Source of the DNA: Paramoeba atlantica
Lineage: Eukaryota > Protista > Discosea
DNA: 64,000 nucleotides
NCBI GenBank assembly: GCA_977017575.1
Contig: CDRNVI010000098.1
Coordinates: 271-64,270, forward strand
Direction of reading: 5' to 3'
Shown here: one piece after another, positions 1-64,000 of the stretch
Layout of the letters: every line of letters starts with the position of its first letter
Position numbering within the stretch: the first letter of the stretch is position 1
The notes under the pieces: generated by a model
What the model was told of the DNA's origin: nothing
The model's database searches: none
Seen by the model: the letters and a program-made list of their open reading frames with translations, nothing else
Translations under genes and position numbers: made by a program

Positions 1-242
1 TGCCCAAAAAGAAGCAAAAATACTATTTTTCCAAAATCGACGCCTAAACCGTATTTGGAGAGTTTGGGACCTCAGCTACCATTCTACGACGTTTTTGTCG
101 TCAGATTCGCCTCCTACCCCTATTCGTAAGGCATCAAAACCAGCCCAAAATTGGGTAAAAAGTTCGCAAGTTTTGCCGAAAAATCGAGCATTTTCCCCCA
201 AAAAAGTAGATTATTCATGATAATCTGGAGATTTTCCTTTTT

Positions 243-341
243 TAGGCTCTTCGTTAAACGAGGTGGTAGTTTTCAACGCGAAGCGCACAGCATGAGTGAC
301 TTCTAAGTTGAAAACAACCACCGCGTTTAACGAAGAACCTA
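243..341. mobile_element. 99-bp hairpin MITE, copy 1
   Basis: TA-GGCTCTTCGTTAAACG..GTAGTTTTCAAC ... GTTGAAAACAAC..CGTTTAACGAAGAACC-TA: ~34-bp imperfect terminal inverted repeats with TA at both ends. A second copy lies at 40740-40838 in different flanks. Confidence 0.8.
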
Positions 342-349
342 TTGTAATA

Positions 350-536
350 CTAATGGGAGGGGGGGGCTAAGTTTCATTTTATGATTTTTTTTGGAAAAAA
401 GTATTTTACCTATTTTTAGAAAGTGACAGATAACTAGGTGGGGTAGTCGACGAAAAAAAAGAATCGAAGTCCCAAAAAGTGACAGATAACTAGGGGGGGG
501 GGGTGACGTGTGACAGATAAATAAGGGGGTACAGTA
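350..536. mobile_element. MITE remnant (family C, right end)
   Basis: Three GTGACAGATAA(C/A)TAGGGG-type subterminal repeats ending in GGGGGTACAG-TA. The matching left end TA-CTGTACCCCCCCTAGTTATCTGTCA is at 4262. Confidence 0.6.
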
Positions 537-763
537 ATTATGTTCACATGGAGATCCCTGTTGAAGATACCGAAGTCGATCGAACAATGCAATGTCTCAA
601 TAGTACTTTCTTTCTTCCTCTGTTAAAGGATGCTTCTCGTGCTTCCGATATCGATATCTGTAACGTCTATCGTGCTGATCTTCATCTCTCTTGGTGACGA
701 ATTTTCTAAGGCATACGATCGGTCTGACCTAAACACTGAATACATACATACGTACATAAAATT

Positions 764-1558
764 ATGGCCGAAGCACCATGTACGCTGATTGACGCTATAT
801 TACACTTTGTATCTATGGCAACGGAAGTCGATTATACTTCCGACAGTCTTCTTGAACTACTCGGTCAACATGTCTCCCAGTTTTCTCAGGCGTACAAATT
901 TATGCTTGACGTGAGCATTCTTCCAGACATTTTGCACATTTCCACGTTTCTAGAAATTACCGACATTACAATGTCGTTTCACTATCGAAATTTTATACTT
1001 TTCGCACTTCGAGTAATGGCTTCAGTATTCGGTGTTCCTACTGTTGTGTACAGGCCGCACGTCAAACTCATTGACATCATTCCCCCTTTTCTAGTTGTCG
1101 ATACTTTTCCCGTTACAGAACTCCATCTTTTCACGTTTATTGCGAACGGCGTCAGCAACTTGATACCAGCTACTTTTCGGAGTGAAATAAAGCTCCTTGC
1201 TCCTCAGCCCTTAAGCTCAATTCAGAATACAACGCCCGCAGAAAAATTCTTGGTCACTAGTGATGCACCCGAGCCCCAAAGGTTTGGAATAGAAGAAGGC
1301 CGAGCTCTGGCCACTACGTACAAATGTGCCGCAGATTTATATCCGCGTAGAGCCCGTAGAGCGCATCACGTTTTAGCACCCTCGTGCACAGAGAAGATTA
1401 ACCCGTCGGGGTCAGCTAGAAATAATTGGCCCAATGATGAGTATGAGGCATTTTTATCGAAGGTGCATCGTTGTCTAGAAACAGTGACGAAGAAAACGTC
1501 TGATAGGATCGTAACAGAGTGTGTTACATTTCGCGCCGCACAGATGGAAACGTTATGA
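764..1558 (+). CDS. hypothetical protein (264 aa), against the cluster direction
   Basis: Long ATG-started ORF with no recognisable motif, on the opposite strand to the host genes. May belong to a mobile element. Confidence 0.35.
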   Translation: MAEAPCTLIDAILHFVSMATEVDYTSDSLLELLGQHVSQFSQAYKFMLDVSILPDILHISTFLEITDITMSFHYRNFILFALRVMASVFGVPTVVYRPHVKLIDIIPPFLVVDTFPVTELHLFTFIANGVSNLIPATFRSEIKLLAPQPLSSIQNTTPAEKFLVTSDAPEPQRFGIEEGRALATTYKCAADLYPRRARRAHHVLAPSCTEKINPSGSARNNWPNDEYEAFLSKVHRCLETVTKKTSDRIVTECVTFRAAQMETL

Positions 1559-2406
1559 AAAGATATCCGAACTGCCAATCCCACTTTCACTTCGCGCACA
1601 GCTGCCTGTGGGGAATGGGGAAGTTTTCAAAATACACGCAAACTAGCTCTTGCCCTCGAAGAAGTCAAAAAAATGACATCGCAATTTAGATCCTAATGAA
1701 GCCCCTTCATATAAAGACCTAATGAGTTCCGCTGAGCGCGCTGGTGAGCAGAAGAAGCTCGAGCGCCTGCAATGATAAAAAGGTTATTTTTTTAGGTCTG
1801 ATACCGTATTTGTCTGCTTTAGATTTTATTCGTATATTGGGTTTATTATTTATACAGATATTATCTTCTGTGAATACGAGCTTAAAGGAGTTTAGTTTAC
1901 CTCTCGGGTTTTTTTACGCTGATTCCTTCGCCAAACATACGACAAAATTCGAGATCTATCGAATGCCGAAGGAATTAGGTAAAACGATCCCAAAAGTTAA
2001 GGGGGGAAAGTTATCTTTTAAGGGGTGTATCATCCGCAACTCCTCACATGAATTCTCTTTCATAATTCATTACTATCGTGCATGCAAAATTCTTTTATGC
2101 GACGCCTCTCAATCAAGAAAGCACAAACGAATACTCGTGTTCGCGACGATCTTTCGTACTGCATGACTCTTTTGTAGAACAGACGGAAGTTTCTTCAATT
2201 CTAACGTACCTTCCAGAAGATTATTATTCGCCAAAAAAAGGTCGTTAAGAGTTGCAGGAAGACATGATAAGTCCACGAGTCCTTGAAACTCATTCGCGTT
2301 CATATAAACTTTATATGAGCCAAACCAAACTTCTTTATAAGCCGCATAAAGTGCTCGGGAGTGATTGCAAATCGATTTTTCCTGTTAAATAATTCTCACT
2401 GATGTC

Positions 2407-2874
2407 TGTTTTATCATGCACTTATAGTGCAGAGATTTACTCACCATGTCCTTATCCCGCATACGACGGGTGGATCATGTGAGGTTTCGTCCTCGCCGGA
2501 GGTGTGCGGGTGCGGAGAGCTGGCGTCCCAGGTGCAGAGAGCTCGGTTGTCATGTGCAGGTGCAGAGAGCCGGATGCGTAATCCCCATATTACAGTTTCG
2601 GGGGCAATCCGGGTGCAGAGAGCTGCGACAGAGCCGAGGTGCGGAGAGCTGGGCGACCGCCAGGTGCAGAGAGCCGAGTCTCGTCGGCGGAGGACACGTC
2701 TAGTGGTCCTCAAGGGAGGCCACCGTGACGCATGGCCCTCTCGGAGAGGAAAAAGACAAGTCGAAAAAAGCCGAGAGGGGGAAGCACACTCACCCCAGGG
2801 GAGTGAGTCGGGGAGGGGTGAAGGGGTGAAAGCGCGTCCCCTGCTTCAGCGACAAGAGGGACAGTTCCGACCTT
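2407..2874 (-). mobile_element. 5'-truncated SINE-like retroposon (unit A type)
   Basis: ~99% identical by eye to 33037-33505, with the same terminus (TGTTTTATCATGCAC on +) and a different, shorter opposite end. Inserted inside an LRR gene. Confidence 0.85.
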
Positions 2875-2877
2875 TTT

Positions 2878-2934
2878 AATTCAAATACAGATAATTCAAT
2901 ACAGATAATTTCAAATACAGATAATTCAAATACA
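2878..2934. repeat. ~4 reiterated copies of a ~15-nt target sequence (AATTCAAATACAGAT) at the 5' junction of the insertion
   Basis: Direct reading: aattcaaatacagat/aattcaatacagat/aatttcaaatacagat/aattcaaataca. Confidence 0.85.
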
Positions 2935-3742
2935 TACTAGGTAACTTCGTAAGGCATATTTTGCCGGAAAATTCGTTGCTATCCATCCATGCGCCATACA
3001 AATTCACAGGCAGAGCTGTGAGGTCTGGATTTCCTCTAAATGCATTCCCACTAATGAGCAAATGAGTGAGATCCATGAGAGGAGATAAATCGCTCAGAAA
3101 TATTTCCCCTGAGAACAAATTGTTGTGAATTTCCAAGCGAGTGATCGAGATTGGGATGTATGCAAAGTTGAAGGCCCTCCAAATATCGACAGAACCATTT
3201 TTTTTTGTAATTATCTGCTCTGAATTGCACTCTATGCCATTCCATTTACAAGGCGCGATATCGGAACTCCAACTCTCATGTTGCGGATGTACGTCAACAA
3301 TGAGGCGCTCAATATCCATTTCCTGTGGTAAACGTACGCCACGAATTTTGGCGTTGTTTTAGGGAATGGATTCGGGCAATCCATTTTCTCGTTGCGTAAA
3401 AAATATTGCAAAAAAGAAATCAAATCCTAATAATTGATCTAGCTTCAATGTATTATTCGTAATTTTGTTCGACTACCAATAGAGGAAAGTTTTGCTTTTC
3501 ACAGAATGTGTGTACATCGCCCCTCTTGTTCAACCTAGAGAGAAGCTCCTTATAGAGGGCATATCTTGAAGCTCATTATTATCATACTGTCCTCCCCCAC
3601 TTAAGCGCAACCAGGTTTTGGCCTAAAATTGCGCATAAGTAGCCGGGTCAAAAAAAAAGGGGTGAAAAAAAAAATTCGCGTCGCTTCGCGGCGCGTGTTT
3701 CAATCATGAGTTACGCGGGGTGCCCTCGGGGCTGCTTTTGTA

Positions 3743-4263
3743 TACTATCCCCCCTATCCTAGCGTGGCTGGGTTGGGATGAAATGCAACGCTAGGAGGGG
3801 GGGCAAAAACTGGGGACGAAGAATTGCTAAGCCGAAGATGTTGTGGGATTACTGAGGAACATTTTCAAAAAAATCGCTGTTCACGGTACATTTTTACCAT
3901 AGCTTCGCGGCAAGAGACAGTCTAAAAAGCAACACTGGCCCCCTGGGTGCCATGGGGGGGGCTGCTTTTAATATACTATCTCCCCTATCCTAGCGTGGCT
4001 TTGTCGGGATGAAATGCAACGCTAGGAGGGGGGGCAAAAACTGGGGCCGAAGAATTGCTAAGTCGAAGATGTTGTGGGATTACTGAGGAACAGTTTCAAA
4101 AAAATCGCTGTTCAGGGTAGGTTTTTACCATAGCTTCACGGCAAGAGACACAAAAAGCAACACTAAAGCAACAGACACAAAAGCAACAGACACAAAAGCA
4201 ACTGGCACAAAAGCAACACTAATGGGGGGCTACCGAGGCAACGCTAGGATAGGGGGGATAGTA
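3743..4263. mobile_element. nested TIR element (family B) with an internal ~230-bp tandem duplication
   Basis: TACTATCCCCCCTATCCTAGCGT ... ACGCTAGGATAGGGGGGATAGTA. The left end is duplicated at ~3974, and 15-nt CACAAAAGCAAC(A)G repeats lie at ~4150-4220. Confidence 0.7.
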
Positions 4264-4360
4264 CTGTACCCCCCCTAGTTATCTGTCAAAACTTTTCGTG
4301 GAAAGGTGACAGATAACTAGGGGGGGGTAAGTTTCGTTTTAAGATTTTTTTTGGAAAGCA
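4262..4360. mobile_element. family C left end sharing a TA with family B
   Basis: TACTGTACCCCCCCTAGTTATCTGTCA followed by TGACAGATAACTAGGGGGGGG and TAAGTTTCGTTTTAAGATTTTTTTTGGAAA, matching 350-400 and 420-536. Confidence 0.6.
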
Positions 4361-4723
4361 ATAGCTAAGACAAAAGCGTACAGTACGTGGCAGGAGCGTT
4401 CCTCTGATGTACAGTACAGTATAGTATGCAAAGACTCGCCGTACAGATCGGTGGAGGTCAGTGTGGATCAGAGGAGATCGCTGGAGATCGATGAAGATCA
4501 TTTTTGAACGTCCAAAGGGACTACCTGCAGACTTTCCATTTCAATAGCGGCGAAAATTGGTACAAAAATTCGTACCACGAAAAAAAAACGCGCCGCTTTG
4601 CGGCGCTGTTCTTCTGAACGATGCGTCAATATTGCGCTTAAGTGGCCGGGTCAAACGGTTGCGCATAAGTAGGGGGGGACAGTAAGTATCCAAGATAACT
4701 TATCCCTCCATTAGAGGAACAAC

Positions 4724-5371
4724 TTACTTCTTCGTATTTTGCTCTATTAAGGAATTACCACTGAGATTAATTTTATTCAAGTGGATCGGAAGCATCGACA
4801 AATCAACGAGACCGCACAGTTTATTATTATGTAAGTACAATATACGCAGTTGGGTCGGGAGTGACCGCAAGTCAAGACTTCCTGCTAATAAATTGTCACT
4901 GAGATCAAGATACCACAGGGTAGGGGGCAACTGTGTGAGGCATATCTCTCCTGAAAGTTTGTTTCCTTCCATCCACAACGAAACCATTCTCTTAGGCAAA
5001 GCCGTAAAATCCGGATTTCCGGTAAATTCATTTTTACCCATAATTAAATCATTAAGGTGAGTAATGGAAGATAACTCACAAAGCTTTACCTCCCCTTTTA
5101 TCGTATTTTCCTCAATATCAAAGCCTTTAACCGTTTCAGGAACAAACACAAAATTTAATGACCCCATCAGCTTCATACGGCTCCATCGTATTTCTGAAAC
5201 GTTTTCATCCGGGTTGCACATGATGCCTTGTCATTTACATGCGGGTGTCTGTGAACTCCAAGTGCGCTCTCGTGTGATTATATCACGAGTGAGACGCTCC
5301 AGATCCATTTCTTGCGGTACTTTTAGACCACGTACCTTTGCAAGACGCATCTTACGTGCCGGATACTCCAT
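4724..5371 (-). pseudogene. small LRR family gene with an in-frame TGA
   Basis: MEYPARKMRLAKVRGLKVPQEMDLERL..TPACK*QGIMC: TGA at 5231-5233 replaces the conserved cap Trp, and the frame continues into five LRRs. Confidence 0.85.
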
Positions 5372-5804
5372 TGTGTGGCAGAAACAATCTATGGAATGTA
5401 AAAAGAGTAAGAAAATCAAATAAAAAAACGAAAGCTCACACCACATGTGTTTTTGTTGAATGTATTACAAACGGTGTGCTTCCAACGACAAACGGACAAA
5501 GTAGTTTACTGGTGAATAGAAGAGCGCGACAAGGGAATGCCGCTTTCAAAGATGGTGCAATTGTAAATTTGCACATTTCCTCCACAAGTTTACACATTTA
5601 ACGGAGAGAGAATAAACCGAGTTTCGGTTTTAAAAGTTTAAAAAAGTTATATTTAACGGAGTATGTATAATTTGTACTCCATTAAATACAGTTTGAAATA
5701 TAGTTTGAAAAGCCCCACAATCATGCTAGCCTCGACGGTGCCATTAAAAATGGCTTATCAGATTCTAAAACGTCCCCAAGCAAAACGTGAAGTGTGCACC
5801 ACAA

Positions 5805-6119
5805 TTGATTCAGTCCCACATAGACTTCAAAAAGTGTTGCAAAACAATAGGCGCCATTTCGGATGCTAGTTCTTTGCCTTCAGAGTTAACCTTTGACGAA
5901 TTCCTTTTTTTGGTCCATTTTATATAGGTAAAAAAATTGCTGTTTTTTGATTTTGGTCAACTTTCGGGCCGCCCAGGGGGCACGAGGGGGTCTATATGAA
6001 AAAGAGGCGACAAAGCTCTTCGCTAGGGGAATGAGATCTCTCCAACGCTGCAAAAATGAGAAAAAAACGGAGAAAAAAAAATCCGCGGAGGGGGAGCAAG
6101 ATCAACGGAAACCACTGTA
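5805..6119. repeat. dispersed repeat family ending AAGATCAAC(G/T)GAAACCACTG-TA
   Basis: Diverged similarity to 15225-15716. The GGGGTC(T/C)(C)TATGAAAAA..GCG(A/G)CAA motif also occurs near 23540-23580. The CACTG-TA end is Tc1/pogo-MITE-like. Confidence 0.6.
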
Positions 6120-6421
6120 TAATACTGTACCCCCTGTGTAGGCGAATCTCACTCTGATTCGTCTTCTTTTCGTAAATGTAAGTTTCGCTTCTTTTCTCGG
6201 AAGTCGTTCACTCGGTCCGTTCATGGTTGAAACGGGCAGTGAAGGACGAAATGCACGAACTACGCTTACAAGCTTAAAAACGTTTTACAAAACTTCTTTC
6301 ACAAAAAGACAGCCATTACATATTAAGCTCTCACTTCCATAGGCCTCCCTATGAGATGTTTGAAATCTTTTCAAATGCGGAGAACATTCTTTCCTTTAGC
6401 GTACAACGTTCATCATACACG

Positions 6422-7048
6422 TTACATCAGTCTGCAATATTTCGATTCCACGATGCCCGTGTTATGATAAAAAAAGCCTTTCCCTAATCCAACTGGAAGG
6501 GCTTCACGATGAAAGCGTCCGACAAGCTTATGATTTCCTAAAATAGAAAAATAAGAAAGTTCACTAGGGAGTGAAGAGAGGCACACATTCCCCTCGAATT
6601 GGTTACAACTTAAATCGAGGCGAACTATCGTACTTGGTAATTTGCCGAGACTTAACTTACCCGTGAGCTGATTGTAATCTACCAGAAAAACAATTAACGT
6701 TGGTGGCAGATCTTGCAATGGGAGAAAACCCGTCAACGCATTTTCGGACAAGTAAATAGTCTCCAGAGTCTGCGGTAGGTGAACCCATTTGGGCGGACCT
6801 CGTAGGCTCAAACCTTTCCATGACAGTGAAGTCACTTCTCCATCGGTGTTACAATCCACTCCTCCCCATAAACATGCCGATTTTTCGATACTCCATGATC
6901 CCAGGGCGTTCTGAACTTCCTGCAGGAAACGGGTTAGAAGGCATTCTGGTGGCAGCCCTGCGGCACGTACTCTTCCCAAACGACAACCAGAGTGAGGAGT
7001 GTCAGCTGTCAAAATGAAAATTGAATCGTTCATAAGAAACATTACCAT
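6422..7048 (-). CDS. small plant-type LRR protein
   Basis: ACLWGGVDC cap plus LETIYLSENALTG, LVDYNQLTG and LDLSCNQFEG repeats. Intact ORF. Confidence 0.85.
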   Translation of the reverse strand: MVMFLMNDSIFILTADTPHSGCRLGRVRAAGLPPECLLTRFLQEVQNALGSWSIEKSACLWGGVDCNTDGEVTSLSWKGLSLRGPPKWVHLPQTLETIYLSENALTGFLPLQDLPPTLIVFLVDYNQLTGKLSLGKLPSTIVRLDLSCNQFEGNVCLSSLPSELSYFSILGNHKLVGRFHREALPVGLGKGFFYHNTGIVESKYCRLM

Positions 7049-7200
7049 TTTCTGATTCAGAAAATAAAGAGTTCAGCTTTCTGGAAGAGTCCTTTCTGAA
7101 GAGATATTTCATTGTATTACATGTACTGATACTACACGTAGGGACTGCATGTAAGGGGCTGCGGAAATAGTACAACAAAGTAAAACTATTCACAAGTAAG

Positions 7201-8515
7201 TATAAACCCCTGGCCAAAATAAGGCACCCCCCTCTAAAAATTCGATGCTTTGTTTGTTTGAGCTAATTTCAATGGCATTTTGCAGATCTCAATTCGGGAT
7301 TTATGTCCTCCCACACTTGGTCACTAGTCCTATAGCTATATATAAAGTGGAAACTATTTACCACTTTTTTACCTTTTCGCCACCTAGTTCGACGCAGGCC
7401 TTCAGTCTACGATCGAAACTTAAGATGGTATCATTTATCATCTCAGTCGGTAAAGAACTCCATGTGTTTAGAATACACCTTTGCAGTTCGGAAACTGTAG
7501 ATGGTGGCTTTTCATTTACGTCTTGTACCATTGACCATATGTTTTCAATGGGAGAAAGATCGGGAGAATTTGGGGGCCAATTTTTTAGTAGATTAATTTT
7601 TCGTTTGTTCAGGTAATTTATGGTGGCCTTGGCCGTATGAGCGGTGGCACCATCTTGTTGAAATATTCTTTTGTATGTATGTTTCGTGGGTAATAGAGGT
7701 CCTGCTGGATAAAATTTTTAAGCATCTCCAGTTAATTCCTATAACACCCCACACCTGACACTTAGGCGCCCAGCGCACCTTTAGTCTCTTTGCAGGGGTC
7801 TCTCCTTTTTTTACCCACATTTTCATTCGATTATCGTTTGTATCAAATACCTTCTCATCTGAGAATATCAATTTCGATGTGTCCTCTTTGTAATTTAAAG
7901 AAAACTGTACGCGTTTTTCTTTTTGTACAGCGGTGAGCCCTTGTGAAATTGGGCGTGGCCTATATTGATGCCCTGCTTGCCTCAAATCTCGACGAACAGT
8001 TCGAGGGCTTGCAGTAACACCCTTTCTGCACAAAACAATAGAAATACGCTTTGAACTGTTGTACTTTGGCACCCCTGCCGCATCTTTCTTAGAAATAATG
8101 GTTTCAATCCCTTTTTTACGAGACTTTATTTTTTTTTCTGTGGGGATTTCTTTAGGCTTTTTTTCGTCTCAATTTTGGGGTGATCACGGAGGCATTTTCG
8201 AATGTATTTCACGCTTACATTCAATTCACGTGCTATTCGTTTCTTTGGGATGCCATCTTGAAACCTTAAAAGCATGAGTTCCTTCCCCAGGGGGCTGAGG
8301 CCACCTTTCGGAGGCCTGCGGAATGATTTTTTCATAAATCGACCCCAATGTTAAAGTGGTAAAATATTTTTTTATTTTTTTATTTTTCATGAGCTAAAAA
8401 CAGCGGGAACGTACAGATCTCAAAATTTTGAACGAAAACATGGTATGATAACCCTACCATACCCCCTCATGCAAAAAATAAGGGGGGGTGCCTTATTGGT
8501 GGCCAGGGGTTTATA
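7201..8515 (-). mobile_element. decayed Tc1/IS630-superfamily DNA transposon (DD35E)
   Basis: ~33-bp TIRs (TATAAACCCCTGGCCA..ATAAGGCACCCCCC). HTH fragment 8126-8335, IFSDEK in 7593-8072, then FQQDGATAH and WPPNSPDLSPIENIW in another frame with 35 residues between D and E. Frameshifted. Confidence 0.9.
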
Positions 8516-8542
8516 ATAAGTAAAAATATATATTTAATAACC

Positions 8543-8855
8543 TACTGTGACCCCCCCTTTACACTTCTCCCATTTTGAGCAATAACGAAGTATAAAGGGG
8601 GGTCTGAATTTTTTCCCCGCTGTGAAAAAAGGCCGCGCCGCTTCCCGGCGCGGCTCATCCAGTTTTCCTGTCTTTCCTTCTATATCACCTTCCATTTCTA
8701 GGAAGATTTAGAACGTTCTTGTTTTTTTCCAATTTTTAAAAAAAAAAATTTAAAAAATTTAAAAAACAGTCGTTCCCCCTTCGGGAGGGCACACGAAAAA
8801 AGAAGCATAGGGGGGGTCTGACCAGTGAAGTATAAAGCGGGGGGGGGTCATAGTA
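8543..8855. mobile_element. ~310-bp MITE (family D)
   Basis: TACTGTGACCCCCCCTTTACACTTC ... GAAGTATAAAGCGGGGGGGGGTCATAGTA, TA ends. Confidence 0.7.
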
Positions 8856-8910
8856 AATTAATATTTAATAATTTAATAAGTAAAAATACATAAGTAAATA
8901 ATAAGTAAAT

Positions 8911-9639
8911 CTATTCATATATCACAATTTTCGTCTCCAAGAAGGATTGTGCAATTTGGAACTTTCCTCCAAGTTTAGGAGGCATTTTATCCAATATTAC
9001 TCTACCTTCTAGGAGTTTGTTATCTCCCAACTTGAGTGTAGAAAGATTTTCCGGGAGGTACGACAAGTCCACGCTTCCAACAAAATTATTTCCCTTCAGA
9101 TACAAGCTTACTAGAGTAGCGGGAAGAGACCGCAGGTCAATTGTCCCCGTCAAAAAATTGCTGCTGACGTCAAGGTATTTTAGACCAGGAGGCAATTGAG
9201 TAAGACACACGTCCCCTGATAATCTGTTACTTTCCATCCATGCTGAAGTCATACGTCCGGGGAAAACAGTAAGATCTGGATTTCCTGTAAAAAGATTCCC
9301 ACCGAGAAACAAACCAGCAAGATTTGAAAGCGGGGAGAGGTCACAAAGGTCGGTTCGTTCTCCAGACAGCGAGTTTTCTTCAATGTCAAACTCCGTAACG
9401 GAGCTCGGAATATGCACGAGCTTCAAGGACCCACTCAGCTCTTCATGGTCCCATACTATTTCTGTGACCAGCATATCAGCGCTGCATGCTATACCTTTCC
9501 ATTCACAAGCAGGTGTCAGTGAACTCCAACTTTGGTGTTGCGGGTATATTCCACTAATGAGTCGTTCCATCCCCATCTCTTGCGGTAGATTTGAGCCAGA
9601 GACCTTGGCCGCACGCGACTTGTGTCTCACGGAATCCAT
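8911..9639 (-). CDS. small plant-type LRR protein (242 aa)
   Basis: RAAKVSGSNLPQEMGMERL..TPACEWKGIAC cap and six LxxLxLxxNxLxG repeats. Intact. Confidence 0.9.
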   Translation of the reverse strand: MDSVRHKSRAAKVSGSNLPQEMGMERLISGIYPQHQSWSSLTPACEWKGIACSADMLVTEIVWDHEELSGSLKLVHIPSSVTEFDIEENSLSGERTDLCDLSPLSNLAGLFLGGNLFTGNPDLTVFPGRMTSAWMESNRLSGDVCLTQLPPGLKYLDVSSNFLTGTIDLRSLPATLVSLYLKGNNFVGSVDLSYLPENLSTLKLGDNKLLEGRVILDKMPPKLGGKFQIAQSFLETKIVIYE

Positions 9640-10149
9640 TGTAAAGTTCTACGAAATGGAGAAGAACAATTGTGAGAAAAAAAACTTCCTATTGTAGGTC
9701 CGGGGTCTCCTTTAACCCTGCTAAACCGGCCCAAATCCCGGGGGCTATGTAAACAAATACATAGAAAGGTGATTGAAGGATTTGTAACTTTATAAAAAGT
9801 GTAGGATGGAAAATTGTTTAGGGGTCCGAAAAACTTCAAAAACTATAGATATAGGACTTTATAGTACTATAATCTTTTTTTTGCTATATATTGACAAACT
9901 ATATTAAATACAGAAAAATATTATTTTTCACCGGAAGTTTGCGATTATCGAAGAGTGACAGAACATCTTTAATTAATTTTCTCTTGTTCAGTAAAATGTA
10001 AACCTTAGTGGTGTATTGCCTCAAATCTAATCTTTTTGTGTCTATAGAGCTTCAAATCTTATTTTTCAGACCAAGTAGCCCAATATGGGAAACAACAAAT
10101 TCAATGATGAGTCCCGAGATGCTTTCGTATCATCACATTTCGCACCTGT

Positions 10150-10929
10150 TGCTGGGCAGGGAAAAAAATTGAGTGCCAAGTTTGCTCCGAAGGGTCGCGA
10201 AAAGCTTTCTTATGTGAGAAGGGTATACGGTCGTCGTATACCGATCCTCTCTCGCATTTAACAAATTCCCACAAGGTTGCTTTTGATGAGTGGAAAAGCG
10301 AAACGAGAAATAAAAAGAGGCTCTCCGAACAAACTTTGAAAGGTTTTACTACGGGTCCAAACTTACAAAGTATGAAACGACTGATAAGATGGAAATGCAA
10401 GCATGGTGTTTCTAATGCGAGCCTACAAGATGAAGATTTTAATTGGATGGTGACGAAAGGACTTGTTTCAGTTCCTAGTGAGCCTACCATGAATAATCTC
10501 ATTTTACAATATGCTCAAGAATGTCGTACAGAGTTTTGCAGGTCAAACATAGGTTGCAAGCATTGCAATTGATGGGGAGACGTTTTGTAAGCTTCTTGTT
10601 CAGTTTGTATTGTGAGCGCGGAAACGTCGTTTCCGTGGAGCATAAAAGAGCTGCCTCCCGTCCGAGATGCCGACGCGTACAAAGAGTTAATAGTCACAAT
10701 CATCTCAGAACTACAGGAGCAACGCGTATGCATCACCCATGTAGTTTCTGGTGGTGACTACACAATTCGGAAAGCGCTCCGATTGGCATGCAAGGAAACA
10801 GCAACAGTTGAAACTGTGTGTGTTGCACACGCACTCCAACTTTCAATGAATCCAATTTTCTTCTTGGAGAAAACTTCCGATGTAACAGCTCTGGCGGAGG
10901 ATTGTTCGGTCTGGCGAACACCCGTTTGA
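10150..10929 (+). pseudogene. hAT-like transposase remnant
   Basis: BED-finger-like IECQVC..SYTDPLSHLTNSH in frame with ORF 10336, then SIAIDGET, VVSGGDYTIRKALR and CVAHALQL (hAT CxxH motif). Frameshifted, no TIRs found. Confidence 0.65.
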
Positions 10930-12260
10930 ACACGGTGGTGGTCCGTTGTAACCGAAGTACAGCGGGCACTAAAGTGCGCCGCATGGGAAAATCATGTAGC
11001 CGAAGGAACCTTACAAACTTTGTTGGATGTCATGATTTCCTTCCAAAAAGTGGGAAGGTTGTTTGAACGAGACGATTGCTCTCTCGCAATTTCCCTTGGA
11101 CTAAATCGTGACAAAGGGAAACGCGACCCGGAACCAAGAGTCAAAACCTAATCCAATTATAGGGCAACATGATTTTAGCAAGAAACTGATTTTTACTATA
11201 GCGAAAATGAGCACGGTTTCATACTCTTCTTTAATTCTTCTTTAGTTCTGAGATACTCCAATTCTGAGACATAATTCTTTTAGCTGAGCGCAAATTCCTG
11301 GTTTCGTCGAATATTTATCGTTTTTCGTTGCAATGTTAGTTTCATTGTTCGTGCAGTCAATTTCGTATTAAATTTCTGTTCAAGTTGATGCTTACACGCG
11401 AGTTTTCAATACATACCTGTAGTACTTATAATAATTAAAAGAAAAAACACGTTCAATAGCGGGGTTTGTTTCCTTTCTTATTTAAATATCATAAGCATTC
11501 CGGCAGAGGTAAAATGCTCTACAGTGTATAGTAGTACTTTTACATACGTATTAAACACAAAGTAGTTGTTCTATAGTTTACTTCCAGTAATGAAAGTTTA
11601 CAAGTATAGTACAAGTATAGCATCACGAAATATAGCGTAGAAGGCATAAGATACCTAGAAGATATCTCTTTACGGGGAGTTTGGCGTTACAGCCAGGCAG
11701 ATCTGAGTGAGATTAGTAACCTTATGGGTTAATAGTTTATGAAGAATATCGTACATTAGAAGTAGAAGATAGAAATTCGAGAAAGATACGAAAGATACCG
11801 TTCTCTTGACGTGCACCGCCACCTTGCTCAGCTTGCAGTTACGAGACAAACTGCCGCGAGACGAGAATGTTACTTTGCAAGACTGGAAAGCCTCTTGCAG
11901 GTCCGCGGCGTGGTTAATGTACTTGAGAAACACATTTTAGCCTTGTGCGCAAGTCTAGCGCGTTTCTATCGTGCCTCCACATTACAATCATTTCATGCCG
12001 CCCTCGTGTGCTGCCAGGTAGAAGACATGCCCATAGAGGCATGCTGGACGCAGTCTATTCGGTTTCGTAGACGATAGAGGTGCACTGAAGCTTTGTTTGG
12101 ATCCCGTGCCCCTGGGATCTGTAACGTTCGGTCAGTTGCGAACTTTAGCAAGTCACTGCTCTGAGCGAGGTGAAATAGACTATGCCAGAGGTTTTATCGT
12201 CGCCTTATACGGGCTGTTGCGACATAGCGAAATCACTTCATTAAGACGAAGCGATATAGA

Positions 12261-12870
12261 ATGACCGTTCATCGAAGGTGCGGCACCTTCGATGAATCAT
12301 TCATCTAACGGTTCAAAACTGCTTTTCCGAGAAAAATCCAAAAAAAATCACCCCCAAAAAAAAGTTCCCCCCCAAAAAATTCAGTTCGCTATATGAGTAA
12401 GCGTATTCTTTTTTATGCGTATTCTTTTCTAGTTTGCGTGTCTGGAGGCAAGGCCCAACTGTTAGCGAAGCCAACTTCTGCGAACAAGGCCCCAGTTTGC
12501 GAGCAAGGCCCAACTGTGTGCGAAGCCAATTTATGGAGGCGAAAGCCCCCGTTTAAGAGCAAGGCCCAACTGTGAGCGTAGCCCTGGGACAGAAATATAT
12601 TTTTTGACAAACCGCGCGCTCCCGCGCGCGGGTCGCGCGCTAAGAACCTGGATGTCTGTCACTTCCGCAGGATTCTGTATTAATTTTGCTCTGCTGCGAT
12701 ACCGAGTTTACGAGTCTGGAGCTATGACCCAACTCTGAGATTTTGTTTACATGACAGGATTAAATGACGACATTTTTTTTTATTTTTTTCTCGAAAAGCA
12801 CTTTCAAACCCTTCGATGAAAGATTCATCGAAGGTGTCGCACCTTCAATGACCGTTCATCGAAGGACCAT
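12261..12870. repeat. palindrome-rich non-coding element
   Basis: Perfect TTCATCGAAGGTG-CGG-CACCTTCGATGAA hairpin near 12268, repeated TTCATCGAAGG motifs at 12810-12870, and four AAGGCCCA repeats at 12450-12570. Confidence 0.55.
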
Positions 12871-13242
12871 ACTCTACTTCGGAGCATACTCCTGTGTTTC
12901 GAGGACATCGGAGTTTATCGAAGTGGTTTTGAAAGTTCGAAAAGTTCTGAAAGTTCACTTATCTCCACAATAGGCTAAAGTGTAATATTTATACTGCGTG
13001 TAAAACGACAATACGCGTAATTCTTCACTCGCTGTCAGTATTTCAAGAACGAAACCTTATCATTTCGAGCTTGTACATTTGCATTACCTCTTACTTCGCT
13101 CGCTTCACTCATGCAAATGGATTCTCTTCTAGTCTCTGACAAGTCAGACTGTCTGGTCGAACCAGACTGCTTTCTCCCTCCCTGCGATATCAGGTGAGGC
13201 CGTGGAGCGTACGCTACGGATAATGATGTTTTATGTCCGCTT

Positions 13243-13790
13243 GTGAACGTGGCCGGAATGAAACTTTGTCCTTCACTTTTTAAATATGCTCCTTTCGCGA
13301 AAGGAGCGTTGGAACTTCTAAGCAGGGACCCATTTAAGTCTAATTACGAGGAAAGAAAATTGGAAGAGACACCAAACTCAGAGTGCTTCAGGTCTCACAT
13401 ACAAACGCTAGAGAATGCAAAGGTTCTAGTGCCCGCCTCGTGGGAAGTGCCTCACGCTATAGGAAATTATATGGCCGCACTCAAGGACCAAACTTACGCT
13501 AGAGCCATATTCGACTTGCGATGGACGAACGAGCGGATCACCGTAGTCGATTTAGCGTTTCATACCTTAGGCACCAGCGAACTGGTGAGAGCCCTCATTC
13601 AATTAGGTAATACTGCCTAATCCAAAATTTGATTTCTTCACGGGAACATAAAGAATATGTATCAAATACCCATCTCTGCGGCACTTAGTTAGGCATGCTG
13701 TATTAGGCAAGGTAAAAGATTATTACGCCCTACAGTACTTTCTATGGGCTACAAACATGACTGTAGCACTGCACAGTCCATGGGGGGGCA
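13243..13790 (+). pseudogene. reverse-transcriptase remnant, DIRS/Ngaro/TATE-VIPER-like
   Basis: ARAIFDLRWTNE (RxIxDLRxLN-like), then after a frameshift NIKNMYQIPI and VLSMGYKH..AQ, resembling RT motifs of tyrosine-recombinase retroelements. Stops present. Confidence 0.45.
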
Positions 13791-14392
13791 TACGTCACGA
13801 TTTGTTTTTCGAATTTTTCGCTTCTGAAAATCGAGCGCACGGAAGTAGTAGGGTATGCCGCGGCGATGATTTTCGCGATGAATCAAGGCGGGTGATAAAA
13901 TCGCGAAAAAAGGGGGGGTATGGTCGATGAAAGGAATACTCATGATTTTCATTTTCGCCAGGGGGTGTGATTAGACGAGTCGTTAGGTCCAGTAACTCTA
14001 CATCTAAGATTGTTGGGTTCGATTCCCACGGAGGTACTTTTCGTCCGGCTACACAGGGATTAGCTAAGAAGCTTGGGTCCACGATATCTGAACGGATTGG
14101 TCCATTTTTCAATCCCACCCAATAGCATGTGCGTTGGACGCGACTTGTAGTTTTTTTACACGAACTACATGCAGCACGAACGTCGTTAGTGGGAAGCAAG
14201 TTGCGAAGTCGAAGGAGTGGTAGGGTGAGGAGCGCAACGATGATGCGGATACCACTAAAAGAAAGCGACAACGCACTTTCGAATCTAGTGGGTATAAGAT
14301 GCACGATATTGATGATTGGTTGTTATCGTTTCATTGATGTTGAAATTTATTGCGGTCAATGCATAACCGGATTTCCTTATTTACGGAATTTC

Positions 14393-14657
14393 TTAATTTC
14401 GGTTCCTCTCTAATTACGGCTCCCCCTAATTACGGTTTCTCTTTAATTACGGTTCCTCTTTAATTACGGTTCCTCTCTAATTACGGCTCCCCCTAATTAC
14501 GGTTTCTCTCTAATTACGGTTCCTCTCTAATTACGGTTCCTCTCTAATTACGGTTCCTCTCTAATTACGGTTCCTCTCTAATTACGGTTCCTCTCTAATT
14601 ACGGTTCCTCTCTAATTACGGTTCCTCTCTAATTACGGTTTCTCTCTAATTACGGTT
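14393..14657. repeat. 17-bp minisatellite (TAATTACGGTTCCTCTC)n, ~16 copies
   Basis: Direct reading. Variant units 2-3 recur as units 6-7. No spacers. Confidence 0.95.
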
Positions 14658-14734
14658 AACCGATTTAAGGTTAAAATTCTCGGCACTGGTGGAATAACCG
14701 TAAAACAGCGTTCCAAGGACCTGAAATCGCCGAT

Positions 14735-14923
14735 CCACGAGAGTGCGCTTTGTCTGGCGCCTCGTTTTCGTGAGAATCAACAGTCATTAAATGGATGAAG
14801 GGAACTACGCCGCGTACACTATACGCAGTCCAATGCCCTGCATGGAAGGGCCACGAGTGTGCGCTTTGTCCGGCGCCTCATTTTCGTGAGAACCAGCAGT
14901 CATGGAATGGATGAGGGGAACTA
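14735..14923. repeat. two ~73-bp direct repeats
   Basis: CCACGAG(A/T)GTGCGCTTTGTC..GGGAACTA at 14735 and 14851. Confidence 0.85.
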
Positions 14924-15224
14924 AAAATAAAGTCTCAATGATTTCCAGAAATGAAAATGTTAGAAATTTACACCATATTTACTCTACCTTTTTGGTCAAA
15001 AAAATTGGTCAATTTTTTTCGGACATTTTTTTTTCAAAACAGCACTATAAGTGTTCTAAATTGATATTTTGAAAGCTCTATGTCTAGTACCCTCTCTATT
15101 CCCTAGTTTTAGTAAACACCTCTACATTATTAAGATCAGACCCTCTAACCCCAAACAGGGGGAGTACATAGAACGATGTAATATCAAAAGAGAAGACAAC
15201 CCCACAATATGTGCAACACAATCT

Positions 15225-15716
15225 ATTCCGTCCCTATTAGACTTCGAAACGTGTTGCAAAACAATGGAAGCCATTCCAGATACTACACCCCCCCTGCTTG
15301 CGAGTTCCCCCAATTCTGGTACGCTTATCAGTTCCTTTTTCTAAGGCGAATGTTTTTGTACCCCAAAAAGAATTTGTACCCACTTTTCGCGAAGCGATTT
15401 TTTTTGGACTGAACAAAAATTCATAATTTTCCCAACTATTGTACGTCAGGCTGCTGTACAGACTAGTTCTTTACCCTCATAGTTAACTTTTGGACACAAA
15501 TTCCGTTTTTTGTTTCATTTTTCATAGGCAAAAAAATGTCATTTTTAATTTTGGTAAACTTTCGGGTCATCCATGGGGCACCTGGGGTCTATGAAAAAAA
15601 AGCGGCAATGCTCTTCGATAGGGGAACAAGATCTCTCCAATGTGGCAAAGATGAGCAAAAACGGATATAGAAAATCAAAATTCCGAGGGGGGGCAAGATC
15701 AACTGAAACCACTGTA
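15225..15716. repeat. second member of the 5805-6119 repeat family
   Basis: Shared AGACTTC.AAA.GTGTTGCAAAACAAT start, AACTTTCGGG core and GAAACCACTGTA end. Confidence 0.6.
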
Positions 15717-15812
15717 CATCTGATACGCGAACTAGAATGAGAAGTACGCGTATTTCAGTATACTGATATTATACGTAGGGACTACAGGTAAGGGGCCGCG
15801 GGAATAGAAAAA

Positions 15813-16478
15813 CTATTCATAAATCACAATTTTCGTCTCCAAGAAGGATTGTGCAATTTGGAACTTTCCTCCAAGTTTAGGAGGCATTTTATCCAATATT
15901 ACTCTACCTTCTAGGAGTTTGTTATCTCTTAACTTGAGTGTAGAAAGATTTTCCGGGAGGTACGACAAGTCCACGCTTCCAACAAAATTATTTCCCTTCA
16001 GATACAAGCTTACTAGAGTAGCGGGAAGAGACCGCAGGTCAATTGTCCCCGTCAAAAAATTGCTGCTGACGTCAAGGTATTTTAGACCAGGAGGCAATTG
16101 AGTAAGACACACGTCCCCTGATAATCTGTTACTTTCCATTCATGCTGAAGTCATACGTCTGGGGAAAACAGTAAGATCTGGATTTCCTGTAAAAAGATTC
16201 CCACCGAGAAACAAACCAGCAAGATTTGAAAGCGGGGAGAGGTCACAAAGGTCGGTTCGTTCTCCAGACAGCGAGTTTTCTTCAATATCAAACTCCATAA
16301 CGGAGCTCCATAACGCAGCTTTGCATGCTATACCTTTCCATTCACAAGCAGGTGTCAGTGAACTCCAACTTTGGTGTTGCGGGTGTATTCCACTAATGAG
16401 TCGTTCCAGCCCCATCTCTTGCGGTAGATTTGAGCCAGAGACCTTGGCCGCACGCGACTTGTGTCTCACGGAATCCAT
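15813..16478 (-). pseudogene. near-identical paralog of LRR 8911-9639
   Basis: Almost identical DNA, but with TGG>TGA at 16140-16142 and an in-frame loss of 21 codons after the cap. Confidence 0.9.
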
Positions 16479-16744
16479 TGTAAAGTTCTACGAAATGGAG
16501 AAGAACGATTGTCCGAAAAAACATATTGAAAGCTGTTATTTAAAAAGACTGTTTTACAAAATATTTTTTGTCGCGTGATAGGCTGATGTCAAAGAAAGTG
16601 CTCTATAATGGGAGCGAAGGACATTTTTGTTCGTTTGCAGAGTTAATGAGCAAACACATAAACAGATGTGGGACTGTAGATGTACATATCTGTATTCCAA
16701 AGGGGAACATAGATTAACTAAACAAAACGCTGTATAACCCATCA

Positions 16745-17077
16745 TTAGTCCTGCTCTTTCGGTTTTTTCTTCCACACCTTTTCCCATTTTTGTATCGCCT
16801 CCTCATCTTTAAATGGGGCACGATACGCCGCCCACTGCCGATATCGCACCCACACATTGCCCCACGATAGAGCACATGCATCCACAATATTTTTGCCTTC
16901 CATTCTGGCCTCCTGTAAGCATTTTCGGTGATCCTCCTGGGCTTGTGTAAGCAGTGCAACTAAGGCATCGGAGGGTTTCATGTTATTTTGCTCCTCTTTC
17001 GAGACACCTCGCAAACCACCATCTACCGGATCGGGATAAAGCCGCGGATTCGTCTCGTCGATTTGACTGATTGGCAT
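16745..17077 (-). CDS. hypothetical small protein (110 aa)
   Basis: ATG-started ORF in the cluster direction with natural composition, two Cys and an aromatic C-terminus (WGNVWVRYRQWAAYRAPF). Family not recognised. Confidence 0.65.
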   Translation of the reverse strand: MPISQIDETNPRLYPDPVDGGLRGVSKEEQNNMKPSDALVALLTQAQEDHRKCLQEARMEGKNIVDACALSWGNVWVRYRQWAAYRAPFKDEEAIQKWEKVWKKKPKEQD

Positions 17078-17502
17078 TACAACGAAGGACGAATTGTCTG
17101 AATGAAGAAAAGATGATTTAACACAAACTATTTAACAAGAAAAGTGCGATTACTTTTTATGTAGAACACCGAAGCGTTATTCTTTTGTCGCTTTTAGTCC
17201 TAGTAGGAAAAGTAATACAAACATCCCGAACAACACCTATTTACAACGGAAAGAGTCTTTAAGACTAACAAAAAGAATATTATTAAAAGTAAGCAAAGCA
17301 AGAAATACAATGAAACGATGTTCAAAATAATCCAGGATAGTAAGGCATGCTTTCTAGTGCAAAAATCGATTTACAACAAAACAGAATGTACGAAAAGGTT
17401 TCCTAAAGAATTACAGCATCTGCATTACATCCAAAGCAAAATGAGCTCGCAATAAATGGGCTTGCGATAAAAGAAGCCAACTGCCCTTCATCCCCATCTG
17501 GG

Positions 17503-20500
17503 CTAGTCATACAGCGCAAATACCTCACATTGAATAATGTGAAACTCATTTCTCACACAGCCCTGCACAAGGGGAGGGCTGCAAAAGGAGGGACAGCACT
17601 CCGTGGTGCCGGTGTGGAGGTCAGCGGCGAGACACAGGGCTGGACCGTAGCACGTTCCCTTCTCACTCACCTCCACACCACGGCTGTTACACGGTTGTTC
17701 GGTTTCCACTACCTCCTTATGGGGTAACCCTCCCGAAGCCTGCGCCTTCACAGCGCTGATGATGTTTGTGTTCACATCAGAACAAGCACCTAATTCTTGT
17801 TTGAAGATTGTCTTAATAGATTGGTTATCTTGTGAGATGCATGGCGTCTCACTCGGTCCCGTCATATCCTTCGCGGGATCTACAAGATTGGCTCCACAGG
17901 AGTCTTTGTCTTGCGAGATGAATTCTGTCTCACCAGGATAAATATTATCCTTTGTTAGATTGGCTCTACAAGAGTCGTTTTCCTCTTGTGAGATGAATTC
18001 ACCAGGACGCCTCATGTCCTTTGCTCGACTTGACCCACAAGAGTCTTTTTTATCCTGTGAGGGGAGTCGATGCAACGAAGGGGATGGTGTTCCCCGGGAG
18101 CTGTGCTTTCCAATGGAAAGGGTTTGAGGGGCGCATCGAAGCACCCCGGGCTCTGCCGCAACAAAGCGCTGCGCATGAGGAAAAAGGGTAAAGACTAAAC
18201 CGTGTTCTGGAAAGGAACCTTTTTCGGGTGGGATGGGCCTTGGAGAATCTAAGCAAAAGGGAGAGGATGGAGAGGGCGTGTCGATGGGTTTCTGGGGTCG
18301 GGGCAGAGGCGAACGTGCAGGGCTGAGACTGGGATTATGAGGGCTTCGGGTCAGGGAACACTCAAAGGTTCCAGGAAGGATGGCGCCGATAAGAACCCGA
18401 CGGGTTTTAGGAGGAACGGTTTCTTTTTTGGAATTTGAGTCGTGTTCGGATGGCTCCAAGATTCTTTCAGTAGAACTCGGTTTTGTTGCGTCTTCTGTTG
18501 TTTCCAAAATTCGGACACCTTTTTCAAAAACTCGTGGAGGAGACTTTGGGACGTATGGAAGTGAAGAATCAAACGGGAAAGAAGAAAACTCCGAAGCTGA
18601 TTTGGATTTCAAATTCTCTGTTTTGTCATAAGATTTGCTTTCGGTATTCAGATCAGCACGTATCTCCGTATGCTTCGGCGTGGCATGAAGCAAAAGTAAC
18701 GTACTGACAACTCCTTTCTTTCGAGCTTTTTTCATACTCTCGTTAAGTGTTTTTATACGCGCGTAAAGTGTATGAAGAGACCATCCATGTACCGATGTGC
18801 TGTACGCTAACGCAAGCGTATGGCCACAGGAAAATCCGAGTGAGTCATACCAGAGCACAAAAAGATCCTCCCAAATCATTGGTGTAGTAAGAATTACGCT
18901 TTCTCCCTCAATTTCGGGGCGATTGGAAATGGAGAGACGACCAACGCCTCTTCGAAGTTCATCCCAAAGTGTGCTTGCAGATTTTGACGTAAATGAATCG
19001 GGATCTCGATGGTAATCGCTGCACGTGCGAGATGAAGAAACTTTCGAGGAGTGTTGCTCTACGTCTTGATGCTCTTCTAAGGTCAGTAATTCTCGTCGGC
19101 TCAATTTCCATTTGTAAGAACGAGTCATGAAAGTATCCCAGTATTCCTTTGCGAAGGTCTTCTTTTTTGCAAGCTCCAGAAGAGAAGACACAGAGCGACA
19201 AGTGGGTAAGTGTTCAGCGAAATCAACTGTCAGCGTTAGAGCGAAACGAAGTAACACTTTGACACCTTCATTTAAGTACGCATCAAATAGGTGTACCGCA
19301 TAGTGTAATGGGAAAACCGTCGTAAACATTGTACACAACAAATGATGCAGCAAATGGGCAAGATCCACACGATGTGCGACAAATAACGATGCAGTGCGAG
19401 CGCTTTTATAAGACACTAAGGCTGGAAAGCTGCACAACGTTTTTGTATAGCTCGTAAAACACACTGGAAGATAATACACTGCTTCGTTTCGCCAAGGCAG
19501 CTTCGAGACACGAATCATTCCTACAATACTCGAAAGAGCCTCCTCGGGAGATAGAAACAAAAGGAGTAAGGAGAGAGCGACGGGTAACATGGGAGCGCAA
19601 TGTATTTCTGGAAACTTATGTGCCACCACCCCAAGTAAGAGCTTGAAAATCTTTTCTCCATAACTCGTGAGCCACTTAGCTACCTGGGTAAGATCATGCA
19701 ATGCAAAACAAGGTGTTTTGCGGGGACAAAAATCTGGAAATCGTTGCAATAAATTTTCCCAATGATAGGTTTGACTTAGCGCGACATCGAAATAGTGGGG
19801 CCGCGTGTCCAGCATTTGCCGGGCTTGTGTGAGTGTAAGCCAAACCGGCCTGCGAAATACGAAAGGGATCCCATCACGGATTAGTTTTTTCCACTGTACC
19901 TCTTTGTAATTCACGACGGGGGCCGTATTTTTTTCAAATCGTGCTGACCAAATTGCCTTCCGAGCTTCTTCTGTTTCTGAGGCTGTTGCCGGATAGGTCG
20001 CAAAAAAGTAGTTCACATCGACTTGAGCAACTTGGAGTTGGTGTTCACGTTTAATATTTTGAAGCGAATGAGAAGGAAGAGATCCTTCTTTTACGTCTTC
20101 CAAGCTCTGACTAGGCTTACGATGGAAAGGCATGAGTAGAGAAAACGATCTACGTGGTCGGGTTGCGCAGGAAATTTTCGAGGATTCCTTCTCGACATTT
20201 GTTTGAGGGAAAGCAGAAAAATTCTGGATATGTTCGTTGTGTTCATCTTTTCTTCGCGGGTTCAGCACACTAGTTTTTCTTCTGGGTTTCGGATACTGTG
20301 ATTTGATTCCAGGTCCAGGCAGAGATTTCGAGGAGACGTTGTATTTTAATGCTTCATTTCCCGGCTCTAAATTTGATTCCCACGCGCATGAATGTTCAAT
20401 CATTTCCCAAACCAATACAATCGAGTTATGGACAAAGCACTCAGAAGGAATCACCCAAGAGTTACGTTTCGTCAATCGTACGTAACCTTTGTGTGTGGAA

Positions 20501-21210
20501 TCAAAATAGCGAAGCGCAGACGAAGTTGGTAGATTGGCTGCTCCATGGAAATTTGTGTTCTCTGCGACACGTGCTGTAAAAGGATCTGTGTTTGAATGAT
20601 CTTGATCTGTATACAACTTGTCAGAAATTACATTTTCAACGCCGGCAAACGAAATCTGACACTCGTTCGAAGATTGCAGCTTACTCCGTAGCAAATGTCT
20701 TCGAATGCAGTGCGCGTTGTGGAGATTTTCATTCTGGTAGCACAACTCCACATCAAAAATATTTACAACCTTTGGGGTGATATGAAATACTTTATCCGGT
20801 TCATGAGATGTGGGCCTTGAAGACGTGATGAAGCCTGAGTCTTGAATATCTGTGAGCGGGTTTATTCCGGTGGCATTATTTTGATAAAGCCGCGATTGCT
20901 GAAACACGTTCAGATATTCCTGCGGACGCTTAATTTCGATCCAACCAGTGGAATCATTTACGAAAATAGACTGTAGAGGCTGAAAGTGAAGCAGAAGTTC
21001 GTCTTCGAAAAGCACGTTAAGGAAGAGGTCATGGGATAGTATGTGAGAGGTGGTGGCTGGGTCAAACTGTTCGGATCTCGTGTGCTCTTCTATTTTTGAT
21101 TCATCAACTGAAATCGATAACGTGCGCTGAATCACTCGAACAAAATCTTCGTCGAATTCATCAAATACACGGAGCAAAACGGAAATGTGAATCTCATCTT
21201 TGAGAGGCAT
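17503..21210 (-). CDS. TBC (Rab-GAP) + TLDc domain protein, TBC1D24-like
   Basis: WKKLIRDGIPFVFRRPVW and HLFDAYLNEGVKVLLRFAL (TBC); LAYSTSVHGWSLHTLY and GPALCLAADLHTGTTECCPSFCSPPL..FHIIQCEVF (TLDc). Confidence 0.85.
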   Translation of the reverse strand: MPLKDEIHISVLLRVFDEFDEDFVRVIQRTLSISVDESKIEEHTRSEQFDPATTSHILSHDLFLNVLFEDELLLHFQPLQSIFVNDSTGWIEIKRPQEYLNVFQQSRLYQNNATGINPLTDIQDSGFITSSRPTSHEPDKVFHITPKVVNIFDVELCYQNENLHNAHCIRRHLLRSKLQSSNECQISFAGVENVISDKLYTDQDHSNTDPFTARVAENTNFHGAANLPTSSALRYFDSTHKGYVRLTKRNSWVIPSECFVHNSIVLVWEMIEHSCAWESNLEPGNEALKYNVSSKSLPGPGIKSQYPKPRRKTSVLNPRRKDEHNEHIQNFSAFPQTNVEKESSKISCATRPRRSFSLLMPFHRKPSQSLEDVKEGSLPSHSLQNIKREHQLQVAQVDVNYFFATYPATASETEEARKAIWSARFEKNTAPVVNYKEVQWKKLIRDGIPFVFRRPVWLTLTQARQMLDTRPHYFDVALSQTYHWENLLQRFPDFCPRKTPCFALHDLTQVAKWLTSYGEKIFKLLLGVVAHKFPEIHCAPMLPVALSLLLLFLSPEEALSSIVGMIRVSKLPWRNEAVYYLPVCFTSYTKTLCSFPALVSYKSARTASLFVAHRVDLAHLLHHLLCTMFTTVFPLHYAVHLFDAYLNEGVKVLLRFALTLTVDFAEHLPTCRSVSSLLELAKKKTFAKEYWDTFMTRSYKWKLSRRELLTLEEHQDVEQHSSKVSSSRTCSDYHRDPDSFTSKSASTLWDELRRGVGRLSISNRPEIEGESVILTTPMIWEDLFVLWYDSLGFSCGHTLALAYSTSVHGWSLHTLYARIKTLNESMKKARKKGVVSTLLLLHATPKHTEIRADLNTESKSYDKTENLKSKSASEFSSFPFDSSLPYVPKSPPRVFEKGVRILETTEDATKPSSTERILEPSEHDSNSKKETVPPKTRRVLIGAILPGTFECSLTRSPHNPSLSPARSPLPRPQKPIDTPSPSSPFCLDSPRPIPPEKGSFPEHGLVFTLFPHAQRFVAAEPGVLRCAPQTLSIGKHSSRGTPSPSLHRLPSQDKKDSCGSSRAKDMRRPGEFISQEENDSCRANLTKDNIYPGETEFISQDKDSCGANLVDPAKDMTGPSETPCISQDNQSIKTIFKQELGACSDVNTNIISAVKAQASGGLPHKEVVETEQPCNSRGVEVSEKGTCYGPALCLAADLHTGTTECCPSFCSPPLVQGCVRNEFHIIQCEVFALYD

Positions 21211-21546
21211 TTCGGAGTAATTGTTCGAAAAACAAATCTTCTCTTGAGAGCAAATTTCGTAAAAATGAAAAGAATAGAGATTTCTGAATTATTCCTCTTC
21301 TCAATATGATCCTCTATCTCAATACAAAATACTACAAAAGTGCACTTAATCCATTTTCATTCAACAGTATCTTAATCAAACTTATCCAGCTTTAACAGTA
21401 TCCCTCATGAATTTGTATCCAGAGCTGCTTTCTTCATTTCTTCCTTTCCACTTCGCTATTTCCACTTCTTCATTGTTTTCTTTATTTCTCAACTTCTCCC
21501 TCTTTTATCTCCACCCTTCCTCCCCACCCCTTCCTTCCCCCTCTCC

Positions 21547-22068
21547 TCACCGTCTTCCTCCTCCCCTCCCTCCTTTCCCTCCCCCCCTCCCCCCTTGTCG
21601 AGCATACCCCCCCTGTCCCCTCCCCGCGGCGGACTGCGGCATCGCCACACTCACCCCCGCCTCCCCCGCCCCCCCGTGCTGTCCCCCGCGCTCCCCCGCC
21701 GCGCGCTGCACGGTGCTGGGGCGGGAGCACGGCAGCCCCTCGACCATCCTCCACGTCTCCTCATCCACCACGATCCCGGAGGTGGCGGTCTGGTCCACGA
21801 TGGAGACCTCGGGGACGTAGTCCATCCGCTTCTCCCGCTCCTCCTCCTGGAGCCTCAGCGAGATGCCGCGGACGGGCCCGAGCGCGATGCGTTTGATCAG
21901 GTGGGTGGTGTACCCGGTGATCTTGTTCCGCAGGCGCCGGGAGGGGATGGTCCCGATGTCGAGGAGGATGCGCTTGTTGGTGTAGTAGTCCCGGGTGAGT
22001 TTGGGGTAGTACCGCTCGACAATGAGCCGGGAGGCACGTTTGATGGTCTTGGTACGGACTTTGCCCAT
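21547..22068 (-). CDS. RPS17: 40S ribosomal protein eS17 with a Gly/Arg-rich C-terminal extension
   Basis: MGKVRTKTIKRASRLIVERYY..RNKITGYTTHLIKRI..GPVRGISLRLQEEEREKRMDYVPEVS. The true ATG is at 22068, 61 codons into the called ORF. Confidence 0.97.
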   Translation of the reverse strand: MGKVRTKTIKRASRLIVERYYPKLTRDYYTNKRILLDIGTIPSRRLRNKITGYTTHLIKRIALGPVRGISLRLQEEEREKRMDYVPEVSIVDQTATSGIVVDEETWRMVEGLPCSRPSTVQRAAGERGGQHGGAGEAGVSVAMPQSAAGRGQGGYARQGGRGGGKGGRGGGRR

Positions 22069-22234
22069 GGTGGAGGGGAAAAAAGTAGAGTAGGAAAGAA
22101 AGTAAAGAATGTGAAAAAAGGTGCAAAAATAGAGGAAGAGAACATTATGGAAAATAAAAGAGTAGAGAACAGAAAATACGAAAAATAGAAAATAGAACGA
22201 AAATGCTACCCTGTAAGTTCCACTTCCAGAACGT

Positions 22235-22843
22235 TTATTGAAGTGGAGCATACTCTATCCATGATGCAGGAATCTTCCAACATGCTTGAGTAGGCATGTG
22301 ACTTCGAGCTATCTTTCCACGAAGTCCAGGATTCCCCGTTATGTCGAATGCAGCAGTAGGCTTCATAAGAGTCGTGTGCTGCAAACACGAAAGATCCACA
22401 AATCCGGTGAATCTACAACTGGATACATTTAACACATCAATGTTAGGCGGAAGATGGGCAAAGTCTGGCTCCCCTGTAAAAAAATTGTGTTGAAGCCACA
22501 TGCACGTCAAAGGCTGAGGTAAGGTTGTGAAGTCAACATCGCCACCCAACCGATTCATCAGCAGCCGGGCTTGTTGTATCGTACGCGGTAAATACAGCCA
22601 GTGTAATGTCCCATTCAGTTCGCGTTGACGCCATCTTAAATCAACTATACTCTTAGATTTGTCACATTCCACGCCGTCCCACTCGCAGGCAGCCGTATGC
22701 GTATCCCACGAGAGGTGCGGGTTCCTAACATCACGGACAAATTTAGCAAGTTCGTATTCTTGCGGCAGAGCAACGCCCTTTACCTTACCTGCACGTGCTG
22801 CTGAGGATGCAACGTCGGCTGCCTCATACAATAGGAGTGACAT
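22235..22843 (-). CDS. small LRR protein (LPQEYELAKF subfamily)
   Basis: Cap AACEWDGVEC plus LRRs. Intact. Confidence 0.85.
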   Translation of the reverse strand: MSLLLYEAADVASSAARAGKVKGVALPQEYELAKFVRDVRNPHLSWDTHTAACEWDGVECDKSKSIVDLRWRQRELNGTLHWLYLPRTIQQARLLMNRLGGDVDFTTLPQPLTCMWLQHNFFTGEPDFAHLPPNIDVLNVSSCRFTGFVDLSCLQHTTLMKPTAAFDITGNPGLRGKIARSHMPTQACWKIPASWIEYAPLQ

Positions 22844-22925
22844 GGATACCTTAATTCTATGGGGATACCATTGATATTAATTTGAACTAGAAAGGTTCTA
22901 ATTAAAAAAATCTAATTGAATAATG

Positions 22926-23109
22926 TACTGCCCCCCCCGTTTAAGTGTACCTCGCTTTCCGTGAAAGGTGCGCTTAAACGGGGGGGGTCTGAATCAGTAC
23001 ATAAAAAAGATTTGGCGCCGCTTCGCGGCGCCGAAGTCTGCACCTCAACTCTATGTGCGCTTAAACGGGGGCGTCTGACCGGGTGCGCTTAGGGGGAGGG
23101 GGGACAGTA
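22926..23109. mobile_element. ~185-bp MITE related to family A
   Basis: TACTGCCCCCCCCGTTTAAG ... CTTAGGGGGAGGGGGGACAGTA, repeated GCGCTTAAACGGGG and a perfect GCGCCGCTTCGCGGCGC core. Confidence 0.7.
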
Positions 23110-23834
23110 ATCGAAAAAAAAGTTTCTGATGATCGCTTACTTAGTAATGCAGAAAATGCCGATCAGTAAGAACTAATACGTGATTTAAACTTTGTAGATT
23201 AGTACCCAGAATGTCCGCCGTCATTTTCTAATTCGGAGTCTTTTGTGTTTAGGGTTTGTAGGTCTTGTTTTCATAGTTTCACAAAAGGGAAAAATGTACG
23301 TGAGGGATACAAATTTGCTAAACATCATGTTTTATATTCCATGAGAGCTCTAAGGAGCCATTAAGAAAGAAATGCAGCAAGGCTATTAGCTATAAGGACG
23401 AGATTCATCAAACGCGATTAAAACGAGAAAAAATGCAAAGGACATAATTTCATAAAACATAAAAAAATGCAAAAAAATGGGTGCGCTCCAGAAAAATGGT
23501 ATCAAAAAACCATGTTTTTTGGACCTAGGGGGTCCCAGGGGGTCCCTATGAAAAAAAGGCGGCAAAGGCCTTCGCCAGGAAAACCTTCCCGACCCGTCTC
23601 CGAAACACACAACTCGCAGACAATTCAACATCCCTTTTTGTTCTCCAAAATCAGAAAACCCTTCCTTTTAAGTAGTTCCGGAAGCATTCTCCAGTCGCTT
23701 CCGGTCCCCTAGAAAAAAGGTCGGGGTGTGTCCATTAGCTCAAACAATTTGGCACAGGATTGCAGGGGCGGGTTACATGGGTTCTAATGTCCCAGCCTTT
23801 ATGGATGCTATCTTTAGCGTCCATAAAGTCTTTT

Positions 23835-26528
23835 GCGAGCGAACGCGGGCACAAATTAAGGAATGTCGCAAAGCGATCAAGCTGAGGGAGGAGGAAGCTA
23901 CAATGCAACGCAGAGAACTAGGTGAAAGATGGGCCGCACAGAGATTCTCTAGAAACTCGTGGACCGCGGCATCCGAAACGATTGATAAGCCTAACGGAAG
24001 AGAGGTAGAAAACACCGCATTTCCCAGCTGTGACAGATCTAGCATTGAATCATACTTTCAAGAAAGTTTTAACCCCAATGAGCAATCCTCGCGTCTCCCT
24101 CCTTCAGATCTACTAGGTCCGACAGCTAGCCAGCCAATGCAATGGAACCCGATCTCCCGTGAGGATGTCACTGCAGCTGTCACAATGAAGCGCAACGCCA
24201 GTTCTCCAGGAACCGACACGATAACTAACAAAATACTCAAAAACTGCCCATCGACACGCGAATACTTTGCATCTGTGTTCAACGATCTAATGACTTTCTC
24301 TGTGTGCCCGCTATCATGGAAAACCGCAGTAACCAGGCTGATATATAAAGCAGGTAGCAAAGAAAATCCGAAAAACTGGCGCCCGATCTCCCTTACTAGT
24401 GCTCTAGGTAAAACCTTTCACACGATCATCGCACATCGACTGACTCAACACCTGACTGAACACCATGTCATTGACCCTCAAATACAAAAAGGCTTTCTCC
24501 CTTCCATTAACGGTACACTGGAACACACCCAAACTCTTTGCTCACTCCTGCGACATTACCAGAAACACAAAACTCAATATTGCCTCGCACAACTCGACCT
24601 GAGCAATGCCTTCGGGTCTGTCCCACATCATATCATACATGCCGCTCTGAAATGGGCCCAAGTACCGCCGGAGGTCATCCACTACATCAAAAATACCCTA
24701 ACGGATGCGCACATGCGCATTAAGTGCTACGAAGGTCTTACGCAACCTATCTCTATACGAAAAGGTGTCCTCCAAGGGGATACCCTCTCTCCTATTGTCT
24801 TCCTGATAGTGATGGAAATTGTTTTGCGATATGTCCGATTCTCCTGCCCGCACTTCGGTATGAAACTCCCAAACGGTCTGAACAACTTCCTTAAGGCTTT
24901 TGCTGATGACTTAACTATTCTTACTGAAAGCGACGGAGACATGCAACACGCACTTGATGCAGTTACCAAAGTGCTGGGCGAGCTAAGCCTTAAGATTAAC
25001 GTGAACAAGAGTCGAATACAGTGCATGAGCACCCGTAAAGGCGAGGAACATCCAGGCTATATGACAAGACGTCCGGAAATAAAAGTCTACGGAGAGACCA
25101 TACCACACATATGTGATGTCGGTAGCACCTTCCTCGGGATGACCTTGGCACCGGGGTCCCAACAACTGAAAGAGCTGTTTCGTAAACTCGACTCAAAACT
25201 AAAACAGTGGATGGAGAACATCACACAAAGTGCCCACAGCCTTCCCGCTAAGCTTTTGATGTACAAAAATGCCGTTCTCTCACGTCTCCGTTTTCAGTTC
25301 GTTATTCACCCGTCGTTAATTTCACCCATCGTTATTCGGATCCGTGCTACGCCTTCAGAAGCGAGCCACGTCTCACATACGGAAATGGATAAACATGGCG
25401 CGTGCCGGAAGCTCTGAAGTCCTGTACTCTTGCCGAGGCTGGAACCTTACGAGTCTGTCAAAACTTTGGTACGAATGCACGGGAGAATCTATGACGCAAA
25501 TGAACAAATCCAAAGATCCAAATGTCCTACATACACTTCGCATACGCATACAGGAAGAGCAACACAAACGTCAAAGAGGTCAAATACGACCCGCTACTTT
25601 AATTACAGAACATCTGGATGATCCCCGAATGACTCGTCAACGGCTTCGTGAAGCACATGAGGAGGAAATAATCACGCGCTTGCAGCAACGCGCGCCCATC
25701 GCAGCCCTATGGTGGCAGTTTCCTACGGATCCAGAAATGGCCCAAGAATTCGCTTCTGCCATAAATGGGATCCGGAATGCGAAGATCTCCCGCTTTGTAG
25801 CATCCGTCATGACTCTTACACCGCTCCCTTCCCGAGCAGCGCTTGTTCAATGGGGCCGCAGCACCTACAGTAACATGAAATGCCCTATTTGCAACGACCG
25901 AGTGCAAACCGTCAGACACACCCTTTCCGCCTGCACCACTTCACTTCAGCAAGGACGATATACTTTCCGTCATAACCTTGTCCTTGCCGAATTTGCGAAA
26001 CATATTAGGGAAGCACAGGGAACTGAGTTTTCATATTTCGACCTACCAGGAGAGCGTAACCCACCAGCTTGGCTGAGGGAACACGATACACTGCTCCGTC
26101 CCGACGGTTACATTAAACTTCACAATGGGACAGAGTTCCTCATCGAACTCACAGTCCCATGGGAGGAGAATGCGGAGAACGCTCATCGGAGAAAATCCGA
26201 GAAGTACAACATCCTTTTACATACACGGCGACAGGAAAACCCGGACACCTACATAATAGCCTTTGAAATAGGTGCCCGGGGATTCCCCAATGGGTCATGC
26301 AAATATATTAATGCCATCTTTAACGGCGACCATATTTTGGCCACAAAGTGTCGAGAAAGCATGACACAGATGGCCCTCAGGGGGAGTTACATACTCTGGG
26401 CTCGCCGAAATGAGGCGACATGGTCGGAGGAGGAAACGTATTGACATTGTCTTCTAAAAAGGGGGCAATCCCGTTGAATGCGGGTCATACCCCCGACTTA
26501 CTCTACTGGAAAGTATGAAAAATAAAAA
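23835..26528 (+). mobile_element. 5'-truncated RLE non-LTR retrotransposon (RT + CCHC + PD-(D/E)xK endonuclease)
   Basis: WRPISL, DLSNAFGSVPH, GVLQGDTLSP, FADD (RT); CPIC..HTLSAC, RHNLVL, RPDG, IELTVPWEE (RLE). ~99% identical to 34112-36815 and ends GAAAAATAAAAA. Confidence 0.95.
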
Positions 26529-26655
26529 TCTATTTACAGCTATTTCTACTTTGGGACCCTGCACTTTGTGACATGTTTTGGCATTTGTACGACGACTGTT
26601 TCACTCCTTTCGTAACGAACCTGCAACAGGCATCTCCATTTATTTTAAATACATT

Positions 26656-27240
26656 TCAAGACTCCTTTTGAACCCATAATGCAGGAATCTTCCACCATGC
26701 TTTAGTTGGAAAAATACTGCGAGCTATTGTTCCATTAAGCCCAGGATTCCCCAGTATAGCGAGTGTAGCAGTGGGCTTTGCAAGACTCGAGTGCACCAGA
26801 CAGGAAAGATCCACAAATCCTGTGAATCGACAATTCGATACATTTAATATATTAATGTTGGGGGGTAGATGGGTCAAGTCCAGCTCCCCTGTAAATAAAT
26901 TGTTTTGAACCCACAAGTTCAGCAAAAGTTCAGGCAGGGCTGAGAAGTCAACATCGCCACCCAACTGATTCGTCATCACCCGGGCTCGTTGTATCGTACG
27001 CGGTAAATACAGCCAATGTAATGATCCTTTCAGCGCACGTGAATACCAGCTTACTTCGCTTATACTTTTAGATTCGTCACATTCCACACCGTTCCACTCG
27101 CAGGCAGGCGTATGCGTATCCCACGAGGGGTGCGGGTTCCTAACATCACGGACAAATTTAGCAAGTTCGTATTCTTGCGGCAGAGCAACGCCCTTTACCT
27201 TACCTGCGCGTGTCGCTGAGGATGTAGCATCGGCTGCCAT
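26656..27240 (-). CDS. small LRR protein (LPQEYELAKF subfamily)
   Basis: Cap TPACEWNGVEC plus LRRs. Intact. Confidence 0.85.
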   Translation of the reverse strand: MAADATSSATRAGKVKGVALPQEYELAKFVRDVRNPHPSWDTHTPACEWNGVECDESKSISEVSWYSRALKGSLHWLYLPRTIQRARVMTNQLGGDVDFSALPELLLNLWVQNNLFTGELDLTHLPPNINILNVSNCRFTGFVDLSCLVHSSLAKPTATLAILGNPGLNGTIARSIFPTKAWWKIPALWVQKES

Positions 27241-27597
27241 AATAGGAGCGAAGAACGTGTCATAATATTCTCGGGAGTGAACTCGGATGAATCAAGACTA
27301 GTTCTAGAACAAAAAACATTGCAATCGAAATTCTCTCAATCGTTTTCCGTACATTGTGCTGCCCCGCACATAAATAAACTTATAAATGACTATGCAGTTT
27401 ATCATACCCCCCGGTATTCTGCGAAAGTACGGATACCTTATGTTAAATAGCACTATGTAATTGCTGATTAAGTTGATTTGATGATCATGCGCTCGTTGGC
27501 ACAGATATAATTCCCCTATTGCGATGGCCGATATCACCACGAAGGTCCACTCGGGCCCTACATTGGGTCCACTGTAAACCCTGTTCTGGGTTAATGT

Positions 27598-28082
27598 GCC
27601 TATAGCTAATTATTGTGCCGGGGGGCACAATAAGTGGGAAGGACCGCTATTATTATGCCCCCCGCAAGTAAAAAGGGGTCTTAAGACAATTTTCGCGACT
27701 GCTGCAGACCAGGCATTGCGGTAGTCGAAAAATCTAAACCAAAAAATTCATCACGTTGGCTTGGCATTGACATTTCATAAGTATTTTCGGCCTCTATAAC
27801 AAAAAGGTACTGCGAAGCGGCGCCATTTTTTGGGGGGGGGCTTTTTCACGAAGGCTAATTAAAGGGCTGAAACCAGTAAAATGCAAACCCAGGTAAATAC
27901 AGTCAGGTCCCAAGAGAAACCAATGGCAAAGGTATCTGGCGTTTTTTCGGTTATGGAGTTCGCTGGAGGATCCGGGTAGGGGGTCTAGGAGGCTACAGTG
28001 GGATATATGGAAGGTATTGGGGGTGACTATAGCCACGTATTTTGCCTATAGCTGGTTATTGTGCCGGGGGGGGGCACAATTA
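27598..28082. repeat. element bounded by direct repeats that each contain a TTATTGTGCC-G(n)-GGCACAAT hairpin
   Basis: GCCTATAGCT..TTATTGTGCCGGGGGGCACAAT at 27598 and 28044. Confidence 0.6.
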
Positions 28083-28401
28083 CTCGGAACAGGGTTATTT
28101 TGTAATTAATGAGCAGATGTGGGTGAGGCCAAAACGAGATCACGCGAGATCACATGAGATCGCGCTAGCCCCTCAAATGAAACAGTTTGTTTTCGCAAAT
28201 CGAAGAAAAGAACCGAATTAGAAGTTTTAACTAGAAGACCTTTCTGTTGGAGAGGGGTTACGTTCTAAACATCGAAATGTAAAAGGGGTTCTGACAAGAC
28301 ACATGCATGTACGATCGAGGGGTCACCGCAACTACTTTGTCTCTTGCAAAAGGATTGATAAATACTTAAAGTACGTTACTTGTAGAAACTCTGAGAGAAT
28401 G

Positions 28402-29121
28402 TTACTCTACAACAACAAGATTCGTGTTCGAAACAATCTTAAGTATATTTTTTTTTAACTCTGGATGAAGTTTACTCACTGCTATTGTACCTTCGAGAAG
28501 GGTATTGTTCTCTAATGATAAACTCTCAAGGTTTTCGGGAAAAAATGAGAAATCAACGAATCCTTCAAAAGTATTGTCAGCCAAGTATAAAGCTTCCAGA
28601 GTGCGAGGAAGTGCCCCGAAATTAAGTTTTTCTGTCAATAAATTATCACTGATGTCCAAATACCACAAATCAGCAGGTAATTGTGTAAGGCATACATCAC
28701 CATACAATTTATTTCTCTCCAGCCATGCGGCATTCAAACATTGCGGGAGCTCTGTGAGATCCGGATTTCCTGTGAACGTATTTCTCCCCAGAAAAAAATC
28801 TGTCAACTCTTCTAATCGAGAAAAATCGCTGAGTCCTATTTCACCACCGACAGAGTTGTATTCAATGTCAAAACTGGAAACGGATCTTGGAATATACTGA
28901 AATTTCATGAATCCTGTTAACTTTTTACCACTCCAGCGTACCTCTTTAATTAGTTTATCTGCATCGCACGCTATGCCTTCCCATTCACAAGCCGAGCGGT
29001 CTGCGGTCCAACTCGCTGCTCGGTTATGTAAACCACTAGTGAGTCTCTCAAGATCGAATTCTTGTGGCACATTCACTGCACGAACCTTTGACGGACATGT
29101 TGAACGTTGAGGGTGATCCAT
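28402..29121 (-). CDS. small plant-type LRR protein (239 aa)
   Basis: VPQEFDLERL..SACEWEGIAC cap and six LRRs. Intact. Confidence 0.9.
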   Translation of the reverse strand: MDHPQRSTCPSKVRAVNVPQEFDLERLTSGLHNRAASWTADRSACEWEGIACDADKLIKEVRWSGKKLTGFMKFQYIPRSVSSFDIEYNSVGGEIGLSDFSRLEELTDFFLGRNTFTGNPDLTELPQCLNAAWLERNKLYGDVCLTQLPADLWYLDISDNLLTEKLNFGALPRTLEALYLADNTFEGFVDFSFFPENLESLSLENNTLLEGTIAVSKLHPELKKNILKIVSNTNLVVVE

Positions 29122-29420
29122 TTTGCGGGAGAAGGTTCAGATATTCGGTAGGTAAAATAGACAATAGAATATAAACTTATATTGCTCTTTTGGTAATCAA
29201 CATGCATGTAGCAGTGTTTGGAAGTTCGTCCCAATGCAATGCATCTCCAACCGGTAAAACCATTTGAAAAAATAATGAGTATCGTATACCATATACCAAG
29301 AGTCAAGTGTACCATATACCAGTGTAAAGTACAGGTTAAGGCGAACCTAAACATTTACTTACTCTTTCGGTTCGCTCATCTCGCCTGGTCGGCTTTGTAC
29401 ACAAATGGGATACTGCACCG

Positions 29421-31514
29421 CTACCCGTTGGCACGTCCCCACGTAGAGCAGCGAATGTACCTTGCCTGCACGCCCTCCTCCGTTTCCCCGTCGTCGTACT
29501 CTACGCGATATCGAATGTGTTGAGGCGACACCGATCGGTTCGGTTTCACAGGCGACAGCGCTATAATTTTTGCCCGACACCACAGTGTGCCTTGTTGCCA
29601 CCGCACCTCCACGGTATCCCCCACATTATATGGGGCTGCTTTTTGTGTGTTTTCAAATCCAATCGGGTTGGAAGGGGTTTCGAGGCTCAGCCTTGTTGTC
29701 GAAGCCATAAAGGTCTCGGATTTGGATGACTCGGAAAGTCCAGATACGCCGGTAAAGGGTAACAGGGTAGTGCTGGAGATATTCGAATCGGGTTTCACAT
29801 CCGTCCGTTTTCGTATACGCGTCGTTTCGGGGGAGTACACCTCCCTTCTCCTGTCACTGTCTTTGTTGGTAAAATTTGCTATCTTGGGCTCCGGCATGTC
29901 AGGAGCAGAGTGTGCAGTGACGTTCGGAGAGTGGGGATACTCGTTTTGATTTTTCGTCTTTCTGCATTCAGGCTCCTTGACGCAGCCATAATCCATATCC
30001 AAACAAAAGCGCGTGCCCTCCTCGAGATAATGTCGTGGATTCAGCACAATGAGCACCACCGAAATGTCATCATGGAAGTGACGACGTTTCCCACATGGGA
30101 TGGAGAGTAGATCGGGAAGACTCATGGCGTGAGCCGAGGCCACTTTGGTGCGCAGTGCGTGTCGGATTAAGTCCGCGGGCACGGCGCTGCACCACTCACT
30201 GGCATCCGCAGCCTCGGGTCGTGCAAAAACCCGGAAAGGGCTGGATGCGGTCGAAGAGTCACGATGATGTACAAAGGAGGGAAACTGAGACTCGGCTGGG
30301 GTGTGTTTGTGAGTTGAAGGCAATTCTTTTGACTCCGAGGACGCCTTAATTTGTTCGTCTCTCCACACAACGCTTTTGGAGTGATTCTCCAAGTCTCGGT
30401 CCGGCAGGCATTCATCGGTAAATCGTTGAGCGGCTCTCCTTAACAGCCCGTCCGTGAGATACACAATCTCCTCATTTGTGAGTAAATTATGTAACCCATC
30501 GGACATCAAAACTACAAAAAGATCACTAACGGAGACCAGACGAGAAGTAATCTCCGGGCTGGCATGGATATAAGGGATATAATCAGAATACGGCGTCATG
30601 GAGAGATTTTTATGTTTTAAATAACCGTCCCCGAGACTCCGGGTGACCATTAAGCTCCCCGCAACCCGCAAAGGGGCGCCTGGGACTTTCAAATGGAAAG
30701 GAGTACGGCGTAGGGGGGTGGGATCCGAGGTGCGGGCTTGAAGATCGGAAACCTCGGATTCGTTCTCAACATCGTGGTCCCGGGTCAGGGGAATGGCCTC
30801 GAGTATGGAGATGTATCCGTTCTGTGAGATAGAACAGCTGCGCGTGCTCGAAATCCTGGACACGGGTGGCTCCATAGCAGAAAACGAAAATGGCTTTGAT
30901 TTTTTTGACGCGGGTGAAATGATCCGGATTTTTTCTTCCTCCGCGAATTGCAAGGATGCGGATTGAGACGCCCTTTTTTCCTTTGAATTTTTACAGAACT
31001 GTGCTTCGTTATTTTCCAAATTAGCGTTTCCATACTCCCGAACAATACGCATCCTACTTCCTGACCTTCCTTTAGAAATTTTCATTTCCTTCGACATTTT
31101 CTCATTTTTTTCTGTTTCTTCTTCTCGCGTAATGCGACGGCGACACAACACAGCTCGACAGTCCCCGACATGGGCTGTCGTAATCCGCTCTTTTCCCAAC
31201 ACCAACGTCAGAGCACACGCCCCGGATGTCTTCTTCCGTACCCCCTCCGTAGCCAGAAATTCCCTGTCCATGTTCTCGTAGCTCGCGCGTAACGCTGCCT
31301 CGATGGAGCTCGCGTTTGTATTGTGGATTTGAGAAAAATAAGTATCCGCAATTTCGGGAAATTCTGCAGCACAATAGGAGGAGCATACCGGCCCTCCGTG
31401 GCCATCAAACAAGGAGAACAAGGCAAGGCTTTGGTTGCGAACATAGCCGAAGCAAGCGCGGTCCTCGTTGTGGGTGTTGGCTGCGACGGTCGCGAAAGAA
31501 ACAGGGCGCGTCAT
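29421..31514 (-). CDS. PP2C/PPM protein phosphatase with a C-terminal Tudor/Agenet-like domain
   Basis: NEDR, FDGHGG, HVGDCRAVL, LTRDH, TRSLGDGYLK, SDGL, RRHFHDDISV; tail YNVGDTVEVRW..W..AKI..YRVEYDDGETEEGV. Confidence 0.9.
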   Translation of the reverse strand: MTRPVSFATVAANTHNEDRACFGYVRNQSLALFSLFDGHGGPVCSSYCAAEFPEIADTYFSQIHNTNASSIEAALRASYENMDREFLATEGVRKKTSGACALTLVLGKERITTAHVGDCRAVLCRRRITREEETEKNEKMSKEMKISKGRSGSRMRIVREYGNANLENNEAQFCKNSKEKRASQSASLQFAEEEKIRIISPASKKSKPFSFSAMEPPVSRISSTRSCSISQNGYISILEAIPLTRDHDVENESEVSDLQARTSDPTPLRRTPFHLKVPGAPLRVAGSLMVTRSLGDGYLKHKNLSMTPYSDYIPYIHASPEITSRLVSVSDLFVVLMSDGLHNLLTNEEIVYLTDGLLRRAAQRFTDECLPDRDLENHSKSVVWRDEQIKASSESKELPSTHKHTPAESQFPSFVHHRDSSTASSPFRVFARPEAADASEWCSAVPADLIRHALRTKVASAHAMSLPDLLSIPCGKRRHFHDDISVVLIVLNPRHYLEEGTRFCLDMDYGCVKEPECRKTKNQNEYPHSPNVTAHSAPDMPEPKIANFTNKDSDRRREVYSPETTRIRKRTDVKPDSNISSTTLLPFTGVSGLSESSKSETFMASTTRLSLETPSNPIGFENTQKAAPYNVGDTVEVRWQQGTLWCRAKIIALSPVKPNRSVSPQHIRYRVEYDDGETEEGVQARYIRCSTWGRANG

Positions 31515-31741
31515 ATAAAATCGTACAAAGTATACCGCAAGGTGATATAAATGGTAAGTCGGAGTTGTGAGTTAGAACTAATTCTTCTTAAACCACCGGT
31601 GTGAACTGTAGTTAAGGTTGGTGAAAGAAAATGATAATATAATAATAATAATAATGATAATATAATAATAAAGTTTACTTTCTGCAATATTACACATATA
31701 ACTATGAACAAAAACTAGAAAGATATAGAAAATTTATTGCT

Positions 31742-32075
31742 TTAGTCTTCCACGGTTATCAGCGTGTTCACCCAACTTTTCTGTCCAGTGCAGCAGTGTT
31801 TCTGTCCCTCTAATAGCCAACGGTAGCCCTGTAAGACGAACCTGTTCATACATTTCTCGATTATCGTCCAACAACAAACCATGCAATCCCCACGGAAGAG
31901 CAGCAAAATCGAAAAACCCCGAAAAACGATTTTTAGATATACTGTAGATAAGAAGGCTAACGATCGAGGGAGAAGTGATACATCAATTTCCCCAGTAAAT
32001 AGATTTCCTGTTAAACAAAACGATTCCAGTCCAGGGGGCAAAACTGTAAAGTCCACTGACCCCGCAAGTCCGCAA
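31742..32075 (-). pseudogene. LRR gene fragment
   Basis: DFTVLPPGLESFCLTGNLFTGEIDVSLLPRSL, then degenerates. Confidence 0.65.
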
Positions 32076-32207
32076 TAAGCAGCAGAAAAATGAATGATTA
32101 TTGATGGAAAGTGCTCTCACTTTAGGTTTCCACCCAGATCGTACAAGGCCCATTGTATTTCATCGATGTTACCAGAGGAGCTTTGCATTGTTTTTATGCC
32201 ATTCCAC

Positions 32208-32471
32208 TCACATACAGGATCCTAACATTATTCGAAATTCTTCATTATCAATAGCATTCTTACGTATGTATTTTATACGTTCTAACCCTCCTGTCTCCCG
32301 GTGGCGTTTAACCCATCGAGAGACAGTTGCTTCACTGCATTTCGTAAAAGCAGCACTGTCTGCAATCGAACGCCCCTGGTTTTGTATCTCATGGACGCAA
32401 AATACACGTGTTTCATAAGTGATTTGTTGCGTCCAGAAGGTGCGCCTCTGGCGGCGAAGTGTTTTCGGCAT
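32208..32471 (-). pseudogene. Tc1/IS630-like transposase HTH fragment
   Basis: QGRSIADSAAFTKCSEATVSRWVKRHRETG resembles a transposase N-terminal HTH. No catalytic domain is visible. Confidence 0.5.
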
Positions 32472-33036
32472 AAAATGGGTTAGAAAGAGTTAAATGGTAT
32501 TTTATTCATAGTTTGATGCGCTAGAATGACAAAAAATGATAAAAATCTGATTTTTTGCAGAATTTGTGGTTAAGAATTTCAGTAATTTATTCTCAAGTCG
32601 TCATATCTGCTTCAGGGGCGGCAACAATGGTGCCAGTAGTCTTAAAATTTCGTGATCTGTTGAATGCCGTAGGAATTAGGTCAAAAGCTCGCACGATACA
32701 AATTTTAGACCCCCTCCACCTTTTTCGTGACCCCCCCTGTATAGTAGCGATGCCGCATTTTATGCATACCCCCTTACTATTCGCAATAAAAAAAGTTAAG
32801 AACACGATCCTACGAATATTGAGACGGATAGGTTCGCGTAATAAATACGTTTCAAGACTCTTCTTGAATCCACGACGGAGGAATGTTCCACCATGCTCGA
32901 GTAGGCATGTGACTCGGGCTATTGTTCCATTAAGCCCAGGATTCCCTGTTATGTCGAATCCAGCAACAGGCTTTGCAAGATTCGAGTGCACCAGACAGGA
33001 AAGATCCACAAATCCGGTGAATTGACAATTGGATAG

Positions 33037-33610
33037 TGTTTTATCATGCACTTATAGTGCAGAGATTTACTCACCATGTCCTTATCCCGCATACGACGGG
33101 TGGATCATGTGAGGTTTCGTCCTCGCCGGAGGTGTGCGGGTGCGGAGAGCTGGCGTCCCAGGTGCAGAGAGCTCGGTTGTCATGTGCAGGTGCAGAGAGC
33201 CGGATGCGTAATCCCCATATTACAGTTTCGGGGGCAATCCGGGTGCAGAGAGCTGCGACAGAGCCGAGGTGCGGAGAGCTGGGCGACCGCCAGGTGCAGA
33301 GAGCCGAGTCTCGTCGGCGGAGGACACGTCTAGTGGTCCTCAAGGGAGGCCACCGTGACGCATGGCCCTCTCGGAGAGGAAAAAGACAAGTCGAAAAAAA
33401 GCCGAGAGGGGGAAGCACACTCACTCCAGGGGAGTGAGTCGGGGAGGGGTGAAGTGGTGAAAGCGCGTCCCCTGCTTCAGCGACAAGAGGGACAGTTCCG
33501 ACCTTAGTGCCGGCCGGCAACGGGCATGAAAATACAGTAAGAGTATGCCCGTTGCCGGGGAAAGAAAGGATGAACTAAGGAAAAAGTACCAACAAGGTAC
33601 AGAAACTGTA
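33037..33610 (-). mobile_element. SINE-like unit A, apparently complete, with an SL-core head
   Basis: Minus strand begins TACAGTTTCTGTACCTTGTTG, has a 14-bp hairpin and six GCTCTCYGCACC motifs, and ends in the two-hairpin tail ..CCCGTCGTATGCGGG..CTCTGCACTATAAGTGCATGATAAAACA. Confidence 0.8.
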
Positions 33611-34051
33611 GGTCATGATCATACGCTCGTGGCGCAGAGATACGTCTCTCTGTGTGACGGCCGATACCATCGGCGCATGACCCGCATACGACGGGTGTCA
33701 CACAGAGAGTGGAGTGCGAGGTAGGAGACGAGACGCCCATCGGTCATGCTACAGCACGTATAGCCATGGTTCATGCTGCAACACGGTCAAGCCGTGGGTT
33801 CATGCTGTCAGATGGTCTATCGTGGATCATGATGCATCATGGGGAGGTCCGTTACCGCCGCACTCGCTACAGCATGTAGGGAGAGAGGGGTGCAAGTTCG
33901 CATCCCCTATACACGCATACAACGTGTCCTCCCGCTGTAGCACGCCCAGTGGTCCTCAAGGGAGGCCACCATGGCGCATAGCTCCCGGGAGAAGAAAGCA
34001 CGAGAAGGAGAGAGCCGGGCTTTAGCACAGCCGGGCTTTAGAGAGCCGGGC
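33611..34051 (-). mobile_element. SINE-like unit B (diverged relative, 5'-truncated) fused head-to-tail to unit A
   Basis: Shares CACCCGTCGTATGCGGG, GTGGCCTCCCTTGAGGACCACT and an ATCTCTGC-hairpin-TGAT tail with unit A. Three AAAGCCCGGCT repeats lie at its 5' junction. Confidence 0.7.
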
Positions 34052-34196
34052 TTTAACACATCAATGTTGGGAGGTAAATGAGCAAAGTCCAGCTCGCCTG
34101 TGAATAAATTGTTTTTATTTTTTCATACTTTCCAGTAGAGTAAGTCGGGGGTATGACCCGCATTCAACGGGATTGCCCCCTTTTTAGAAGACAATG

Positions 34197-37100
34197 TCAA
34201 TACGTTTCCTCCTCCGACCATGTCGCCTCATTTCGGCGAGCCCAGAGTATGTAACTCCCCCTGAGGGCCATCTGTGTCATGCTTTCTCGACACTTTGTGG
34301 CCAAAATATGGTCGCCGTTAAAGATGGCATTAATATATTTGCATGACCCATTGGGGAATCCCCGGGCACCTATTTCAAAGGCTATTATGTAGGTGTCCGG
34401 GTTTTCCTGTCGCCGTGTATGTAAAAGGATGTTGTACTTCTCGGATTTTCTCCGATGAGCGTTCTCCGCATTCTCCTCCCATGGGACTGTGAGTTCGATG
34501 AGGAACTCTGTCCCATTGTGAAGTTTAATGTAACCGTCGGGACGGAGCAGTGTATCGTGTTCCCTCAGCCAAGCTGGTGGGTTACGCTCTCCTGGTAGGT
34601 CGAAATATGAAAACTCAGTTCCCTGTGCTTCCCTAATATGTTTCGCAAATTCGGCAAGGACAAGGTTATGACGGAAAGTATATCGTCCTTGCTGAAGTGA
34701 AGTGGTGCAGGCGGAAAGGGTGTGTCTGACGGTTTGCACTCGGTCGTTGCAAATAGGGCATTTCATGTTACTGTAGGTGCTGCGGCCCCATTGAACAAGC
34801 GCTGCTCGGGAAGGGAGCGGTGTAAGAGGGAAGGGAGCGGTGTCATGACGGATGCTACAAAGCGGGAGATCTTCGCATTCCGGATCCCATTTATGGCAGA
34901 AGCGAATTCTTGGGCCATTTCTGGATCCGTAGGAAACTGCCACCATAGGGCTGCGATGGGCGCGCGTTGCTGCAAGCGCGTGATTATTTCCTCCTCATGT
35001 GCTTCACGAAGCCGTTGACGAGTCATTCGGGGATCATCCAGATGTTCTGTAATTAAAGTAGCGGGTCGTATTTGACCTCTTTGACGTTTGTGTTGCTCTT
35101 CCTGTATGCGTATGCGAAGTGTATGTAGGACATTTGGATCTTTGGATTTGTTCATTTGCGTCATAGATTCTCCCGTGCATTCGTACCAAAGTTTTGACAG
35201 ACTCGTAAGGTTCCAGCCTCGGCAAGAGTACAGGACTTCAGAGCTTCCGGCACGCGCCATGTTTATCCATTTCCGTATGTGAGACGTGGCTCGCTTCTGA
35301 AGGCGTAGCACGGATCCGAATAACGATGGGTGAAATTAACGACGGGTGAATAACGAACTGAAAACGGAGACGTGAGAGAACGGCATTTTTGTACATCAAA
35401 AGCTTAGCGGGAAGGCTGTGGGCACTTTGTGTGATGTTCTCCATCCACTGTTTTAGTTTTGAGTCGAGTTTACGAAACAGCTCTTTCAGTTGTTGGGACC
35501 CCGGTGCCAAGGTCGTCCCGAGGAAGGTGCTACCGACATCACATATGTGTGGTATGGTCTCTCCGTAGACTTTTATTTCCGGACGTCTTGTCATATAGCC
35601 TGGATGTTCCTCGCCTTTACGGGTGCTCATGCACTGTATTCGACTCTTGTTCACGTTAATCTTAAGGCTTAGCTCGCCCAGCACTTTGGTAACTGCATCA
35701 AGTGCGTGTTGCATGTCTCCGTCGCTTTCAGTAAGAATAGTTAAGTCATCAGCAAAAGCCTTAAGGAAGTTGTTCAGACCGTTTGGGAGTTTCATACCGA
35801 AGTGCGGGCAGGAGAATCGGACATATCGCAAAACAATTTCCATCACTATCAGGAAGACAATAGGAGAGAGGGTATCCCCTTGGAGGACACCTTTTCGTAT
35901 AGAGATAGGTTGCGTAAGACCTTCGTAGCACTTAATGCGCATGTGCGCATCCGTTAGGGTATTTTTGATGTAGTGGATGACCTCCGGCGGTACTTGGGCC
36001 CATTTCAGAGCGGCATGTATGATATGATGTGGGACAGACCCGAAGGCATTGCTCAGGTCGAGTTGTGCGAGGCAATATTGAGTTTTGTGTTTCTGGTAAT
36101 GTCGCAGGAGTGAGCAAAGAGTTTGGGTGTGTTCCAGTGTACCGTTAATGGAAGGGAGAAAGCCTTTTTGTATTTGAGGGTCAATGACATGGTGTTCAGT
36201 CAGGTGTTGAGTCAGTCGATGTGCGATGATCGTGTGAAAGGTTTTACCTAGAGCACTAGTAAGGGAGATCGGGCGCCAGTTTTTCGGATTTTCTTTGTTA
36301 CCTGCTTTATATATCAGCCTGGTTACTGCGGTTTTCCATGATAGCGGGCACACAGAGAAAGTCATTAGATCGTTGAACACAGATGCAAAGTATTCGTGTG
36401 TCGATGGGCAGTTTTTGAGTATTTTGTTAGTTATCGTGTCGGTTCCTGGAGAACTGGCGTTGCGCTTCATTGTGACAGCTGCAGTGACATCCTCACGGGA
36501 GATCGGGTTCCATTGCATTGGCTGGCTAGCTGTCGGACCTAGTAGATCTGAAGGAGGGAGACGCGAGGATTGCTCATTGGGGTTAAAACTTTCTTGAAAG
36601 TATGATTCAATGCTAGATCTGTCACAGCTGGGAAATGCGGTGTTTTCTACCTCTCTTCCGTTAGGCTTATCAATCGTTTCGGATGCCGCGGTCCACGAGT
36701 TTCTAGAGAATCTCTGTGCGGCCCATCTTTCATCTAGATCTCTGCGTTGCATTGTAGCTTCCTCCTCCCTCAGCTTGATCGCTTTGCGACATTCCTTAAT
36801 TTGTGCCCGCGTTCTCTCGCGTTCCGCCCGGTTCCTCGTGTAACGTAGCGATCGTTTCATCGTTTCTAAATGGTGTTTGAGATCGGTTACGGTTCTTTCC
36901 GCCGCGAGTGGTCGGTATCTACGTCGTGCATGTCCGGTACTGGTCCTTATCAGGAAACCTTTCGTCGGATTTGCTTCTATGGCGACTTCATGTGCTGAGA
37001 CTGCTAATGCGGCACTGAGTAATTCCGCGTTTCGTACAGCTGCCTCTTTATCCGGTGTAGGGGTAAGTAGTTGAATGCATCTCTCTTTCGCTCTCGATTC

Positions 37101-39206
37101 GACAATCCGCCACTGTACCTCATTTAGTCGTATCGTAACCTTACCTCCGCTTATGGCTTCGTGCTTCTGGAGAAGTTGCGTTTGCAATCTGGTTCGAGAG
37201 TAGGCTTCTTGCTCGGGGGAGGCAGGGTACTCTGCAGCCGGAGGAGGGCTGTTCGGGTGCTGGATGGCTGCTGCATCGGTCTCTGAGTCTTCGGTGTCTC
37301 TTTGCGTAGTGTTCCTCCGGGCATACACTGGTCCGTATACTTTGCAGCACTTGTGGGCACATTCCACTTTGTTTCGACATGTGTGCTGACACGGGTGCAA
37401 ACTAAGCTTCGTAGGTGCCCTACTGATAGTTTGGATGCGGTGAGGGGATGCTTCTCGGCGCGGGTTCTTTTCATAGTGTACGTCTGAGGGATCTTCCTCC
37501 CGCTTATGTAGTGTAATATGCAGATGTTGAAGGAGGGGCACATCCCGTCCGGCAAGAACCTTGAGGATTGCGCGGCCGAGTGCTCCCGCGGAGCTGTATG
37601 ACTCACCAAGTTTGAAGGTATCATCTTTGTAGAGGGAAGTCCAGCTGGCGTGCCGTCGGTGTTCTTGCGCGTGCGCTTGTTTTACAACCCTTATGTAGTC
37701 ACATCCCTGGTGATCCATGAGCTCGTCCAGTGAGGCTGGCTGAACAATTAGGTCGTGGGAGCTTCCGTTCCCTGAAAGCATTTTACTGAGTGCCGCTTGC
37801 GCTGCTTGATGAGAAGCAATTCTGGCCTTGACTAGAGGGGATTCGCTGGCGGCCCGGACGTCTGGAAAATACCGCCAGGTGAGATCTGTGAGTGTTCTTA
37901 TTTTTAAGGGGCGCGCCCGGCTTTGGACAAAATGAAGATTTTGTTTGTGTTGAAGCGATGCACTCAGTCCAGTAGGTGTTGTGGCGGCGTCATCTAGGTT
38001 TCCCGAGTGTTGGTTGTTGAACACCCAGGTGGGAACTTCGTCCGTGCTTTCTTCCAGTAGGATGTGATGGTCTACGGAGACGCTAGGTACCGGTAGTGGG
38101 GAAGGGAGGCGAGCGAGCACCTCGGGATACAGAGATTCTGTATTTTGGTTTTCGTATCCAGGGATCTCGTCGTTTTTAGTGGCACTGCATGAGGTAGCTA
38201 TCGAGGCGTCGTTTTTGCTGTCGCAGTTTGGTTGCTCGGGAGCGCGATTTTCAAGGTGCAATAGTGGATTCGTACAATTGGGTTCATCATTCTCTGCTTG
38301 TACATTATGCGCGCTTGGAGCTTTGGGGGTAAGGAAGTCTATGTACCAGAGAAAGATGCGTAGTGGTAATTTTACAAGTTCCAAAATGATGGTCGATGTT
38401 GATGTCTTCTTGGTCTTCGCAAGTAGCAACCAAAGTTCATCGTATTTCCGTGAGACAGGCGTTTTGAAGTTGGAGAGGGTTAGATAGATCTGGTTGATTG
38501 CCACTGGAACTAGAGGTATGCTGCTTCGCAAAAGACTGAGCGCATACCATGTGAGTGCGAATATTAAGTGGACAAGTGTGCAGAATAGTTTCATGAGGTA
38601 CTTCACGTTATGAAATAGTATTGCAACCTTGAGGGTCTGCTCCGTGTAGGGGTTGCTCGTTTGATCTGGAGTAGTGTGTACTAAGTGGCGTTTGCAGCAG
38701 GCATGCTTGCATGTGTTTTTGTTTAGACATTTATGTTTACATGGCTTCGTTTGAGGTGGTTCTGTAGAGTTTCAGCAATATGCAGGTTGGGTTACGAAGT
38801 AGGGTATTTTCATGAATATTGTCGCCAGTAATGCTTCGATGATGCAATATACTCTCCCGAAGAATCTCGGTGGGGTGCTTATATTCGTCAAGTTCGGTGC
38901 TGTAGGAATATCGATTTTGTTTATGCGAGGCTGTTGCCTCTTACAACACGGGTGAAGACATGTTCGTTTGTTGAGGCACCTGTGTTTACATGGTGTTCCG
39001 TGGGTCATGGGGGTTTGCGGTACCATATTTGCAGTCACTAGTTCGGTTGGCGTGACGCATGATGGTGGTTCGGAGGGGGCACCATTCTCGTCGACGGGAC
39101 GTCCATGGTCTAAGAGATCAACGGTTGACATATCAACGCCGCGTGGTCCTCCCGTAAGGTCCTGCGGCGCATCAGCATGAGTGCAATGTGAAGGGGGTCG
39201 CGTCAT
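34197..39206 (-). pseudogene. retrotransposon polyprotein, interrupted
   Basis: First ATG after the SL at 39206, in-frame TGA at 38772-38774, a frameshift near 35315-35335 shared with the other copy, and a private 14-nt duplication near 34810-34845. Confidence 0.85.
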
Positions 39207-39234
39207 TGTAACGATAAAGATAAGAGAAAAAAAA

Positions 39235-39266
39235 CAACAAGGTACAGAAACTGTATCTTTATCGTT
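39235..39266 (-). other. spliced-leader-like exon at the 5' end of the retrotransposon
   Basis: AACGATAAAGATACAGTTTCTGTACCTTGTTG matches the kinetoplastid SL layout (AACG..ACAGTTTCTGTAC..TTG). The 3' 21 nt recur at 33590-33610. Confidence 0.75.
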
Positions 39267-39971
39267 CAAATTACACGTGTTTCATAAGTGATTTGTTGCG
39301 TCCAGAAGGTGCGCCTCTGGCGGCGAAGTGTTTTCGGCATAAAATGGGTTAGAAAGAGTTAAATGGTATTTTATTCATAGTTTGATGCGCTAAAATGACA
39401 AAAAATGATAAAAATCTGATTTTTTGCAGAATTTGTGGTTAAGAATTTCAGTAATTTATTCTCAAGTCGTCATATCAGCTTCAGGGGCGGCAACAATGGT
39501 GCCAGTAGTCTTAAAATTTCGAGATCTGTTGAATGCCGTAGGAATTAGGTCAAAAGCTCGCACGATACAAATTTTAGACCCCCTCCACCTTTTTCGTGAC
39601 CCCCCCTGTATAGTAGCGATGCCGCATTTTATGCATACCCCCCTACTATTCGCAATAAAAAAAGTTAAGAACACGATCCTACGAATATTGAGACGCATAG
39701 GTTCGCGTAATAAATACGTTTCAAGACTCTTCTTGAATCCACGACGGAGGAATGTTCCACCATGCTCGAGTAGGCATGTGACTGCGGGCTATTGTTCCAT
39801 TAAGCCCAGGATTCCCTGTTATGTCGAATCCAGCAACAGGCTTTGCAAGATTCGAGTGCACCAGACAGGAAAGATCCACAAATCCGGTGAATTGACAATT
39901 GGATACATTTAACACATCAATGTTGGGAGGTAAATGGGCAAAGTCCAGCTCTCCTGTGAATAAATTGTTTT
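39267..39971. repeat. right copy of the ~705-bp direct repeat
   Basis: Matches 32398-34115 after removing the 33036-34051 insertion. Confidence 0.9.
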
Positions 39972-40332
39972 GAACCCACAAGTTCAGCAAAAGTTCAGGC
40001 AGGGCTGAGAAGTCAACATCGCCACCCAACTGATTCGTCATCACCCGGGCTCGTTGTATCGTACGCGGTAAATACAGCCAATGTAATGATCCTTTCAGCG
40101 CACGTGAATACCAGCTTACTTCGCTTATACTTTTAGATTCGTCACATTCCACACCGTTCCACTCGCAGGCAGGCGTATGCGTATCCCACGAGGGGTGCGG
40201 GTTCCTAACATCACGGACAAATTTAGCAAGTTCGTATTCCTGCGGCAGAGCAACGCCCTTTACCTTACCTGGGCGCGCTGCTGGGGGTGTAGCGTCGGCT
40301 GCCTCACACAATAGGAGCGAAGAACGTGGCAT
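39721..40332 (-). CDS. small LRR protein (LPQEYELAKF subfamily), mosaic
   Basis: Intact 203-aa ORF. 39959-40239 is identical by eye to 26894-27174. Confidence 0.85.
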   Translation of the reverse strand: MPRSSLLLCEAADATPPAARPGKVKGVALPQEYELAKFVRDVRNPHPSWDTHTPACEWNGVECDESKSISEVSWYSRALKGSLHWLYLPRTIQRARVMTNQLGGDVDFSALPELLLNLWVQNNLFTGELDFAHLPPNIDVLNVSNCQFTGFVDLSCLVHSNLAKPVAGFDITGNPGLNGTIARSHMPTRAWWNIPPSWIQEES

Positions 40333-40739
40333 AATATTCTCCGGAATGAACTCGGTTGATTAAAGCTACATGTATGTAGTTCTAGAAATAAAGAATTTGC
40401 AATTGTAGTTTTATCAATTGTTTTCCATACATAATAAAGCATATTCCAGGATAGTATACCTTGTAGGTATATTAAATGGGTACGGTATACTAAATGTTGT
40501 CTAAAAAGCCAAAAAAACGCGGCGCTTCGTGGCGCATTCCTTATCTGTAGTTGCTAGAAAAATGGTGGATTGGCCTTCAAATAAGATTTCTTGGGTTGCG
40601 CTTGCTAGAAAAGTTGCTCTGTCGCTTCTAAAAATGGGACGTCTACCGCTTATGTTGTGTTGAAGGGGGTAGGTTTGCAAAATGGCCTTGGGTAGTAGGT
40701 CCCGAAATTATTAATGATCTTTTTGCGATTTTTCTTTTT

Positions 40740-40838
40740 TAGGCTCTTCGTTAAACGCGGAGGTAGTTTTCAACGCGAAGCGCGACGCATGAGTGACTTC
40801 TAAGTTGAAAACAACTACCGCGTTTAACGAAGAGGCTA
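40740..40838. mobile_element. 99-bp hairpin MITE, copy 2
   Basis: Near-identical to 243-341, TA ends. Confidence 0.8.
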
Positions 40839-40861
40839 ATAAAGAAAAATTGTCATTAATA

Positions 40862-41478
40862 CTACAAATTCATGTATACTTCACGGCGCTGCTCTCCGTT
40901 CGACGTTGTAATCTGTGTGTACTGGAAATCATAACTCAAGTAGGCGCAGTATAAAGCTACGTCGAAAACCCCATGAAGGTTTCCATTCATTTCTAACGAA
41001 AGAACCCGAAGAGTTGAAGGAAGTGAGCTCAAATCTACGGTCCCGGTAAAAAACATTCGATTACTTAGCAATTGCCTTAACATAGGCGGTAGGCAAAGAA
41101 GATTGGGTGTACCAGTGAAATCATTTCCAGCTATCAAAATATGCGTCATGTTCGGAGGAAACTCTTCAAAAGGAACTTCACCTCGTAAGCCTCACTGCTG
41201 TATGTTGAGAAAAACTAAGCTTGCTGGGAGGTATTTCCAAACTAGTACTCCACGCAGCTCCCGGAGACGCCAATCAATTTTATCAACTTGTTTCTTCTCA
41301 TTGCATGCAATGCCGACCCATTCACACGCAGGTGCTTTTTATCTGCGTTTTCAACAAGTCTCTCTAAATTATATTCGTCTGGTAAAGAAATAGAACGGAT
41401 TTTTGCTGCACGGCGATTGTTTGCAGATTGAGTGTCTGTCGTACGCAGCGCGCAGGCAAACGCAACGAAGATGAACAT
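40862..41478 (-). pseudogene. LRR family pseudogene
   Basis: RAAKIRSISLPDEYNLERL, APACEWVGIAC in a shifted frame, an internal TGA, then LRRs. Confidence 0.8.
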
Positions 41479-41643
41479 TAAAAGTAGAAAGACAAAAACA
41501 CACTGAGCTAAAATTATTTTATTCTTTTTTCGAACACAACTTTATACAACAGTAAAATCGGCACCTTAACGCTCAGTAAATGCTGAAGAACTTAAAATGA
41601 GTGCATAATAAGGGTTGCGGAGAGTTTTCGCGGGAGATATCTT

Positions 41644-42504
41644 TTAAGAACGAACGTGTCCAATGTAAGGAGTACGCACTTTGGGATTGCAGCTTCTCTC
41701 CCGGATCCTGCGCAACGCTCCTCCATACCACATAATTTGTAGGGCAATGAGCCCATTTAATACGCAGCTGAGTGCATGCTGGGTAGCAAGAACCACTTTT
41801 CCTTGATCGAGTGCCACACGGACCAGAGTGGTAAGAACACGCACCGCAGACCCCGCAGACGAAAGAAAGAACGTTGTAAAACTTAACACCCCGGTGGTAT
41901 GTCGGGAATAATTGACAATGAGCTGTGGAATCCGCGAACACAGCGAGGCGGCGGTTTGTATAGCGAATAAGAAACAGGAGTAGTGAGTAAAAGGCAAAAT
42001 ACGACCCGGGATCACAACAATCCCGGTCAGAGAGATGAGAAGCGCAGACCAAACAAGCGCCGGATTCCGGGAGTGATCTGCTACGAAATGTTTTGGCACT
42101 GTACTCAAACGCGTACCTTGTAGGAATCGCGGCAATGAAGATATTGATTTCTGAGTATTTTTCGTGGTTATGCGTTGCCTTGTACTTTTGGCTGTTGTCT
42201 TTTCCGCTACCGATGGGGTTCGATACCAGAAATAGAGATAAAGGATTACTGTGTTTTGTGTGAGTAAAATAAGTGCCTCACCAAAATCCCAGAAAGATAA
42301 TTTGTTTAAAAGCGCAGTCTGAGCTACTGCGAGAAGTGACAGAATATCAAGCATCACCATGGCCAAGCTGAGATTCTGAACACTTCTTAATTTGATGATT
42401 CGAAACAATTGTGGAAATTTCACGGCGGCGGAGCCTAGAACAATAAAAACGCTTACATAATAGGAGACGAGGTCCATCGTTTCTACATTAACGGGCATAT
42501 TCAT
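41644..42504 (-). CDS. MPDU1: PQ-loop membrane protein, MPDU1-like
   Basis: Two PQ loops: GSAAVKFPQLFRIIKLRSVQNLSL and SRIPQLIVNYSRHTTGVLSFTTFFLSSAGSAVRVLTT. Confidence 0.85.
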   Translation of the reverse strand: MNMPVNVETMDLVSYYVSVFIVLGSAAVKFPQLFRIIKLRSVQNLSLAMVMLDILSLLAVAQTALLNKLSFWDFGEALILLTQNTVILYLYFWYRTPSVAEKTTAKSTRQRITTKNTQKSISSLPRFLQGTRLSTVPKHFVADHSRNPALVWSALLISLTGIVVIPGRILPFTHYSCFLFAIQTAASLCSRIPQLIVNYSRHTTGVLSFTTFFLSSAGSAVRVLTTLVRVALDQGKVVLATQHALSCVLNGLIALQIMWYGGALRRIRERSCNPKVRTPYIGHVRS

Positions 42505-43103
42505 GGATCACCACGTTTTCTAAGGCTAAGTTACGGATCACGCTAATGAAATTAGAATTATTACTGAATCATAATACTTTTCTATGATTTTTTCTGTTCC
42601 CTCCCTATTATGTAAACGAAGGGTTTGTGCACGAATTCTACTTCTATTTCTCACTTGAATTTTGTAACTATTTGTACATCGCAGTATTATGAGCTACATC
42701 GTAGCTAATAATATTTGGGTTATGCAGAAATCGCTAAATCGCAGAGTACATTCTACTAAAAATATGGGGTCCTCTCATTATGGTTTTACATTGAACTGCG
42801 AAGATCCATACATCGCGAAAGACAAATTCAATTGGTACGAAGGCGTCCTTTGCACCTGTTGCATAAAGTTGGATTCCGCCATTCAGTTGTGTTCTGTCCT
42901 TTAAACATCCGTCGAGAACTCAACGCCGTGCATCCTGTTTGGGCTATAACATACGACACTCCTCGGACATTTCAACAGAATCCTGCACGTACCTATCTTC
43001 TCGAAAACTTCCCAACCCAGTACCAAATACAGTACAAGTCGGGATATCTCTCCATTCAGCGTTCAATGTCTCTTTTCCGCTGTTCTCTTCCGCCATTTTC
43101 TTC

Positions 43104-44498
43104 CTACCCCCAACGATACATCAAACTCCCCCACACAAAATGCCCCACAAACAACACCACCCCAAGGGCCACAAACGGGACCATGGCGCCCATCATGAAG
43201 AGCACAAAAAGCAGCAACGGAATCAGCACCACCCCGGCCACAAAAACATCAAAACTGGAGGACACGATACTCCGAAACGATTGAAATCCCGACACCAGCG
43301 CGTCCCGCGGGTCGCTGTACTCTGCGAGATTCGCCGTTCGAGCCCCAAGGGTAAACGGGAGTTTCGGTAACGTCCGCAACCAGCGGGAGTAAAAAGGCCG
43401 AGAATTAAACGAGCGCAATAAGAAACCTAAATCATGCCCGTAATAGGAAGGAGGAACAGAGTGGTCAATCACCCAATGACCCCTTTGTTTTCCACCTCCA
43501 CCTTCCTCCCTTTCTCTCCTCTGTGCTAAACCCTCTGAAACCCCCTCCTCGCTCCCTTCGACCTTCACCCCTTCCCCGTGGTCCTCCCCCTCCCACCCCC
43601 CCTCCTTTCCCCCCTTTCGCGCCCCCTCTCGTTTTTCTCCCTTTTTCTCCCCCTCCCCCCACCTCTTTTTTCCTTCTCCCCTTTCTTCACTCTCCCCCTC
43701 CACCCACCTATAGTAATACCGCCGCCCCCGCCGCACCGCCTCCCCCACACAGGCCTCCACCGACACCTGCGGCAGCAGCCGTACCCGGGCCTCCACCCCC
43801 TGCCCCCTCGAGAGCCCGTGGACCCTCTCCGCACTGACCGGCACATCCTCCAGGGTCAGGTGCGTGCAGTTCCCTTTCTTTGAATACTCAATGTATTCGA
43901 CAAAGGTCTCCTCAAAGGCGGCAATCAACGCCTCCCGTATCCCGTGGAGCAGATTTTGATCCACCGGGAAGGAGGGGGCGGAGGGGGGGAGGGGGGGGAA
44001 GGCATCCCCGTGGAGGGAGAGGGAGGGGGAGGGGGCGTAGCAGTGGCCCGGGGGGTCGGGGAGGATTTGGATTTTGTTCCTTCGGGGAGAAGAAGTAGGG
44101 TTGGAAAAAAGAGGGGGGGGAAAAAAAGAGGAGCGATTTTTGGAAAGGGTATTTTGAGGGTTGGAACGACCAACGGAGATGTTGGAGCGACCCATGCCGT
44201 AGAGATCGTGGGGTTCAGATTTTGGGGGTGAAGGGTTTTGGTTTCGGTTTTGGTTTCTGAGGTTCGCTGCGGAGGACCGACGGGGGGAGGGGGTCCATTT
44301 TTCGTTTTCCTTGGAGGTTGTCTCGGAAGGGAGAGGTTTTAAGGTGTGGTAATGGAGATGGGAGCGTCGTTTGGAGCGGGGGGGGTGGGGAGGAGGAGGA
44401 GGGGAGGCGTCATAGGGTGTGATTTTTGTGAAGGTGGGGGGTTGGGGAGAGAGGAGGAGGAGGCTGTAGAGAAATAAGAGGAGAAAGCAGCGGTCCAT
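43104..44498 (-). CDS. hypothetical type-I-like membrane protein
   Basis: N-terminal hydrophobic signal, Pro-rich and Gly/Glu-rich low-complexity segments, C-terminal hydrophobic helices. GC-rich. Confidence 0.6.
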   Translation of the reverse strand: MDRCFLLLFLYSLLLLSPQPPTFTKITPYDASPPPPPHPPRSKRRSHLHYHTLKPLPSETTSKENEKWTPSPRRSSAANLRNQNRNQNPSPPKSEPHDLYGMGRSNISVGRSNPQNTLSKNRSSFFPPPLFSNPTSSPRRNKIQILPDPPGHCYAPSPSLSLHGDAFPPLPPSAPSFPVDQNLLHGIREALIAAFEETFVEYIEYSKKGNCTHLTLEDVPVSAERVHGLSRGQGVEARVRLLPQVSVEACVGEAVRRGRRYYYRWVEGESEERGEGKKRWGEGEKKGEKREGARKGGKEGGWEGEDHGEGVKVEGSEEGVSEGLAQRREREEGGGGKQRGHWVIDHSVPPSYYGHDLGFLLRSFNSRPFYSRWLRTLPKLPFTLGARTANLAEYSDPRDALVSGFQSFRSIVSSSFDVFVAGVVLIPLLLFVLFMMGAMVPFVALGVVLFVGHFVWGSLMYRWG

Positions 44499-44761
44499 GG
44501 TGAGTTTTGAAAATAAGAAGACGGGCTAAAAATAATGTCATTTTTTGCGAGATCAAGGGGTCTTATTGTATGCAAACGTAATGAAACCTGTTTAGCCGTA
44601 GTTTAAATACATTGTGATTTTTTACATTGTATTTTTGTGGTTTACTTCAAGTGTTTGCGCAACTTGTCTGTGTACTATTCATGTTCAAAATATACCAAAA
44701 TACACTTCCTACATATAATACAAGCCAAAAACAAAAGAATCAAGGCTTACATCTCCTTCGG

Positions 44762-47700
44762 TCACGGAAAGTGTGGAATCTCTCGTACGATTTTTGCCAA
44801 TTGCTCAAACTCTTGTGTGCGCAGCACCTCTAGATACGCCTTTCGAAACTGATCTCCCACGTTCTTTACCTTCTTTGCACTAAAATTCGCATTTCGCCCA
44901 GACGCCGCATAACACTCAAACGAACTCACCAAACGACGCAACACCTCACTGCACAATCGCGAGAACCGACGTTTTAACATTTCAAGCACGTTTTTGCATG
45001 TTAATTCTTCACCCTCTTCTTCCTTACCGAATCCACCGTCTATTCTTTCACACCAGTGCACAATTTTCACTACTTGTTGCAGGGCTTTCTGTTGTACCCA
45101 AAAAACGGCCGGGTCCTCATTGGGTCGCGTAAAGCGAGCGGAAAGAAAAGTAGAGGGTGGGGTGAGTTGATTTTCCCTGGCCTGCTCCTGGGCATTTTGA
45201 ATCAACTGGTCGCGCTGCTTCCATTCCCGTGCAAGGAGATCAAAATGGAGAAGAAAGAAACCAATGTAGGATAAACCGGCGCGTATGGTTTGTACGCTAT
45301 TCGGGTCGGTTTGGGAGAGCAAGGTATCGGCTTGTTCCCAGGCATGGGAGGTTAGTTTTTTCATCGAGGCGTAGAGCTCACGCAGTCGAAGAATGAGATC
45401 CGCCTCCGGATGGACTTCGGTTTGGGTAAGATTGAGCTCAATTTCACGGAAAGTGAGTTGGAGAGTGCGAAGTTGGGTTTCACGGACTCCGGTCGGGTTG
45501 TGTAGACTCCGGTAAGCACTTTCGGCTTTGCTGAGTAAGTCATAGATGTCATCTTCTTTAGGGGATTTAGTGGAAAATGAAGAGTTCTCTTTCTTATTTT
45601 CAACTCTCTTATTTTCCTCACCTTTTTCAGCCCTCCCGTTTTCGGAATCCCGTAATGTTTTGGGAGACTCCCATTGATCGGCTACTAGTCGCATGGTGAC
45701 CTTTGCCATAAGCTGCATTTCGGGAATCATACGTTTCGGGCGGGTTTTACGGAATAAAATATCCAATGCCTCAAGATAGTCTTCTTTTTGTGAACAAGAA
45801 AGGGCAGGATGGGAAGTCCAAGGGAGGAACAAGAAATCGTAAAGAGGTGTTTTCGTTTTTTTTGGTTTCGTACATACCAGATTAGTCTGATCTTCCGATT
45901 CGGAATTATTAGACTCATGCTCTTCGAATCTTTCATTCTCTGATGAAGAGAAAACGCTTGTCGTTTTCATGTGCGCTCGCTTTACGTATGCCAATGCTCG
46001 ATTTAAATCCGTAATGGACAGATTAACGTCATCTGCACTTTTTAACATGTAATCTCGAGCGGTCTCGAAATACTTCAAAGCATCATTAAAGTTATCTGTG
46101 GCGAAACAGGACTCTCCACGTAAGTTGTAGAGGTCACCTAATTTTCGACAGATTGTTTTTGTCGTCGAACTCGCAGAGCTTAGCCTCCGCAGAAAAGGGT
46201 TGGAAAGAGTAATATCAGTTTGCTCAGTTAAAAGCGGAGGTTCTGCGAGTGATGAGACTGGAATGAGTTGCATTTCAGAAGGATTGGTTTTCTTCGCTCG
46301 TTTGGTACCTCCCATTGCTTCATCCAGTAATGCGAGGTAGTATTTCAGGGAATGGGAAAAATGTACGTCCACAGACTCACTCATATTTCGCATGACCAAA
46401 GTGTTTGCATCCACAAGAGGTAGAACAATTTCGTTTTCATCAGACTTCAACTGCGAACTATTCCCCCAATGGTTGGTGTCGATGTCCGAATTAGTATCTC
46501 GTTCCTTTTCAGTAGATACCTCACGCAAAGAATTCAAAGCTTTGCATTCATTCTGGTTCATAATTTGCAAAACATTTCTACTTTCGTTTTTCACTTCACT
46601 AGCAGCCCATTCTTTCATTCGTGTTTGCAAATCTTTAATTTTTATTTTCTTCTTAAAACACGCAGTAGCAACATGATGATGCCAATCTCCCAGTATTTCT
46701 GCCAACCTTTCTTCTCGGCTGGTAGGAGACAACTCGTTCAGCCAATTGGGCTTCAAGTTCAACCCGGTTTGTAAATTTTGCAATAATTGCCAAGTATCGA
46801 ATAATTCGTATTTCTCCAACTGGATGTGAAGCAAAACATATTGAGCCTCCCATAGACGTGTTCGAGAAATACTTTTCGCGTCCAGGCGCAATGCATGCTC
46901 CATATGATTCACCAAAAGATCGTGATAGCGTAGATTTTCCTCATCTTCCGTTTCTTTCGCTTCCGCATTCGGTACGGTTTCTGCTATCTTATCCTCCCTT
47001 GTTGCTACATCCATTCCCTTTCCTTTTCCTGCCGATTTTTTATTTCCGTGTGGTTTCGACTTCAGTTTCACTTCCACAGCAACGGGCGCCGACACGGTTC
47101 TCCGCTTCTGCTCCAAAGTACGAATAGCTTTTTCATACAAATCAATGAGCAAAAGTAGTGCTTGAACGGTCGTCACGGGTTGACTCTTTTCATCGATCAG
47201 GGCGACGCATTTCTCCAGTAGTCCCCGAGCATGGAGATATTCTGTAGATCCTTTGCGCGGTTGTGCGAGTGCCATTTCTGCCATACGAAAGTAGAGTGTA
47301 GACATAGGAAGGGAAAGTTCGGATGGCGATGTTCCCTTCATTGCACTCCCGGTTTCTTTCCCAACATTTCGGTCGGATAACAGTGTTGCAGAATCCTGTT
47401 GTCCTTCCATAATTTGTCGTGGAATCTTGTCCTTCGCATTTCCTTCCCCTTTTCTTTCTTCATCACTCTGTGCCGTGTAATACTTTGTAAATCCGCATAA
47501 ATCATATAATTTTAAGCTCCCACTATTTGGGTCTTTTAGCACCAAATAACTTGCGCCTTTTCGCGTACAATGCGCTCGAAGCCATTTCAGGACACGTCCA
47601 GAAAACTGTTGCAACTCCACGGGCTCAAACGAGGCGGACGGAAAAGAATTGGGCAGCTCACTTGTGGGAATAATTTGATACCCCTCGACAATGCCCTCAT

Positions 47701-49159
47701 TGTGGTAACAAAGCGCTACGTGACTTACCGCACTGAGTACATTTTCCAGCCACAGTTCTAAAAGTTCAAGCTGGGAGAGAGAAGCAACCGCGGAGGATTT
47801 GTTGCTTTGTTCAGAACCGGAAGATGAAGACACATTTTGAAGATGAAGCCTTAAATCGGTACCATGCTCCTCACTATGGACCAAGGGGAGGTTGGAGCCG
47901 ACCAGCATTTTAAGCTCACCCATACGCCAGCATACGGAGCGAGCGTAAGTATCGGGGGAAGGTTTGTCGGGAGGTGAATCCAAAGATGGTCTAATTCTTT
48001 GGCGTGTGGAAAGTTGTGGAGAACTCGCGTCCGTGTGGCTTTCATTCGATTTGTAGGATTTGTTTCCCAAATTATTTTCATCTTTTTCTTCCTCTGTTTT
48101 CCTTCCGGTTGATCCTGTTGTTGCTTCTTTATTTTCCTCTGCACTTTCCACGCCTGCGAGCACAGAGTAATACAACAATTTTGTTTGTAGTGAACGATAA
48201 TGCGTTTCCGAGACATTCGCACAGGATTGCATCGGTTGTGTGCTACTGGATTCAATTACAATTGCCCGTCCGACTTTGTGGACGGCTAGAGCCAATGCTT
48301 TTTTGGAAGGTGTCGCGGGAGTACTTAGCAAATCCCGCAAAGTATCGACAGAGGAAATGACATCAAACTGATCGGCGGCGCTGGTTTCAGAGGAATATGT
48401 GTTTGGGTCTTTTTCATGTTCTAGATGGGAATGAGAAAATTGGGAAATATTTTCGGAAATGGACTGAGCGCTGGAATTTTCAGTCGATGGTTTCGAAGGC
48501 GACTCGAATTTGTTATCTGTTGGCTGAACCGTATGGGAAAGAGCTAAGGCACTTTCGGGAAAGACAGAAATCGCGTGAGGAGATCGAGATGCTGTTCTGA
48601 GGTAAGATGTTTTGGACTTTCTTCCCGAGTACATCCCAGAGGGCGTCTCGTTGAGATTCGTGCCTGAGAGGTCGGAAAATTTAGGAATCGGTTCAGTAGA
48701 TAGTGCAGGAGACATTTTCGACATTTGATTTGACGCAGAAGTGTTTGATTTGAATATTGGCAGCTTCGCATGCGCTTTGGCATCTTTGTGTCGATTGTTG
48801 AGATTTTTCTCATCACACGACATTTTAGATAACTTTTTGATCGCCAGATTCGCAGTTTCTTCCCCTACACTCTTAGGCTCGTCTTGTTCCTTGTCTTTCA
48901 ATGTTATGACAGATGATGTGCCTCGGGGAGGGTGGATGCGCGTAACGTCGAACTCACTTAAAAAGTTTGGAGGGAGAAGAGTGTAGGACGCTGTTAATGG
49001 ATTCCATGCGCGAGCTGAGGGATCCGAAAACGAAGAATGGACATGGGACCTCTCTGACGAAAACTTCGAATTCACTGCCGATGTGTGTTTGTGGGAGAAA
49101 ACGTCGCCTGTAGACATGGAAAAGTGGTTGTTTTCTACGCAATAGAATACGAATTCCAA
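44762..49159 (-). CDS. EDRF1: EDRF1-like protein
   Basis: FDVISSVDTLRDLL..LAVHKVGRAIVI, WRMGELKMLVGSNLP, WLENVLSAVSHVALCYHNEGIVEGY, WLRAHCTRKGASYLVLK..LKLYDL match the EDRF1 N-terminal domain as recalled. Confidence 0.85.
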   Translation of the reverse strand: MEFVFYCVENNHFSMSTGDVFSHKHTSAVNSKFSSERSHVHSSFSDPSARAWNPLTASYTLLPPNFLSEFDVTRIHPPRGTSSVITLKDKEQDEPKSVGEETANLAIKKLSKMSCDEKNLNNRHKDAKAHAKLPIFKSNTSASNQMSKMSPALSTEPIPKFSDLSGTNLNETPSGMYSGRKSKTSYLRTASRSPHAISVFPESALALSHTVQPTDNKFESPSKPSTENSSAQSISENISQFSHSHLEHEKDPNTYSSETSAADQFDVISSVDTLRDLLSTPATPSKKALALAVHKVGRAIVIESSSTQPMQSCANVSETHYRSLQTKLLYYSVLAGVESAEENKEATTGSTGRKTEEEKDENNLGNKSYKSNESHTDASSPQLSTRQRIRPSLDSPPDKPSPDTYARSVCWRMGELKMLVGSNLPLVHSEEHGTDLRLHLQNVSSSSGSEQSNKSSAVASLSQLELLELWLENVLSAVSHVALCYHNEGIVEGYQIIPTSELPNSFPSASFEPVELQQFSGRVLKWLRAHCTRKGASYLVLKDPNSGSLKLYDLCGFTKYYTAQSDEERKGEGNAKDKIPRQIMEGQQDSATLLSDRNVGKETGSAMKGTSPSELSLPMSTLYFRMAEMALAQPRKGSTEYLHARGLLEKCVALIDEKSQPVTTVQALLLLIDLYEKAIRTLEQKRRTVSAPVAVEVKLKSKPHGNKKSAGKGKGMDVATREDKIAETVPNAEAKETEDEENLRYHDLLVNHMEHALRLDAKSISRTRLWEAQYVLLHIQLEKYELFDTWQLLQNLQTGLNLKPNWLNELSPTSREERLAEILGDWHHHVATACFKKKIKIKDLQTRMKEWAASEVKNESRNVLQIMNQNECKALNSLREVSTEKERDTNSDIDTNHWGNSSQLKSDENEIVLPLVDANTLVMRNMSESVDVHFSHSLKYYLALLDEAMGGTKRAKKTNPSEMQLIPVSSLAEPPLLTEQTDITLSNPFLRRLSSASSTTKTICRKLGDLYNLRGESCFATDNFNDALKYFETARDYMLKSADDVNLSITDLNRALAYVKRAHMKTTSVFSSSENERFEEHESNNSESEDQTNLVCTKPKKTKTPLYDFLFLPWTSHPALSCSQKEDYLEALDILFRKTRPKRMIPEMQLMAKVTMRLVADQWESPKTLRDSENGRAEKGEENKRVENKKENSSFSTKSPKEDDIYDLLSKAESAYRSLHNPTGVRETQLRTLQLTFREIELNLTQTEVHPEADLILRLRELYASMKKLTSHAWEQADTLLSQTDPNSVQTIRAGLSYIGFFLLHFDLLAREWKQRDQLIQNAQEQARENQLTPPSTFLSARFTRPNEDPAVFWVQQKALQQVVKIVHWCERIDGGFGKEEEGEELTCKNVLEMLKRRFSRLCSEVLRRLVSSFECYAASGRNANFSAKKVKNVGDQFRKAYLEVLRTQEFEQLAKIVREIPHFP

Positions 49160-49558
49160 AGTTTAAATATTTTTGTAAACTTGGCAATACCACAGCAAGT
49201 CACGGGTCACTCACTAAACAAAGAAGTATTTTTTGGCCTCGCATTTCGTGATGTTTCTATTCTAGAACTGTAAAATTGCGCATGTCATGTCGCTGTATAA
49301 AAGGCGTACACGAATCACACCCTTCGAGGGCATCACGGTTGAATATGAATGCAACACATTCTCATCGGAATTTTAATCTATGTACACAGCGCTCCAAAAA
49401 ATGCGACGGTTGACTCCCTGGTAAAAACTTGGAGATCAACTCTTTTATAAAAAAAAACCATGGTTTCAAATGTGTATAAAATCAGCAAGTTATCCAAACT
49501 ATACTTTTTCGATTTGGTTCTGAATCATTTTTTTAACCCAACGTTTTCCGTCATCATC

Positions 49559-51514
49559 TTAAAAAGGTACAAAACAGGCCACCAAACAAAGGAAAACACT
49601 TGCGAGCATCCAAAAAAGCGAACCCCAAAGCGAGCTGGACGTCCCGAGCTCAGCTTCCGTTTCCCCTTCCTCCACTGACATCGATTTTTCCTCTTGCATC
49701 CTCTGCGGGGTGCGTTTTCCAATAAAAGGTCCATGGAGACTTCCTCCCAAGCCATCCATTCCGGCATAAAAGGGGGAACTCCCTGCTTCCTCCCCCAGTG
49801 CGCTCGAAGAGGTCCATCGGCGTAGAAACTGAGACGCGGAGTAGGACAGCGGGGAGGTATACGCACTTGCGGCATTCACCACGCACTGCCCCGTGCGCTC
49901 ACTGTTGCTACAGACCCGGATGCCGACCACAGACACCGCAGAGCTCTCGAGCGGACGGTTCTCGTTTTGGAAGCACGCAACGGTGTGCGGGTTGGTCCCA
50001 GAGCGCTCTTCATCGGAGGCCGTTTTCCCGGTCTGATTTTTAGCTTCCTCCTTGGAGGTTCCACCTTCCTCCTGCGCACGCTCCGCCTCCCCTGTTGGAA
50101 ACGCTTTCGAGGAGCGTGGAAGCGCTGAGTGGGCATAGTACCCCTCCGCCGATAAATCGTTCATGTCCATCGAGGTCGAGTGTCGTGTCCTGTGAAGCTG
50201 CAAATCCCCTTTGGGGAGGAGACGCTTACTCACAAACGGGTTGCCCACCATAATCAGTTTCCCTCGCGGCATATGCCAGCACGGGGACTTCTCCGAAATC
50301 TCGTTAAACGACAAGTCAATGAGCCGCGCAGGAGGCGTGGGGAGTTTCGAAAAAGGCGTTTCCCCCCTCTCTGAGGACCCATAAAACTCCGAGCGATACC
50401 CCACCCTACTCACCCCTCGCTCCAGCCACCCTTTTCTCGAAAACAACGGCCACTTTGTCAGTTTGTTCTGCGCCATGTCAATCTTCACCACACTCTCCGG
50501 GAGCTCTGAAAAATCAACCTCCGTCGGAACCTCCTCCTCCCCACTCCCCTCCCCATTCGTCAAAAACAACCCCGGCTCTCGACAATGCTCATTAAAACAC
50601 AACCCCCGGGGAACCGGCCGAAACGGCACCACGCCTCCCCCCTCCCCCCCCTCCTCCCCCCCCCTCCCTCCCCCCCGGCCTCACCGAAAACGTCAAATAC
50701 CCCGCAACCCTCCGCGTCGTCTCCCCCGCAAACGTCACCGTCACCCTCACATACCCCTGTCCCCGCGTCAACGGGGCCAAATCCCTCCCCCGTACCCGTC
50801 TCACCCGCGCCCGTGGACACCGTCCCAGGTGTCTTACCCCCCCACCCCCCCCTCCCCCCCCCCTCCCCCCCCCTGTCTCCGTCGTCTCGGCGAGACGTGC
50901 ACCACGCGCAGCCCCCCGAGGAACCCGTTCACCTTCGCCAGCCCCGTGACCGCGTCCCGGAGGTAGGCCTCGCACCGCGGGATCCCCCCCGGGGGCTCGA
51001 CCCGGACCCAGGGGACGCCGCGGAGCTCGAGGCAGGCGGCCCCGCGGAGGGAGACGGCGGTGAGGTCGAGGATGGCGCGGTGGGTGGGGGGGGCGTGGGT
51101 GAGGGGGCAGAGGAAGGCGTGGTCGAGGGTGGCGGGGGCGGCGCGGGGGGCGTAGCCGGGGCGGAAGGCGTGGCTGAGGTTGAGGAGGCGGAGGGCGCGG
51201 GGGGGGGAGGGGGGGGCGAGGGGGGAGGCGAGCGCGTTGGCGCTGAGGTCGCAGATGTCGGTGGCGGGGGGGAGGAGGCCGAGGTCGAGGGGGGGGCGGG
51301 GGGCGGGGGTGGGGGGGGCGCTCGTTCGGTGCATGGGGGGGAGGGGGGGGATTGCGTTCCTTTGGGACATGTTGAGGATTTCGTTCCTTTGGGGCATGTT
51401 GAGGATTTCGTTCCTTTCGCGCATGTTGTGCATTTTGCGGGTGTTGTGCATTTCGCTCATTTTGTGCATTTCGTGCATTTTGTGCCTTTTGCGGATTTTG
51501 GGCATTTTGTGCAT
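49559..51514 (-). CDS. GC-rich LRR-containing membrane protein, probably one gene split by a homopolymer frameshift
   Basis: ORF 50834-51514 (CDLSANAL, LRLLNLSH) and ORF 49559-50632 (VVKIDMAQNKL, LIDLSFNEIS, C-terminal TM) are separated by G/C runs. Met-His-Lys 9-nt repeats at ~51420-51540. Confidence 0.5.
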
Positions 51515-51596
51515 TTTGTGCCTTTTGCGGATTTGAAGATTTTGCTGTGCTTCTTTGGGTTTCGTTTTGGGTTTCGTTTTGGTTTTGGCTTTGGTT

Positions 51597-53875
51597 TTAG
51601 ATTGCGATGCCTCTGAGGTGGGTGGGGGTTAGGGAAGGGGAAGGGGAAGGGGAAGAAGCTGCGGATGAACGGGAAGAGGGTGATGCGGAGGCGTGGGTTG
51701 TGCTTACCCTTCGAGGATAGGTCGTGAGGGTACAGATGGGGGAGGGAGTTTCCGAGGGCGGGGGGTCGTATTGGGGATGAGGTTGGGAGAGGTAGGCAGG
51801 CCATGGGGGGGTACCGGGGGCGGAGAGGGTGGCGCTGGCATTCATCATCTCTTTTGTGGTTCCGGTGGTGGGGGGTTGATGGCCTCGTCGTCGCTGTTGT
51901 TGTTCATAGATGGCACGTCGGTAGGACCCGCTGAGGTCGAGGGCATAGGAGAGATGCACCCAGAGCACGACTAGACCGGTAGGGGCGTCGGAGGGGTTTT
52001 TTCCCATGGCGTACTCGCTGGAGCTTCGTCGACGGTAGGTCGTGGGGGAATGGCCGTTGTCGGTGGTGTGCTGCGCAGTACCGCTATGGGCGTGATGTTG
52101 TGGCATCCCGGCTTCCTCCCCCTTCTCCCAGTGATGGGTAATATCCTCACTTGGTGTATTCAACGGCGAACGCTGAAGTGTCCACCCGCGACGTGTGGCG
52201 AAACGGGACGTTAGCGCGGCTTCGTTGGGGTTGATGCGCGCAACGGTGAGGGAGTACAATGAGGCAATCTGTTCCTGTGGAATGAGCTGGGCATGGGTGA
52301 GAATGTACTCCTCTTTGCCCGGGACGGGGCTACTTCCTGCCCCCGAAGGTCCATAGAAACTGGTCGATCCTGTGGTTTTTGAAGGCCTTCCACTCTCGGA
52401 AGGATGTCGCCGACTTCCTGTAGGCGTAGTTCGCGATGAGGAGAAACTCCCATGTTGGCGTTCTCCTTTTGGGGGATGCGCTCGTCGTTCGACACTTCGC
52501 GAGCGCCCGGATTTGATGGAATTCGGATTCTTATGGGGAGTGCTTGGGGGAGACTCGTTCGCGCCCGGATTTGCGCACGAACCAGCCATCGTCCCACAGG
52601 CGTCTCTTCTCGTTGGCGTGATTGGGAGCGAAAATCGGAATCTCCAGCCGATGAGTCGGGGGCAATGGTTCTTGTGGCATAGAGGCAAAGGAGAGCGTAT
52701 TGTTCTTGGGAGAAAACTGTCCAAAAGAGGGAAACGACGAAGCCCCATGCATCGGATGGGGTGCCGAATGTGCCGCACTCGGCCGGCCAAACGCATTTTG
52801 CCCGCTGTGTAACAATACCATTCGTGGATCATTAGGGGAGGACAGTGTCGCGCCAGCGGAGCCTGTCGGGTTAATCAAGTGTGCTTTTTCCGCTGCGTTC
52901 TGCACCCCCATCTCCTCTAAATCCAACGCCTCCCGTACCCATCGCAGCACCGGATCCTCCCATGACGCTAGGGGGTGAATATAACTTCGTGAGACCTCGG
53001 GATGCAAAGGCTTTGTTTTTTTCGGGGTGGCGCTGACAGATTGGGCTCGCTGTTTTCCTTTTCGTAATGTTCAACCGTAAAGGTTCGTAAAAACGCGTTT
53101 AACCCACTAACGTCCCGCCGGAGTAGCTGCACTAATTGTGTAGCTAGACTCGAGGGGAGGCCAGAGGGGTGAGGACTGTCTTGGGGTAATGCCAATGGAG
53201 TAGGGGTCGAGCCAAGACTGCGGGCATTCATTCGAGGTGCTTGGGTGGCTTGCGCCAATAAGGTAGGCGAAACGTGTACATTTGCGGAAGATCCCGAAGC
53301 GCGAGAACGGGGATCATTTGGTGAATTGGTTCCACTTCCTTTTCCCTCAAGGGGGGCGCTGGAAATCGGATTTGCTGTCACAGTCTTTGGGCTTGGATTG
53401 GAATTTAGGGATGTTTGTCGTGAGGGACTGCTGTGAATTTCTTGTCGCAGCGCTTTGGCTTTCGCAAGAGCCGATTCAGTAGGGGAATTGGTAAGGGATC
53501 GTTCAGCCGCAGCGGCTCGTCGAGCCCCGGCTCGTATGGACGAAGCAGATTGTGCGCTTTCGCGTCCCGCAGGAGGGCTACGTGCTTTGGAGTATCCTGA
53601 GGCGCCTGAGGAAGACACGCTCCGGGTTTGAAAGCTCTTGTCGTCCTCAAGGTTGTCAGAAGGAAATTTCGGTCTACGTCGAATCGGATCGCTGGTTGTA
53701 ACGCCCAAGGAGGAACCCACGAAACGGGTGATAGTTCGTACTTAGAAATCTTTTCGCAGGATGAACCTCCGATCGAATGAATCGAAAAGACGGCAAAGCA
53801 TATCGCAAGATGAGAGAGGACAGGAATACGAGTGCGGCGCATAGGAGTATTCTCTCGAGATATTGTCTTCCGCAT
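51597..53875 (-). CDS. hypothetical protein(s) in overlapping frames, likely frameshifted
   Basis: Four overlapping minus ORFs (53405-53875 with a signal-like segment, 52968-53720, 52531-53007, 51597-52832) tile the region. No family recognised. Confidence 0.4.
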
Positions 53876-54580
53876 GTTTACAGCAGAGCACTGCAGAGTT
53901 GCCGTGTCAAGGAGTGCACAGAAAACAATGAGACAACGAGAAATAACAAAGGTAAGAGTAAACGAAGCGTTTCTAGGCTTTTCAATGGCAAAAAAGTGGA
54001 TCGACCATACACAAAGGGAAGTTCGGTTTTCGTAACCAATTGTTAGTTTTCACGTATTGTAGTCTATAACGTTTGCCAAAAGCCAACGTACTTGTACTAC
54101 TATATAATGTACTAAGGAAGGTGCAATTGAGGCAAAGTCATACACGAATATACTGGTATCACGTTGGAAAAACTACTTCACAAATTGCTGGGAAAATCTC
54201 CCGTCTACAAACGCATGGGAAAAATTTTCCAAAAGATATATATAAATATGAAGAACATAGCATATGAAAGTGTTACAACACAAATAAAAAAAATCTCAAA
54301 CAAAAGCGTACAACGCATTTTAAGGGCTAGGCTATCTGAACTTGATAACGTATCATTAGACTTCTTTCAAATAATTACTAAAATGTCAAACAAAAATACA
54401 ACTCAATCAATTCCGCGGCTTATTACGGTAGTTTTTCATAACAACGTATTGATTCTTCCTTATTTGAGAGCTAGGTTAGGCTACTATCGATCAGTGCTGC
54501 TTTCTTCAAAGTTTTTTGAGCTTGAAAAGAAGCTGCTTACGCCAAGCACGAGTGATACGGCCAACTAACGTTTTGGACAT

Positions 54581-57367
54581 CTATAACTTTTTTTTCTCGA
54601 CATGAAGCAAAGGGGCAAGCATTGAGAATTGAACGCCAGGCGAACTGCCAACGCCATCCATAGAGTACTCCCCACTGTTCGCGTCTTTGACAGAGGTACA
54701 TTGACGGAGCGAGTCAAGCGTCGTCGGTTTCCAGCCCCTTTCCATTTTCATATCACTGTCAGTACCTATTTGAGTAGAAATAGAATTCTCCGCGTTCCTC
54801 CCTTCTTTTTTTGTTTTCCCAACATCGGTCATTAAGATTACAGAGCTTTCTTGTTTCGTTTTTAATATCCCAGAATGTGACGGTTCATGAAAATCCCATT
54901 TACATGTAGCGTTAGACTCATGTGGCTGCACCCATTCATTTGTTGTCTCTTTTTGACCACCTGAATCAAAGAAGTCAGAATTTAATGGAGAACTTGTCTG
55001 GACTTCATTCTCCGTCGTCCTTTTGAGAGGCTCAAAATCCTTTTTTATGACTTCCATAAAATTACATTCGGCTGGAAACATCACTTCACCGACAATATCG
55101 TCCAAGTCCTTTTCAATTTCCGCAGAGAACGAATCTGAATCCGCACCAGATTCTTCTCTCTCCTCTATTTCCGTTTCTTTTTCCGAATTTTCAGATTTCG
55201 TTCCCAATTTTTCTTTCTCAAATTCTTCTTCTCCCTTGTCTTCTTCCTCGAAGACGCGACTAAATGATCGAACGAGCTGTGTCAGCTGGAATTCACTCCG
55301 TGTGTTATGGACTCCATCGCTTAACATTTCAGAGGCTTTAGGACTTGCCAATGCATTGCTGAGCCAATCCTGAGAAAGGGCTTCGGTTGTTTGTGAAATC
55401 TCAGGCGTTTCCAACAATGTTGGAGATGAAATTGCTTCAGGTATTTTCTGTGCAAATGTTGATTTTGATCTCGACTTGGAAATATTCGTAACCACAGATT
55501 TTTTCTTTTGAACGATTTTCACCTCTTCTCGTGACGACGCGCTTATTTGTTTCCTGACTTCATAGGGCTCGTCTTGCATTTTACTGATGCGGAGTTCCTT
55601 TTGACGCACACTCATTTCATTTTCATCCCACCTTTTCCGATAATGTAATCCCAATTCTTCGCGATAGCACCATAGGAATCGCCAGTACATTTGAAACACA
55701 TGATCGACTTCCTTTAGACCTTGAAAATGGGGCGATTTCAGCGAATAGACACGCAAACGATCTTCCATGCCTTGAATCGATTTGTTTTTGCATCCAATTT
55801 CATTCGCATCCAGCGCAAAGCCAAGCTCGAACGGAAGATAAAACAACCGAGGTAATTCGTGAAGCAGAATGTCCTTCCGTGTTTGTTGCGCACAAAAGGT
55901 TTTAAACGAGGTAAAGGAACTTCGGGTTAACGTACTCTGAGCCTCTTTAAAGGTAAAACCCGTCACAGGCTTTCCACTACAAATACGGGAATGCCATAAA
56001 TCATATCTTTTTTCACAGCAAACGTTAAAATGGTGTTGGGCTAAGGTACGAAATGTTGGGGTAAAGATACCAGAGGTGCGCTTTGTCTTCGTTTCTCCGA
56101 TAAGAAGTGGAGCCAAAAGCAGAAACGCTTGAAATAAGGATCGGCAGAGGTTGGGGGTGGTCGATATATTTTTTATGTGACTCGGGCTGGTAGGGTCGCC
56201 ATCTAAACTTTTTTGAGTATCTTTGGGAAAAAGGCAAAGGGCGTTACTTAGGGCGTCTAGAATCCCGCGTAAAAAGATTGATAAAAGTTTATCCATCGTA
56301 AAATCTTTTGTGTTTTTTGAAGGGGTGGATTGAACTTCGGATTTCTCACTACGAAGACTCTGAATACACAGAAGACAAGCCGCGAGACTCGGGGAAATTG
56401 TGAAGGGCTGATCTTCTGCCTGGGAATCAAATGACTCATCCATGGTACGCTTCCAAAGTGTTGTCGCTCGATCCATGAGTACCTGGTCTACTTCTTCTTT
56501 TACACAGATCGTAGCAAAAAGATGGCAAATACTTGATTCCATTTTCTTTATTTTTTGTTCCTCGGTCACAACTTTATCGTTCTCGCTGCCTTCGTCTCTA
56601 ACGGACCAGCCTGTCGCTTTTCGAATAGCATTCATATTTCGCTGCGCATTTTCAGATCCAAAAAGAATAAAAGGCCTAGCCGCCGACATGGAGAGAAGAG
56701 AGTAAAGTAACGCGTCCACATAGCGTTTCTTTTGAAGATAGCACACCGAGAGTTGATTGTACGCATGGCCCCAGGTGGGATTCAAATGGGTTGCACTTTG
56801 ATAATATTCAATCGCATGTGACATTGTTTTGTGATCAAAGGCATAGCTCGCATGATCGTTAACTTGATATTTTTTATCCTCTTTGCGAGATTCAGTATTT
56901 ACTTCCGTTCGTTCGGTGGCATTCAAATCAGTTAATTGTTTCGGAAGCTGAGCTTCATATCGCCATAAGTCTCCCAAATTCATTACGCATTGATAACGAA
57001 GATCGCGTGAAACGCTACCCAATTCTGGGACTTCCGACCTTGCGAATTCAGAAAGCGCTACCTCAATGTCAACAAAAAAACAACGGGCATTTCCAAGTGC
57101 TTGTGCGTATACTATCGAGGGTACATTTTTTTGCATCTCCTTCAAAAGTTCGTACATCAATTTCCAGATCAAGGCGAGCCTTTTCTTCTTTAAAAGAGTG
57201 GCTGCAAATGTCTCGCATTCGGTACTTTTCAAGCCGTTTTGGACTTCTTTCGCCATAGAGGCAAGAAGGGAAGAATTGTACTCTTTTGTCATGTCTTTCT
57301 TGTTCAGACTTCCGCGGACGATATCCATCGGCTTCACCACATCAACCGCATCATCTGAGTCCTTCAT
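54581..57367 (-). CDS. Est1/SMG5-7-family 14-3-3-like (TPR) domain protein
   Basis: CVMNLGDLWRYE, AIEYYQSATHLNPTWGHAYNQLSV, DALLYSLLSMSAARPF. No PIN domain visible. Confidence 0.8.
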   Translation of the reverse strand: MKDSDDAVDVVKPMDIVRGSLNKKDMTKEYNSSLLASMAKEVQNGLKSTECETFAATLLKKKRLALIWKLMYELLKEMQKNVPSIVYAQALGNARCFFVDIEVALSEFARSEVPELGSVSRDLRYQCVMNLGDLWRYEAQLPKQLTDLNATERTEVNTESRKEDKKYQVNDHASYAFDHKTMSHAIEYYQSATHLNPTWGHAYNQLSVCYLQKKRYVDALLYSLLSMSAARPFILFGSENAQRNMNAIRKATGWSVRDEGSENDKVVTEEQKIKKMESSICHLFATICVKEEVDQVLMDRATTLWKRTMDESFDSQAEDQPFTISPSLAACLLCIQSLRSEKSEVQSTPSKNTKDFTMDKLLSIFLRGILDALSNALCLFPKDTQKSLDGDPTSPSHIKNISTTPNLCRSLFQAFLLLAPLLIGETKTKRTSGIFTPTFRTLAQHHFNVCCEKRYDLWHSRICSGKPVTGFTFKEAQSTLTRSSFTSFKTFCAQQTRKDILLHELPRLFYLPFELGFALDANEIGCKNKSIQGMEDRLRVYSLKSPHFQGLKEVDHVFQMYWRFLWCYREELGLHYRKRWDENEMSVRQKELRISKMQDEPYEVRKQISASSREEVKIVQKKKSVVTNISKSRSKSTFAQKIPEAISSPTLLETPEISQTTEALSQDWLSNALASPKASEMLSDGVHNTRSEFQLTQLVRSFSRVFEEEDKGEEEFEKEKLGTKSENSEKETEIEEREESGADSDSFSAEIEKDLDDIVGEVMFPAECNFMEVIKKDFEPLKRTTENEVQTSSPLNSDFFDSGGQKETTNEWVQPHESNATCKWDFHEPSHSGILKTKQESSVILMTDVGKTKKEGRNAENSISTQIGTDSDMKMERGWKPTTLDSLRQCTSVKDANSGEYSMDGVGSSPGVQFSMLAPLLHVEKKKL

Positions 57368-57925
57368 TTTCTAATCGTTGAACGCGAGGACCAGAACAGC
57401 TTTTCCGGCACCAATTTGCGAAGCGAGTCGGATCTAAATGATGCGGTTCATAGATCCGAATAAATGCCAACGCTTCCTGAAAGTCAGATTACTTGTCGTG
57501 TTCGAAAGAACTGTACATGCGCCGAATTTCCTCCCATGATGGATTAAGAATGAGTTTCCGATTTATAAAATGAACATAAAATGCTGAATTTTACATGTAA
57601 TTTTATTTCCGTGTGATCGCTAAAATATGAGGAAAGAGACAGCCTCTGATTGAATATCCGTAACATGAAATGAGGACATGAAATGAATCAACACGTTCTA
57701 AGGCTCACAGAGGCAATTACTGAGGCAAGTAAAACGGCAAGAAAATACATGTTTTTTCCTAATGCTACTCAAGACACACTGAAAAAATTAGAGTCACACA
57801 AGGGGCTGGAAAAATGCTGCCCATAAGTGTTTTGTGCACGAATTCTATCTATTTGTATTCTATTTGTCAAACTGTTTCCAAAAATCTTTTGCACGAAAAC
57901 GTCGAGTTCCTTTCCAGTTTTAGTC

Positions 57926-58750
57926 TTAAAGCAAGAAAATTAAGTTGGACGTACGTATCGCTTCCACAACTAAATTATTCTTACCCAAGTTTAGATAAGT
58001 TAAGTTCCGTGGCAAGTTAAGTTCCACGCTTCCTTTCAATTGGTTGGAAGATAAATCCAGCTCCCTCAGCGACATTGCGATTTGTGAAACCGAGTCCTTA
58101 AATGGGGCACTCTGAGAAGAATTCAGTTTCCTTTTCTTGTTTGAATCCTGAAAATGTTCTCTCAGTAGAGTAGTATCAACTGAAATCCACGGATTTTCAT
58201 GCAAGCCTTTATTCTTAAGCCTTTATTATTCTTAAGACGCAATAGTTCCAAATGATTTGGCACGTCGCTTATATGAAGCTTACCCGTAATTTCGTTAGAA
58301 CTTAAATCTAGGATTCGAAGTGACGGAGGGAGTGCGGCAAACGTAGCTTGAAGGTTTCCGCTGATAAGATTGTGAGACAAATCTAACACACGGAGGCCAG
58401 TGGATAAGAAAGGCAAAGCTTTATCCGTCACATTCAACTGATATCATTATGACAAAGAATGAGTTCTTGTAGTTCTCTCATATATACACAGGCAAGTTCC
58501 CCCAGTCATCGAATGAAATTTCCACTTTTCGTAAAGTTTCGGGAAAGACACTCCAATCAAAAGAAATTTCATGCTTGACGGTCGGAAATGAACGCGGCAC
58601 CTTTTCAAAATTCCAATTAACTTCACGCAGCGCACACCCTTCCCAATGCAAAGTTTTGCTAAACAATTCATCAAATTCATGCGGGCGCTTTTCGATCGCG
58701 CTAGCATCTAAAAATTCTCCAAAATACGCATTTAGACCTTGTTTCTGATC
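57926..58750 (-). pseudogene. LRR gene fragments, 5'-truncated at the junction
   Basis: LRVLDLSHNLISG, LRILDLSSNEITG, LRELDLSSNQLKG in broken frames. The upstream frame is open up to the GATC at 58747-58750. Confidence 0.7.
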
Positions 58751-59166
58751 TGTTTCATGTGCCGGTTCACATTGATATTAAAGAAGTACGCAAGCCAGAA
58801 TTAAACGCAACCTTAGTGGCAATCAGTATTGCACAACAATTGGAGCGTCGAGTGATGTTTCGTCGTGCAATGAAACGTGCGGTGAGTAGTGCAATGCGCT
58901 TGGGTGCTGAGGGCATCAAAATTAATGTTGCTGGTCGTTTAGGTGGTGCTGAGATCGCGCGTAATGAATGGTACCGTGAAGGGCGTGTACCGTTACACAC
59001 GTTCCGTGCGGATATCGATTATGGCGTTGCCAGAGCACAAACGACATATGGGGTGATTGGGGTTAAAGTATGGATCTTTAAAGGTGAGATCGTGAGCCCT
59101 AGTCAAAAAGAAGACCGTCAACAGGGTAGTGGTGATGTAGCATCAACCACTGAGACGGCAGTGTAA
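58747..59166 (+). CDS. rpsC: 30S ribosomal protein S3, 5'-truncated
   Basis: [45 protein letters not shown]. The N-terminal half is missing. Confidence 0.97.
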
Positions 59167-59178
59167 TTGAGGTGAAAC

Positions 59179-59592
59179 ATGCTGCAACCAAAGCGCACTA
59201 AATTTAGAAAACAGCAAAAAGGGCGTAATCGTGGCTTAGCACAGCGCGGTAGTAAAGTCAGTTTTGGTGATTTTGGCTTGAAAGCCACAGGGCGTGGGCG
59301 GTTAACGTCACGTCAAATCGAAGCAGCGCGTCGCGCAATTTCGCGTGCGGTAAAGCGTGGTGGAAAAGTATGGATTCGGGTATTTCCCGATAAACCAATT
59401 ACTAAAAAACCATTAGAAGTGCGTCAAGGGAAAGGTAAGGGTAGTGTCGAGTATTGGGTTGCATTAATCCAGCCTGGGCGTGTGTTATTTGAATTAGAGG
59501 GTGTACCTGAAGAGTTAGCACGTGATGCTTTTGAAAAAGCAGCGTCTAAATTACCGTTTAAAACCCTCTTTGTATCGCGGACGGTGATGTAA
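59179..59592 (+). CDS. rplP: 50S ribosomal protein L16
   Basis: [19 protein letters not shown]..; operon order. Confidence 0.99.
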
Positions 59593-59798
59593 TGAAAGCA
59601 GTTGAGTTACGTAAAAAATCGTTAACGGAGTTGCAACAAGAATTACGTGAATTGTTGCGTGAACAATTTAACTTAAAAATGCAGCGTGGTGCTGGGCATG
59701 CAACGCGTACTCATTTATTTAAAGAAGTACGATGTAATATTGCTCGGGTAAAAACACTGATGCATGAGCAACAAACGGCAAAAGGTGGTGAGCAATAA
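59592..59798 (+). CDS. rpmC: 50S ribosomal protein L29
   Basis: [21 protein letters not shown]; operon order. Confidence 0.97.
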
Positions 59799-60073
59799 TG
59801 GCGGAAGTAGAACAAAAGCAGCGTACAGTTACCGGTATCGTTGTTAGCGATGCCATGGATAAAACAATTGTGGTGCGTGTTGAGCGTCGAGTAAAACATC
59901 CATTGTATGGTAAAGTGATACGTCGCTTTAGTAAATTGCATGCACATGATGAAGACAATCAATGTCGTTTAGGTGATACCGTTGCTGTGTGTGCATCGCG
60001 CCCACTGTCAAAGAAAAAACGTTGGTGTTTAGTTGAGATTAAACAACGTCAGTTTGCCGGAGAACAGCCATGA
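59798..60073 (+). CDS. rpsQ: 30S ribosomal protein S17
   Basis: [27 protein letters not shown]. Confidence 0.99.
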
Positions 60074-60435
60074 TTCAAATGGGAAGCAAATTGGCAATAG
60101 CCGACAACAGTGGTGCACGTGCGGTCGAATGCATTAAAGTACTGGGCGGTTCTAAGCGTCGTTATGCTGCTGTGGGTGATGTGATTAAAGTCTCAGTAAA
60201 AGAAGCGATCCCACGCAGCAAAGTGAAAAAAGGCGATGTGGTTAATGCTGTGGTGGTACGTACTAAAAAAGGTGTGCGCCGTCAGGACGGTTCGTTAATT
60301 CGTTTTGATGGTAATGCAGCTGTATTACTGAATGCACAATTGCAGCCGATTGGTACTCGGATCTTTGGTCCGGTTACTCGTGAATTGCGTGAACGTTTCA
60401 TGCGAATTATTTCATTGGCGCCAGAGGTCTTATAG
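60070..60435 (+). CDS. rplN: 50S ribosomal protein L14
   Basis: [35 protein letters not shown]. Confidence 0.99.
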
Positions 60436-60452
60436 GTTTATTAAGCGAGTTT

Positions 60453-60810
60453 ATGATGGCAAAGGCAGATTCAAAAAAAAATAGCACGCAATAAATACCG
60501 CATCAAAAAAAATGATGAAGTGGTAGTGATTGCAGGGCGTTCTAAAGGTGTGCAGGGTAAAGTATTACGCATGTGCCCAGATGAACGTGTGTATGTGGAA
60601 GGGGCGAATATGGTGACTAAACACGTGCGTCCTAATCCAAACATTGGTGAAGCAGGTGGACGTAAGCAGCAAGAAGCACCTCTACACATTTCTAATGTAG
60701 CGATATTCAACCCGAAGACTAAAAAAGCCGATCGGGTTGGTTATAAATATTTAGCTGATGGTAAAAAAGTACGGGTATTTTGCTCGACTAAAGAAGAAAT
60801 TGATCTCTGA
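60453..60810 (+). CDS. rplX: 50S ribosomal protein L24 (apparent +1 A in an A9 run near 60473-60481)
   Basis: RIKKNDEVVVIAGRSKG..EAPLHISNV. The only nearby ATGs (60453/60456) are out of frame by one base, probably a homopolymer error. Confidence 0.93.
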
Positions 60811-60828
60811 TATAGGTGATAAGCAGTC

Positions 60829-61374
60829 ATGATACGCTTTGAAGAGTTATACAAAACACAAATACACCAGAAATTAATGCAACAGTTTGGCATGAATGCA
60901 ATGCAAGTGCCGCGCATTGAAAAAATCACTTTGAATATGGGATTGGGTGAAGCGGCTGCAGATAAGAAAATCATTCAAGCAGCAGTTGGTGATATGACAG
61001 CGATTGCTGGGCAAAAGCCAGTGGTTACTGTGGCGCGTAAATCAATTGCTGGGTTTAAAATTCGTGATGGGTGGCCTATTGGTTGTAAAGTAACATTACG
61101 TGGCAAGCGCATGTATGAATTTTTAGAGCGCTTGGTGTGCATTGCTATTCCACGGGTGCGTGATTTTCGTGGACTTGGCCCAAAATCATTTGATGGCCGT
61201 GGTAATTACAGTTTAGGTATCAATGAACAGATCGTGTTTCCTGAAATTGATTATGACACGATTGATACGATTCGTGGATTAGATATCACGATCACCACCA
61301 CTGCCAACACCAACGAACATGCCAAAGCATTATTAGCTGGTTTTGATTTTCCGTTTAAGAAAGAGGGTAATTGA
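60829..61374 (+). CDS. rplE: 50S ribosomal protein L5
   Basis: [36 protein letters not shown]. Confidence 0.99.
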
Positions 61375-61376
61375 TA

Positions 61377-61676
61377 ATGGCGAAAAAATCAGTCATTGCA
61401 CGCAATCAACAACGTCGCGCTACTGTTGCAAAGTATGCTGACAGACGTGCTGAGTTAAAAAAGCAAGCACGTTCATTAGATCCGGAAGTGCGTATGGCTG
61501 CAATAGCGAAGTTACAAGCATTACCACGCAATGCAAGTCCGGTTAGGTTGCGTAATCGTTGTGAAGAAACTGGGCGTGGGCGTGGTGTTTACCGTCGCTT
61601 TAATTTAAGTCGTCATAAGTTACGCGAGTTTGCTATGAAAGGGCAAATTCCAGGTTTACGTAAATCAAGTTGGTAA
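61377..61676 (+). CDS. rpsN: 30S ribosomal protein S14 (long, non-Zn form)
   Basis: [30 protein letters not shown]. Confidence 0.98.
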
Positions 61677-61701
61677 AAGATTGATGAGGATGAAATAGAG
61701 T

Positions 61702-62100
61702 ATGAGCATGCAAGATCCTATCGCCGATATGTTAATTCGCATCAAGAATGCGCAGGCGGTATTCAAGCAACATGTCAGCATGCCAGCATCTAATGTAAAG
61801 CAGGCAATTGCGGCTGTGTTGATGCAAGAAGGTTATGTCAACGATGTTGACTTAGTTGATGATGTTGAGGGTAAATCGCAATTGCGTATCACCTTAAAAT
61901 ACCACCAAGGTAAAGGTGTTATTTGGCAATTGAAACGGATTAGTCGACCAGGATTACGTATTTATAAAACGTGTAAACAGTTACCACGGGTAATGGGTGG
62001 TTTAGGTGTGGCGATTATTTCCACCTCGCAGGGAGTAATGGCTGATCACAAAGCACGCCAATGTGGCTTGGGTGGTGAAGTGCTTGTTGAAGTCAAATAG
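61702..62100 (+). CDS. rpsH: 30S ribosomal protein S8
   Basis: [38 protein letters not shown]. Confidence 0.99.
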
Positions 62101-62128
62101 CCTGAAGATGAATTAGGAGACAGATAGT

Positions 62129-62665
62129 ATGTCATTACGTGTTGCAAACAAGCCGATTCAAGTGCCAACGGGCGTTGACGTTAATGTCAACGGTCAGCAA
62201 CTTGATATTAAAGGCAGCAAAGGCGCACTGACTCATGTATTACACGATGCAGTGAATATCACTCATCAAGATGGTGTGTTGCAATTGTCGGCGAGTAATA
62301 ACCAGCCAGACAACATTGCGTTGACGGGCACCATGCGTGCCTTAATCAATAATATTGTGATTGGGGTCAGTCAGGGTTTTGAACGCAAACTTGAATTAAA
62401 AGGGGTAGGTTACCGCGCACAAGTGCAAGGTAAGAACTTGAATTTAACTGTTGGTTTTTCGCATCCGGTTGTTTTCCCGGTGCCTGAGGGAATTACCATT
62501 GAAACACCCAGTCAAACTGAGATTGTGGTCAAAGGTGCAGATAAGCAATTGGTGGGGCAAGTGACGGCTAATATTCGCCGTATTCGTCCACCTGATGCGT
62601 ATAAAGGTAAAGGCATTCGTTATGCCGATGAACGAATTAGTTTGAAAGAAACTAAGAAAAAATAA
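62129..62665 (+). CDS. rplF: 50S ribosomal protein L6
   Basis: [27 protein letters not shown]. Confidence 0.99.
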
Positions 62666-62668
62666 CGC

Positions 62669-62740
62669 TATACTCAACGCATTTTGAATTTAGGCGAGGC
62701 GTAGCCAACAAAGACCTAAATTTAAAACGTGAAGAGTATA
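62669..62740. repeat. 72-bp ERIC-like palindromic element in the rplF-rplR spacer
   Basis: TATACTC..ATTTTGAATTTAGG..GTAGCCAACA..CCTAAATTTAAAAC..GAGTATA: inverted repeat with ERIC-like termini. Confidence 0.55.
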
Positions 62741-62803
62741 TTCTTGGTGGTTTCATCAGGGTTGTTATTTGGGTATTAAAACAATTTAAGTTGAGTAAAG
62801 CAG

Positions 62804-63154
62804 ATGAATTTACGTAAACAATCACGCCTACGCCGCGCTAAGCGTAGCCGCAAAAAGATGCAAGAGTTGTGCGCAACACGATTATCAGTGCACCGCACAC
62901 CAAAGCATATCTATGCACAAATGATCGATGCCAGCGGTAAAGTGGTTGCTGCTGCATCCAGTATTGAAAAAGAAATGGCGCAGCAAGGTTATACCGGCAA
63001 TGTAGCTATGGCAAAACGCGTAGGTGAAGCTGTTGCTAAGCGTGCTAAGCAAGCCGGTGTTGAACGAGTCGCGTTTGATCGTTCTGGGTTTAAGTACCAT
63101 GGTCGTGTTAAAGCGTTGGCAGACGCTGCACGTGAAGGTGGTATTGAGTTTTAA
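62804..63154 (+). CDS. rplR: 50S ribosomal protein L18
   Basis: [37 protein letters not shown]. Confidence 0.99.
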
Positions 63155-63168
63155 TAAAGGGTAATAGC

Positions 63169-63720
63169 ATGGCAACATACGATCAATCAACAAGTAGTGA
63201 TGGCTTAATTGAAAAATTAGTAGCAGTTAACCGTACCGCAAAAGTGGTTAAAGGTGGGCGCATCTTTGGTTTTACTGCAACAGTAGTTGTTGGTGATGGT
63301 AAAGGACGTATTGGTTATGGTCGTGGTAAAGCACGCGAAGTCCCCCCAGCAATTCAAAAAGCATTAGAGCAAGCACGTCGTGACATGACCAGTGTCGCTT
63401 TAAAAGGATCGACATTGCATTATGCGATAACCGCTAACCATGGCGCTTCTAAAGTATTTATGCAACCTGCTACCGAGGGTACTGGAATTATTGCAGGTGG
63501 TGCGATGCGTGCAGTGTTTGAAGTATTAGGCGTGCACAATGTGTTAGCTAAGTGTTTTGGTTCAACCAATCCAATGAATGTTGTGTTGGCAACAATTAAG
63601 GGGTTAAGACAAATTGCCGCCCCTGAAGCGATTGCTGAAAAACGCGGCAAACCGATTCATGCATTGTGGCATGGTACTAAGAAGCAATCTAAAGATACTG
63701 ATCAGGCAGCAGCGGAGTAA
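63169..63720 (+). CDS. rpsE: 30S ribosomal protein S5
   Basis: [34 protein letters not shown]. Confidence 0.99.
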
Positions 63721-63725
63721 ATGCC

Positions 63726-63923
63726 ATGGCAGCAGGTAAAACAAATAAACAGTTATCAGTGACATTAGTCAAAAGTCCGATTGGTGCATTGCCACGGCAT
63801 CGTGATTGTGTACGTGGTTTGGGTCTGCGTCGATTACACCATACGGTGACGTTAGTGGATACGCCTGCCGTGCGTGGGATGATCAATCATGTTAATCATC
63901 TAGTAACGGTTGAGGAAGGGTAG
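63726..63923 (+). CDS. rpmD: 50S ribosomal protein L30
   Basis: [31 protein letters not shown]. Confidence 0.97.
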
Positions 63924-63925
63924 TT

Positions 63926-64000
63926 ATGCGACTTAATACATTACAACCAGCAACAGGTGCCAAGCAGGTGGCAAAACGTCGTGGACGTGGTATCGGATCT
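63926..64000 (+). CDS. rplO: 50S ribosomal protein L15, truncated by the window end
   Basis: MRLNTLQPATGAKQVAKRRGRGIGS. Confidence 0.95.
   Translation, partial: MRLNTLQPATGAKQVAKRRGRGIGS

Follow-up and report, generated by a model that had tools for sequence, protein, structure and literature searches.

SINE-like retroposons with the 3′ architecture and target bias of R2-like LINEs bearing a restriction-like endonuclease

A LINE and two non-coding units in the window

The window, a stretch of 64,000 nucleotides, contains two copies of a LINE of family F1 and copies of two non-coding units, SINE A and SINE B. The elements and their ends are as follows, together with an intact relative of F1.

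34116..39266, minus strand: full-length copy of LINE F1, with a single ORF that here carries frameshifts
39235..39266, minus strand: spliced-leader remnant of 32 nt, AACGATAAAGATACAGTTTCTGTACCTTGTTG, which is the 5′ end of that LINE F1 copy
23835..26536, plus strand: second copy of LINE F1, 5′-truncated, 99.2% identical to the minus-strand copy
L051:1859-6703, minus strand: intact relative of F1, 1614 aa
33037..33610, minus strand: SINE A, full-length, 574 nt, non-coding
33590..33610, minus strand: spliced-leader remnant TACAGTTTCTGTACCTTGTTG, the 5′ end of SINE A
2407..2874, minus strand: second copy of SINE A, 5′-truncated, with an identical 3′ terminus, in another LRR motif (flank ..GAGAATTATTTAACAGGA..)
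33611..34019, minus strand: copy of SINE B, 5′-truncated, joined tail-to-head to SINE A
34020..34051, minus strand: 5′ junction with two extra, stuttered copies of the 5′-terminal 12-16 nt of the truncated SINE B (GCCCGGCTCTCTAAA / GCCCGGCTGTGCTAAA)

The ORF of LINE F1 encodes, in this order, three CxHxC..CxHxCC knuckles, a reverse transcriptase (Pfam RVT_1, E = 3.3e-31), a CCHC motif and a restriction-like endonuclease (RLE). The CCHC and endonuclease motifs read CxxC..H..C, then RH[ND]..RPDG..ELT..K..KY; the Pfam match to a PD-(D/E)xK domain is weak and below the cut-off (L_protein_N, E = 9.5e-4), and Exo_endo_phos, the N-terminal APE, has no Pfam match in the LINE. Among solved proteins, the best relatives are of the R2 type, R2Bm included (E = 2.9e-26, with L1 ORF2p at 1.5e-15). 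A homologue search returned metagenomic relatives at ~30% identity, followed by arthropod R2 proteins, and no CRE-clade sequence appeared by name among its results or those of the cluster look-up. At least 100 reverse transcriptase matches, at 43-100% identity, are present in the genome; our LINE sample comprises 12 families with a reverse transcriptase identity of about 50-100%. CCHC and RLE motifs were found in 10 of the 11 translated families, the broken copy of F8 having CCHC only, and F12, known from a 3′ fragment only, was left out of the 11. Judged by its RVT_1 domain, CCHC and RLE motifs and R2 relatives, the LINE is an RLE-type, R2-like non-LTR retrotransposon, in agreement with the type assigned to it in the first-pass annotation.

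SINE A consists of the spliced-leader remnant, head hairpins, a 5′ box, a body with six GCTCTCYGCACC repeats, and a 3′ module. Neither A nor B contains an ATG ORF of more than 85 aa, and neither has a poly(A) tail. No Rfam family reached its gathering score in the 64-kb window, and none was found at E <= 1 over 26300-34300. A Pol III-type head (tRNA, 7SL, 5S, snRNA) was likewise not detected in the SINEs by Rfam; the head is the spliced-leader remnant plus the hairpins. The unit extents given at first had to be corrected: full-length A runs from 33037 to 33610, starting at the spliced-leader remnant, and the B of the window (33611-34019) is a 5′-truncated copy followed by 32 nt of stutter up to 34051.

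The two SINE A copies of the window (2407-2874 and 33037-33505) are 99.4% identical and, as had been noticed, share a 3′ end and differ at their 5′ ends, the copy at 2407 being truncated. This fixed 3′ terminus recurs in other copies. When 40 of 396 candidates for SINE A were scored, they yielded 52 matches. Most of these cover query positions 442-1015, 5′ truncations occur at 466, 547, 572 and 579, and the 3′ terminus is at the same base in most of the 52. For SINE B, 40 of 282 candidates were scored; all 40 full-length matches are 98-100% identical, are spread over ~35 contigs and have 3′ ends that differ in position by no more than 10 nt, each of the 40 ending at TGAT or TGATCATGACC. The copies of both units lie on dozens of contigs, between unrelated flanks and with base-exact ends, and four runs of contigs show A and B to be repeated, 10-100 times deeper than their flanks. 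No run recorded as RNA was found to hold unit A. A and B are dispersed non-coding retroposons with fixed 3′ ends.

Shared 3′ module and 5′ features

The 3′ modules and 5′ boxes in the window are located as follows.

34113..34187, minus strand: 3′ module of LINE F1, with enclosing stem P1, hairpin 1, spacer, hairpin 2 and A-rich tail
26454..26528, plus strand: 3′ module of the plus-strand LINE copy (hairpin 1, 26468-26486; hairpin 2 and tail, 26498-26528)
33037..33118, minus strand: 3′ module of SINE A (hairpin 1, 33084-33102; hairpin 2 and tail TGATAAAACA, 33037-33067; z -3.9)
33611..33712, minus strand: 3′ module of SINE B (hairpin 1, 33679-33697; hairpin 2 and tail, 33611-33642; z -3.8)
33320..33364, minus strand: 5′ box of SINE A, of sequence GCGTC..GGCCTCCCTTGAGGACCAC..GACGT, with homology to the LINE ORF start
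33936..33980, minus strand: 5′ box of SINE B

In both window copies of the LINE, the hairpin 1 region reads GGGGG-CAAT-CCCGT-TGAAT-GCGGG-TCATA-CCCCC and hairpin 2 reads CTC-TACT-GGAA-AGTA-TGA-AAAAATAAAA; the module of the plus-strand copy has an MFE of -21.6 kcal/mol (z -3.0). Hairpin 1 of SINE A (CCCGT-CGTAT-GCGGG) is enclosed by CTCACATG..CATGGTGAG, and its hairpin 2 is CTC-TGCAC-TATAA-GTGCA-TGA-TAAAACA. SINE B has a 13-bp enclosing stem (CTCTCTGTGTGAC/GTCACACAGAGAG), an extra hairpin (GCCGAT/ATCGGC), a hairpin 1 (CCCGT-CGTAT-GCGGG-TCAT) that is identical to that of the LINE at 17/19 positions, and CTC-TGCGC-CACGA-GCGTA-TGA-TCATGACC as hairpin 2. The first-pass annotation had described these three 3′ ends as one two-hairpin architecture within different enclosing stems, with the 17/19 match between B and the LINE, and every one of its sequence statements checks out.

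The same order of parts, namely an enclosing stem, hairpin 1 with a CGT-N5-GCG core, a spacer, CTCT-hairpin 2-ATGA and a short family-specific tail, is present in each of the 12 sampled LINE families and also in the SINE families A, A2, B, B2 and D. MFE folding gave this one architecture for 17/17 independent modules, with z from -1.9 to -5.4, and the distance from the module to the element end is always 5-14 nt. Invariant are the U.G/G-C/C-G core and the 5-nt loop of hairpin 1 and the CUCU..AUGA around hairpin 2; the tail repeats, (TCA)n, (TAAA)n or (TA)n, vary in number. Genome-wide, the loose pattern CGTN5GCG..CTCT..ATGA occurs 442 times, versus 129 for the reversed control. Agreement of this extent greatly exceeds chance.

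Covariation was evaluated in an alignment of the 12 LINE families and four to five SINE families. Hairpin 1 has a covariation of 0.325, versus 0.091 in shuffles (0/500) and at most 0.113 in slid controls, and its fourth pair is formed in 16/16 cases (CG in six, GC in six, AU in two, UA in two). Hairpin 2, in a plain MAFFT alignment, is 91% paired with a covariation of 0.667 versus 0.224 (0/500), and 5/6 of its pairs are changed on both sides. Because the families are related by descent, the shuffle controls overstate significance; the slid controls agree nonetheless. The compensatory stems at first noticed in the LINE, A and B are thus borne out for both hairpins in the larger alignment.

Across all sampled LINEs, SINE and LINE tails are 54-71% identical, the best pairs being A2-F2 (0.71) and A-F2 (0.69). 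A match of 26/28 nt between SINE A and family F7 concerns hairpin 2 alone, and no SINE has a near-identical counterpart to its tail among the 12 families sampled, so that recognition would need shape and a few invariant bases. F1, the LINE of the window, was considered as the specific partner of A and B; it has no particular support, the tails not being close copies. What the 3′ end of the SINEs has in common with the LINEs is architecture, invariant bases and covarying helices, not near-identity.

At the other end, full-length LINE and SINE copies open with a 5′-truncated DNA copy of the host spliced leader. This leader is 39 nt long, and the intron of the spliced-leader RNA starts with GTATGAGAAGC. 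The true spliced-leader RNA gene lies in L047/L050, and its intron (GTATGAGAAGCTTCG...) differs from SINE A. The leader and its gene suggest a kinetoplastid-type placement of the organism; the published prokinetoplastid leader differs from the one here (PMC7859406). The 3′ half of the leader did not turn up in the papers searched, and for a PP2C gene of the window no close relative with a name was returned.

The helix of the 5′ box is common to LINEs and SINEs (83.8% paired; covariation 0.403 versus 0.221; 0/500). By analogy with R2, this box, which in the LINEs lies at the ORF start, may be a 5′ protein-binding site. The correspondence between SINEs and LINEs is limited to the spliced leader, the ~40-nt box and the 3′ module, the rest of A to D being without BLAST similarity to 11 LINE families. 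A and B had been called otherwise unrelated units; this needs correction with respect to the LINEs, with which they have the spliced-leader head and the 5′ box in common.

Target sites and junctions

An LRR target sequence is ..TTAAATGTATCCAATTGTCAATTCACCGG.., with an Asn/Cys codon. The LRR motif N-x-F-x-G was found in 12/29 SINE flanks and 13/36 LINE flanks (3′ side), with a background of 1.16% (p about 1e-16 each for SINEs and LINEs), and the offsets cluster at 9-12 nt. In LINE flanks, the codons of LRR N-x-F/L-x-G lie at +7 to +13, which is a bias and not an absolute rule; about 60% of insertions are outside a recognisable LRR motif. In LRR motif, offset and orientation, the bias is the same for both kinds of element.

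One empty target site is available for comparison.

39905..39908, minus strand: empty target site in a paralogous LRR gene copy, gttaaa-TG-tatccaattgtcaattcaccgg

At the filled site (joint 33035/34052) the TG is lost, that is, a 2-bp deletion without a TSD, as read from this one empty site only. The empty paralogous site was seen in the four runs of contigs too. A 2-bp target deletion is also characteristic of R2Bm and of R2-like integration. Several tail-to-head junctions between elements exist, B-A in the window being an example. On contig C101 (L008, L009) there is also a paralogue of the window region.

Proposed copying of the SINEs and related systems

Since A and B have the same two-hairpin 3′ end and the same kind of target gene as the R2-like LINEs, they most likely borrow the copying enzyme of the LINEs. 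Based on these sequence features, we consider it probable that A and B are non-autonomous, SINE-like retroposons copied by the reverse transcriptase and endonuclease of a diverse R2-like RLE LINE superfamily. The proposal that they are non-autonomous partners of an RLE element is therefore upheld in its general form, by the 3′ module, LRR target, spliced-leader heads, 5′ box and junction, and the partner need not be F1.

A route for such copying can be outlined. Elements in sense orientation within transcribed LRR genes would be transcribed with their host units, and the LINE and SINE RNAs would be trans-spliced. The LINE protein would, by analogy with R2, bind the structured 3′ module; its endonuclease would nick ~9-12 nt upstream of the Asn codon in the LRR motif L-x-x-N-x-F-x-G, and target-primed reverse transcription would begin within the short family-specific tail. 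On reaching the 5′ end of an RNA, the reverse transcriptase may often switch to the 3′ end of a second template, which would produce tail-to-head chimeras such as B-A, and integration, as seen once, would delete 2 bp without duplication.

Three other explanations were weighed against copying by the LINE enzyme. The module might be inherited baggage, A and B being internally deleted LINE descendants like the R2 SIDEs, in which it is kept for another RNA function (3′-end formation, stability or export) and not as a handle for the reverse transcriptase. The 5′ box, a part of the LINE 5′ region that the SINEs retain, does fit an origin by internal deletion. However, their bodies lack similarity to the LINEs outside the spliced leader, box and module; the helices are kept paired by compensatory change between SINE families and LINEs whose reverse transcriptase identity goes down to about 50%; the spacing between module and integration junction is always short and fixed; and retrocopies of ordinary mRNAs in this genome have poly(A) at their ends and no such module. 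We regard this explanation as unlikely.

Unlikelier still is movement of A and B by other machinery, either the poly(A)-dependent activity behind arrays of spliced-leader-poly(A) retrogenes or other LINE or tyrosine-recombinase elements, which would make the likeness to RLE tails irrelevant to their movement. The genome does contain other retroelement types and hundreds of spliced-leader-headed retrocopies preceded by poly(A), but A and B are devoid of poly(A), their tails have the same form as RLE LINE tails, their bias in motif, offset and orientation matches that of the RLE LINEs, and the empty-site junction has the 2-bp deletion without TSD of R2-like integration. There is very little chance that A and B are not mobile at all and represent pieces of the spliced-leader RNA gene repeat or segmental duplications spread by recombination. 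SINE A opens with leader sequence and then GT, and a T7 run comes ~215 nt from its start, a superficial likeness to a spliced-leader RNA gene, and the paralogy with C101 would suit duplication; against this stand the different intron of the true gene, copies that have base-exact ends and are scattered, between unrelated flanks, over dozens of contigs, an empty paralogous site, and 5′ truncations that retain the 3′ end. An origin as fragments of the spliced-leader RNA gene in particular was rejected on these grounds.

Structure-matched LINE/SINE pairs are textbook knowledge for vertebrate LINEs with an AP endonuclease. In such stringent pairs (eel UnaL2/UnaSINE1, CR1/L2-type), the SINE bears the 3′ stem-loop of the LINE, and reverse transcription starts just downstream in a short repeat-like tail. 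The endonuclease of such LINEs is of the AP type, and the SINEs paired with them have Pol III heads (tRNA or 5S) and near-identical tails, whereas here the endonuclease is an RLE, no Pol III head is detectable and the tails are 54-71% identical. To our knowledge, non-autonomous partners of RLE LINEs are rare, the R2 SIDEs being one documented case.

R2 requires its own 3′ sequences for RNA binding and for the start of target-primed reverse transcription, and non-autonomous derivatives of it exist (PMC3414825). Our elements resemble R2 and the SIDEs of Drosophila (PMC3414825) in the single-ORF reverse transcriptase with a C-terminal CCHC and restriction-like endonuclease, in a structured, non-polyadenylated 3′ UTR (needed in R2 for protein binding and target-primed reverse transcription), in site-biased insertion, in tail-to-head chimeras as expected from end-to-end template jumping, and in the existence of short non-coding derivatives that retain the ends. 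They differ from R2 in their target, which is a protein-coding LRR motif across a large gene family and not 28S rDNA; in a 5′ end copied from the host spliced leader and not generated by an HDV-like ribozyme; in an N-terminus with two to five CxHxC..CxHxCC knuckles in place of C2H2/Myb; and in the co-existence of at least 12 LINE families. Unlike the R2 SIDEs, the SINEs have bodies unrelated to the LINE and probably number hundreds of copies.

Among 57 trypanosomatid genomes surveyed in 2025, non-autonomous elements are listed for the ingi clade only (PMC12278014). RIME, NARTc and SIDER, with ingi and L1Tc (PMC12278014), are likewise non-autonomous retroposons of a euglenozoan that uses a spliced leader and have terminal sequences in common with an autonomous LINE, but they belong to the APE-bearing ingi clade and have a 5′ Pr77 signature, poly(A) tails and TSDs, none of which is found here. 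The CRE clade (SLACS, CZAR, CRE1/2; PMC12278014) is similar to our LINEs in its reverse transcriptase and RLE in one ORF, zinc-finger-like motifs and association with spliced-leader sequence. CRE elements insert at a fixed position of the spliced-leader RNA gene and end in poly(A), whereas the LINEs described here insert in LRR genes and have a structured 3′ module; their copies occur both in LRR genes and elsewhere, and the leader belongs to the element itself as its 5′ end, with the 5′ UTR after it. In dinoflagellate retrogenes (PMC6050394, PMC5585692), a leader also stands at the 5′ end of copies of trans-spliced RNAs, sometimes as reiterated partial leaders; those are retrocopies of host genes, whereas here transposons and SINEs carry the tag.

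We found no report of an RLE LINE/SINE pairing for kinetoplastids or their relatives. New here are the common LRR target, the truncated spliced-leader 5′ end and the second covarying box at the 5′ side in LINEs and SINEs. Tentatively, the 3′ module and 5′ box can be read as a pair of RNA sites bound by the protein of an R2-like machine that has been retargeted from rDNA or spliced-leader genes to LRR-motif codons, a possibility that we hold to be less likely than not. The SINEs would then be minimal natural cargo RNAs (leader, 5′ site, 3′ site), target choice would depend on the variable number of CxHxC..CxHxCC knuckles, and repeated cutting and filling of LRR genes in sense orientation would not only secure transcription of the elements themselves but also drive turnover in a large family of receptor-like genes.

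The 12 LINE and at least five SINE families amount to a natural mutagenesis series, with three helices kept by compensatory change around a few invariant bases. The RNA recognition code of an R2-like enzyme thereby becomes open to direct tests, a point of relevance given that R2 proteins are under development as gene-insertion tools. For the organism and its elements, the data suggest that a host trans-splicing system can supply the 5′ end of a retrotransposon, that a repeat motif in protein-coding sequence can become the specialised target of an RLE element, and that a large LRR gene family is under remodelling by such insertions.

Units A and B and the interrupted LRR gene

A leucine-rich repeat (LRR) gene is split by a 1015-bp block at 33037-34051 that consists of the short retroposons B and A, neither of which contains an ATG-initiated ORF of more than 85 aa. 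These units and the copies of the RLE-bearing LINE of the window (family F1, located by self-comparison) are arranged as follows.

33610 to 33037, minus strand: unit A, complete; second part of the block, directly after B
34019 to 33611, minus strand: unit B, 5′-truncated; first part of the block
2407-2874: second copy of unit A, 5′-truncated, 99.4% identical, sharing the 3′ end
34116-39266, minus strand: LINE F1, full-length copy
23835-26536, plus strand: LINE F1, 5′-truncated copy, 99.2% identical to the other

Two stuttered copies of B's own first 12 to 16 nt stand ahead of the truncated B. Compared with the one empty site, gttaaa-TG-tatccaattg in the uninterrupted LRR paralogue at 39267-39971, the filled site lacks TG and shows no duplication. 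On either side of the full-length LINE, ∼705 bp of the LRR gene stand as an exact direct duplication (32398-33035 plus 34052-34115 versus 39267-39971; 98.9% identical) with borders coinciding with the two LINE junctions. In effect this is a target-site duplication of unusual length, whereas the SINE site lost 2 bp. A region of contig C101 (loci L008 and L009), paralogous or allelic to window 33037-34115, shares with it the LINE and the A insertion, the latter at the identical LRR position, but has no B. The A junction reads gttaaaGA-TACAG.. there and gttaaa-[B]-TACAG.. in the window, which neither a straightforward later gain nor a straightforward later loss of B explains. A 17-nt tandem repeat (CTAATTACGGTTCCTCT, ∼16 copies, 14375-14657) bears no relation to these elements.

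Using the block as query against the window's own 45.7-Mb assembly, we obtained 396 candidates for unit A; unit B yielded 282. Forty scored A candidates gave 52 matches, most of them exactly query 442-1015 (the 574-nt unit A) at 94 to 100% identity, and others beginning at query 466, 547, 572, or 579. The flanking sequence differs from copy to copy without relatedness. All 40 full-length B matches, on ∼35 contigs, had 98 to 100% identity and ended in TGAT or TGATCATGACC. The fixed 3′ terminus and variable 5′ truncation noted for A in the first-pass annotation held genome-wide among the scored copies, with a fixed 3′ end in nearly all A matches and in every full-length B match. A and B are dispersed retroposons. 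As longer B copies (L007) and the related families C and D (L070) show, full-length members have an A-type head.

The head forms a long hairpin (33540-33575 in A; also L070, L043, and L073) with compensatory change between families, the arms being CCGGcAACGGGCA/TGCCCGTTgCCGG in A versus CCGGaAACGGG/CCCGTTtCCGG in others. In a minority of the A copies (L023, L028, and L029), GTACTTTTTCCTTAG is missing, exactly as if trans-splicing had occurred at that internal polypyrimidine-AG. The A body (33139-33304, minus strand) carries six copies of GCTCTC(T/C)GCACC, a repeat that includes the 5′ half of hairpin 2 (CTCTGCAC).

The shared 3′ module and the LINE superfamily

An intact relative of the LINE encodes a single protein of 1614 aa with three CxHxC..CxHxCC knuckles, RVT_1, a CCHC motif, and an RH[ND]..RPDG..ELT..K..KY endonuclease motif. 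Among proteins of solved structure, it is closest to R2 proteins (E = 2.9e-26) and less close to L1 ORF2p. The genome contains at least 100 RT matches (43-100% identity), and we examined 12 families (F1-F12; RT identity to the window's element, 54-100%). CCHC and RLE motifs are both present in 10 of the 11 families with translated ORFs; the F8 copy has CCHC alone, its C terminus being lost to a premature stop. The unusual CxHxC(5-7)CxHxCC knuckle occurs in two to five copies at the ORF N termini of all families (37341-38993 in the window; L051-L070), and this varying copy number could set target choice.

All 12 LINE families share one 3′ UTR layout, which recurs in the SINE families A, A2, B, B2, and D.

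Parts of the 3′ module, in order
1: enclosing stem, first arm
2: hairpin 1, (N)nCGT-N5-GCG(N)n
3: extra hairpin, optional
4: enclosing stem, second arm
5: single-stranded spacer
6: hairpin 2, CTC-T[stem-loop-stem]A-TGA (TAGA or TTGA in two families)
7: family-specific tail of 5 to 14 nt, in some cases a microsatellite of variable repeat number, (TCA)n, (TAAA)n, or (TA)n

Folding gave one architecture in 17 of 17 modules (z ≤ -3.0 in 15), with an enclosing stem whose sequence differs family by family while pairing is kept in all. In an ungapped alignment, the inner pairs of hairpin 1 are U.G (16/16), G-C (16/16), and C-G (15/16), and pair 4, paired in 16/16, is CG in six, GC in six, AU in two, and UA in two. 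The covariation score of hairpin 1 was 0.325 versus 0.091 in shuffles (0/500), and slid controls were ≤0.113. Hairpin 2, tested on a plain MAFFT alignment fitted to no structure, had 91% paired cells, two-sided change in five of six pairs, and a score of 0.667 versus 0.224 (0/500; slid, ≤0.202). The covarying two-hairpin signal proposed from the window, where all the quoted hairpin sequences were found as described, is therefore borne out for each hairpin. A loose module pattern occurred 442 times in the genome, versus 129 for the reversed control, and the matches listed contribute additional compensated variants. No Rfam family matched, either at gathering score over the whole window or at E ≤ 1 over 26300-34300.

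Outside the shared parts, the bodies of the SINEs bear no relation to the sampled LINEs; they may or may not have arisen by simple internal deletion. Because no sampled LINE tail closely copies a SINE tail (best identities, 0.71 for A2 to F2 and 0.69 for A to F2), no particular family is named as the partner, and no evidence singles out F1. The one closer resemblance is that of hairpin 2 of A to family F7, at 26 of 28 nt.

Insertion target, 5′ box, and spliced-leader ends

LRR codons, AAY-NNN-(TTY/CTN/TTR)-NNN-GGN (N-x-F/L-x-G), are found in 12 of 29 unique SINE and 13 of 36 unique LINE 3′ flanks, versus 1.16% of random positions in the same sequences (p ∼1e-16 for each set). The motif, sense in every case, starts 7 to 13 nt past the junction in SINE flanks and peaks at 9 to 12 nt in LINE flanks (two outliers, at 1 and 3).

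A second shared RNA element, the 5′ box GCGYCRC-AGGACCTCCCTCGAGGACCAC-GCGRCGT, lies at the ORF start, 90 to 130 nt 3′ of the spliced leader (SL), in 9 or 10 of 11 LINE families. The SINEs A to D carry it too. Covariation is seen in the helix that closes the box (83.8% paired; score, 0.403 versus 0.221; 0/500; slid, ≤0.151).

The SL 29-mer GATAAAGATACAGTTTCTGTACCTTGTTG occurs 674 times genome-wide; two of 20 fetched SL loci are true SL RNA genes (AACTTTAACGATAAAGATACAGTTTCTGTACCTTGTTG followed by GTATGAGAAGCTTCG). A 5′-truncated SL opens full-length A copies and also full-length LINEs (10 of the 11 families for which a 5′ end was obtained; 15 of 20 LINE loci), in which a short 5′ UTR and the ATG follow. 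Since both start in this way, their templates were most likely trans-spliced RNAs. Often the tail of one element directly meets the truncated SL of its neighbour (B joined to A in the window; L070, L073, L003, and L022), the outcome expected if an R2-type RT jumped end to end between templates.

Many full-SL copies (L031-L050, e.g., L033, L040, and L041) have poly(A) directly ahead and a 5′ UTR and ORF behind; they are mRNA retrocopies in head-to-tail arrays, the mRNAs having been trans-spliced and polyadenylated. Dinoflagellates are well known for SL-tagged retrocopies (PMC6050394). Partial SL repeats stand directly 3′ of the SL in L054 (oriented ∼1688-1725), L051, L055, L056, and L062. The repeat TTG+TTTCTGTACCTTGTTG equals re-splicing at an AG within an earlier retrocopied SL and resembles the relict leaders of dinoflagellates; TACCTTGTTG and CTTGTTG have no preceding AG.

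Relation to known LINE/SINE systems

The present system appears to operate in the manner of R2 and its SIDEs (PMC3414825) and of stringent LINE/SINE pairs. Unlike in both, the target here is LRR codons. The 5′ end is a spliced leader rather than a ribozyme product, and the SINEs have no Pol III head. The LINEs are also set apart by their N-terminal knuckles, which occupy the place of the C2H2/Myb motifs of R2, and the genome by the number of its co-existing LINE families. In contrast to CRE, these LINEs are not located in SL RNA genes. The recognised clades of transposable elements in trypanosomatids are INGI, CRE, VIPER, and TATE, with non-autonomous elements reported for INGI only (PMC12278014). 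The 3′ module, LRR target, 5′ box, and junctions support in silico the initial reading of A and B as non-autonomous partners of RLE LINEs, and it is quite probable that an R2-like RLE LINE machinery serves both.
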